Notes under the pieces: model-generated
Told to the model about the DNA's origin: nothing
Seen by the model: only the letters and a program-made list of their open reading frames with translations
Database searches by the model: none
Program-made: the position numbers and the translations under genes
Shown: in pieces, positions 1-64,000 of the stretch
How the letters are laid out: every line of letters starts with the position of its first letter
Position numbering within the stretch: the stretch's first letter is position 1
NCBI GenBank assembly: GCA_051294905.1
Contig: CM119378.1
Coordinates: 15,004,001 to 15,068,000, forward strand
Direction: 5' to 3'
DNA from: Botryllus schlosseri
Taxonomy: Eukaryota
DNA length: 64,000 nucleotides

Positions 1-640
1 GAGTGCCATTCCGAGGTGGTTTACAATCAACGCTGTTGAGGATATGCTGAAGGGCGGCCATTCGTGCCTTGCAACTACATGCAATCGGCAGAGGTGCGCA
101 TGAATCATTGAACTATACATCAGCGCCGTTGCAATGCGGCAAATCAATATCCCGCAACGCTACCATCGTACGTAACACCTCAACACTAGCCTCGTGACGC
201 CCTAACTTTAAATCCGCGGTCGCAAAGTGCGCTGATTGTGTCGCAAAGGTTTTTGTCAATTGCGAAATGGGAATTTCACAACTCCGGACAGGGTTTATTG
301 AAGGACATCGGTCGGCCGCGCAAACAATGTGGTGCCAGAACAATGCACTATTATGAAATAGCCTTCCTTTGTAAACAGACTTGAGTTTAGTGGAGTACAA
401 TACAAGGCAGGTCAAAAACTGTGCGATGCTATAGCCTGGAATGGTTGTAGCGATCGATTGCATCATGATTCATTGGGCAGGAGAAATCTCCTAGTTACCA
501 CATACATATATTGCAGCTACAATGGGTAAAGACATTTTTCAACACCGAGCATAGTGAACATGCGACACCGTTACCATATTGGTGACATGAAGATGCCCCC
601 AATTCATTTTCGTGCATACTAGCTTAAAGCTACAACAAAC

Positions 641-2835
641 CTGTCAGAATCTCTAAAGATGAATTTTCGTAGTTTTAGGTCTCGAAGCACAATGTTGTTT
701 TTGTGGCAGTGATCCACCGCCTTCGCTACCTGAACGAACAGAGTAGCTGCGTCTTCTTCCGAAAGACACCTTCGGGTTCTTGTCAAGTTATGGAGATTGT
801 CGACTTTGAAACCTGAAGCAGGACAGCGCGGATTTGATGAATACTATCCACCGTACCATTCAAATGCTAAATTTATATCCTTAGGCGACATTCAAGTAGG
901 GAGGTTCACAAATATTCACCCCCGACAATGTCACTATTGAGCATCAAACCAAGAAAATGTGACCCCTGATCTTATGTCACACAATTATAATTATACCTCA
1001 ATCGTCTGCCATTAGCAGGTCTGATGGTGGAATAGGATGTATTGCAGTAGTCATTGAAGGCGGCTGATATGGTGATTGTTTATATAGAAGATTAACCATG
1101 CATGCAGATTAGAGTAATCCATAATCCCAAAAATATTTGTACCCCCATGAACCACCATATCAAATGCAAGTTTATGCACTAGCCTATTGGTCATATATGC
1201 TAGCCCCAGGTTGCAAGTTGCAACAGGAAAATTACTTGTAAAGCACCAAGGAGGTTGACATTTACTGGAATTTCAATCGCCACTGCCACAGGCTACAACT
1301 ATCTCATGTAATTACTTATTACCTGGTGGTAGTAGGTAAATTTGGAATAAGGTCTCACAAGGACGGCTAGGTCATTATGATCATTCATGGGTATTGGTAA
1401 CACAAGTGAACTGATGAACAATCGGGTTCAGATCAATCTGTGAAATAGAGCTTATTTAATGTAGCCTATAATTTGCACTGGTTTTGTGAGAAAACAAATG
1501 AGATGACTGCTGGTAATAACTTTAGTCTGAGTAAACACCCTAATTAATATTTGAGGGCTTGTCACGGATTCCATACTTCACATAAGCGTAGATAACAATT
1601 CAAATGTTACAGTAATCCATAAAACTTAAATTTACCATCACTTTAAAATTTAGATAGATATAGGTACTTTGTCATAATGCTGTGTACGCTTGATTAGCTT
1701 TAAATCAGAAAGTAACATCAAACGATATGATATGTTGTATTCATCGATTCCAACGCTCTATGCAAAAACACTTGAAAAAGCTATTGATTCAGTTCATGGT
1801 TAAGGTCATGTCAGTGGATTAGGCATGAGTCATAGAGATAAAACAGATACACAGGTCAGCAGGCGACAGCAGCTCTACGTCACCATACGAATAACAGGGA
1901 AACAAAGGCTTAAGGTACTGAGTTCAAATCTACTCTGTTGGTCATTTGTATACGATTTACAACAAAAAAATCTGATGATACATGAAATTTTATGTCCTAT
2001 TTCCACTCTGCACAACATGACAGACGAATGATTGAGAACGTATTAGGAGAATCGTAGAACTAGTAACAAAATCAACAATAGTTACCATACGAATGAATGA
2101 ATGAGCAAACTATGTGACGCCAGAGAAATGCAAACAACAGAAATATACTAACATGCAGATTTGGAATCAACTTTCTCTGAAGGGTTGGGTTCTTGTGGCA
2201 TTCCGGGTTGAAAAAAGAGATATGTGCTGGTGAGACCATGAACCATGTCAACAATGCTGTTGACGTTTGCATGTGGCTCAATTTCAAGATATGGACCCAT
2301 AGCTTTCATCCACTCGTCTTTATTAAATACCTGAAAGTAAAAAAAAGGATTAAAGTTAATGGCAGGAAGTGCACTTTCGTTGACCTACGAGTATATCTAT
2401 TGCGTGGATATAATTGTGACGTCACCATTAGGTTTTCATTATAGTCGTATGCTAATTTAAGCAATTAGGCACTAGCATTAAAATTATAAAACATACCTTG
2501 CAAATGAACTCCATTTCACTGATTATATTGACGGCCCTGAAAACATTTCCATTATTGAGACCCTCTACTTGTTCCACGAGGATGTAATCGCCGATTCTCG
2601 AGGCTTCGTGGGAACCGTCAGGAACGAAAGTCGGTGGTGTCGGCGATGAAAGGTGCGGGGAAGAGGTATATCCATTTTTAGCAGATCCCGTGAACGATTC
2701 CTTGATTCTTGTAATTGTGTCGTGCCGCTGGCGAGGGGGTAATGAGCTATTGTTAAGTGATAAACCATTTCGCGGTCGGGTAATGCCATTAGGTCGCTCA
2801 ATAGCGATTGGCTGTGACCGTGTAATTTGAGACAT
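641..2835 (-). CDS. TRIB2: Tribbles homolog pseudokinase, 5' part (exons 2835-2497, 2330-2153, 812-641; remainder beyond the left edge)
   Basis: Spliced translation MSQITRSQPIAI...IGDYILVEQVEG..VFRAV..EFICK|VFNKDEWMKAMGPYLEIEPHANVNSIVDMVHGLTSTYLFF...|FKVDNLHNLTRTRRCLSEEDAATLFVQVAKAVDHCHKNNIVLRDLKLRKFIFRDSDR matches vertebrate TRIB2, including the diagnostic LRDLKLRKF loop. Introns are GT-AG with consistent phases 0, 1, 2. Paralogue-level symbol is approximate. Confidence 0.93.
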
Positions 2836-3672
2836 GAGTAGAAGTCGTATTCGTTGATTGCTAGCAGCTTGACAGGCACGCTACTTTATAAGAAAGTCCA
2901 CGTCCTCTCACAGTGAGAAAATGGCAACAAACATTGGGTGATTTCGAAATTTCTGAGCTTTTTGAGGGCGAGGTTCGGACGCAATTTTGGCTTGGCTTCC
3001 GTGCCAAGTGCTGTCGAAATCGTCGGCGTAAAGTACGACGGCGACCAAAGCGAGGAAAGATGTAACGGAAAATAGGTCCTCGAACACTTTATGTGCCCTC
3101 GCTCGCTACTTCCTCGGCCTATACGGTCAACCCTCACTGGGTTAAACCGCTATCCATATTTACTGTTTCTGAAAGTAATATAACATCAAGGTCAATACTG
3201 AACTGAAGAAACTATACTCCAACGATATACAGGATACTTAACATACCAAAATTCCGTGGAAACTTCTAAAAAAAGACTGAAATCCTGCCGCAAAGAAGCC
3301 CATAGCTACGAAACTTTTATATCAGACATAAGCAAAACGGAATAGTAAAACCGTCTACTACTACTTCAATACAACTCCGTATTTTGCTTCGACGCCCACC
3401 GTATTCATGCGCGCAGCGACTGGCATAAACACTGTCTGGATTAGGCACTGTACGAAATTGTATAGCCAGGCATTGATAGCCATATTACAGAGGATTTCAT
3501 TTCGCGACATTTGTACATCTCAAATTATTCTAACTCCCTGTCAGAAAGAGCGTCATATTATGAATCGAAAACAGTCTCGTACTATTTTCTATGAAATTCG
3601 AACTGAAGAAACATCAAGTCCCCGCCAGGCTCACACCTCGCAACAAAAAGAAACGGCGTCGAGAACGAGAAG

Positions 3673-3945
3673 GTTGCGTCATTTGGTGATGTGTATGAAT
3701 AGATGACAGGAATTTGTTACGCAATGCCAGGCTATAATCGCTGCGCGTTTTTTGTCTTCTCTCGTTCTTTCGCAATGCCACTTGCGCAATCCCGCAAATG
3801 GAATAAACCCAGATCACATCGGCTATTTTAACTTACGCAATGCCGACCATGGTCATCGAAGTTTGGATATATTTCAACTTCCAGCGGCCATATCATGATG
3901 CAGACCGTGGTTGATTAGGATTGCAGAGAGCGAAAATTGCGAAAG
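3673..3945. promoter_or_regulatory. Cluster of C/EBP and C/EBP-ATF-like sites about 0.85-1.1 kb upstream of the Tribbles ATG
   Basis: GTTGCGTCAT 3673, GTTACGCAAT 3716, CTTTCGCAAT 3767, CTTGCGCAAT 3781, CTTACGCAAT 3832 and ATTGCGAAAG 3936 all resemble RTTRCGCAAY or the TGACGCAA composite. Confidence 0.55.
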
Positions 3946-4283
3946 ATTGTTATGAAAGTGATGTTTCATGTGGTCAAACATGGGTGTTTGAAATCGCAAA
4001 CTTACGCCTACTCAACGCCCCCATTTCTCCACAAAAGACCGAGAGAATTGTACACGCGCACGGGCGTAAACTCAATATCTCTGTTTGAACCCGAGTACGT
4101 TACATCCTGCATGTACCGGAATTACTTCATTTTCGTCATTATTTTACGGAGAAGCCCGAAGCCTGTATTGCAACACACGCCCGTGCATTATACTTCTATA
4201 AAGTAGGAAGTCACCGGTTTTGTGCAAGCGATGTCTCGTAGGGTAGTCTATTGTATTTTAGGTGGGGTGAAAATAAAGGCACC

Positions 4284-4311
4284 CTCTCTCTCTCTTTCTC
4301 TCTCTCTCTCT
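4284..4311. repeat. (CT)n microsatellite
   Basis: ctctctctctctttctctctctctctc. Confidence 0.9.
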
Positions 4312-4502
4312 CGTGGGAAAATAGATAATTCTGTTCATTTAAATCCCCTTCGAGATCAACGATCATCCAAATTTTCCCGGGATTGATACAAAGAATAATG
4401 TTCTGCCCTCAGTTTCGTTGATTCGCAGAAAACGACAGTTGTGGAGAAAAGCGACTTGACTTGAGGCTCCTACCTCCTACGTCAATTTGCAGGCCGTAGG
4501 GT

Positions 4503-5600
4503 TCAAGTTCAAGTTTATTCATGAAATTTCACCATTTCAAAACATCACAAGCCTGCGATACAATGAAAGATAGGACTAATGGACGTGAATGTTTGTGGAC
4601 ATTGCCTATACTATAGTTCGTGGTTGACGAACGACTCGGAGTAGTGTTTGAGATCAGACACCCACCTGGGCCTAGGCGATGTAAATAGGAGGCATGCACA
4701 CTGCATGAAAGTATAAGAAGATGATATAAACTGATAAGCGGCAAAATCAGGTGAGGTGGCCTCTGACGAAAGGCGAGATGGATGTCAGGTCGTGGTCCGG
4801 TAAATACGGAGGGATGACTAGTATTCATTCAGAAGAAATTGCTTGTATTTCGACTTGAATGTGGACACTGGACACGTGGACACTGGACAGTAGGGCTCTT
4901 CAAAAATGACTTTTTTTCTCAAATCGCACTGGCTACTTGATAAAATTGTTAGGTTACCTAATTTAAGCCTACACACCAAATTTGGTTCAATTCCAACCAG
5001 TAGCCGCATTGCTACAGGAGAAGAAAGTTTCTATTCATTATATAAAAATAAATAACAAAAAATTTGAAAATTTTCTGCTTACCCCATGAAAGTCTATAGA
5101 AACGATGCTCACCAAATTTGGTTCAATTCCAACCAGTGGAAGCGGAGTTATTGCCGTCGGAAAATTTGGATTGCGAATAAAATAGTATTTACGGTGACCA
5201 ATTCTTTAATTATTTATTATAGTGGTGCCCACCGTAAATACTATTTTATTGAAATCCAAATTTTTCGACGACAATAACCCCGCTTCTACTGGTTGGAATT
5301 GAACCAAATTTGGTGAACATCGTTCCTATAGACAACCTAACACTTTCATGGGGTGAACAGAAAAATTTCAAATTTTTTGTTATTTATTTTTATATAATAA
5401 ATAGAAACTTTCATCTCCTGTAGCAATGCGGCTACTGGTTGGAATTGAACCAAATTTGGTGTGTAAGCTTAAATTAGGTAACCTAACAATTTTATCAAGT
5501 AGCCAGTGCGATTTGAGAAAAAAAGTCATTTTTGAAGAGCCCTACTGGACAGACATGCTCGAAGACTGTCGGATATGGCGAGGTTGCCGGCACAGGGCAC
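4503..5600 (-). mobile_element. CR1/L2-type LINE 3' end, interrupted by the MITE at 4891-5544
   Basis: Minus strand encodes ...AIRQSSSM/STFKSKYKQFLLNEY, matching copies at 13.8k and 40k, followed by a 3' UTR and an AATAAACTTGAACTTGAAC tail. Confidence 0.75.
4891..5544. mobile_element. Palindromic hAT-type MITE, 654 bp
   Basis: Ends TAGGGCTCTTCAAAAATGAC...GTCATTTTTGAAGAGCCCTA; arms inverted along almost the whole length; exact 8-bp TSD CTGGACAG at 4883-4890 and 5545-5552. Confidence 0.92.
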
Positions 5601-8504
5601 ACAGATAAACGTTTTGCAGAAGGATAATAATTTTGTTCAGTAGTGCTTCGATAGTGTCAAAGAATCCTACTTTATTGTTATTAGCTCTAAATATTAATTT
5701 TATTTAATATCGTCGTGAAGTAGTGTAGTGGTGGATCTGAAAGAAATATCGCCACCAAACCAATTTTCTTGCCAGTGGCAATCCAGGAGCACATTATCGA
5801 AGTAACTATTGAACGTAAATTTCGAGATTGGCATAAATAAAAGCCCTTTGAACGGAGAAAGTGCCCAGTTTATTTGCATCTTCCATCGATCGGCATGGTT
5901 GTTTTCCGCAAGTGGAGCCGCGCGCCATTGTACGAAATCTATGCTGCGCTGCTAGCGACGCGAAAGGACGTGTTAGGCCTACCTTAGACTAATAATTCTT
6001 GAACGGATGTGATAATACCATGTAGTGTACCAATTTACGTCCCGATGCGATTTTCATTATGGGTAGCACATCTCAGCGTACGCCGCCTGTAAGAGACTAT
6101 AACAAGTAATTCGTCAATATGTTCCAGGTCAAGTTAGAAAATCGCAGAAGGCGACATTTCTACCCCATCATCTCATAGTATCTAGATATCATGCTTCATG
6201 CACGACTATGATCGTATTACAATTTGTGGACGAAAATGAGCCAATAGAAATCAGCTTTCGCTAGTTGCTCGTGGTTAGGCTACTATTTTTTCATAGCTGT
6301 TGAAGTGTTGATACAATCTCTATCCTATGCCGCTATAAATAACACTTCTATTTGCTCCGGGAATATTCCATTAGTGTTGTGTTGCAGACATGAGGCGATT
6401 AGCCTACTGCGACAGTGTAATCCAGGGATGTCAAACTCATCATGGTCCGCGGGCCGGATTCGAACCCTTTGATCGCCACCCGGCCGGACCATTAAAATGA
6501 TGCCAAAATGTGACCTCCAAATCCATGCCTTTAATTTCACAGGAATACGAATCCCTTTGTTATCAGGCCTATACATATACACTATAAAATTTGGCTACTC
6601 GTCATAGGCCAGGACATCCCCTTTATTCGCAATTAACGGAATAGGCAAAATACGATGATTGACCGATCCCATACAGTTGTAAACCACCATCGACGACATA
6701 AGTTGGGATATTATATACGATCCCTTCGGTGTGACGTTGGCCCTGCACATGCGTAGTGACGACCAACAGAGATTTAACTGTGAAAGCGGAGGTTGTAATT
6801 CGGTTAATTATCATCACAACACCATTCGAGTTTCTATAGAGGTTGGAAACGTTTAGAGTATGAAATTATACATCAGTGCGACCACAGATATTTGCATTAT
6901 ATCATCTGTGTAACTATAATATTTCCCTTGTATGTACTATTAAGTTATACGGAATGGCGTTTTGGCTTTTCTATGTAACTATCATTTGGTTCATTTTTCC
7001 AGAAGACTTTGAAATCAGTCTGCACTCTTTTTCCTTCTCGCAGTTTTGTGTCATTGTCACCGACTTGTTTATAATGGTGAATAGAGTGAAAATGCCCCGT
7101 AACCTTTGATACAAATGTGCTCGATAACACCAAGTATTTTTCATGTACCCAGAATTTCTTCGCGTCTGGGATTGTCTGGCAGGTCGTATATTTGATCCCT
7201 GCCGTAATCAATTGCGATTACGATTACCATTACGTAGAAGAGTAATCATGATTATTCACGATTCTTCAAACTCAAGATCAACACATATTCGAAGATCAAT
7301 TATTAAGATTGTGCTAAATTTACAGATATTTGATCGTTGTGAAATCATCATCATCAACTTTATTGCCTATACGATTTATCGCGTTTACTAATTTTCATTG
7401 TAGCCTAGCGGTGTCAAACATACGGTCCCCCTCCCCTGATCGATTTCGTTCGACTAGCGGAGGAATACTGAAGAAATGAAAATATGCTTGTATTATCCAG
7501 CTCATGTTTATCCATAGTTGAAGGTTACATTTACAAGATATTTCCACGCAAATAGGTTCCAAGACCGCAAATGTCGAACATGTTCATTGTGTGCCATGAC
7601 AACATTCCGCAGGCAATCTTGCGTTTTCACTCTGCTCACCATCAGTAACAAGTCTGTGACATCGACATCGGCAGCGTAGAAAATTGCACAAGCACATGCA
7701 GTTCAGAGTTTTCAGGAAGGACGAACCGAAATCCTTATAGTAATTATTCACTTTCTTTGGTGTGGTGAGTTGATTCATTACGATGGGTCAATGACGTTTT
7801 TATGCCGCAACTCGAAATATAATCCGTATAAACCCGAATGTTGACTCAATAACAATATCTCGTTGAATAATATACACCCAATTCGAAGAGCACGCGTTTA
7901 CTATAAAATCTGTTATACATTCTTCACAACGCATGCGCACTACGCACATATGCTCAGGGTCAAGGCCACATGACGACTAAAACAAAGAGAACATAGAAAT
8001 ATGTTAAATTCTGTCGCCGTGACCCGCAGATTAGAACAACTCTGATTTAGTGGTTTAGTACCTTATTCAATCGGCAAATCATTTGAATTTTACCAATATC
8101 ATTGTTTGTGTAAAATGTGTTGTTAGAATAGAGCGACCGTGATGCGTAGTATTAGAAATATGAATATGCTTGAAAAAGAAGCATTCCACAGATAACCAAA
8201 GGTATAACATGGTATTGTAGGCCTGGGTATGAACATTCTGGCATCATTTGATTAGTCCTGCCCTCAAGCGATCAAAATTGAGTTTGACACCTCTGTTCTA
8301 GCAAGATCTAGACCTAGAGCTATCTGCGGCTTATTGTAAATACATTTATCATCACCTGTACAACGAGTATGATTTAAGAACTTAATGCATCAGAACGAAG
8401 TACATTGACGTTTGGAAATTGGCTTGCACGATTTTATTCCTTGATGGTGTATATTCTGTTATTTCTACCGAGTTGTGACCTTGAAATGCATAAGGAAAGG
8501 ACGT

Positions 8505-8812
8505 AGTTTATTTTTGTCCTTGATGTTTTTTTGCGGCATATCGACTCATGATACACATACACACGATCTGTGCATATGCATACCATGAATGCATGACGTG
8601 CATATGCCGCTGGACAAGGAAGTGCAGATATAGCCTTTGCGGCTTTCTAAGTCATGCACCACCCCTCCATGCTATCCCAGTAATGCATGAGCGCCAAGCA
8701 GGGAAGTCATGGATACCAGTGTTACTAATCAGGTCTTTGGTCTGACCCGGCCGGGGATCGAACCCACGACCTACCCATCAAGAAGCCGGACGCTTCACCA
8801 TTACGCTATCTT
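8505..8812 (-). mobile_element. tRNA-derived SINE
   Basis: Minus strand has a tRNA-like head with A box (TAGCGTAATGG) and B box (GGTTCGATCCC), then the CAGACCAAAGAC...CTTCCCTGCTTGGCGCTCA core typical of marine deuterostome SINEs, and an A-rich tail. A tail fragment recurs near 31880. Confidence 0.8.
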
Positions 8813-10370
8813 GGACTCTATCAGAGTAAAAAGGTCATGTCATGAGCGAGAGAGCGACCGCACGTCGGTTGTGTGAGTACTTAACAAAACATCTATTTGA
8901 CGATGTTAGGGGGTAGGGTCACTAGGGTGACATTTGATACTTGGATCATTGGCTAAGGGGGCGTTGTGTATTGGACGAAGCTGTATGAAGTTATTAACTA
9001 TAGAAAGTCGGGTTTGGAAACCTCACTCCTCACAATTCTGTCATCATGTTGAGTAAAAGTCATCAATCGCGTCGCAACAAATCATCTCCACCACGACACG
9101 TGTTGGCATGATTCATCAAATTTTGTCAAAATTGTAGCGTTGGGTAAAATATTGTCAAAATTGTTTACAAAGTCAAATTTGTTTGCAACTTGCATTTCGT
9201 TTGTATCACACATGTTTGCACTGTCGGTGAACTTATCATTTTACATTTACAGCTTGTAGCCTACTTTATGTAGGTCTGCCGTTGTAGACGGCCTATTGTC
9301 TGCTCATTGTGAATCATAAACAGTCAAATGAAACAAATAGGTTGACATGGTCTTCTGCTCATTGCTCAACGTACCGCAATATCCTGGCTGAAGCAAGACT
9401 GCGTGGAGATCGGCTCTTATATCAAGAAGCGCATAATGAAATATTGTGATGTAGACAAGATTGTCAGAATGAAGCAACATGGTGTGTCACCAGCAGTGTA
9501 CGCACAACTTCAGTGTTGTCAGCTGCTTAGTAAGGATAGACACTTTCTACCCGAGAACGTAAGAAAGTTTCTTTCGTTCTACTACAACAATCCAGATTTC
9601 GTTCAAAATAAAGTTTTTCCATGTAAAAATTTGTCAGCTTTCAAGTCAAAAAATGTTTTTCAGGCCAAACTACAGATAGTTCCAACCAGAAATGAAGATA
9701 AGTAGTATAATTCTAACGTTATGTGTGAAAACACCTGATTTACATGCATGAGGTCAAAGTTTTGTCAAAATTAAGTTTCTCAAAGTCACAAAATTGGTCA
9801 AATATTCCGTTTTTTAGGTAAGAAAAATCGCCCTATTCATCAGTAATTATCGGTATCGGCCATTAGAGGTGAAAATGATCGTCAATTTTCGTGACGTCAC
9901 AATATGGTGGGAGGAAGACAGAAAACTAAAATCCTTGACCACTAGACTGATAATATTGCTGTATTCAATATAGCTTACACTTTCAAAGTGTCTAGATGCA
10001 GCGTTTTTAGTTTATTTCATGTTCGAGTACAACAATGGATGTAAAGCCATTGAAATATATACTCTGTAGTTTTTGAAAATGCGCCTTTAGAGATAGATTC
10101 CACCTTATTTGAATATCGGCTGATCCGCCACATGATCTGCATAAGGAAGTGGTGTCTTAAAAAGCCTAGAAGTGACGAGCCGTGCTACAAGTCGGTAAAT
10201 GCGGAGACATAATAAAGAATATCTGCCAAGTGTAAAATGATCAATGTAGTCGAAACACCATGAATGTCAAACAACAACAAGTCACAGCGAATTTTTACTC
10301 CAAGTCAAAGTAAGTACTTTCAAAATTGTCCAAGTCAAGTCGCGCAAATTTTTCAAAGTGACTCGAGTCA

Positions 10371-10500
10371 TCATCATCATCATTGGTTTATTTGCAATTT
10401 TATCAGTTCAATACACCACAAAAAAATGCGATACAATGAAAAGACAGGAAGGTGTCGAAGCGACAAGGAGCAGTCTATGGAATCTGACACCCACCTCAAG
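10371..10500 (-). mobile_element. 5'-truncated LINE 3' end with (TGA)n tail
   Basis: Reverse complement matches 40370-40475 and 46405-46470; ends AATAAACCAATGATGATGATG. Confidence 0.75.
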
Positions 10501-11233
10501 GCAAGACATCTAAAATCTTCCGATTTCGAGTAGATTTCAAGGCAACAAATATTTCCAGTTTGTGTCGTTTCATTTAAAGTCGATACAAGTCACTGTTAAT
10601 TTATGGACGTTGCTGAAAAATACTGTGTAGTGTGTGGTTTTTGATTTCACCGTAGGTATCTACTATCTAGCGCCTACCATGTTTCGATGATGGCTGTTCT
10701 GCACTAAATGCCGAATTATTTTCGCTTTGATTGATCGCCAGCGCCACCACGCAGTTATAATCAACGGTAAATACTCCATACACTTTGCTACTACAATATT
10801 ATATAGTCTACTTCCAAGCACAGTTGGATTAGACATTATTAGGCCTGTCAAAAATTTTGTCCGGGCTATAAAATAATATATCCAATATTTTTCGTATTTA
10901 TCGGGTAATGAAAAAGTACTGGCCCCTATTTTTATTCAATTTTTCAAATATTGCCCATCGTTGGACCATATATGGCAGAAGGGAACGGGAACATCGAATA
11001 AGCCTTCACTGAGAAAATTGTTGCTGACAATTCGTCGCTAACCATTCCATATCATGATAGACTTTTTGTCCTCGGCAATCAACAGGAGTTTAACCCACTC
11101 TGCGGACTGGTTTTAAAACTAAATTTCTTTTTCGTATCTGTCTTCATAACAACACATGTCCTAAGCAAATAATTATTATTGAAGCTCATCATCATCATTT
11201 TGTAAAATTTTTCATCAAATCAATAGCCTGCAC

Positions 11234-13102
11234 CAGTGGTTCTTGACCTTTTTTCCTCCAGCGCCCCCTTTCAAATATTATCGTGCTCCAGCGCCCCCCA
11301 ACCTCATATTGTAAGGAATGTTATAAAGACAATGAGTAAGAGGGAGGGCCGTAACAGCACTTCGTCAACCCCCCTAAAATCAATTGCCCTGCGCCCCCAT
11401 AGCGTGATAAAGCAAACTTCTGAGGGCTTCGCTCCCAAGAACCCCGTAGCGTGATTTCGATGGTCAGCAAAGTTTGTGTGGCCTGGTCGCCCTAGGTAAC
11501 AAAATTTTCTATAATGCATGAATGAATAGGTGTTAATTACATATATAAGTCGCTACAAACTTTTTATCCTCTCAGCCCACGTAATCAGATTTACCAGTAG
11601 CGCTGAGTGAGCTGTTGTATTGGAAAATAAAGGGCACGTTATTAATAATTAAACATATTCGGGCGTGCCCGTAGGTACAATTAATTCGTTACTAGGGCCG
11701 TAACAGCACTTCGTCAGCCCCCCCCCTAAAAAAACGTTGGTATTGGGCACCCAATCGGGTGATAAACCAAACTTCCGGGGGGGCTTCGACCCCAGACCCC
11801 CGTTCGACTGTCCGCTTGCTGATACTAGTCATCTACATTGGGTGTCCATTTACTGAGCCAGCTATTCTCGCCTAGACGCGCGAAACGCGAAAAATTTCAA
11901 TAATTAATGATTGAATTGGTCAATATGATCGGGAATTGCATGTATATTGATATCAATTTTCCTTCTCTCTGTTCACGTAAACAAATTTACCGGTAGAGCT
12001 GAGTGATGTGTGATTGAAAAGGTAGGACCCCTCGATAATAATTATACATCTTCGAGCGTATACTCGCTGGCGGGAACGAAACGGCATTTCGTCAGGCCCC
12101 CCGAAAAAACTTGGGTCTTGGGTTCCCGTAGGGTGATAAACCGACCAACCCCCCATCTCGTTGTTCGCTTTTGCCACGAAATCAGCTGTACTGTTTAGCG
12201 AGCCAGTGCGAAACGCGAAAATTTTCGATAATTCCTGATAAAATCGGTCAATAAGATCGGCAATTGCATATATATTGCTATCAATTTTTTGTCCTCTCTG
12301 CTCACGTTGCCATATTTACCGGTAGAGCTGAGTGAGGTGCAATGTTCCCTCTAAGCTGCGCACGTGCGCAGTGCTGACACGGTCTCTGCGCACAGAAAAT
12401 CTACATTGCGCACAACAAATCCGAAGTTATGACCTTTTTTTAGTCGTTTCGCACTGTTGTCCAAGGGTCTGCACAGTGAGTTGTTGAGTGTGCGCAGACT
12501 CGTCAACGCGTAGAGGGAACATTGTGAGGGGTCTTGGAAACTGTAGGGCCCGTAACTAATAATTAATCATATTCGGGCGGGCGGACCCGTTGGTATGACT
12601 TCGTTGCATGATGTTATTTCGTGACCTCCTGTCTGCTATATCAAAAAATATAGAATCGCCCAACAGGGATACCGCCCAACAGGGATATCGCCCAACAGGG
12701 ATATCGCCCAACAGGTATATCTAGTTCTATACATCCATGTCGCCCAATCGTACTAAACTAAAAAACGCACACGATTTCAAATTGGTATTTTTTCACTGGC
12801 ATATAATTTTTCCCTGCCAGTTGGAATTCGTCTTCTGAGGTTCAGATTGCCAAGACAGGAACATTCGGTGCCAGTCATTTAGGCGCCCATAGACAATTAA
12901 ACCTATATGTCTTTTGTAGAAGTTTTCGGTGTTAATTTGCTCTGAATACTCATTAAGGATATTTCCTACCACCACATCATCTGCTGCGAAGCCATTTTTC
13001 TCCAGCGCCCCCCATATCGCCTCCTGAGCGTTTCCGCCCACTTCAAAATCGCCAGCGCCCCTGGGGGGGGGGGGGGGCTGGAGGTAAGGTTAAGAACCAC
13101 TG
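11234..13102. mobile_element. Composite hAT-type non-autonomous element with internal ~350-bp tandem units and a nested MITE (12340-12524)
   Basis: TIRs CAGTGGTTCTT/AAGAACCACTG; TSD GCCTGCAC/GCCTACAC (1 mismatch); repeat units start near 11345, 11695 and 12070; nested TIR CAATGTTCCCTCT/AGAGGGAACATTG. Confidence 0.75.
12655..12718 (+). repeat. 16-bp tandem repeat, 4 copies (ATCGCCCAACAGGGAT)
   Basis: Directly adjacent units with no spacers; probably the subterminal repeat of a MITE fragment. Confidence 0.85.
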
Positions 13103-13199
13103 GCCTACACTATACGATTGCGATTTTATGAAAAGATAGGATAGGGTGCCGAAACGACTTGGAGTAGTCTTTTAATCAGGCACCCACCTTGGCCTGCAA

Positions 13200-13711
13200 T
13201 AGGGGTCACCAACCTTTTGGAAAGAAAGAGCTAAATCTTGGGTACTGATTATTGCGACGCGCTATCGGTTAGCCTACTCCCGCCGTTTATGCGTGCTGAT
13301 TTGGAATTCTTCACACAAAAGGGCATTCAGAGACATTCAGCGCGGACAGGGTTTCCGCCCCTTACCAAGAACAGAAAACTCCCACTCATCGGGACTCACA
13401 TCAGCGTCTCCGGGCTCGATTGCGTTTCTGCACTGCGCGCGGGAGCACCATCTCCGCGTCGAGGCTCGATCGGGAACATTAACTAGATCCCGTTAGGCCT
13501 CCGCGTGGGCGAAGACGAGCCACGCCCGCTCAAAAACTGCGTTCTAATATTCCTTAGGGTCGACTGACCCATGTTCATTGTTCATTGTTCAACCATTCGC
13601 CGCTTATACTTTCAAATCTTTAATTGGAATATTTGCTACTGCCACCGCGGGCTACTCATTCGGTTCTCGCGAGTTACCGTTAGCCCACGGGCACCGCGTT
13701 GGTGACCACCG
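13200..13711. mobile_element. hAT/Charlie-like MITE with GC-rich internal segment
   Basis: Ends TAGGGGTCACCAAC...GTTGGTGACCACCG; flanks GCCTGCAA/GCCTATAC form only a degenerate TSD. Confidence 0.6.
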
Positions 13712-13774
13712 GCCTATACAGCAGGGGGCATGTACACTGGATAAAAGAAAGGATAACATAAAAGTAAACGACAC

Positions 13775-13995
13775 AAAAGAATGCTACATGTGTCGGTAAG
13801 CGAGGTCGATATGTCAGATTGCGGTCCGGTAAACTTGAGGGTATCTTGATTCAAAAGAAAGTGCTTGTATTTCGATTTGAATGTGGACTGGATATGCTCG
13901 ACGACTGTCGGACAGCCGGCTAGATGGTGTTTCCACACGACAGGTCCGGTATACTTGATAGAGCGCTGCGTGTTCTTGTATTCCGTCCTGATCAT
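13775..13995 (-). mobile_element. CR1/L2-type LINE 3' fragment
   Basis: Encodes RSIKYTGPVVW...STFKSKYKHFLLNQ, homologous to 39935-40210. Confidence 0.75.
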
Positions 13996-14121
13996 ACGGC
14001 AGTTGTTATTCGAGGATGCGCGTGGGTTGGGTAGGCTAGTATAGGCCTACAGTACACCAAATAGCAAACAAAGAACCATAAAAGAACCTTACGGGATGGT
14101 GCCGATTAAGTTCCGATTTTG

Positions 14122-15059
14122 ATGCTTCGACGGTAGGTGGGTGCATGTGCGCTTATACACTGTAAGCTCACGAAAGGTGCCCAGTAAAGCAGTAACAAAC
14201 TGTTATGACTTATCAGTGATCTTGATCAGTATCATTCCGAGCCTTTATATAACTTGCAAAAGTATTGGGACTTTTCGCGTACCAGAAACGAACTCCCCGC
14301 GAACCGACACCGATCCATGAATTGCAGGTTCTCTGCTATAGTTTGGCTTTTCAGTGAAACAACGATTTCTTATTTATTATAATGTGTCTATATTTTCTTT
14401 TCTCACGTTCTGTTTTCCATCTACCCTGTCCGCGTGCTCAGCAAGGCTACAAAAAAGCGTAAACCTACTGAGAACGGTACCTCGAAGGTACGGCCCAAAT
14501 CTTGCTCAACTAAACGATCTATTCTCAAGGGAGTTAAAACCAACTAGGAGCCCAGACACGAGGGCGTATAGAAATTGCTCAACGTGCCTGGGGATTCTGG
14601 GCAATAATCGGATCGCGTCATACGAGCCAATCGTTCAATAGCTGCATGTAGTGTAGGCTACGGTGCACGCACGTCGCACACCGGATATTGCAAGACAGTA
14701 GTAGCGTTACGATATTCTGAGATCCGAAAAAGTGGACACTTTTTACGGGTCACAAAAGATGAAGTAGCATTTATTAATACGGGAAATTTTACTGCTACTA
14801 TTAAAAAACTCTAAAAGGTCATTTTGCTGATTCTACTCGCGAATGAACCCCCACGTATCGTGGGCTGGTTCTGACCTTTATAAAATCTTTACAGGCAAGT
14901 AGTACATTCAAGTTAAGCTCTGCTGGTTATGGCTTATGAGCTCTATTAGACAAATCGTTATTCTGTCTTCATCGTCATTTTATGTAGAGAAAAGAATCGG
15001 AGTCGAAACGGCTAGGTGATGTCGATCGATCGAACCCCGACTTTGACTGGCAAGGCTGA
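14122..15059 (+). CDS. Candidate small orphan gene (exons 14122-14132, 14217-14327, 14442-14487, then 14895-14939 or 14988-15059)
   Basis: GT-AG junctions with consistent phases 2, 2, 0 give MLRRDLDQYHSEPLYNLQKYWDFSRTRNELPANRHRSMNCSKATKKRKPTENGTSK plus ASSTFKLSSAGYGL* or RKESESKRLGDVDRSNPDFDWQG*. Several acceptors have strong pyrimidine tracts; one donor (GTTCTC) is weak; no recognised family. Confidence 0.35.
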
Positions 15060-17619
15060 CATACCCGATTTCAATCTGCTCTCTGCACAATCATCGTATT
15101 GAAAACACGAAAACTTTCAAATGCTTCGAGGGCATCATTCACTATAAAGAAACGAATGGAGCTCTCGGCTCATGCAGCTTTCCGAGCGCATATAAATACC
15201 TGTTCCGAAACTTCATAATTTGGATTGGTACAAGAATAAAAAATGTGAATACCTTTGCGAGAAGTCGCCACACAAAGAACCGTCCTGGATGTTGCTACAG
15301 ACAATTCTTCCAAAAAATGGCACATGGACGCTAGATTCGAAAGGGAACCAATCACGCCCTCAAAATTAGTAATGAGAATGGTCACATAACTTGTAACACC
15401 GACGACCTCTCATCATTCATTGATCACCAACAAGCTAAATTTCACACATAATGCGAAATCCTAATGATAGCGTCATGAAGTCACGGACGTTTGGTGATGA
15501 AAAGAGAACGAAACAATAGACTCTCTGCAACGCTGATGGACGATGTTATCGGTACGACACCGACATCAGGACATTATCGATAGCCGCATTATCAGGGGAA
15601 ATTTAATTTATAGCCATCAATCTATGTTGCTCTCTTTTTTAGATGTCTCTATGAAGACAGAGCTGGACCTAAATATGTTTATTGACAAATTGATCGTAGA
15701 GAAAAAGGCGATGCACCCGTGATTTCATTCCCGAATAGAATTGGACTTTGCGCGACTTTAACACAATACCATAGGCCTAATCGCGCCCAATACGAGCGAC
15801 AGCGAAATGGACTTTGGTAGAATGGGGTATGGGGACGAACGCGGGGTTGTAAGCAAGTCACAAGTCAATCTAGCTTTCATCGTTTTGAATCGAGTGATTT
15901 TCAATTCACCACCGAGTCAAGAGTCCAAGTCAGTGAGTAGAGGGTCGAGTGCCAGTCATAGTGTTGTGACTTGAGTCCGAGTCATTGTGTTCACTGTTCA
16001 GCTAGAGTTCAATCCACTTTTCAACTCTGCTTGAGTGATATCGAACGGCTCGCATACATAATATTCTAATTTTCCTCAGTCCTAATAGTTTCTGGCCCTA
16101 TTTTTCAAGTATCAGGACTGATAGACGAAGTATCAATCATGTGGTAACTTTACTATTTTTCAAAGTTACAATGAAATGCCTATCATTTAAGACCAGTTTT
16201 CTCTTCATCACCCAACCCGCCATGCCAAGGTATGCGAGAAACAAATAACTGTATGTATTAAATTGTCTGAATACGAGAAAACAACCAATAACACAGCGTT
16301 AAAATTATTAGGAATGACACGAATAGAATTTACACATCGCATGATGGGGAGACGATACGTCTAAAGGGAAGCGAGAAAACCTCCATAATCGAGCCACAAC
16401 GAGCAAAACACAAAAATACTAATACGGGTCCGCCAGCATCGCGGACATCGATTTGGCTGCCGATCCTTTTCTAATTTTGCAATAATGATCATAAAAACAA
16501 ATCCACATCGCTCGTTCCCCGGACGCGGTCTACAAACGGATTAAAATTGAAGAAGGCTGAAAATTGTAATAATCTTAATAGAAACACCACAAATTGCTCT
16601 AGCCAAACGACACGCCTCGTCAGTCGGCGAAGTATCAGAGTCGCTACACGCAACAGAGCGTGAAAGCGACAACCAATCACGTCACGGCATACGCGTGACA
16701 TCATAAGAACAAACCAATGGTGGCGACAACAGAATAAAATCGTGGACGAATCGCATTCAAGGCCTACATCGCGCACGAGATATTGATTTACGGACATTTC
16801 GAAGAGTAGGAAGGATTTGAAAAAAAAAAACTGGTAGCCGACAGATTTACGCCACGCGAAACCCCTGTCATTCGCACACTGTGAAGGTATATACAATTAA
16901 ATGAATAAGGCACAAATTTAAACGTTGCATGGTGAAAACGTGCGGCCTCAAAGCGAAACTGCGCCACTCGTTAGTGAAAAAGCCAAACGTTGTGGCGTGC
17001 ATGAGTGAGCTTCCACGCATCGCAAACGTAGTGTCGACAACAAGTGACTACCACAGTGAAAGCCGCGCCTTCCGTTATCCCATGCTTGAGCCGAAAAGTG
17101 GAGTTCCCGGGATAGGAGCTGACTATAGCAGCCCAGACCGACTAGTCATATACTCGTATCTATACAAAATTTTGGGCCGGTAAGGCATCACATCCCACGA
17201 CACAAACACACACACGCAAAATAGGATGCTTGTCTACTCACCGTTAAAGTCAGACCGCCTTAAAGGTAGCATATCGTAAATTGTAATAGAAGCATTAAAT
17301 TTCCGGCCATACAGATTGCGCCGGACGAAGGATGAACTAACTAGACTGGACATGAAACAATGAAAAATAAAACAGTAAAAATCGCCTATGAGACCGTAAC
17401 ACATAAGTTATCGTTTTTATTACTGCATGATAATGATCGACTGCCTACAAACGAGAGATGAACAGCCCGGTCGGAGAAGAAAGCACGCTGAAGCGACCAG
17501 GATTCCGTCCGAGTACCGGGAGACAAAACGGAACACAAAATTTTGGTTCGTGGTCATGCCACGGTAAGGTTCGACGGTATATTGCAGATGGTTTTTCGTA
17601 CATGGACTGACTGCGGATG

Positions 17620-20600
17620 TTACAATATGTTACAGCACCCGTCTTTACCCTCGGGCTTCGCTACAGGCGTGTCCTGGTCCTCCGAATCCCATTTTTGAAA
17701 CTCCCTGCAAAGAAGATGAAGGCCGCGATGAGGCGGTTCTTTTGGTGTCCGAGATTCGAAATCTTCAATCTCGACCTAACCCAGCTCCAGCAATATTTAT
17801 AGGCAATTTTACAGCGATTCTGCTTTTGCAACACTTAAGTAGGTTCTTTTTACTCGGGACTACATGGCTCCAGTGCCAATCTACTTCTTCAAACATGTAT
17901 CCTCCCCCCCGAAGCATTTCTGGCAAGTTTTCAAAATTGCCAAGTACTTCTACTCAAGACTGAGTAAAAGATTGTGGCAATATGTCTCACGCCACCCGAC
18001 AAGCCAACGAAAAAGCACCAGTGACTGGACTATACTTTGAATCCACCGATGAACCATGTAGAATTGAAAAAATACCAGACTCTGGTAAATTTCGTTACGT
18101 CTCAAGGTCTCTGCCTTAGAAATGAAACTTCAACAGAATTTTACAGCACTACGTGTGCCTTAGGATTATGACTCGAAAAAAAAATTTGCCTGTAGCAGGA
18201 ATTAATGTACATTTTGTTATAAATTAATAAAATTATAATCATTTTGTTCAAATCGAAAAAAATGTCCCGCACAAACTAACTTAAATTTTCGACACTGGTC
18301 CAAATATAGAAAAAATTTACAATTCAAAGGTATTCTTTGCTACAAATTTAATTTTCATATATATTTCCTTTTGCACTTCTGGTAAAGTTCATCCATAATT
18401 TGACTTCCCTTTCCGTCATAATGTTAGTGCCAGGGACATCTACAACGGACATATCCGACTTCCAATGGGATCTTAAGGCACTTTATCTCTGCAGGCCATT
18501 CGAGCGCAACGATAGCAGCAAATGATCTTTGGTATATTCTAGAGCCCAACCGATATCGGATTTATGGGTCAATACCAATGAAACCGATATCTCACACCTT
18601 GACCGAGAACCCCAATACATTCAGTCGATATTAAAAAGAAGTTGGATATACATAAGCACATTTTAAAGCTTCAGAGCATTCATTTGAACATCTTTTCAGC
18701 CATTGTTATACTTGAACATGAAATATACTAGAAAGGCTACATCTGGACACCTGTTAAGTGTAACCTATGTGAAATATATCAATATTCTCAGTCTAGCGGT
18801 CAATGATTATAATTTTCTGACTTCCTACCGCCATGTTGTGACGTCACGAAAATTGCCGATAATTTTTCAGCTTCAATGGCCGATACCAATCATTTTTTCA
18901 AAGTGTGATATCGTCCCGATATTATTGGTGAACCGATAATCGGTCAGGCACAAGTATATTCCATATATAGACATCTGGTTAGAATACCAGACTTCCTGAC
19001 ACGCATTTGCGATGAATAAACATGATATCTCAGGAGTTACTATCCATCTAGGGACTTGGCAGTACGGAATTATAGCCCTTGAGCTCCATCTCGCATTGCG
19101 TAGAGATGAAGTTTATGGCATTTGATTAGTGGTAATCTACTATTTTCTCTGAAAGAGCGGCATGCTCTGCACAGCACATAGATAAACTTAAAAATCAACC
19201 CTCCATCCTCGGTTTTCTAATATTTTCATTTGAAATTCTGGCTTGATGGATTGTACCAAGTTTTCGTAGTGTTTTACCATATCATCTCCAAATTTGTAGC
19301 TGAGAGTGGGATATGTTGAGGATGTTGGATTGAATAACTTTGATATATGCTTCAAGAATCGATAATATTATGTTGGAAAGCAATGTATTGTGGCTTATGA
19401 AAACCCTCGCTCATCATTGCATTTTGTAGCTTCACAACACATATGACATGACATTTTCAAATTTTCATCATATCGCTCTATTCGGTTTTTTGGACCGCTG
19501 AAAATATGTTGAGTTGCTCTACTTTCACCTTTTCGAACAACCAGTTCGATTTGTGTCAGACAAATTGAAATTATACGATATTCACAGTCTACATCTAAAC
19601 TCGAAATGAATAATTATTTATTAATTATTTAATTTTGACTGTAAGCAAGAAAACGATCGGATTAATTCAATCTGGGCAATCACAATTTACCAAAATACTG
19701 TTTTATATCTTCGCAATTGGAAATGTGTCAGTTCAATTCAAATCAATCGGTATATATATCAAATAGCCTGTAGCTACAAAAAAAGCCTATCCTTCATACA
19801 GTGAAAACTGGAAAAATTTTGTGCGGGAGGTTTTGTTTGACAAGTCTTAACTTTTGTTACTTTTGAAATCACGACACAAAATTTCATCGTGTGTGACTAC
19901 AGGACACATAAAATTTGGAACTTTTTTTTCTAGTCATAACCCTAGTGTGCATGTGTCAAAAGTTCAATCCGTAAACTCACCTGATTCGACGGACCAAGTC
20001 ATAGAACGCTTGCTCGACGTTAACTTTGGATTTTGCGCTAGTTTCGATGTAAATTACACCCAATTCTTTAGCCCTCGCTTGTGCTTGTTCTGTTGTGACC
20101 TAACGGGAACAACGCTTTCATCAGATTCGTTCCGCCATCCGTAAGACACGAATGCCGTAATTACCCTTCGCTGCGACTCCAAATCGCATTTGTTTCCGAC
20201 TAATATCATCGGGAATTCATCTCGATCTTTGACACGAAGAATTTGCTTGTGAAAATTGTGAATTTCATTGAAACTAAATGCACGAAAGCGCAATGGTCAG
20301 AACTCGGAATAAACGACGGTCAATACCGATTAAAATGCGATGCCTCTCAATGCACCATCGACACTGAAGTCACTTTGCACGAGAACAAATTCACGAACAA
20401 GATATAACTACATAAAAACGAGAAAGACATGACCAAAATATTGTCCACTATGCCACCAGATAGCTGAGGAGTGATTAAATAATGTAAAAAGCAGAGCTCC
20501 ATATGCATAATTATGCATAGAGAATAAATTACAGATGCAGATGCACAGCATAAGAATACACCCACCAGAGAGACACAATATAATCACACACAAAGGAAGC

Positions 20601-22865
20601 TTCAATAGTAAATCCAGACAATAACCCAGATAAGTCAATCCACAGAATGATATTGATGCAGAACATCAAACGCTACTGGCATATCACAATGACTCTTTAT
20701 GTGATGTCATCGATCAGTCACGACTGCTTTAAGTATGAAACTAACGTCACGCCCAAATCACAATATATATTGCAGTTACCTAACGTAAGACATTGCGCAA
20801 CACCTTAGTTCAGCCAGACCGTACAAAATACTGGAACATATTTATAATTATAGCTTAACGCCATACCTGCTCTCGTCCGTCACTGAAAACACAAGAAGGA
20901 AGCCTTCCCCTGAACGCATATACTGTTCCCTCATGGCGCTGAATTCTTCTTGACCGGCAGTGTCCAGAACTTAATAAGAAAGAATGATGTTACAAATTTA
21001 CTTCAAAACAAGAATATCATTAACGCTATGTGAAGCATCAAGTAAAAGATATGAGCAATACATGTTACCACACTACATAATTGGAACAATATTGGAGGGG
21101 AAAATAGCGCATGCCCGATTTAGGAATGATTGATCTATTGATCACAGACTTGCCAGTGAAATTTCAATGTTCTTTGCACGAGAACTGCCTATTTCAACCA
21201 GTATATGAGAGGATTTCATCACAGTCAAAATACGGAAGAATTTCAGTTTCATACAGACGCCTGTTACAGTTCAAGAATGACATATTTATCATACAGTAGT
21301 ACCTTGTCATAAGAGGACACCGTGACTCAACTTTGTAACACATTTACTGGTATACTTTTGAGACCTGACTGACGGGTGCATCTCTATTACACTTCAGCAG
21401 GCAAAATTGACCAGGATATCGATATGATATTCATTTCAAGTGATAATCGCTTTAAAATATTACCAGCACTACGGGATGTGACATGGTTTATATTTTGGAA
21501 TTGGGACATCTCTGATCTCTTCCCAATCTTGTGTCACAAATAACCAACAGTTCAGCGCAGGAGTTCGTTCACAACCCCATGTCCAGACTATATACAGGTT
21601 TCAGTCTATAATCCAACATGACTTCTGTTATCCTTTACTCGAATTGTAAACTATTGAAGACAAGTCGATATAAAAAACTCTTGACAATTCCCCCTTTGAA
21701 AAGGGCGCCGGAGCAGACTTGGACAATTAGAAAATCTTCAACTTTCCCGAATTAGATTAGAATTAGAATTAGAGCTACACAGTTTTTTCCAAATTAGATT
21801 AGGACTACTGAATTCGCAAAAACTTGGAGATTGAATGAAATTGTGAATGAGAATAAAGACAGCAGTAAGTTATGTGCATATCAAGTCACAGTGCATTCCA
21901 TGTGTGCAAAAAGCTTGGCTCGTTTTACATTATACCAGGGATCATCAACGCGGCCCCGTCTAGGTCATATTTTGCGGCCAGCGATCTGTGCTGATATAAA
22001 TAAGCAATGCATATTGCCTTGACGTGCAATGGCCCAGACACTGCCAAGACCGACACGTTCAGAAAACGGCCGGTGATAACCATCTCTTTTTTTGCTGTTG
22101 TTCTGTCTGTGTCTGTGATCGAAACTAGAATGTTGTTCACGGACTACACAAGCTACTATGGCATCACAACATGGCTATTATTCGTCGCACAATAGCTTCT
22201 ATGATTGTACGGTGAAAGTACTGCAATGGCAGCTTGGCACTGGATTGCCCTGCGTTAAAGGGATATTCTTCTTAACTCGGTGCAAAATGCCGTGGACAAA
22301 TAGGCTTTTTCAGGAAAACATTTAATTTAGATTAGAATTGGAATTAGAGAATAGAAACAATTCGCAAATTAGATTAGAATTAGATTACTGGTATTTCACT
22401 GCAATTTAGCGAAAGTAGACAACTATAATTATCTAGTTATCCAAGTCTGCGCCAGAGCCTTGAGTGGTATCATTGCCCGAAAGAAATGACTCAAGTCCGT
22501 ATTTCGCGACTACCATTGATCAAGTTCAAATCAATACAGAAATGGGGAGGTCGTATCACAATGACACATAATGAAGCATTCATACGTCAGAATGCTTCAA
22601 ACAATAAGGTTGATACTTACTATCCAGTTTCGCTACAATTGAATCTATAACGCACTGCTTTGTGTAGGAATCTTCGATGGTCGGGTCATAGTCTTGGACG
22701 AAATATGACTGCAAGAGTAGGCAACGCATTACCTCACAACAGCAATCTAAAAGAAGAACTAATCCCTACCTGAATCAACTGTATAGTGAGGGCGCTTTTG
22801 CCTACACCGCCGCCGCCGACTACGACAAGCTTGTATGAAGTCTGCTCTGAATTGGTGGCAGCCAT
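17620..22865 (-). CDS. RRAS2: R-Ras/TC21 small GTPase, complete, 199 aa (exons 22865-22770, 22708-22621, 20969-20867, 20273-20165, 20099-19981, 17704-17620)
   Basis: Motifs [52 protein letters not shown] and the C-terminus GCCNIL* (CaaX). All introns are GT-AG with consistent phases. Internal exon sizes 88/103/109/119 follow the vertebrate RRAS2 pattern as I recall it. Confidence 0.96.
18540..18953. mobile_element. hAT-type MITE in RRAS intron 5
   Basis: Degenerate TIRs TAGAGCCCAACCGAT/ATCGGTCAGGCACAA; exact 8-bp TSD GTATATTC. Confidence 0.8.
21714..22449. mobile_element. hAT-type MITE in RRAS intron 2 with AATTAG subterminal repeats
   Basis: TIRs CAGACTTGGA/TCCAAGTCTG; TSD CGCCGGAG/CGCCAGAG (1 mismatch). 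Confidence 0.8.
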
Positions 22866-23214
22866 GGCGATAAAATTCCACGAATATTTAAAAATGAAGT
22901 CCTATTCAAAGTCCCAAGCAGAGTTCATAAAAGCTAACAGCCAGATGAAGTTCCCATAACTACATAAAATCTTGATGCAAACAGAAGCAGATATGAGTGC
23001 GAAAGTCTTGTGCAGTGATAAATAAAACAATGTCAACAAATAATTTCAGTAGGCTAAGGCATCGTCAAGGGCGATGAGTGAGAAAAATAATGAAATGAGG
23101 CATAGAAATCTCATTCTATCTCTTGTGACTAACACTGCTAGTCTCAAGCTATCTCAACATCTTGGTAAATATCACAAAGACCAAATATATAATTGTCATA
23201 TAAACTCAATATAC

Positions 23215-24330
23215 CAGGGGTGGGCAAACTACGGCCCGCGGGCCGCATGCGGCCCGCCACACCGTTCTGTGCGGCCCGCGAGAGTCTAAAGAAACTTTTT
23301 TTAAATATTGATAAAATCCGTACTAAAAATCGAATTAATGCAGGGACTTCAATAAACTTTTTCTTAGTATATTTCACAATGATAATTCGAAGACAGTGGT
23401 TCTAAAACTATGGTGTGCCCCCTCCACTGAAAAAAATTTTCGCGCTCCGCGCGATTCTCATTCACGTCATGATTATTGCTGTGTATTTAGTCTAAATTTC
23501 ATATTGAAAAATTCTTGATCCACATTCGTAACCTTCCGTGCCATCTAACTATCTGTTAGGTTTGCTAGCACCCTAGTTGCGTTTTGTGATATGACGATAA
23601 GGGTGGCGCGAAATTTTTCACCATCATAAGGGAGGGGGGGTGTCTCAAAAAGTTAGAGAGCCACTGTTTTAAGGTAAATACTTTCTTACTTTATGTTTAA
23701 TTTCTGGCGCGACAGCCCAATCTCAAGGCCCACGCAGTTTGAAAGGTTTCAACTATATACTAAACATCACAGAAATCCTAAACGAGATTGACGTAATTCG
23801 GATAACGAGTGGAATTTCATATTGGCCACTTCAGTTTTAATTATTTCAGTGATGTGCTTATACAAACGATTTGCGCGTGTCTTAGGCAGATTCGTTCTCT
23901 GCATGCGTAGAATTGGGGTATTTTATTTTATCCATCCATCATCGTAGATGCGTGTTTGAAGCTAACATGGTTATTATGCTGTGAGTATTGTGTGTCCTGG
24001 AACTGAAACAAAAGTGGAATTAGTAAATCTATGAACAGTTCGCTGCTCATAGATTTAAATTTCAATCCTGTTCTAAGAATCGGGACAACCGATTTTCATC
24101 TATATAGTTTTGACAAATTGGTTATTGAGTTCGACCAGCCAATGAAATCTCGCCATGTTTCTGACGTGTGTACGATATCATCAAAACATTGTTTGGTTTG
24201 TTTTGTTTTAAATAGGAACATATATAATCTCCATGTCCTCACTATATAATCTCAATTTTATATAATGCGGCCCGCGAATGGATTTAGATGTTGAATGCGG
24301 CCCGCGAGCTCAAAAGTTTGCCCACCCCTG
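23215..24330. mobile_element. hAT/Charlie-type MITE with nested element 23394-23666
   Basis: TIRs CAGGGGTGGGCAAACT/AGTTTGCCCACCCCTG; exact TSD CAATATAC; sister copy at 53703-54769. Confidence 0.92.
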
Positions 24331-27300
24331 CAATATACCCTTTAGCAATACATCTACTATACAGGTGTCATCATGACTTAGTCCAACACATATTTTTAAC
24401 ATTTAGCAACTAGCACTGCTTAGTATTATGTTATATGGAGTCTGCATCTACCACGTCAGCCGTTACGAGCACGGTGGCACAGTAAATTATAGAAGAAATG
24501 ATGTGTGTATGAATAAGTAACAGCATTCCGCTTACACATCCTACAAACATGCATTGTTGGCATCGTCAAAAATAGAATATCACGTAGTAATTCCCATACC
24601 GATTAGGCAGCTATCTAAACGCGAGGCGTAGCTTTACAAACTCGCAGATCAAGAATGCCACTGCTACCTATCAGCCCACATGTGAGGTTTCGAATTACAA
24701 CATTCCGTCCATATCACAAGACCCAAGGAGTCATGATTCACTATTGCCTCGTTGCGAGGAAAAATCAGATACTACACATCAAGTAAGATGTCACTCTGCA
24801 TAATATAGAATCAAATAGTACACCTGGAATTATCCTAGGGCAGTCCTCTTTCAATTTTTGGTCCACCAAACTGTATATGTATTACCATGTCTCTCTGCAT
24901 ATTAGTAATCACAACCAGTCAATTTTGGACTGGTAAAATAACACTACACAATGGAATTTACACACACATATACCAACATGACAGACATAGTTTTGTACAC
25001 ACAAGTGACATATATACTGTAAGCTATAGTTTCCCTGTTCTGTGATAACCAAGAGATCCAAGCAACAAAGTAAGTATATGATTCATAAACACCATTATTA
25101 ACGACGTCTGGAAGTTATTTGTATGAGTATCGACAATTTTGTTTGCTATATAGCCCATTATCCAGACTGGGTTACATCATTACATCAATATCATAAGAAC
25201 GGAAACGGTATAAGTTAAAACCATGAATCAAAATATTATAATTTTTGTAGTCAGTTGCTGGGTAGACAATACATGAGTCAGATATCTGAAAGAGAGAGTG
25301 CACACCCTGTACCAGTAAAATCATAAATGAAGAAAATACAAAACGGAGCACATAGTTTATATAAAAGTCTCGTCCATAAAAGTTCTTACCATCATTCTAA
25401 TATTGCGAGATTACCAATGTGCACAAGATGCATTCAACCAACTGCCACATATGGTCACTAATGACATAATGTCACAAAGGATTCAACAGGTCTTTAAAAT
25501 CACGCGCTGGGCGTGCTCCAAATTTGTTTCCTGTATACTTCAAAGTTCAAATGAATGATAGCTTGCTACACGAAACTATTTGAAATGCATCCCAATCACA
25601 AATATGTGCTTTGCGTCTTAAATTTTCTTCAAATATGAATAAAATCTCACAAATATTCAAGTGACAATATTATATTTCTCTATTAGGCCTAAACTAACTC
25701 TATTTATAAATACTGCCTCAAATATCAGATCTATAGAACTCAAAGATACACACTGCATTTATCATTATTCTACTCAGTCTAATTCACAGGCCTACTTACT
25801 CACAGAGTCACAGTTATACGTAAAATGACACCTTCTAACAAACATTTGCAAGCTGGTCTTTATAAAATGTGAGAAATCGAATGCTCATATAACAATTCAC
25901 ACAATATTTATCGAGAGCTATAAAACCCCAAAATGCCATTGCTCCAAAATCACACAATGTCAATTTGAAAATAGTTAACATTCGAACAACTCGTGCAACA
26001 TTTGTACCACGAAATTTGTTAAATCCATTTTCTAGCACATTTTGACCATAATACCCAAGGAACGGATTTGATTTGAACAAAACTTCCGTGAAAACAGGGA
26101 ACACATATTTGGATGACGTTCTTCTAGTGAGTACCGTATGTTTTCATTCATCACAAATATTTCAATGTGTTTTGAGCTTGAGCCCAATAACCGCTTTACT
26201 GATGCCCCAGAAAAATTGTTTCGTCATCGTTCTATACGTACGCAGAAATCGAACAAAATCTTTTTGAAACAGACAGATAAGGACTGCTGCTTTGGTTTTG
26301 TTGTATTTGGTCACCTGACTGAAAAAAACCGACTCTTTACATCAGGATAAATATAACTTACTGGTATATAAAATGACTTCTGAAGCAAAATATTATCAAA
26401 CAATTTAATGATCAAAAGACAAATAACAACCCTTTTAATTGCATCAAGCAAAGATAATCGTGATTGTGATCAACTCTCCTGAAAATCTATACTGTCAGGG
26501 TTGATATATATATATATAATAGCAAATTGTATAGCGACAATTAAACAGCTATATGACTATATATTGAAGGTGGTGATGTATTTTCATGCTAAATCTGATC
26601 CTATACGTCTCATCATTTATTAATATCCAGAAAAATTCTTTTTATAATTTGACTTCAGCTTTCTTAGACAAAGTGAATTTCATGATGCTGCAACAACTAT
26701 ATAATTAGACATTTACAAACCTTTCGACTTGCGACCCTTCTCTCGCTTCAAATATTATGGACAAAGTACTGGAACCCATGCAGCACATTACTTAATACCA
26801 CCCAGTCGATTAGATTTGCTTCAAAACAATTCGAAAATTTTTCAAATTATGAATCTTGGAAAATCTGATGGTCAAAGTTCATTTTGCCTGAGGTGGTGTG
26901 GGCCAGACTTCAATTGCACATCGAACCAGCCAATGTTCAAATTTATTTGCAGTTATAACTTCACGATATACGCCAAATAGTAGACTATAAACAACACAAG
27001 GCTATATACAGAACAGAGGCATGGTAGCCTACCTCACAGCCGTAACATGTTAGAATCTATTCATTATCAGTAGAGTAATACAATAATGGTTACTTTAGAC
27101 AAAAAATTGGTTAGTATTGCTTCCTTATTGCTAGGGTACCAAGGTAACCTACTCAAGAAACCAGAGCATAGTTGAGCTATCAGCAGTCTGCATTCCTAAC
27201 GGAACCGGAACGGCAATCGTCATCGCCGATATTTCCATAGCTTTAAAAAAGCGAACGGCTCAGCGCCAGCATCTGCCAATATCATGGTAGTTACTAGCAT

Positions 27301-28384
27301 GAACTGCTCTGAAACTAATATTCCAAGAATAAAATATGAAGCGCCATCGAACTAAAAACCGAGTAGACTAAAACGCCGAGTACGACGTATCAGGCAATAA
27401 CCAAGCGATTGATATTTTATGTTTAGCCAACAACGATGAATTTAATGGCCTTTGACCCCAGCGCCAGGGCGTGTCTACTTTACTGTAGTTGTAATTTCCT
27501 CAGACGTTACTAAATGGGTATTATTTACAAAATCACCGAAAATCAAACCTAAATGATACGATAATGGCTGATGAAGATACATCCCGATACATAGAGCTTT
27601 GATTAGTTCTTGTGGCTCACGACAATTTATATCTGCCATCAATTAATGGTGATTTATCGTAGCATGGCAATTTACAACGTTGTAAATTGCTATGATCGTA
27701 GTCTTCGAGCAGAGTTTTCGAGTACATTCACCTCGTAAACCGACACATGCTTCTCCAATGGAGAATCTCCATCTTATTATCGCAGTCTCCAAGCTAATGC
27801 AAAGTTTTCGAGTACGTTCACCTCGTATGCTTCTCAAAAAATGGAGGATCTACATCTTGAATAGAGCTGATCGGTGCCGCCATCGAGTTTGAAGGTTTCT
27901 GTACCACCTGCTATTGCTGAGGGCTAGTTTACCCGGAACTATGCTTCGGCGCCAAATAACCCTGCTGCTTTTTCTCGCTCATTTTATGTACTCTCTATTC
28001 TTGTTGCTCAGCCGCACAGCTTGCAAAATGGATCCCCCTACCTGTCAGCTGTTCTCTTATTACAGAAAAGTAAAGAGGTTCGAAATACAACACTGACTAC
28101 AATGAAGCATCAGCAACTCGACAAGATCCCTAAATACCCTCTTTGCACCACATCCAACAAATTAGCGTAGTACAAGAATGTAATATTTCCGCAGCAGTTA
28201 AACACAAGCGGCAATGGCACGACTGAACAAGATGCTGCAAGGCTTTTGGAAAATAGTGGTTTAGAAGAAGTTTTCGAAAAGCGAATAAGGTTTTCAATGA
28301 AATCAACTTCCAAAAATACACATATATGGATGCAAGTGTAAACATTTTGAAATCACCAACGTGTAATTCAATCACATGCAACGA

Positions 28385-28838
28385 CAGAGGTGGTCAGAGC
28401 AAGTAGCTGCTGTAGTATAAGTAAGGTCATGGATTTCTACTCTACAAGTAGAAGCAATTTCCTAGATACGTCTGTTATGTAGTTTGGTAGATTAGAGAAG
28501 TATGTGATTGGTCCAAATTGAAAGATGCAACTGCTCGAGAGAGTAACACAAATCGCCTTATGCAACTACAAAGTGGTGCACTTTTCGAGATAATATTCAG
28601 TTACCGTGATGCAGGACCTATTTTGCTCAGTCATTGTGATAATTTCACGGGTAAAAATGATGCAAACCTGATCGAAAAACGACTTCTTACTTAACAAAAT
28701 ACAAAGTGGAAATGTATGTGGTTTTGTTTCAAAACATGTTAAAAGCGGAGCTAGTATGAAAACTTAGCACTCAAGTAGTGCAAGCAGAGTAAGACTACCC
28801 AATTACTCTGAAAAAGTAGTCGGTAGTGACCACCTCCG
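28385..28838. mobile_element. hAT-type MITE, CAGAGGTGGTCA family (degenerate)
   Basis: TIRs CAGAGGTGGTCA/TGACCACCTCCG and AAGTAG-rich subterminal repeats as in 42977-44275; TSD poorly preserved. Confidence 0.65.
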
Positions 28839-29540
28839 TGCGATGGTGTGTATTAGTGAAGTTGTAAGTAAAGCAAGTAAGTAATTCCCCGGTACAGGTT
28901 ACCTAATTTTGAACAAGCCACAGAGCAAATTAATTCGGTATGCCACTGAAAGTACGCTAAGCTGCTTCGGCAGCGGTTGTCTGAGGTGTAACACTAGTGA
29001 GAGAAGGCGTCCCAGCGCTGTGTATCCCGAGCGTCTTCGAATACCAGTCGGATTTCAGACGGACTGGCTTTTTTCGTCCTGTAGATGTAAAAACACGAGT
29101 TAAATCCGGCCTGGAGAGCTGGCAATCTGCATGAAACACCCGTCTTCATACGCATATCTGTTAGCCACACGTAGTAGCGCAGTAGGGTTTATTGCGGTAA
29201 GTTGAGTAGCCGACAATGTTATTCAAGCGTTAATTTCAAACTCAGGTCATTGAAACCGATGCACTTCATAGTTAAATTTTGATAACTTAAAGAACCAATC
29301 GAACGTGATCCGTGCCAGTGCTGCCTGACTGCTTAAGTGCTTATTCACCACAAATTGACCAAGATAATTCCAAAATTCAACATTGCAACGATCCAATAAT
29401 AACAGCAAGAGCAGATTAACATAGTGAGGAATAATCCACATTCAGCTAACCACAAATCATTTTAGCGATAGACACTGAATTTTCGCAAATATATTCAGGT
29501 ATCGCGATGTGGAGCTTTTTCGACCAGTTGTTATGATAGT

Positions 29541-29696
29541 TTCTTGGAGGTACAGGACTTCAATATACAATTGAATAGTACATTCATATTGATAGACAAT
29601 GCTCTTTCCGATTCTCACTAGTTGCTGACGATCACCCCTGACAAGTGCCAGTCAAAAATATTCAGGTTCATGTCAATATGAGTATATATACTATTC
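29541..29696. mobile_element. Penelope-like remnant: inverted pair of 3' end fragments
   Basis: 29541-29592 matches the tailed 3' terminus (minus strand) and 29593-29696 matches the tailless 3' UTR (plus strand) of the element at 47125-48758. Confidence 0.75.
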
Positions 29697-29873
29697 GAAA
29701 AGTACTTTTTCGTACGATCAGGTCATAATATCAAAAATCTGAAAAGCATACCCAAGAACAATCCAGAGTAGATAGTCGAGTTATAAAAAGTCTCCAGGTC
29801 ATGTATCGAGTACCTGCAAACATTACAAACAGCGTCAGTCAGGTCCCGTGAGACCGCACGCAACGTCGCAATC

Positions 29874-39513
<9,640 letters not shown>

Positions 39514-39934
39514 CTTCACAGCAGCTCCAACTCCAATGGTAACCGATAAGATTGTTACGGCCCGCGTAGAAAATAACAAGTCGACCTCGCCTCTCCGGTC
39601 AAATCGAACACTAACTTCCATAAAGATTATTGGACTGGACACTAGAGGGAACGACTGCGTTTTCGGGAAACACTAAACGGCGGACTGTGGCTGGCATGCA
39701 AAGCTAGGTAAATTTTGCAAGTTTTGTTGATTTTTCATATCTCAGAGGAAATAATCTTGCTAAAATCCAACCTTCCAAGCAAATTTGTAATTCAGACACA
39801 ATCCGAATACGTTAAAAATCGATGAAACCCTGCTCCTGCGGGCTGCTTCGGCTCCCTAACCGGAGCGGAGCCACTGATCGAGCCCATCCAATAAGTCGCT
39901 GCTGAAGAGATTCGGCGTCCTAAACATAGAAGAT

Positions 39935-41040
39935 ATGCGGAAACTAGAAATCGCCAAGTTTATGTATCAGTTTCACTGCGGTCGTTGCCCCGAATATTTC
40001 AATGACTTCTTTACCTCTGAATCAAAAGCGCACAAGTACAACACACGCGCGTCCACGTCGTCCAAATATCATATGATCGACCGAAAAGATCATCGCTCCA
40101 TCAAATATGCCGGACCTGATGTGTGGAACAGTATCCCGCCGGCCATCCGTCAGTCGACGAGCATGTCCAGTTGTCCACATTCAAGTCGAAATACAAGCAA
40201 TTACTACTAAATAAATACAGTCCATCCTCAAGATTACCGGACCACGACTGACCTATCGATCTCGCTTCCCATGACATGCCGCCCTATTTCTTGTCGCATT
40301 CTTCTTCTATACTATCTTCTTTACTTTCATTCAGTGTGCATGCCTCCTCTTTACATCGCCTAGGCCAAGGTGGGTGTCAGATTCCATAGACTACTCCTTG
40401 TCGCTTCGACATCTTCCTGTCTTTTCATTGTATCGCATTTTTGTGGTGTATTGAACTGATAAAATTGCTAATAAACCAATGATGAGCTACATAGAAATTT
40501 TAATTGAAAAATGAAAAAAAAAAAAAATTTTTTCGGTCAATCCCATGAGATTGTCGAGTTGTCTTCAAAAACGATGCAATACAAATTTGACCCAATTCCA
40601 ACTTGTAGAAGCGGAGTTATTTGAGTTTTTCGTTGATAATTCTCGGATTATCCTTGATTGGTGGATAATCCGAGAATTAAAAATTTAAATAGGCTCTGCG
40701 GCGGCTTATACTTGTATGAACTGAACCAAATTTGCTGTGCAGCGTTTTTTAGGGTAACCTGACAATTTAATCAGTGAATAGCTGGAATTTTTGAACAACC
40801 CTATGAACATGCTCGACGACTGTCGGATACCCGGCGAGATTCTGCTCCACACTGCAGGTCTGGCATACTTGATAGATCGATGATCTTTTACGTCGACCAT
40901 ATGGTAGTTCGCAGACGTACACGCGCGTGTGTTGTAGGCCTACTTATGCACTTTTGATACCGAGGCAAAGAAGTTATTGACATTTTCGGGGCAGTGAACG
41001 CAGTGGAACTTATATCCATAAGCTTGCCAATTTATAGTTC
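39935..41040. mobile_element. Two CR1/L2-type LINE 3' fragments tail-to-tail (39935-40475 plus, 40804-41040 minus) separated by a MITE fragment
   Basis: ORF KLEIAKFMYQFH..HKYNTRAS..RSIKYAGPDVWNSIP and its inverted homologue; the intervening piece ends GAACAACCCTA and resembles the 4891 MITE family. Confidence 0.8.
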
Positions 41041-42470
41041 ACGCTTCACTCGCGCACGAGGAATGAAAAGGCAAACGGAGAGAGTAACAGCTCCCTTACT
41101 ATACTATTACTGCGCCCCTAAAAGCTGACTGGTACATTTTAATTGCGCTAAAATTCAACGTTTGAAATGCTACTTGGGGTGAAACTAGCGGGTCGCACAA
41201 ATATCTCAGGGGCCGCAGGTCAGACTGTTAACACCAATAGATATCAAGGTTATTAGTTCTTACTTGCAGAATTACGAATACACTTTAAAACACATAGTTT
41301 AACTAACTAAGCTATCTCAACAAAACTTGACCCTGAAAGACTCTAGACACGAACGTGTTTCCATTTGTGCGGGCTGGTCAAAAGCCAAGTCGTACGTCCA
41401 CTTCTAATTTAGTTCGGGCACTTTCGTGCTTGGCTGGGCTTGTGGAACTTTTAGCTTGCAAGCCTACTGTCTCGTCATACATGACATTGGGATGCAGCTA
41501 ATCCATCAAATAGGATAGAATCAAACCAAAAATATTTTTATAGCATTTTTTTAAATCCTTCACATTTTGCGCAATACTTGCGATAAAAGTTGTAGCAAAA
41601 TGTTACTTGAAAAATCAAAAAAGTTGCAATATAAATTCCTACAAACAGCTTGAAACATCATACTACATAAATTCTGAGTATTTAGGAAGCTTACGTAATC
41701 TGTAAAAAAGCTGCAAAAATTAGGCTCATAGGCTCCTCCTCCAATGTATCGTTAATTTTTCCATAGTAGCCTATTTACAAAAGAGCCCAGAGGAACAACC
41801 AGATGTAGTACGTAATCTGAGCTCCACAGTACAGATGCGAACATCAGAGGAAAACGATGCGTCCCATATAGAAATACCAAATCGGAATCGCTTGCTCAAG
41901 ACGATAGAAAATTTTCTGATAGGTTTGGGCGATTCTAATATTATTCCACTATACCGACAATCCTGATGGGAGGTCAAGAAATAACAGTATGCATCAAAGT
42001 GACTAATAACAATTGGCCAACCCAAGGATAGCCTACATCATCTTTTATGCCCTAAATTTTTCGAAATCACCCTCTCCGTTAAATCTGTCGGTCAATCTGA
42101 TCAAATGGACCGAGAAGAATAAATGTTTGATAGTAATATGTGAAACTAATAATATTAATGACGACAATCATTCGTGAATCTGAAAAGATTTTAGCTGCGT
42201 TTCGCATTACCATAACCAGTCAAATATCATGATTACTTGGTATTTCGGTGGGTATAATAGATATGTCCGGAATTCAATGAACACGGAGAGTTTCACATGG
42301 GTATTTGGCGTCCAGCTAGTTCATTACGACTATATGCCCTGGAAAGCGGCCGTAGGCTGCATGAGTAATCGAAATGCGGCCGTGAATAGCAAATGGGTTG
42401 ACCACCCCTGCCCTACCGTAATAAACATTATGACTTGGACTCGAAAACGAGGCTCAACACTACGAATCTG

Positions 42471-44524
42471 TAGGGTTCTGGTTTAAATCAGCTGAGGCTG
42501 ATTCAGGGTGATTTAAATCATTTTTTTCGGTTGATTTTTGATTTTAATTTCACCATTTTATTGACTATTTTGGTTTTTTCAAATTTTCTGCCGAGATGCT
42601 TGAATGTGGTTTATTATTGGACAATCATGTGCAATGCGCATTCTATATATAAACCGGAGATAGCATTTCGTCACCGGCACAAGTATAGTTCAGGTATTTG
42701 ACAGACAGACGGGAAAAGAGCAAAGAGCGGTGTTTTTGCTGCGGCATGCTGCTGCTATTTCCGAGGCACTGGTGAGATACTGAAAACGAAGCGCAATCCG
42801 GAGCCTCTATCGAAATATTCCCTCATCTATGATGCCTAAGCGTTTCAAAACTATTATGGATGGTCCCGATTTGACTCAACATGTTTACTCGCTACTAGAA
42901 CAGATCCATAATGATCCAACCGAGTAGCGACCCATCATTGCCACGCAGGTTAAACGTTTTCAGCTATCATAACCACCAGAGGTGGTCAAAGTAGTCAAGA
43001 AAGCTACTCAAGTAGAAGTAGAAGTAGCGACGAAAAAATCTACTCAAGTACAAGTAGAAGTACTTCTTTCATAAGCAACATAAAACTACTTGAAGTAGAA
43101 GTAGAATTGACCGACTTTAAAAGTACTCAAGTAAGTAAGTTGTTGTGAAAACGATTCTGATTGGATGGATTATAAAAAGGTGCAAATTGAGCTATGTGAT
43201 AGGTGACGAGCTTGATTCATATTGATGCATACCCGCAGGTATCGAATTTTCGATAGCATAAGCATTCGTCCACATCATGGGATGAAAATGATAGTATTAA
43301 TAAGGAAACGCGATACTAATCCTCTGTTTTCTGGAACATCACGTATTAGAAAATAGCATAGTATAGCGCCAGCCCCCATATTATAAGGCCCGTAGTTTAG
43401 TCGAAGAGCAATATGGAGAAGTTGTATAGGATACGGTGTAAACACTTTGCGCTATTAGTATAAACGTTAATAAAAAATATAGTGAACCGTAAAATGCCAT
43501 ATTGTGTAGCTTTATTTCCAGAAATTAAAGGCATTACTGCACTTGCTTTTATACTTCAACATGTATGTTATGCGGACAAAAGAACTGATATTAATTATAA
43601 CTCAAAGTATATGATACAGGGAATTGAAAGTGAAATATAAAGACTACTTCTAAAAGCAGAATATGTATTTCATGTTTTTAGTCCAGAAAGTTTCAAAGGT
43701 GCTATGCTAAAACAGCTCTAAAACTAAAAAAAGAAAGTCAAAGTACACTCTTCCAGATTAGGTCACACCAGGGACATATATGCTAGATTACGATATGACA
43801 AGAAAATGCTAGATTGCGAAACATCATTTTCAAACGTTATGATGAGCCATATATACTTTGATTAATTATTTCATATGGGCGAAGGGCGACAATGTGGTGT
43901 GAACGGAACCACGCCAACCTTCCACCTAAATTATATTCACCGATACTTTCGTGAAATCATACTGGTCACTCCGTATTCACTGCGCGCGAAGCGCGACGAA
44001 AATTCTGTGCTTTACTAAACTTTTATAAAATTTGAATGTTAATACTCCGTGAAAACAGCTCCGAAATTCCTCAGGCTATCTTCCTGATTGGAAGATTGAA
44101 CTACTTCTACTTGACAAACTGAAAATAGCGAAAAGTAAGTAAGTAGATCACCAAATATTAAGAAGTAGGAGTAGAAGTAGCGAAAATCAGATCTACTTGA
44201 GTAAGTACCCGAAGTAGAGGAAAACTACCTGAGTACTTCGAAAAAGTAGAAGTACTTCGTTACTGACCACCTCTGATAACCACATAGGTTAAACGCTTTC
44301 AGCTATGTGGATGATGATTCACAGTCCCACATTATTAAAATTTAAGGGTTATTCTTCACCACCTTGATTGACACGGTCGTCATTCATCTAATTTTCCTTT
44401 GTTCGTGTTGTTGTTATTATGAGTAAAATAATAACCAAAAAAATCAAAAAAATCATGATTTAAATTATTTATTCGATTAAAATCGATTTTAATCCGAGGC
44501 AAAATGATTTAAACCGGAACCCTA
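42471..44524. mobile_element. hAT-type non-autonomous element (outer shell of a nest)
   Basis: TIRs TAGGGTTCTGGTTTAAATC/GATTTAAACCGGAACCCTA; exact TSD CGAATCTG. Confidence 0.9.
42977..44275. mobile_element. hAT-type MITE (CAGAGGTGGTCA family) nested in 42471-44524
   Basis: Perfect 12-bp TIRs CAGAGGTGGTCA/TGACCACCTCTG; exact TSD ATAACCAC; AAGTAG subterminal repeats. Confidence 0.93.
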
Positions 44525-45843
44525 CGAATCTGACTCGACCTTTTGCACCCTGTCTTCGACTCGGACTTGACTCGGTGGCGAATTGAAAAAGACTCGACTT
44601 GACTCGAGTCAAAACGATAAATTTAAAATGGAATTGTGCCTCGGAACCTTGCGACTTGATTACAACCCTGCTTACCCTTCTACTGTACATATTTATGGGC
44701 AGACCTACTATTTTTTACACTTTGGATTTTGAAAAATAGAAAGTATATAGTTTCAGGATGTTTCCTCCACGATTATGCGTGAAGTCATAGCGATTGTGCG
44801 AGGTAGCCCTGTAAGACGGTTACTGAATTTATTTACGTAAACTGCACCAATTTGTAGGCGCCTTATATAGTCATTCTCTGTTAGTCGCGATGAGACACCA
44901 TGCTGCAACTTTTTATAAAGCCACCTTTGATCAACTAGCCTACTGGACGTATGCGACATTTCGGAAAAATTACATATACTTGAATAGTTTTCAGATCTTT
45001 ATTTACTACCTCTACTTGAGCAGTTTTGGCATGTTTTTTTAGAATCGCTGCTTATTCTGCTCTGTAATTGAGTAAAAATCTACAGCGCTACTTCTACTTC
45101 TGCTTGAGTGCCAACAAGGACTACGTTGACCACATCTGCTTGCTGGAATTGTGATGATTGTGATCGAAATTATTCCTGTCGTAAATAACCCCGTCCGCTA
45201 CCATTTCATAATCATAATCAAATCAAATCGAATCGAATGATGTGCTAGGTAGGGGAGATGTGGTACCGATGGATCAAAAATTACAAAATGATCTCTGTCC
45301 CCCAAATGTTCCGCCGATAATATCAGTTCTTTTGCTGGCTCAACGCTTTGATCCAAGCTCTGCCTACCACGGATATATCCATGAATATCCGCCTTCACAA
45401 AAATATTTATGAACGTTTAAAATTTGTTGATCGGACGTATCATCGGTCCCCGCCGGGTGGGCCCAAAGGAACACGACCCGCGCGGGAACCTTTGAGACAT
45501 ACGCTCAAAAACTCATAGATGTTCTAACTTTTCTTGCTGTGCACTATAATCTAACCTACAGCAAGTTAAAGAAGAATGTTGAGTCGCCACCTTAGAAAAT
45601 TAGAATAAAAATTAACTCACACGTTGGCAGAAAAGGACGTTTCGATTTAGGTTCGAACTTAGTCATTGGAGGGTACATATATATATTGCCCGTAAATAAA
45701 CATTTTGACTTCCAAATAGCTCGTTATAGCGATAAAATACCACAAGTCATTACGAAATACAGTCTCTCTGTGTGTAAGTGTAGACGTGTTTCTGTTGTAG
45801 CATGAATAGTTAATCCACCTATTTTGCTTTGATTTGGCTATGT

Positions 45844-46273
45844 TAGGCTTACCATACGTCCTCTTTTAAGAAGATTTGTCCTCTTTTTTGACTTTTTTGA
45901 AAGTGTCCTCGGAGGACGCCCTTTTGTCCTCTTTTTTGAGATTTTGTCCTCTTTTTTGAAAGTTTAGGTCAAATTTAGAGCAAATTGCGAGTGATATTCC
46001 GCAAATTAGCACAGAAGTGAAGCTCCGGCGGGTATTTCGGAGTGAAAAACGGCGATTGATGACTTTTTTTTTTTTTTTTTTAGTCATCCACCTGACAATG
46101 TGGACAGAAAAACGGTATTTTGAGCACTGAGCGGGAAAGATGACTTTTTTTTAGTCAACCGATCACAAAGTGGGAAAAATTCACCGGTTTTTGAGAATTC
46201 TACTCCGGTTTTGCAAGTTGCAAATTTCTGAAAAAGTGTCCTCTTTTTAGATTTCCAAAATATGGTAAGCCTA
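45844..46273. mobile_element. hAT-type MITE, 430 bp
   Basis: TIRs TAGGCTTACCAT/ATGGTAAGCCTA; exact TSD GGCTATGT; GTCCTCTTTT subterminal repeats. Confidence 0.92.
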
Positions 46274-47320
46274 GGCTATGTTATCACCAGTCCCCACGCT
46301 ATAAATTTTGTAATTAAATTGGAAAAAGTCCATTCAATGATGATATCGAATAACAATAATCTATATATGTTTCGTCATATAGCCTGATACAAGCCCTCTT
46401 CTGATCATCATTGGTTTATTAGCAATTTTATCAGTTCAATACACCACAAAAAATGCGATACAATGAAAAATTATTGTTGGTTTATTCGTGTTAAAGGTTA
46501 CAAATAAAAATGCATACGTCGATCGAAATTTATTTGGTACCCCTAAAAACAGAAAACATCTTTTACAGACCCAATAACTCGCGTAGGTCAAAGTTATTTG
46601 CATGTGTGGAGCAATTCCGCAAGCGTGCAGTAGTAAACGAAGTCACGGAGTGTAATCACGGTGTTATCATAGAAAAAATTTCAAGTATTTTCGGTCCCAG
46701 TGTGTCATCGCTACCACATCTCCCCTGTTTTTAATACGAGGCAGTAATTTACTGAGCACAGCCGCACGTCGGCTTCAACATTCAACATATTCACTTGATT
46801 CAGGATTGGCCAAAATCGAGTACCTGCGTAATTCGATTCCCAGTCGAGTCGAGAATTGGAATTCTACCTATACTATGACGCCGTAATGGTAACAATGATC
46901 GACCTGCGGAGTTCAAACAATGTATCTTTCAGCGTCCGCAAGGAAAACAAGGCCAGCAGTAGCCACATGATGTCAAAAATCATTTTGCAGTTTTGATAAT
47001 ATTGTTCATAGTGCTTTGTAACAAAGCTGAGGTTCGACCACTACTTCCCAGAATTGTCGTTTTTGCGAACAGGCAACGGGCATGAGACATGTAGAGTATT
47101 TTACATTCTACATAGCACACTGAAGAGCTTCTTGGAGGTACAGAACTTCAATATACAATTAAATAGTATATTCATATTGAAATGAACCCGAATATTTTCG
47201 GCTGACACTCGTCAGGGGTAATCGTCAGCAACTAGTAGAGAATTGGAAAGAACATTGTATATCAACAATCGTATCACAAAATATGACGTCACCAGCATGA
47301 AATTTCGAATGAGAGAGCGT

Positions 47321-47935
47321 TCAATGTACTATTTTTAGGTGATACACGAACTCCTTTTGTTGACAGAGTTTTGGTTGGTGTATTTTGATAAAAGTTGATT
47401 CCAAGGCACACAAATGGAATTGTGAACGGCCTCGACCTACGATTCGAAATCGGTCGTCTCGATAATTATTCGCACAAATCGGATTATCCAACAGATGTTT
47501 GCCGATGGCAGAATTAATTGCCTTTGATCGATCCGCATCAATCTTAAGTGGATGAGTTAAGGGTGAGCTTTTCACATCGCGTGACGCACGTGTTCTGATA
47601 AATCTGGGGACATGTTGGTTTATGCGGTCCTGCAGACGTCTTGACGTTCTTCCCACGTAGCCACAATCACAGTGGCACCTATATTCGTACACTACATTAC
47701 TTTGTTGAAGTGCAGGAAGGACGTCTTTGCGTGTTGAAGGGAGCAGTTGTGTTGTTGTAAAAATCACATTGGTTTTGACTGTATCGTAACATTTACCGAC
47801 AGCAGAAATCAATTGTTTTTCAAAGCGGGTGGAAATGGGGCCAATCCAAGGTAGATGGATATAAACATCTTTTATTGTTCGTGCGGTGGGCTCTGTTCGT
47901 TTTTCTGCGTTGAATTGCGTTAATTTCCTCTCCAT
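47321..47935 (-). CDS. Mirror copy of the GIY-YIG ORF
   Basis: Translation identical to 47981-48595 in the ORF track. Confidence 0.9.
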   Translation of the reverse strand: MERKLTQFNAEKRTEPTARTIKDVYIHLPWIGPISTRFEKQLISAVGKCYDTVKTNVIFTTTQLLPSTRKDVLPALQQSNVVYEYRCHCDCGYVGRTSRRLQDRINQHVPRFIRTRASRDVKSSPLTHPLKIDADRSKAINSAIGKHLLDNPICANNYRDDRFRIVGRGRSQFHLCALESTFIKIHQPKLCQQKEFVYHLKIVH

Positions 47936-47980
47936 GCCGCGGCTGATGACGGTTACCCTGAACACGTCATCAGCCGCGGC

Positions 47981-48595
47981 ATGGAGAGGAAATTAACGCA
48001 ATTCAACGCAGAAAAACGAACAGAGCCCACCGCACGAACAATAAAAGATGTTTATATCCATCTACCTTGGATTGGCCCCATTTCCACCCGCTTTGAAAAA
48101 CAATTGATTTCTGCTGTCGGTAAATGTTACGATACAGTCAAAACCAATGTGATTTTTACAACAACACAACTGCTCCCTTCAACACGCAAAGACGTCCTTC
48201 CTGCACTTCAACAAAGTAATGTAGTGTACGAATATAGGTGCCACTGTGATTGTGGCTACGTGGGAAGAACGTCAAGACGTCTGCAGGACCGCATAAACCA
48301 ACATGTCCCCAGATTTATCAGAACACGTGCGTCACGCGATGTGAAAAGCTCACCCTTAACTCATCCACTTAAGATTGATGCGGATCGATCAAAGGCAATT
48401 AATTCTGCCATCGGCAAACATCTGTTGGATAATCCGATTTGTGCGAATAATTATCGAGACGACCGATTTCGAATCGTAGGTCGAGGCCGTTCACAATTCC
48501 ATTTGTGTGCCTTGGAATCAACTTTTATCAAAATACACCAACCAAAACTCTGTCAACAAAAGGAGTTCGTGTATCACCTAAAAATAGTACATTGA
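47981..48595 (+). CDS. GIY-YIG endonuclease domain of a Penelope-like element (no RT), 204 aa
   Basis: SNVVYEYRCHCDCGYVGRTSRRLQDRINQH...AIGKHL...LCALESTFIKIHQPKLCQQKE shows the GIY-YIG motif with the CCHH residues typical of PLEs; upstream in-frame DGYPEHVI and LPWIG are also PLE-like. Confidence 0.9.
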   Translation: MERKLTQFNAEKRTEPTARTIKDVYIHLPWIGPISTRFEKQLISAVGKCYDTVKTNVIFTTTQLLPSTRKDVLPALQQSNVVYEYRCHCDCGYVGRTSRRLQDRINQHVPRFIRTRASRDVKSSPLTHPLKIDADRSKAINSAIGKHLLDNPICANNYRDDRFRIVGRGRSQFHLCALESTFIKIHQPKLCQQKEFVYHLKIVH

Positions 48596-48696
48596 ACGCT
48601 CTCTCATTCGAAATTTCATGCTGGTGACGTCATATTTTGTGATACGATTGTTGATATACAATGTTCTTTCCAATTCTCTACTAGTTGCTGACGATT

Positions 48697-48730
48697 ACCC
48701 CTGACGAGTGTCAGCCGAAAATATTCGGGT
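48697..48730 (+). ncRNA. Putative minimal hammerhead ribozyme motif in the PLE 3' UTR (mirror copy at 47186-47219, minus strand)
   Basis: ACCC-CTGACGA-GTGTCAGCC-GAAA-ATAT-TC-GGGT: CUGANGA and GAAA core, palindromic ATAT in the helix III position, UC cleavage dinucleotide and a 4-bp helix I (ACCC/GGGT). Helix II is weak. Confidence 0.45.
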
Positions 48731-49618
48731 TCATTTCAATATGAATATACTATTTAATAGCACACTGAATGAGAAATACCGAACAATAGCATATAATAGG
48801 CAAACGAGGAAAATGAAGAGGTGTGAGGTACATAGGCGAAGTCGGTAATTAGAAAATGTTACCCAGCAATTTCGAATGGAGCATATATGCTATTCATTAC
48901 GTAGTAATAAGATTGCATACAAAACAAACGGTGTTTCAAACCACGATATAGTTTTAAACAAATGCCTTTTTGAAAAACACAAAATAGTGTCTTTTTCAAC
49001 GTTGCATAATTACGTAGTATACGGACGATTTGCACCCAATAGTCAGCGTATACGATATGGAGTGGCTGGAACCCTCGAAATCGTCATTGGTTTGACAGTT
49101 GTAGCAAGTAGATATAATAATTGGTACGGAATTGGTATTCTGATGATGACGACGGCCGACCTTAAAAATGCTGCATAGCCTAATGTAGTCCTGGTTAAAG
49201 ATATTTTTGATCTGTTTATCTGTTTGTCTGTGATGTCACAATTAAAGGCTCGTGACGTTATGGCCAAAAAAACAAACAATAAAAAACATGTTTTAAACAA
49301 GGGCTACGTTTTAAACATGTTTGTTTTAAATTGATTTTTGTTTTAAATGCAACCCTACAGAAAGGTATCGCTGTTTCGTGACAGCACATGAATCAGTTAT
49401 CGAATCATTACCTTGGCACGGATTTGATCTTGACAACAACTGTCTTGCGGGCAACCTGTTCCGTGTCAGATTGTGGTTTGCTTCGGAATGTGTGTCGTAA
49501 ATATAGCCTGTGTCAGTTTATGGATCGAGTAACCCATCCCATCGTCACCGGCGACCCAGAAGAATTATCTATAGAGACGCAGATTTGGGTCGCAACCCGT
49601 AGGCTTGGAATCATTGCG

Positions 49619-52600
49619 CTACTTGCTATATACGCTCTTATCCCGAAGAGGATACGATTTGTTTGTCAGCTCATGCTCGCTAAAGACGGGTTTATATCCA
49701 AGTCTGCGCATAACGTATGCGCACGATGTCTGAACATTCATGACATCAACAAATTTCATTTTCTCTCTCCACATGTATGCCGCAGTCCTTGAATCTCTGA
49801 TCGTACCATACGCACTTTGACTTTGAACTTTTATCGCGTGCATCTTCTTCTGAATTTCAAGACGTTCCTGAATATAGGCGACCAAAGTTAGATGTTCGTT
49901 AAATACAAATTTGATTTCAAACCGATGATGAGGCCAATTACCCCCGATATACTTTGATTATGATTATTTTGCAAGCGGAAATCGTGTTTGGTTGTACAAT
50001 ATAATCACAAAATCTAGATACCTGCCAATATACTCTTTCATAAACCGATAAATTCAACACTCTCCGCTAGTCTGTCAAGTTTGCGCCAGTATTTGTTACC
50101 AGTGCGATGACATTGCTGCTATAGTTCGCGACACGATAAAAACCGTTAATATTTATAAGATGCATGAATTACGGGTTAATGTCTTATAAAAATACAAGGA
50201 CTTTTCATGTTCTGAATAGCGCATAGTCCTCATTTAGTGAGATTTTCAGCTTTAACCACAGGTCGCAGTCGCTGCACAGGAACCCCAATAATTAGGGATG
50301 GTGTGAACCTCTGAAAGGTTCAGGTTCGTGTGAACGCGAACCTTTTTGAAAGGTTCTGTGTGAACACGAACGTGAACCTCATGACGTCACGTGACGTCAT
50401 ATTGCTAGTTTCAACCCTATATTTCAGTGAAGTGATAGCATATATCAATGTACACGATACGGAGCAACGAGTCGGGCCACATAATGCCACAATACTGAAG
50501 TACATATTGACGTTTTAAACGTCGCTAAATGTATCAACTTGGGCAATCAAATGATATAATATATATTCTGTCGCTTTGCCAACAATATCGACGAGGACTT
50601 GCAAGGAAATATAGGTTAAGCTTACGCCTTGGCGGTCTAGGCCAGACCGGACAATGTAGTCGGCGTCCGAGTATTTCTACGTTGATATTGAGCACAGTGT
50701 AAAACGGGTTTCTATATACTTGCGACCGATATAACCCCATTAACAAGTTATACAGCAGTATAGCCAACACCACAATCGCACGGATTAATTTTTATGATAC
50801 AGTAAACGTATCAATTCAAGATTGACCCCGCTGACCCCGCACGCTTGCTAGATTTTTTACATCAGACAACGATATCAATCTCATTGATTGGTTGAATAAG
50901 CATCATTCGCTCAGTACATGTAGTGTATTTCACCCTTGATGTTGTGAGATTGCGGGTAAAGCCCACAGCAGAGAGTCACTAAATATTCACAAACGGAAAG
51001 CTGTATATTTCAAGCAAACTTTTGTAACAAAGCAAGTAAAATTTATTAGATTGTCAAGGTGTATACTCGCTTAGTGTTTATTTTCATGCTGCCATCGCCG
51101 TGCGTAGAGTGCATAGAGTGTTATAATAATTAAAGTAAACATTGTAATATATGAAAAAGGTTCACAGTGCAGAACCTCCAAAGGTTCGTTTGTGAACGTG
51201 AACCTCCGAATTTCCGAGGTTCACACACAGAACGCGAACGTGAACCTCACGTTCACACCATCCCTACCAATAATACGACTCACGGCAATAAGGCTGTGTT
51301 GTTGTACATGACCCTTGGCGAAAGTGATGACCTTTATTTTAGTCAGTAATTTGTCAATTGTCACGTTCAGACTACTACGATTCACATTATTGCCCAGAAC
51401 TTTTCACCTGTCCATATTTTGCCTTGTTATGTACAGATTGTGTACACATATAGATAGGCCCAAGAAAAAAATGTGAAACATATATACACAACTATAAAAA
51501 TCATGTATAAATCTGGGAGATAAAAGCTCTTTCTTCCATAATAGGTATTAATCTCATTGGAAACTGGGTAGTGGAGATGGCTCCAAATCATGATCACAAT
51601 TGCTTTAGTTTAGACACATCCTAGACTCAGAAGACATCGGTCCCAATTTTGTTACTGTCGGAGTCGCTATGAAAACGTAATGTTGCGAATTTGAAATTTG
51701 AAAAGTCTCGATGCGAAATCACTCGAAGCCTTTTGTCGGAGTCAGTGCTAGAAACTGGTTTGCTGCTAACAATCAGTAGAACTATATTAGGAGTAAAAGT
51801 GTAGCCTGTGCTACTGAGGAAGAATTCAGACAGTCTGTGAAGAGAAGTCTCACCTCGTTAGATATCGACTCGGACATGAGCTTCTCAGCGTAAACACGCA
51901 TCGTCAGTTTTGGATCAGTGGTAGCCACCTCCAACCAATCAGTAACAACTTTCGGGAGCGGCAAATCTAAAAATCTGATATCGATCGTAAGTGCCTAAAA
52001 GTGCTGTCTACCTTCATGAAGCAGTCGCACATTCACAATCCCTGAGACAAAACTTACCGATATATTCGTTCAGCTAATTCCAAAGGTTCTTCTGCAATGT
52101 CTTCGTAATGAACCCTGAGATATCTTCTTGAAGAAATCATGCCTCCTCCTTGATCTATACAAATATGTATAATGCATAACACTGCGTCACGAGCTGCTGC
52201 GCTTACGGTAACTGGAACTAACCTTTTAGTTGTTGATCCACATATTCAATGTTCCGTTGCATCCGACTGCAAAGTTTCTTGGTAACCTTTTTGATAACTA
52301 GCGAAGAAAAGGATTCCGAGGAGGCCACGGATCTAATTATTGCTCTTGGATCTCTCACAAGATGTATAACGAATACTTCACTTGCATTGTTTAATTTCTC
52401 GTAAACAGAATTTAATTTCGACAAATCACATGCCCTAATCACTTTGTATACTACCGCGGTAGAGGATGAGCATATTGCCGATAACAACGCCGGCTCTAAA
52501 GGTGAACTGCAATTGAAGGCAGACGTTTTAGTCAACTTTTTTCGAGGAACATCTTCCAGACGAAACCTTACATCTTTACCTTGCGACAGTGTCAATTCAG

Positions 52601-53162
52601 AACGTCTAAATGCTTCACAAACACTTGAGTATTTGTATGTCAACGCGTCACTTTTGTTAGGATAACATATATTATGAGCCCGACATCTTTTAGCATCAAC
52701 TTCCACGTGGTCAATGTCAGCTGCGTCGCGATATAATGAGGCCATTTCACGAAAATCACATTTCGCCAACGTTTCCATGGCTCGTACTCTTCTTGTATTA
52801 CTTCCATCGCAAAAGAAGCCGAAAGGATAAAGCGGCTCGTACAAATAAAACAAGCCTGGGTTTTTATTGAAAAATTCCCCCAGGAACGTGGAGCCCGAAC
52901 GCTGGTTACTGAAAATGAACACGACTTTCCCTTTTTTGTCATATAGGCTGTGTTGGTTATCTTCAACAAAATGTGTTCGTAATTGAAATTTCTTTGCGGT
53001 TTCAAATTTCGCACTCTTGGTATTTGTTTCGATGTATAAGACAAATAAAAGCAATAGTAGCAAAAGTCCCGGCACTTTCAATCGATCTAAAACATTTCCT
53101 TCTCGAGCACTGCGCAGAGCTCTACACACGCAAGCAGCAGCAAGATGCAATGACCGTATCAT
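49619..53162 (-). CDS. Carbohydrate 6-O-sulfotransferase (CHST1/CHST3/CHST5-like), paralogue A, ~468 aa (exons 53162-52223, 52154-52058, 51974-51854, 49867-49619)
   Basis: N-terminal TM segment LLLLLLLFVLYI, 5'-PSB motif SNQRSGSTFLGE, FYLYEP, 3'-PB motif HLVRDPRAI, HYEDIA and C-terminal WREK..VQTSC..VMRRLGY; GT-AG introns with phases 1, 2, 0. Confidence 0.92.
50293..51266. mobile_element. hAT-type MITE with GTGAAC/GTTCAC subterminal repeats, 974 bp
   Basis: TIRs TAGGGATGGTGTGAAC/GTTCACACCATCCCTA; exact TSD CCAATAAT; lies in the last intron of CHST paralogue A. Confidence 0.93.
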
Positions 53163-53702
53163 ATCCTGAAAGCAACATGGGATTAAAGAGATAATTATTC
53201 TTCAGGCTTGCTCTGCGAAATGCTGACCAAGTTACCACTTGCCTGATATAGGCCACGAACTGCATTGAATACTTTAAGTATAGACTATACGACTAAAAAG
53301 CTTGCAACATAACAGAGAGCCAGTACGACCTATACTAAATCATTTCAGAATTACATAACTTTTACAACTCAAGCATATTTTGTCGGCAGTACTACAGGTG
53401 TGATGTGTGGCATATACCCTCAGGCAGTATATGCCGCAAGCATAATCGGCTAAACGCCAATATCGGGGATACGGCAGGTACGATTTACTATGAGTTGAAG
53501 TCTTGTGGCCTATGAAACTTGATCCGCAACTGAAGGCATGGTTGATGTCGTTCGACCGGGGGAAATGAGTTCATTATCTCTTTACATTTCGTGTTTCTAC
53601 ACATTGCGGATTTGCAATTGTCCATTATTAATTATAAGGACTATCTAAATACGAAGTGATGTTTGCTGACTGTATGCTATGGTCACTAATTAGCATATAG
53701 AT

Positions 53703-54769
53703 CAGGGGTGGGCAAACTTTTGAGCTCGCGGGCCGCATTCAACATCTGAATCCCGTCGCGGGCCGCACTGTATAAAATTAAGATTATAAACCAAAACGCA
53801 ATATTGGTATTTGATTATATAGTGAGGACATGGAGATGCTTATTTAAAACAAACCAAGCATTGCTTTGATGATATCGTACATGCGCGAGAAACAGTGGCG
53901 AGATTTCATAAGCTGGTCGACCTCAATAACCAATTTGTCAAAACTATATATAGAGATGAAAGTCGGTGGTCCCGATTCTTAGAACAGGATTGAATTTCAA
54001 ATCTGTCAGCAGCGATCTGTTCATAGATTTGCTAATTCCACTTTTGGATCAGTTCCAGGACAGACAATGCTGTCAGCATCATAAGCATGTTAGCTTCAAA
54101 CACGCTTCTACTGTGTGTAGATCTAATATAAATACCCCAATTCTATGCATACAGAGAACGAATCTACCTAAGACAAGCGCGAATCGTTTTTTATAAGCAC
54201 ATCACTGAAAAAATTTAAACTGGAGTTGCCAATCTAAAATCATACTCGTGATCCGAATTACGTCGATCTCGTTTAGTATTTCTGTGATTTTTAGAGGTTG
54301 AAACCTTTCGGGCTTTCGCGCCAGACATTAAACATAAAAAAAATACAGGAAGTGTTTACCTTAGAATAGTGGTTCTCAAACTTTGCAAGACACGCCCCCT
54401 TACGATGGTGAAAGATTTCGCGTCCCCCTTATCGTCATATCACAAAACGCAACCAGGATGCTAGCAAACCTAACGGGTACCTTGATGACATGGATGGCTA
54501 CGACTGTGGATGAGAGATTTTAAAATATGAAATTCAGACTAAATACAGAGCAACAATTGTGAATTGGCTAAAAAGTCGCGCGGAGCGCGAAAAATTTTTT
54601 CAGTTGATCTCAGCTCCGCGCCCTTCTGCAGATAATTTCCCTGCATTAATTCGATTTTTAGTACGCATTTTATCAATATTTTTAATAAGTTTCTTTAGAC
54701 TCTCGCGGGCCGCACGCAATGGTGTTGCGGGCCGCATGCGGCCCGCGGGCCGTAGTTTGCCCACCCCTG
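53703..54769. mobile_element. hAT/Charlie-type MITE, inverted sister of 23215-24330
   Basis: TIRs CAGGGGTGGGCAAACT/AGTTTGCCCACCCCTG; exact TSD ATATAGAT. Confidence 0.92.
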
Positions 54770-56344
54770 ATATAGATGGTTAAAGTAGTCCGCGTTGATA
54801 CCGAAGTATTACAAGTAAAAGTAAAGCCGCAAATTTCTCTTCAATTGCAAGTGAAGGTATAGCGTTTTCCAAAACGTATCAAACTTACTTCAAGTAAAGA
54901 TAGAAAATGAAAATCAATCGAGTAAGTAGTTTCTAAAGTAGATTTGCTCGTCGAGTCGCATGCTTTTAGCTACTAATTGGAGGTGGTTACTTACGATGTT
55001 ACAAGATGGCTTTTTGCGACTGTCGCGAAATAACTAATGGGTAGCGCGATTTTTTGACATAAGAAACGGAATATTTTGACCTAAAAAATCAATATTTCAA
55101 CATTTTTTTTTACTTTAAAAAACATAATTTTGACCAAATTTTAACCTAACGTATACGAATTAGGTGTTCCCAACATCATGTTAGAATTGTAATACTTATC
55201 TTCATTTCTGGCTGGAACTGTCTGTCCTCACGAAGTAGTTCGACCTGAAAAAACTTTGTTGACTCAAAACCTGGAAAATTTTTACATGGAAAAACTTTAT
55301 TCTAACGAAATCTGGCCCTATAAAGAATTCCAGTAGTTACATAGAAATAACTAAAATTTGTTGTAGTAAAACGAAATATACTTTCCTACATTCTTGGGTA
55401 GAAAGTGGCTGTCCTTACTAAGTAGCTTAACACTTTAGCTGCCAAGGCCTATTAGGGAAATTACCATTAAATTCCAGCAGACAATGAATTTTCGACTAGT
55501 ATGATATTTAGCTGGAATCGCGCGTGCTGATAAGTGTAAACCTTGTGCATCTTATGATTTTTTTTCAATATCAAGGAATTATAAAATTATTGCAATTTCT
55601 TGGCTGATCATTTTATGAAAAGCCACCTAGTGGTCAAACCAAAAAAAAGGTTGACCTAGGTATACAGATGTGATTTTTTAAAAATACTTCCGGTAACAAA
55701 AATGGTTGTTTCTGACAACAGGGCTATTGAGTAGCCTCGAATACACCCGTAATCCGAAGATAGAACCGATTCCGGACTTCACTGTACGCATTTGAAAAAT
55801 ATCCTAAATATAGGATCGCTGGCACTTTATGGGATTGAGTGAAATCCTAAATTTAGGATTCTTGGCAGTCGAGAATGGAGAAAAAACGTTCAGCAGCAGC
55901 AGTTGTTGGCTGAAAACACTGAAGTTGTGCGTACACTGCTGGTGACACACCGTGTTGCTTATCATTCTGACAATGGCGTCTCACAATCTTTCATCATGCG
56001 CTTCTTGATATAAGAACCATGCAATGCCCACGCAGTCTTGCTTTACATGATATTACGATACGTTGAGCATAACACCATGTCAACCTATTTGTTTCATTTG
56101 AATGTTCATGCTTCACAATGACCAGACAATGGGCCTACAACGGTAGGCCTACAAAGTAGGCTACAAGCTGTAAAATGTTAAATGATATAAGTTCACCGAC
56201 AGTGCAAAATCTACGATACAGACGAAATGCAGGCTGCAAAAAGATTTTGACTGAGCCCAATAAGATCACACAAATTTTAGTGTCATCGTTAAGCTTTATA
56301 TTTGTATTCAATAATGATATATTCTTCCTGAAACTAGGAATCCA

Positions 56345-56730
56345 TCGCCACTTTCCCTCGTTGAGAACAAGGCATATAGGCTACGGCGGTTTCCTTCACA
56401 ATAAAGCGGTCATGCTTTAGACGTTTTTGTGAAGCAGCTGTTGTTTGTTAATCATGTATTTCGTATCTCAACATACCCTGAATCAATCCTCAATCAACCG
56501 ACATACAATGCGCTTTCAGAATCGCCGCCCGTTCCTGTCGCGGTCACTAAAGCGTAGCCAATTACCCAATCAATAGCGGTGGTTTCGTGATTACTAGTCT
56601 TCTCACCGTTCTATGGTCGGCGGCACGCCCATTCTTCGGCAGCTACTTTCAAACCCTTTGCACGAAATCTTAACGGGCTTCCTGTGAGCTTCTTTTAGGC
56701 CCAGTGTTGTTTTTATCAATAGTCTATAGT
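56345..56730. mobile_element. Diverged single arm of the 35423-37064 fold-back family
   Basis: Aligns by eye with ~36585-37010 (for example GATTACTAGTCTTCTC..ATGGTC..GGCACGCCCATTCTT..CAGCTACTTTCAAAC). Confidence 0.75.
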
Positions 56731-57770
56731 ATAGACTCTATACAATAAGACTTTACAACGGAGGATTTGTAAGCTATAGTACCGAGCAGGAGCAGGTCTG
56801 CGTGTTTGAGGAATAAAATTTGAATCGGCATTATGGGAAAAATCATGCAGTGAACACATACACTCGATCGATGCGGACCTGCTAGCGAAAGTAGCAAAAC
56901 AGCAAGGCTATTTTGCCAAGCCACAGAGAGCTACGGACGCAGCCTAATATTAACGCAGCGACATAGTAACATGTGTGAGCAATGTACTAATACACTGCTT
57001 TCAATTTAGAAATAAAACTGCTCGCTGCGAAACATGGTCTAACTCAGGGATACGCAAACTACAGCTCGCGGGCCGCATGCGCCTCGATAGCTGTTTTCAT
57101 GCGGCCCTCCAAAAGCAATTCATATTCGCGTTATTTTGGGACGGAATGTTAGCATAGTTGATACAAAAATTTCCACGCAACGCCAAATAATATAATCACT
57201 ATGCTATATTATAGCGTTCATCAAATTACTTAAACTATTATAGTGATTATATATATGCATTGGCGACATTGGCGTAGCCGGAGGTGGAATTCAAATTCTA
57301 AACCCTGTCATTTGAAATTCAGAAATTCCCATTGACATTGTTCTATGACTTATAAGTATACTGAGTTTCTTTGCTCGACAAATATGTGTAGGCTATTTCG
57401 TTAGAAGTGTTGCATCTGGTCCTAGTACTGAAAAGTTAGCCAACGATTTCTTTAAAATATAAGCTTGCGTTCTGACTATTTAAGATTCTCAGTTTTCGCT
57501 TGTTATTCTAATTATACTATCACTCTTGACGAAAATAGTGTGTATTCACACCGTTGTACCACCCGTGATATAGGCTGTGAATATACACCCTTTGCCGTGG
57601 TACACAAAACAGAACGTACCTAAGACTTATACCACAGTATAAATCAAACACAACATTTTAATTAAAAACATATAGGCTACTTGCGCGTAGGGACGTATAT
57701 TCAGGTCTGAGCAAATCTAGTATCTATGATTAATTCGATCCAGAGTCGATAATTCGAGCTTCGAGTCGAG

Positions 57771-58096
57771 TGTGCCCACCGTAAATACTATTTTATTCAA
57801 ATCCAAATTTTTCGACGGCAATAACTCCGCTTCCGATGGTTGGAATTGAACCAAATTTGGTGGACATCGTTTCTATAGACAATAACCTAACACTTTCATG
57901 GGGTGATCTGAAAATTTTCAAATTTTTTGTTATTTATTTTTAGATAATAAATAGAAACTTTGTTCTCCTGTAGCAATGCGGCTACTGGTTGGAATTGAAC
58001 CAAACTTGGTGTGTAGGCTTAAATTAGATAACCTGACAATTTTATCGCGTATAGCCAGTACGATTTGAGAAAAAAAGTCATTTTTGAAGACCCCTA
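57771..58096. mobile_element. Single arm of the 4891-5544 MITE family
   Basis: Near-identical to 5225-5544; ends GTCATTTTTGAAGACCCCTA. Confidence 0.85.
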
Positions 58097-58656
58097 TATG
58101 CTCATACTACTAATCAGACTTAGTCTCATTGGTAGCTAAAACTAATATGTGAAATGTTATTTAGATAAATTTATCAATGATAAGCTTTACTACTTTTTGA
58201 CCTAAGTGTCGACTATACTGCGCCCTTATTCACTACGCAATGAATGCTTCCTTCGCCACAACTTATTCTGCTGTAAACAGCAGAAATCTGGCACTGCTGT
58301 TTACTGCTAAAATGACATCAGCTGCGATAGCTTGGTACAGCTGAAACTGCTATAACACTGCCCTAGCATTCTCGCCACTTAGAAGTCAAGTTCTGTGGTT
58401 GTGTTCGCCACGGGATTTCCTTTCATTTATGCTGTCATGAAATATCGATGCAAAAGCATAATTTTGGAATATTATGCAACATAGATACCAGAGGAAAACG
58501 ATCGAAGTTATGCAATTATTGAAAATAAGACAAAATAAGGACGCAAGTCGAAAATAAGGACATTTCATAGAAATAATAAGGACCATTGAGTTTTCTAAGA
58601 TCTTGCCCTTCAAAATAAGGACAAATCTTAGAAATAAGGACGGTATGGCAACCCTG

Positions 58657-58820
58657 GATACAGCTGATACAGCTAATACCTGAGTGATGTATAGAGTGAT
58701 ACCTGAGTGATACCAGGGTGATACAGCTGACACTTGAGTGATACAGCTGATACTTGAGTGATACATTTGATACAGCTGTGATACAGCTGATACAGCTGAT
58801 GCAGCTGTGATACAGCTGTA
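58657..58820 (+). repeat. Degenerate GATACAGCT-based minisatellite next to a MITE end (AAAATAAGGAC repeats, GGCAACCCTG)
   Basis: Repeated gatacagct/gatacctga units. Confidence 0.75.
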
Positions 58821-59009
58821 TATCCACAGGGCCTAGACAAACTGTGCCTGATGCAAGATTATGGTTTGTGTTAGACTCATTGTTGTAAATGCAGGCTCTG
58901 CCATGTGAACGAGCCGATATCAAGTCGTCTCTGGCGACACATACGAAATATCTAGCGACCTACCACCATTCGATGGCGACCCATGGGTTGCGAATCACAT
59001 CCCTCTTTG

Positions 59010-59546
59010 CTATGCTACACCCTTATCCCGGAGAGGATACAATTTGTTTCTCAGCTCCTCCCTACTAAACACAGGTTTGTATCCAAGCCTACGCATGACA
59101 TATGCGCACGATGTCTGGACGTTGATGGCATCAATAAATTTCATTTTTTGTCTCCACTTAGATGCTGCCGTCCTTGAATCTCTGATAGTACCGTACGGAT
59201 TTCGACTTGCAGCTTTTATCGCGTCAATCTTCTTCTGGATTTCAAGATTTTCCTGAACATAGGCGACCAAAGTTACGCGTTTGGCCCACAGTAGGCTATA
59301 TAACACAATTTTGATTGATAGCCCAAATACTTAAGCTGTTGGAGGCGAAAAGCATGTTTAATTATTATAATTAAACAAATACTTTCGACTATAGTTATAC
59401 TAACTTTCTGTATTTTCCCAATTTTGTTATATTTTTAATTACCAAAATTTACAGACAGAAAGAAGTTTCATCAATACAAGGGCGGACTAACCAACGCCGA
59501 TTGCAACATTATACCAGGGAATATACTAAGGTTATTTAGAACCAAT

Positions 59547-59577
<31 letters not shown>

Positions 59578-62500
59578 CTTTATTTTCATCTAACCAAGAT
59601 ACACAAAAAAACAGACGGCAATGATGGTGATACAGAAAATATGCATGCACAGTATTCGGTATCAGATAGTGATGATCGATACGACCGTGAAGGTCAACTA
59701 ATCTGACCACGCCAGTATCAAACAGGTAGGCCTACACTTGACTCTATACAGTTTGACGGTAAAAATGCTAAGTTTAATAAAGGAAAATAAAAATGTAAAA
59801 GTAAACGATGGTAACAAATGATGAATTAAGCAATGATAACGACAAGAGATGATTAAGTTGGTCTTTTTTAAATCTATTATAAGGCAATTCACAGATATGG
59901 TGTGCCAATTCATTCCTGATGATAGGTCCTGAGTAGTCGATAGATCTCTTGGGTGGGGGAAAGTAGATATTTCCCTTTGATGAGGATCTCGTGTAATGGG
60001 AGTGGACATTTTTAGCAGGTATGAAAAATACATCAAACACATGAGGCAAACTATTGGAAAAATATTTGTGAATAACTTTTGATACTTCGAAGCGATATAG
60101 TTCGTCAACTCGCGAAATTCGATGCTTACGGTAGTAAGGCGATAAGTTGGTACGTAAAGGTACAGATGAGATAAACCGTATCGCACGATTTTGCAGGGTT
60201 CGAATTCTGTGCAAAAATGTTTTGCATGCATTTCCCCACTCTACGACTCCATATTGCAGGTATAGGGCTGGGCAAAATCGAGTACCTGAGTGATTCGATC
60301 CTGAATCATGAAATATGCTTCGAGTCGAATCGAGTAATCGAGTATCACCCATCATGACGTCAGAACAGAATGTAATACGTCAAAGTTCAAATATGTACCG
60401 TTTATGCCACCACAAAGAAGATAATGCCTGTTATCCATCTCATAAATGATACTATGGTATTTTTTGACCATACCGATTTCATCCACTTGGTGACAATGTT
60501 GTGGGATAATCATGACTTCAAAAATGTGCTACGTCCAGTAACCTTCGTAGCTTTGTACTATATGTTTGGTATGCTACGATACCGCCAATCAAGGTGTCAG
60601 GGCTTCAACAGTGAAAATTAGTATCGAAACAATAACTCCCGTTGATAAATTAACTTTCAGTCGCGAGAAGCGTATAATTTCTGTACTCGAAAAAATTATC
60701 TTTTACTACTCAACTCGAATCATTAAAATTAATACTCGATTCAGATTAGAGTACTCGAATCATTGTGTCCAGCCCTAATTGCAGGTGAGAGTGAAAAAGT
60801 GAGAAGTAGATGGTTCGTAGTATTGATCAAGAAATCAAAGATTGCAGACGGGTCATTATTGCCACACACCGAGCTAGTTTTGATATTGTGCATTCGATAT
60901 GCTGCTTCCAAGACATTTTTGCATCGATGGCGACGCCGAGGTATTTTGCCGAGTCACATATGGAGATTTTTTTATGATTGATGTTCACATTGAAATTTTG
61001 ATTGGCGGCGACATTATTTAATCGGAACATCTCGGTCTTATCTGCATTCAGACTTAGTTTGTTTGCTTGCAGCCATTTCGTCACTTTTGGGAGTTCCCTA
61101 TTTACATGCATGCAAATCATCGACAGTGCTGAAGGTCATAAAGAGGTGAGTATCATCAGCAAATAGGGTTGTGCGGAATAGAGATGCATTAACAATGTCG
61201 TTCATATAAATGAGGAAAAAAGTCGGTCCAAGGACTGAGCCTTGTGGCGTAGAAGGCACAGCTAAGAATTTGAAATTTGAAAAGCCACAAACTGGACAGA
61301 GTTGAAGTCGCACTTTGAAATCAGTTCGAGTCATGAGTAAGGGTTATTCTCGGAGTCGTAATTCTGTAAACCAAAGGGTTAAGACTATTGCGTCGATATA
61401 CGCGTGGAAACTGCATAGCCAAGAACCGATTCAGATATATTAGAAGTGAATAAAAATCATGAAAATTTTGGTTTATGTCAATGAGAAGGGATACAGAAAG
61501 CATGAAGAGAGGTCTAACCTCTTCAGATATCCTCTCGGACTGGAGCTTCTCGTAAAAACGCATCGTGAGTTTTGGATCAGTGGTGGCCGTCTCCACCCAG
61601 TCAGTAACAATTTTTGGGAGCGGCAAATCTAAAAATCTGATAGCCGTCGTCAGTTTGTTCAACATGCTGCCAGTGTCGTAACAGCACTTCGTCAGCCCCC
61701 CAAACGTTGGTCTTGGGCCCCCGAAGGGTTATAAACCAAACTTCTGGGGTGCTTCGCCCCCAGACCCCCTATGGCTATACGCGGTTTACCGCTACTTATC
61801 ACCTATACTTATGGTCTACATTGGGTGTTCGTTTAGTGAGTCGCGAAGCGCGAACAACTTTTATAATTCACGATTGAATCTGTCAATATGATCGAGAAAT
61901 GCATATATAATGCCTTCAAATTTAATCGTCTCTCTGCTCACGTAATCTGATTTACCGGTAGAGCTGAGTGAGTTGTGTTTGAAAAGGTAGGAACTACTCA
62001 ATAATAATTAAACATATTTCGGCGTAAACCCGTCAGCAGGAACGGAACAGCACCTCGTCAGGCCCCCAAAAAACTTGGGTCTTGGGCTCCCATAGGGTGA
62101 TACACCGACCCCGCCATCACGTTGTTCGCTTTTGCCACGAAATTAGTTGTGGGCTACTGATTAGTGAGCCAGAGCAAAGCGCGAAAATTTTCGATAATTT
62201 ATGATAAAATTGAAGTCGCATGTCACATGGCCTAAAACTTTGTATGTCTTGGTGCGTCGTGGCGCAGTAATGGCCAACGCCGATATGCCCATTTCTATAA
62301 ATCTTGCGTATTTGTTCTAGGGCGAAGAGGACCCAATGATGAAGAAAAATGCTAACTTTAAATTTGAAAAAGCTGCATAAATTTTCAAAAAATACTCTAA
62401 AATTTATGCTAATTCACGAAATAATATTGGGTCCCCTTCGAGCTCTCCCCCCCCCGATCGGGGGGTTTGGGGTGCGGCAGTTACAGTCCTGCATGTAGCA

Positions 62501-62680
62501 ATGTATAGGCTATCCATATGCCTAAGTGCTGGCGACTACTGGGAAAACAGTCACACGTTCATGATCACGCAAGCAAAACTTACCGATATATCCGCTCAGC
62601 TAATTTCAAAGGTTTTTCTGCAATGTCTTCATAACGAACCCTGAGATAGTTCCTTGAAGAGACTATGCCTCCTGTTTGAT
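59010..62680 (-). CDS. Carbohydrate 6-O-sulfotransferase paralogue B, 3' three exons (62680-62584, 61636-61519, 59252-59010); large 5' exon beyond the right edge
   Basis: RYEDIAEKPLKLAERIYR|FLDLPLPKIVTDWVETATTDPKLTM..|..PYGTIRDSRTAASKWRQKM..VQTSCAYVMRRLGYKPVFS; same intron positions and phases as paralogue A. Confidence 0.9.
59547..59576. repeat. (GA)n microsatellite
   Basis: agagagagagagagagagagagagggagag. Confidence 0.9.
59780..61262 (-). mobile_element. Degenerate CR1/L2-type LINE reverse transcriptase fragment in a CHST-B intron, split by a MITE
   Basis: PQGSVLGPTFFLIYMND, LFADDT, WLQANKLSLNADKT, KYLGVAID and QNRAIRFI in frameshifted pieces; removing the MITE restores FHSHLQYGVVEWG. Confidence 0.88.
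60261..60777. mobile_element. hAT-type MITE inserted in the LINE
   Basis: Ends (TA)TAGGGCTGG/CCAGCCCTA; 8-bp TSD ATTGCAGG at 60253-60260 and 60778-60785. Confidence 0.88.
61671..62491. mobile_element. hAT-type MITE with internal repeat units shared with 11340-12340
   Basis: Ends CAGTGTCGTAAC/GTTACAGTCCTG; TSD CATGCTGC/CATGTAGC (2 mismatches); it expands this intron to 947 bp versus 83 bp in paralogue A. Confidence 0.7.
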
Positions 62681-62722
62681 CTAAATATATGTATGCATAT
62701 AGCAGATAGCATAGGCTGTTAC

Positions 62723-63925
62723 TAGAGATGGTGTGAACTAGGGATGGTGTGAACCTCTGGAAGGTTCAGGTTCGTGTGAACGCGAACCTTTTCGAAAGGT
62801 TCTGTGTGAACGCGAACGTGAGCCTCATGACGTCACGTGACGTCATATTGCTAATTCCAACCCTATCTTTCAATGAAGTGATAGCTTATATTTATGTGCA
62901 CGATACCTAGCGACGACCCGGGCCAAATAATGCCACAATGCTGAAGTACATATTGGCGTTTTAAACGTAGCTGAATGTATCAACCGCGGTAATAAAAGAA
63001 TATAATAATCCCCAAAATCAATACATTCCGTCGCTTTGCCAATAATTTCGTCGAGGACTTACCTGAGAATATAAGCTTACGCCTTAACGGTCTTGGTCAG
63101 ACCGGACAATGTATTTGGAGTCTGAGTATTGCTATACGTTGATATTGAACAGAGTGTAAAACGGGTTTCTATAGTGGCTACCGATACCACAAACAACAAG
63201 TTATACAGCAGTGGCCAACACCTTAATCGCACGGATTTGGTTTTGATGAGACAGTAAAGATATGAAGTCAAGATTGACCCCGTACGCCTGCTAGATTTTT
63301 TACATCAGAAAACGATATCAATGTAATTGATTGGTTGAATAAGCATCATTTGCTGACTACGTATTTCGCTCGTGATGTTGTATGATTGCGGGTCAAGCTC
63401 ACAGCAGATAGTCACTAAATATTCACGAACGGAGAGCTGGATATTTCGAGAAAACTTTTGTAACAAAGCAAGTAAAATTGTCAAGGTGCATGCTAGTTTA
63501 GTGTTGATTTTTTATGCTGCCAGCGCCATGCATAGAGTGGTCCGCAGTTGAAATGCAAAAAATTTGAACCAAAGATCTTATATAATGATGTGAAAATTGC
63601 AATTTACCAGAAAGGTTCACAGTGCAGAACCTACCAAGGTTCTGTTGTGAACGCGAACCTCTAAATTTTCGAGGTTCACACACAGAACGCGAACGTGAAC
63701 CTCACGTTCACACCATATTTAGTGTGAACCTCTGAAAGGATCAGGTTCGTGTGAACGCGAACCTTTTTGAAAGGTTCTGTGAGAACGCGAACGTGAGCCT
63801 CGTGACGTCACGTGATGTCATATTGCTAATTCCAATCCTACATTTCAGTGAAGTGATTGCCTATATTAATGTACGCGATAGGCTACCTAGCAACGACTCG
63901 GGACACATAACGCCACAATGCTGTA
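62723..63925. mobile_element. Head-to-tail tandem of the TAGGGATGGTGTGAAC MITE family (near-full copy 62739-63716, partial copy from ~63722)
   Basis: Homologous to 50293-51266; left TIR present twice (62723 and 62739); the right TIR is cut at CACCAT and followed directly by a second 5' end. Confidence 0.85.
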
Positions 63926-64000
63926 GTAGACAGACAGACAGACAGACAGAAGTTTATTTTCAGGTGTAAGAAAGTAGTGCTGTGAAATGGTGGCCAGCGA

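What the first reader, a model, noticed from the sequence alone, without database searches (positions are those of the whole stretch)
47113..48769. TSD-flanked 1.6-kb Penelope palindrome encoding two intact GIY-YIG endonucleases and no RT
Seen: two 794-bp arms with no mismatch I could find by eye and identical translations, separated by a 13-nt spacer, each with an uninterrupted 204-aa GIY-YIG ORF starting at an internal ATG. The unit is bounded by an 11-12 bp direct repeat (TAGCACACTGAA), so it inserted in one event. The plus frame reads through the spacer (DGYPEHVISRG), and the junction is a small hairpin CTGATGACG..CGTCATCAG, suggesting fold-back priming of truncated cDNA. Known: PLEs often form inverted pLTRs and are 5'-truncated. 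Inference: the structure could yield an ~800-bp dsRNA hairpin that silences the whole family in trans, extrude a cruciform, express an RT-less endonuclease, or be an endonuclease-only satellite element mobilised by an autonomous PLE.
Basis: partly seen in the sequence, partly recalled or inferred. Interest (0 to 1): 0.75.

Follow-up and report, generated by a model that had tools for sequence, protein, structure and literature searches.

The report
Dead mirror-image Penelope retrotransposon insertion
This is one very recent, non-functional insertion of an abundant Penelope-like jumping gene that landed as two mirror-image truncated copies, the usual pattern for these elements, so it is ordinary.

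Summary
Confirmed. Window 47112-48769 holds a perfect 793/794-nt inverted repeat with a 13-nt spacer, flanked by a 13-bp direct repeat.

It is one recent, dead-on-arrival insertion of a high-copy Penelope-like retrotransposon. The family unit is 2,692 bp, carries an 848-codon RT + GIY-YIG ORF, and has at least 1,468 3' ends in this 495-Mb genome. The insertion is two 5'-truncated copies head to head. One carries the 34-nt PLE "tail"; the other does not.

A contig from another sample shows the empty site with a single 13-mer. The duplication is therefore real and the insertion polymorphic.

The layout is the family norm and the published PLE pattern. About half of the first 100 listed 3' ends sit in such dimers. 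All 40 dimers with a clear duplication have 10-14-bp duplications and exactly one tail.

The centre junction, and a private base change shared by both arms, occur nowhere else in the genome, so the palindrome has not propagated. RNA reads do not cross its centre. The "intact" 204-codon ORFs are just the unmutated C-terminus of the polyprotein.

Simple fold-back of one cDNA cannot explain a tail on the arm that lacks the loop. Priming on both target strands from one RNA fits better.

The scan met this family, and similar palindromes, elsewhere in this genome.

The parts
47112..47124 (+). Left copy of the 13-bp target-site duplication ATAGCACACTGAA
   Evidence: Direct repeat D2. The empty-site contig of run X2 joins 47114 to 48760 and holds one copy only.
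47125..47158 (-). 34-nt PLE 'tail' (family unit 2660-2692 plus the first base of the next unit). Present only on the left arm.
   Evidence: BLAST to the tandem unit. TSD-anchored measurement gives 34 nt on the left and -1 on the right.
47159..47951 (-). Left arm: inverted 5'-truncated copy, unit 1867-2659. It covers the C-terminal linker + GIY-YIG part of the ORF and the 3' UTR.
47949..47951 (.). 3-nt microhomology (ACG) shared by the inner end of the left arm and the 5' extension of the right copy
   Evidence: Junction compared with the unit sequence upstream of the right arm.
47952..47964 (+). 13-nt spacer = unit 1854-1866. It is element sequence continuous with the right arm (codons GYPEH of the full ORF).
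   Evidence: full ORF.
47965..48757 (+). Right arm: 5'-truncated copy, unit 1867-2659, without tail. The last A is shared with the duplication.
48757..48769 (+). Right copy of the 13-bp target-site duplication
47981..48595 (+). 204-codon ORF from an internal ATG. It is the C-terminal 204 of the 848 codons of the family's RT-EN polyprotein (GIY-YIG part).
47321..47935 (-). Mirror copy of the same 204-codon ORF
48196..48196 (+). Private synonymous change (unit 2098 G>C), mirrored at 47720. It is present in both arms and nowhere else in the genome.
   Evidence: The 33-mer with C has 2 matches, the two arms, against 265 with G.
48741..48757 (+). Start codon and first codons of the full-length PLE ORF (unit 2643 onward), facing outward. 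The mirror is at 47159-47175 (-).
   Evidence: ORF analysis of the tandem unit.

Best explanation
The stretch is one recent, polymorphic, dead-on-arrival insertion of an abundant, young Penelope-like retrotransposon. The family unit is 2,692 bp and its single ORF encodes RT plus a C-terminal GIY-YIG endonuclease.

Shown: two 5'-truncated copies lie head to head between the two copies of a 13-bp target duplication. One begins at the family's tail-end start zone (unit about 2693) and the other about 34 nt upstream (unit 2659). The inner ends (unit 1867 and 1851-1854) meet at a 3-nt microhomology.

Inferred mechanism: the endonuclease cut both target strands 13 bp apart. Each 3'-OH primed reverse transcription on the same RNA molecule, one at each of the two start sites. 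Both cDNAs stopped at nearly the same place, probably a broken 5' end of that RNA. Their 3' ends then paired through ACG/CGT and were filled in.

The result has no RT, no promoter of its own for the ORF remnants, no daughters, and no detectable transcript across its centre.
For: Identity:
- Each arm is 99.8% identical (2 differences in 826 nt for the tail-bearing arm) to a 2,692-bp tandem unit with an 848-codon ORF.
- RVT_1 matches at E 7.8e-9. Of 37 aligned homologues, 36 match RVT_1 and 11 match GIY-YIG. The profile hits solved RTs, including telomerase RT.

Single event and polymorphism:
- An X2 contig lies on 46502-47114 and then 48760-48944, which is the empty site with one 13-mer.
- X1 contigs cover both filled junctions.

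Typicality:
- The genome has 1,468 exact 3' ends, and 54 of the first 100 sit in -/+ pairs.
- All 40 dimers with a clear duplication have exactly one tail (31-43 nt) and one tail-less end. Their duplications are 10-14 bp, and 39 of 40 are 12-14 bp.
- About half of all ends genome-wide carry a tail (744/1,468). Independent choice at each end would therefore give about 50% mixed pairs.

One template:
- The arms are identical and share a change found nowhere else in the genome.
- Across 38 dimers, 34 non-majority variants are shared by both arms and 35 are not.

Near-equal arms are a recurrent class:
- 8 of 34 dimers have inner ends within 21 nt, against 1.7 expected (P about 4e-5).
- Spacers range from 4 to 28 nt.

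No propagation or expression:
- The centre 34-mer is unique in the genome.
- RNA depth falls to about 0 at the centre, and 96% of laid RNA reads run on into other flanks.

Literature:
- Inverted 5'-truncated copies and a 30-40-bp tail at one end are typical of PLEs (PMC8557442, PMC3846280).
- A PLE protein cleaves and extends both strands in vitro and starts RT at two sites a tail-length apart (PMC11167929).
Against: - The interior of the palindrome (arm length, centre) rests on the assembly alone. No long read or contig across the centre was shown to me.
- The two-primer, one-RNA mechanism is inferred from end products. A cis fold-back followed by trimming of one tail is not excluded.
- In 3 of 10 near-symmetric dimers the loop belongs to the tail-bearing arm, which a fold-back that stops short would also give.
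- The private variant could come from a source copy absent from this assembly, or from arm-to-arm gene conversion.
- Only one RNA run was laid, with about 6% of it read and no small-RNA library. Absence of a hairpin transcript is therefore weak evidence.
Confidence: 0.8

Rival explanations
1. Cis fold-back (self-priming). One cDNA was made by target-primed reverse transcription. Its 3' end snapped back on itself through the ACG/CGT microhomology with a 13-nt loop and copied itself to make the second arm. 2013.
For: - The junction fits a 3-bp stem with a 13-nt loop exactly.
- Near-symmetric dimers with 4-28-nt loops are strongly enriched.
- The arms share a private variant.
- The hypothesis is published (PMC3846280).
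Against: - The loop is continuous with the tail-less right arm, so that arm would be the RNA-templated strand. Its snap-back copy (the left arm) carries 34 nt of tail that the template lacks. The same holds in 7 of 10 near-symmetric dimers.
- All 40 dimers have exactly one tail. A self-copy would give two tails or none unless one is trimmed afterwards.
- It does not explain the many dimers with very unequal arms.
Confidence: 0.15
2. Functional locus. The palindrome is kept because it does one of three things: it makes an ~800-bp hairpin RNA that silences the family, it expresses an RT-less endonuclease, or it is a non-autonomous element mobilised in trans.
For: - It is a perfect long inverted repeat with a short loop, and both ORF remnants are open.
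- PLE inverted structures are associated with small RNAs in a rotifer (PMC3846280).
Against: - The insertion is absent from another sample (empty site), so it is not fixed.
- The centre junction and the private allele are unique in the genome.
- RNA depth is about 0 at the centre.
- The ORF is open because the copy is about 99.8% identical to its family. Dozens of other 5'-truncated copies at 99-100% identity were seen.
- Several hundred similar dimers probably exist, so nothing singles this one out.
Confidence: 0.03
3. Assembly artefact, or a later rearrangement. Either a single 5'-truncated copy was mis-assembled as a fold-back, or it was duplicated in inverted orientation after insertion.
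For: - Palindromes are a known assembly hazard for PLEs (PMC8557442).
- No read across the centre was shown.
Against: - Short-read contigs of the source sample cover both outer junctions, and each shows an element 3' end facing outward. Two inverted 3' ends must therefore exist at this site.
- The empty site matches a single 13-bp duplication around the whole unit. A later inverted duplication would not recreate that.
- The ends differ by the tail.
- All 40 other dimers analysed have the same anatomy.
Confidence: 0.02

Closest known systems
Canonical endonuclease-containing Penelope-like elements (Penelope/Poseidon-type) and their inverted pseudo-LTR insertions (PMC8557442, PMC3846280)
   Same: - Single ORF with RT followed by a C-terminal GIY-YIG endonuclease carrying the CCHH residues.
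- Heavy 5' truncation.
- An inverted 5'-truncated copy abutting a direct one.
- A 30-40-bp tail at one end only.
- A short target duplication and AT-rich targets.
- The ORF start codon lies inside the terminal repeat and runs through the tail.
   Different: - Here both copies stop before the RT, so there is no full-length unit between the inverted ends.
- The clade (Penelope/Poseidon, Neptune or Nematis) was not placed by a tree. Only the lack of extra cysteines in the RT-EN linker points to Penelope/Poseidon.
- No hammerhead ribozyme was detected by Rfam.
PAc, the Poseidon element of Anolis carolinensis, studied in vitro (PMC11167929)
   Same: - The protein cleaves and extends both target strands.
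- Reverse transcription starts at two adjacent internal sites whose spacing equals the genomic tail.
- The ORF begins upstream of the start sites.
   Different: - In vitro, no difference in start site between strands was seen. Here every two-armed insertion examined uses one site of each kind.
- The start sites lie about 17 and about 51 nt into the ORF, rather than 111-118 nt.
L1 twin-priming inversions (Ostertag and Kazazian 2001; from my own knowledge, not read here)
   Same: - Both 3'-OH ends of a staggered target break prime cDNA synthesis on one RNA.
- The two cDNAs are joined at a microhomology.
- The whole is flanked by one target duplication.
   Different: - In L1 the second primer anneals internally, so the inverted and direct segments are different parts of the RNA.
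- Here both start at the 3' end region, so the arms duplicate each other and form a palindrome.
Hairpin-RNA (endo-siRNA) loci made of inverted repeats (from my own knowledge)
   Same: A long, perfect inverted repeat with a short loop, derived from a transposon.
   Different: - No transcript was seen across the centre.
- The insertion is polymorphic.
- It is one of probably several hundred similar structures.
- No small-RNA data were available.

Membership tests
Penelope-like element (EN+, canonical domain order) | PLE/telomerase-related reverse transcriptase in the family's full-length unit | tested here: met
   The 848-codon ORF of the 2,692-bp unit matches RVT_1 at E 7.8e-9. A profile of 37 homologues hits solved RTs, including telomerase RT. 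The window's own copy lacks this part.
Penelope-like element (EN+, canonical domain order) | C-terminal GIY-YIG endonuclease with the CCHH residues | tested here: met
   Pfam GIY-YIG is sub-threshold on the arm ORF (E 0.026). 11 of 37 homologues match PF01541, best E 1.2e-5. Y727, C731, C733, Y737, G739, R748, H752 and H791 are invariant.
Penelope-like element (EN+, canonical domain order) | Tandem and/or inverted 5'-truncated copies (pseudo-LTR architecture) | tested here: met
   Tandem array of period 2,692 bp. Head-to-head dimers at the window and more than 40 other loci.
Penelope-like element (EN+, canonical domain order) | [quoted passage not shown] | tested here: met
   The window has 34 nt on the left and none on the right. 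The family range is 31-43 nt, with exactly one tail in 40 of 40 dimers.
Penelope-like element (EN+, canonical domain order) | Short target-site duplication made at insertion | tested here: met
   13-bp repeat. The empty site with one copy is seen in run X2. The family mode is 12-13 bp.
Penelope-like element (EN+, canonical domain order) | Hammerhead ribozyme motif in the terminal repeat (typical, not universal) | tested here: inconclusive
   Rfam gave no hammerhead match at E<=1 in the window or E<=5 in a full unit. By eye, CUGACGA ... GAAA ... UC is present at 48697-48758 with an upstream GCTGAC box complementary to GTCAGC. Earlier scan notes call this a pseudoknotted helix II.
Non-autonomous or satellite element propagated as a unit | Several copies sharing the same internal junction at different genomic sites | tested here: not met
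   The centre 34-mer has 1 match in 495 Mb even with 1 mismatch allowed. The private allele is found only in the two arms.
Hairpin-RNA / endo-siRNA locus | Transcript running through both arms and the loop; small RNAs from the arms | tested here: inconclusive
   RNA depth is 0-0.7 in the two centre bins in one run of which about 6% was read. No small-RNA library was available.
L1-type twin-priming inversion | Inverted and direct segments are non-overlapping parts of one RNA | tested here: not met
   Both arms cover the same unit positions, 1867-2659.

The most novel reading that the evidence does not exclude
Three family-wide patterns appear together: exactly one tail in 40 of 40 two-armed insertions, private variants shared by both arms, and an excess of near-equal arms. 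Together they would mean that in vivo a Penelope particle primes on both target strands from one and the same RNA molecule. It would use each of two fixed start sites about 34 nt apart exactly once, a concerted double target-primed reverse transcription. This goes beyond the published in vitro finding, where start site and strand looked independent. On this reading, the window's palindrome is a snapshot in which both cDNAs ran to the same broken 5' end.
Probability: 0.35. Interest if true: 0.5.

Novelty: new member of a known kind. Interest (0 to 1): 0.2.

Why it matters
For this locus, very little. It is a neutral, recent, polymorphic scar of an ordinary retrotransposon, and it may serve as an insertion marker.

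The family around it has some value. It has thousands of near-identical copies, intact tandem units and presence/absence polymorphism, so it is a natural record of Penelope integration events. The strict one-tail rule and the shared private variants give in vivo constraints on a transposition mechanism that has so far been studied only once in vitro.

Tried and rejected
- **Rfam on the window and on a full unit.** The only hits were sub-threshold microRNA-precursor models on the palindrome centre. Any perfect hairpin gives these. There was no hammerhead.
- **PDB sequence search with a family profile.** It found RTs but no GIY-YIG structure, so endonuclease identity rests on Pfam matches in homologues and on conserved residues.
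- **Fixed spacing between the two inner ends.** Differences of 15-16 nt recurred in four dimers, but exact spacers range from 4 to 28 nt, so the idea was dropped.
- **Tail-less ends dominating single copies.** A sample of 11 suggested this. Genome-wide counts (744 tailed of 1,468 ends) do not support it.
- **A recurrent composite: 89 nt of PLE tail end next to a segment 85% like unit 595-752.** It looked like a PLE-mobilised satellite. It turned out to sit inside a 1.49-kb element with 22-bp terminal inverted repeats, so a DNA-transposon-type element carries a PLE fragment along.
- **Empty-site search in the own assembly.** Left out because the joined sequence has no reference. The X2 contig already shows the empty site.
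- **Per-site majority calls across copies.** Used inside a script only to count variants.
- **Findings look-ups.** Two searches by several words returned nothing that matched all of them.
Full report
**Observation**

- The arms 47159-47951 and 47965-48757 are 793/793 complementary.
- The spacer is 13 nt (47952-47964).
- The flanking direct repeat is ATAGCACACTGAA, 13 nt, at 47112-47124 and 48757-48769.
- Each arm holds an open 204-codon frame from an ATG: 47981-48595 on the plus strand and its mirror at 47935-47321.
- The structure is not symmetric. 34 nt (47125-47158) lie between the left repeat and the left arm, while the right arm abuts its repeat directly.

**What the arms are**

- A search of the window's own genome (495 Mb, 219 contigs) with one arm found dozens of copies at 99-100% identity and about 2,960 first-look candidates.
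- Among them is a tandem array with period 2,692 bp.
- Read in tandem, the unit has one 848-codon ORF. It starts at an ATG 17 nt before the tail-less 3' end of the preceding copy (unit 2643), runs through the tail, and stops at unit 2497.
- The ORF matches RVT_1. Its many ~840-residue homologues carry RVT_1 (36 of 37) and GIY-YIG (11 of 37). A family profile hits solved reverse transcriptases, including telomerase RT.
- An ORF that begins inside the terminal repeat and extends through the tail is exactly the organisation described for Penelope elements of Adineta vaga (PMC3846280).
- The window's arms are unit 1867-2659 plus tail (left, inverted) and unit 1851/1854-2659 without tail (right).
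- The spacer is unit 1854-1866, so it belongs to the right copy. The two copies meet at a 3-nt microhomology, ACG.
- The 204-codon ORF is simply the C-terminal quarter of the polyprotein, starting at an internal methionine in the RT-EN linker.

**One event, recent, polymorphic**

- Contigs of a run from another study (X2) lie on 46502-47114 and continue at 48760-48944. This is the empty site with a single 13-mer, on a haplotype with 8 flank differences.
- Contigs of the probable source sample (X1) cover both filled junctions (46681-47147 and 48752-48942). Two outward-facing element 3' ends therefore exist at this site independently of how the interior was assembled.
- The arms differ from the family unit at two synonymous positions.
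- One of these, unit 2098 G>C, is found only in these two arms, against 265 copies with G.
- The 34-mer across the centre is unique in the genome.
- The palindrome therefore has no daughters, and the idea of an endonuclease-only satellite element fails.

**The layout is the family norm**

- The 30-mer at the 3' end has 1,468 exact matches. Of the first 100 sites listed, 54 form minus/plus pairs a few hundred to a few thousand bases apart.
- I fetched 38 such pairs plus those found in the first search and mapped them on the unit.
- All 40 dimers with a clear target duplication have a duplication of 10-14 bp (39 of 40 are 12-14 bp; mode 12-13).
- All 40 also have exactly one end extended by 31-43 nt and one end within -2 to +7 nt of unit 2659.
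- Genome-wide, about half of all ends carry the tail (744 of 1,468). Independent choice would give only about half of the pairs mixed.

**Mechanism**

Three patterns constrain it.
1. In the window the loop is continuous with the tail-less arm, so that arm was copied from RNA. The other arm carries 34 nt that the first lacks. It therefore cannot be a simple snap-back copy of the first. The same holds in 7 of 10 near-symmetric dimers.
2. The arms of a dimer tend to share non-majority variants: 34 shared against 35 unshared over 14.5 kb. These include changes private to a dimer, as in the window. This points to one template molecule.
3. Dimers whose inner ends lie within 21 nt of each other are far more frequent than shuffling predicts: 8 of 34 against 1.7 expected, P about 4e-5, with two more in a later sample. 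Their spacers span 4-28 nt.

The reading that fits all three, together with the in vitro work on the Anolis element (both strands cleaved and extended; two RT start sites a tail-length apart; PMC11167929), runs as follows.
- The endonuclease makes a 13-bp staggered cut.
- Both 3'-OH ends prime on one RNA, one at each start site.
- When both cDNAs reach the same 5' end of the RNA, their 3' ends pair by a few bases and are filled in, giving a near-perfect palindrome.
- When one stops early, the arms are unequal.

These steps are inferred, not shown. A cis fold-back with later trimming of one tail (the self-priming idea of PMC3846280) remains possible. I give it about 15%.

**Function**

- In the one RNA run with raw reads (about 6% of it read), depth is about 70 at the outer 3' ends of the arms. 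It falls to 0-0.7 at the centre. 96% of the reads continue into sequence unlike the window, so they come from other copies.
- There is no sign of a transcript through the loop. No small-RNA data were at hand.
- The open frames reflect youth. Both substitutions are synonymous, but two sites say nothing about selection.
- Cruciform extrusion is a generic possibility for any such palindrome and was not testable.

**Comparison and verdict**

- The element meets the tested defining features of canonical EN+ Penelope-like elements. The hammerhead motif is the exception: Rfam does not detect it, although a core-like CUGACGA...GAAA...UC stretch is visible at 48697-48758.
- Earlier notes of this scan describe the same family elsewhere in this genome. 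They report truncated tails with a hammerhead whose second helix pairs with an upstream box. They also report a 16.2-kb mirror-image insertion with a 12-bp duplication and a 264-bp palindrome.
- The finding is thus a correct observation of an ordinary, already described kind of structure.
- The family-level regularities are the only part that might interest a specialist.

Noticed in passing
window 48697-48758 (+), mirror 47158-47219 (-): A hammerhead-like core (CTGACGA ... GAAA ... TTC) with ACCC/GGGT as a possible helix I and a palindromic AATATT in place of helix III. The expected helix II hairpin is missing. Instead, an upstream GCTGAC box is complementary to GTCAGC. Rfam reports nothing here at E<=1.
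   Followed up: partly
L031 (G000:C16:20948000-20957999) and on to about 20960757: A tandem array of at least four 2,692-bp units at 99.9-100% identity, preceded by an inverted partial copy. Each internal unit carries the open 848-codon ORF.
   Followed up: partly
L090:1027-2516 (G000:C10), also L089, L091-L094 and at least 40 loci: A 1.49-kb repeat family with 22-bp terminal inverted repeats (TCTAGACCAGTGGTTCTCAACC). Internally it carries an inverted 89-nt PLE tail end (unit 2604-2692, 98%) next to a segment 85% like unit 595-752. This looks like a DNA-transposon-type element that amplified after a PLE fragment landed in it.
   Followed up: partly
window 29538-29695 and 34911-35121: Older fragments of the same PLE family (83-93% identity). 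The first is itself a small head-to-head dimer: a 55-nt arm with tail and a 107-nt arm without.
   Followed up: no
window 52218-53162 (-): A 314-codon ORF with a motif resembling the PAPS-binding site of sulfotransferases (SNQRSGSTF). It is the nearest candidate gene, about 3.4 kb from the insertion. Not tested.
   Followed up: no
window 49313-49400: Read depth jumps about a thousand-fold at 49313 in all DNA runs, and RNA depth rises too. This is the edge of another high-copy repeat.
   Followed up: no
L037:1599-1612 (G000:C1:1044531-1047753): The centre of a 1.5-kb-armed dimer holds a 12-nt filler that duplicates the adjacent CCTGGATTTG. This looks like template slippage at the junction.
   Followed up: no
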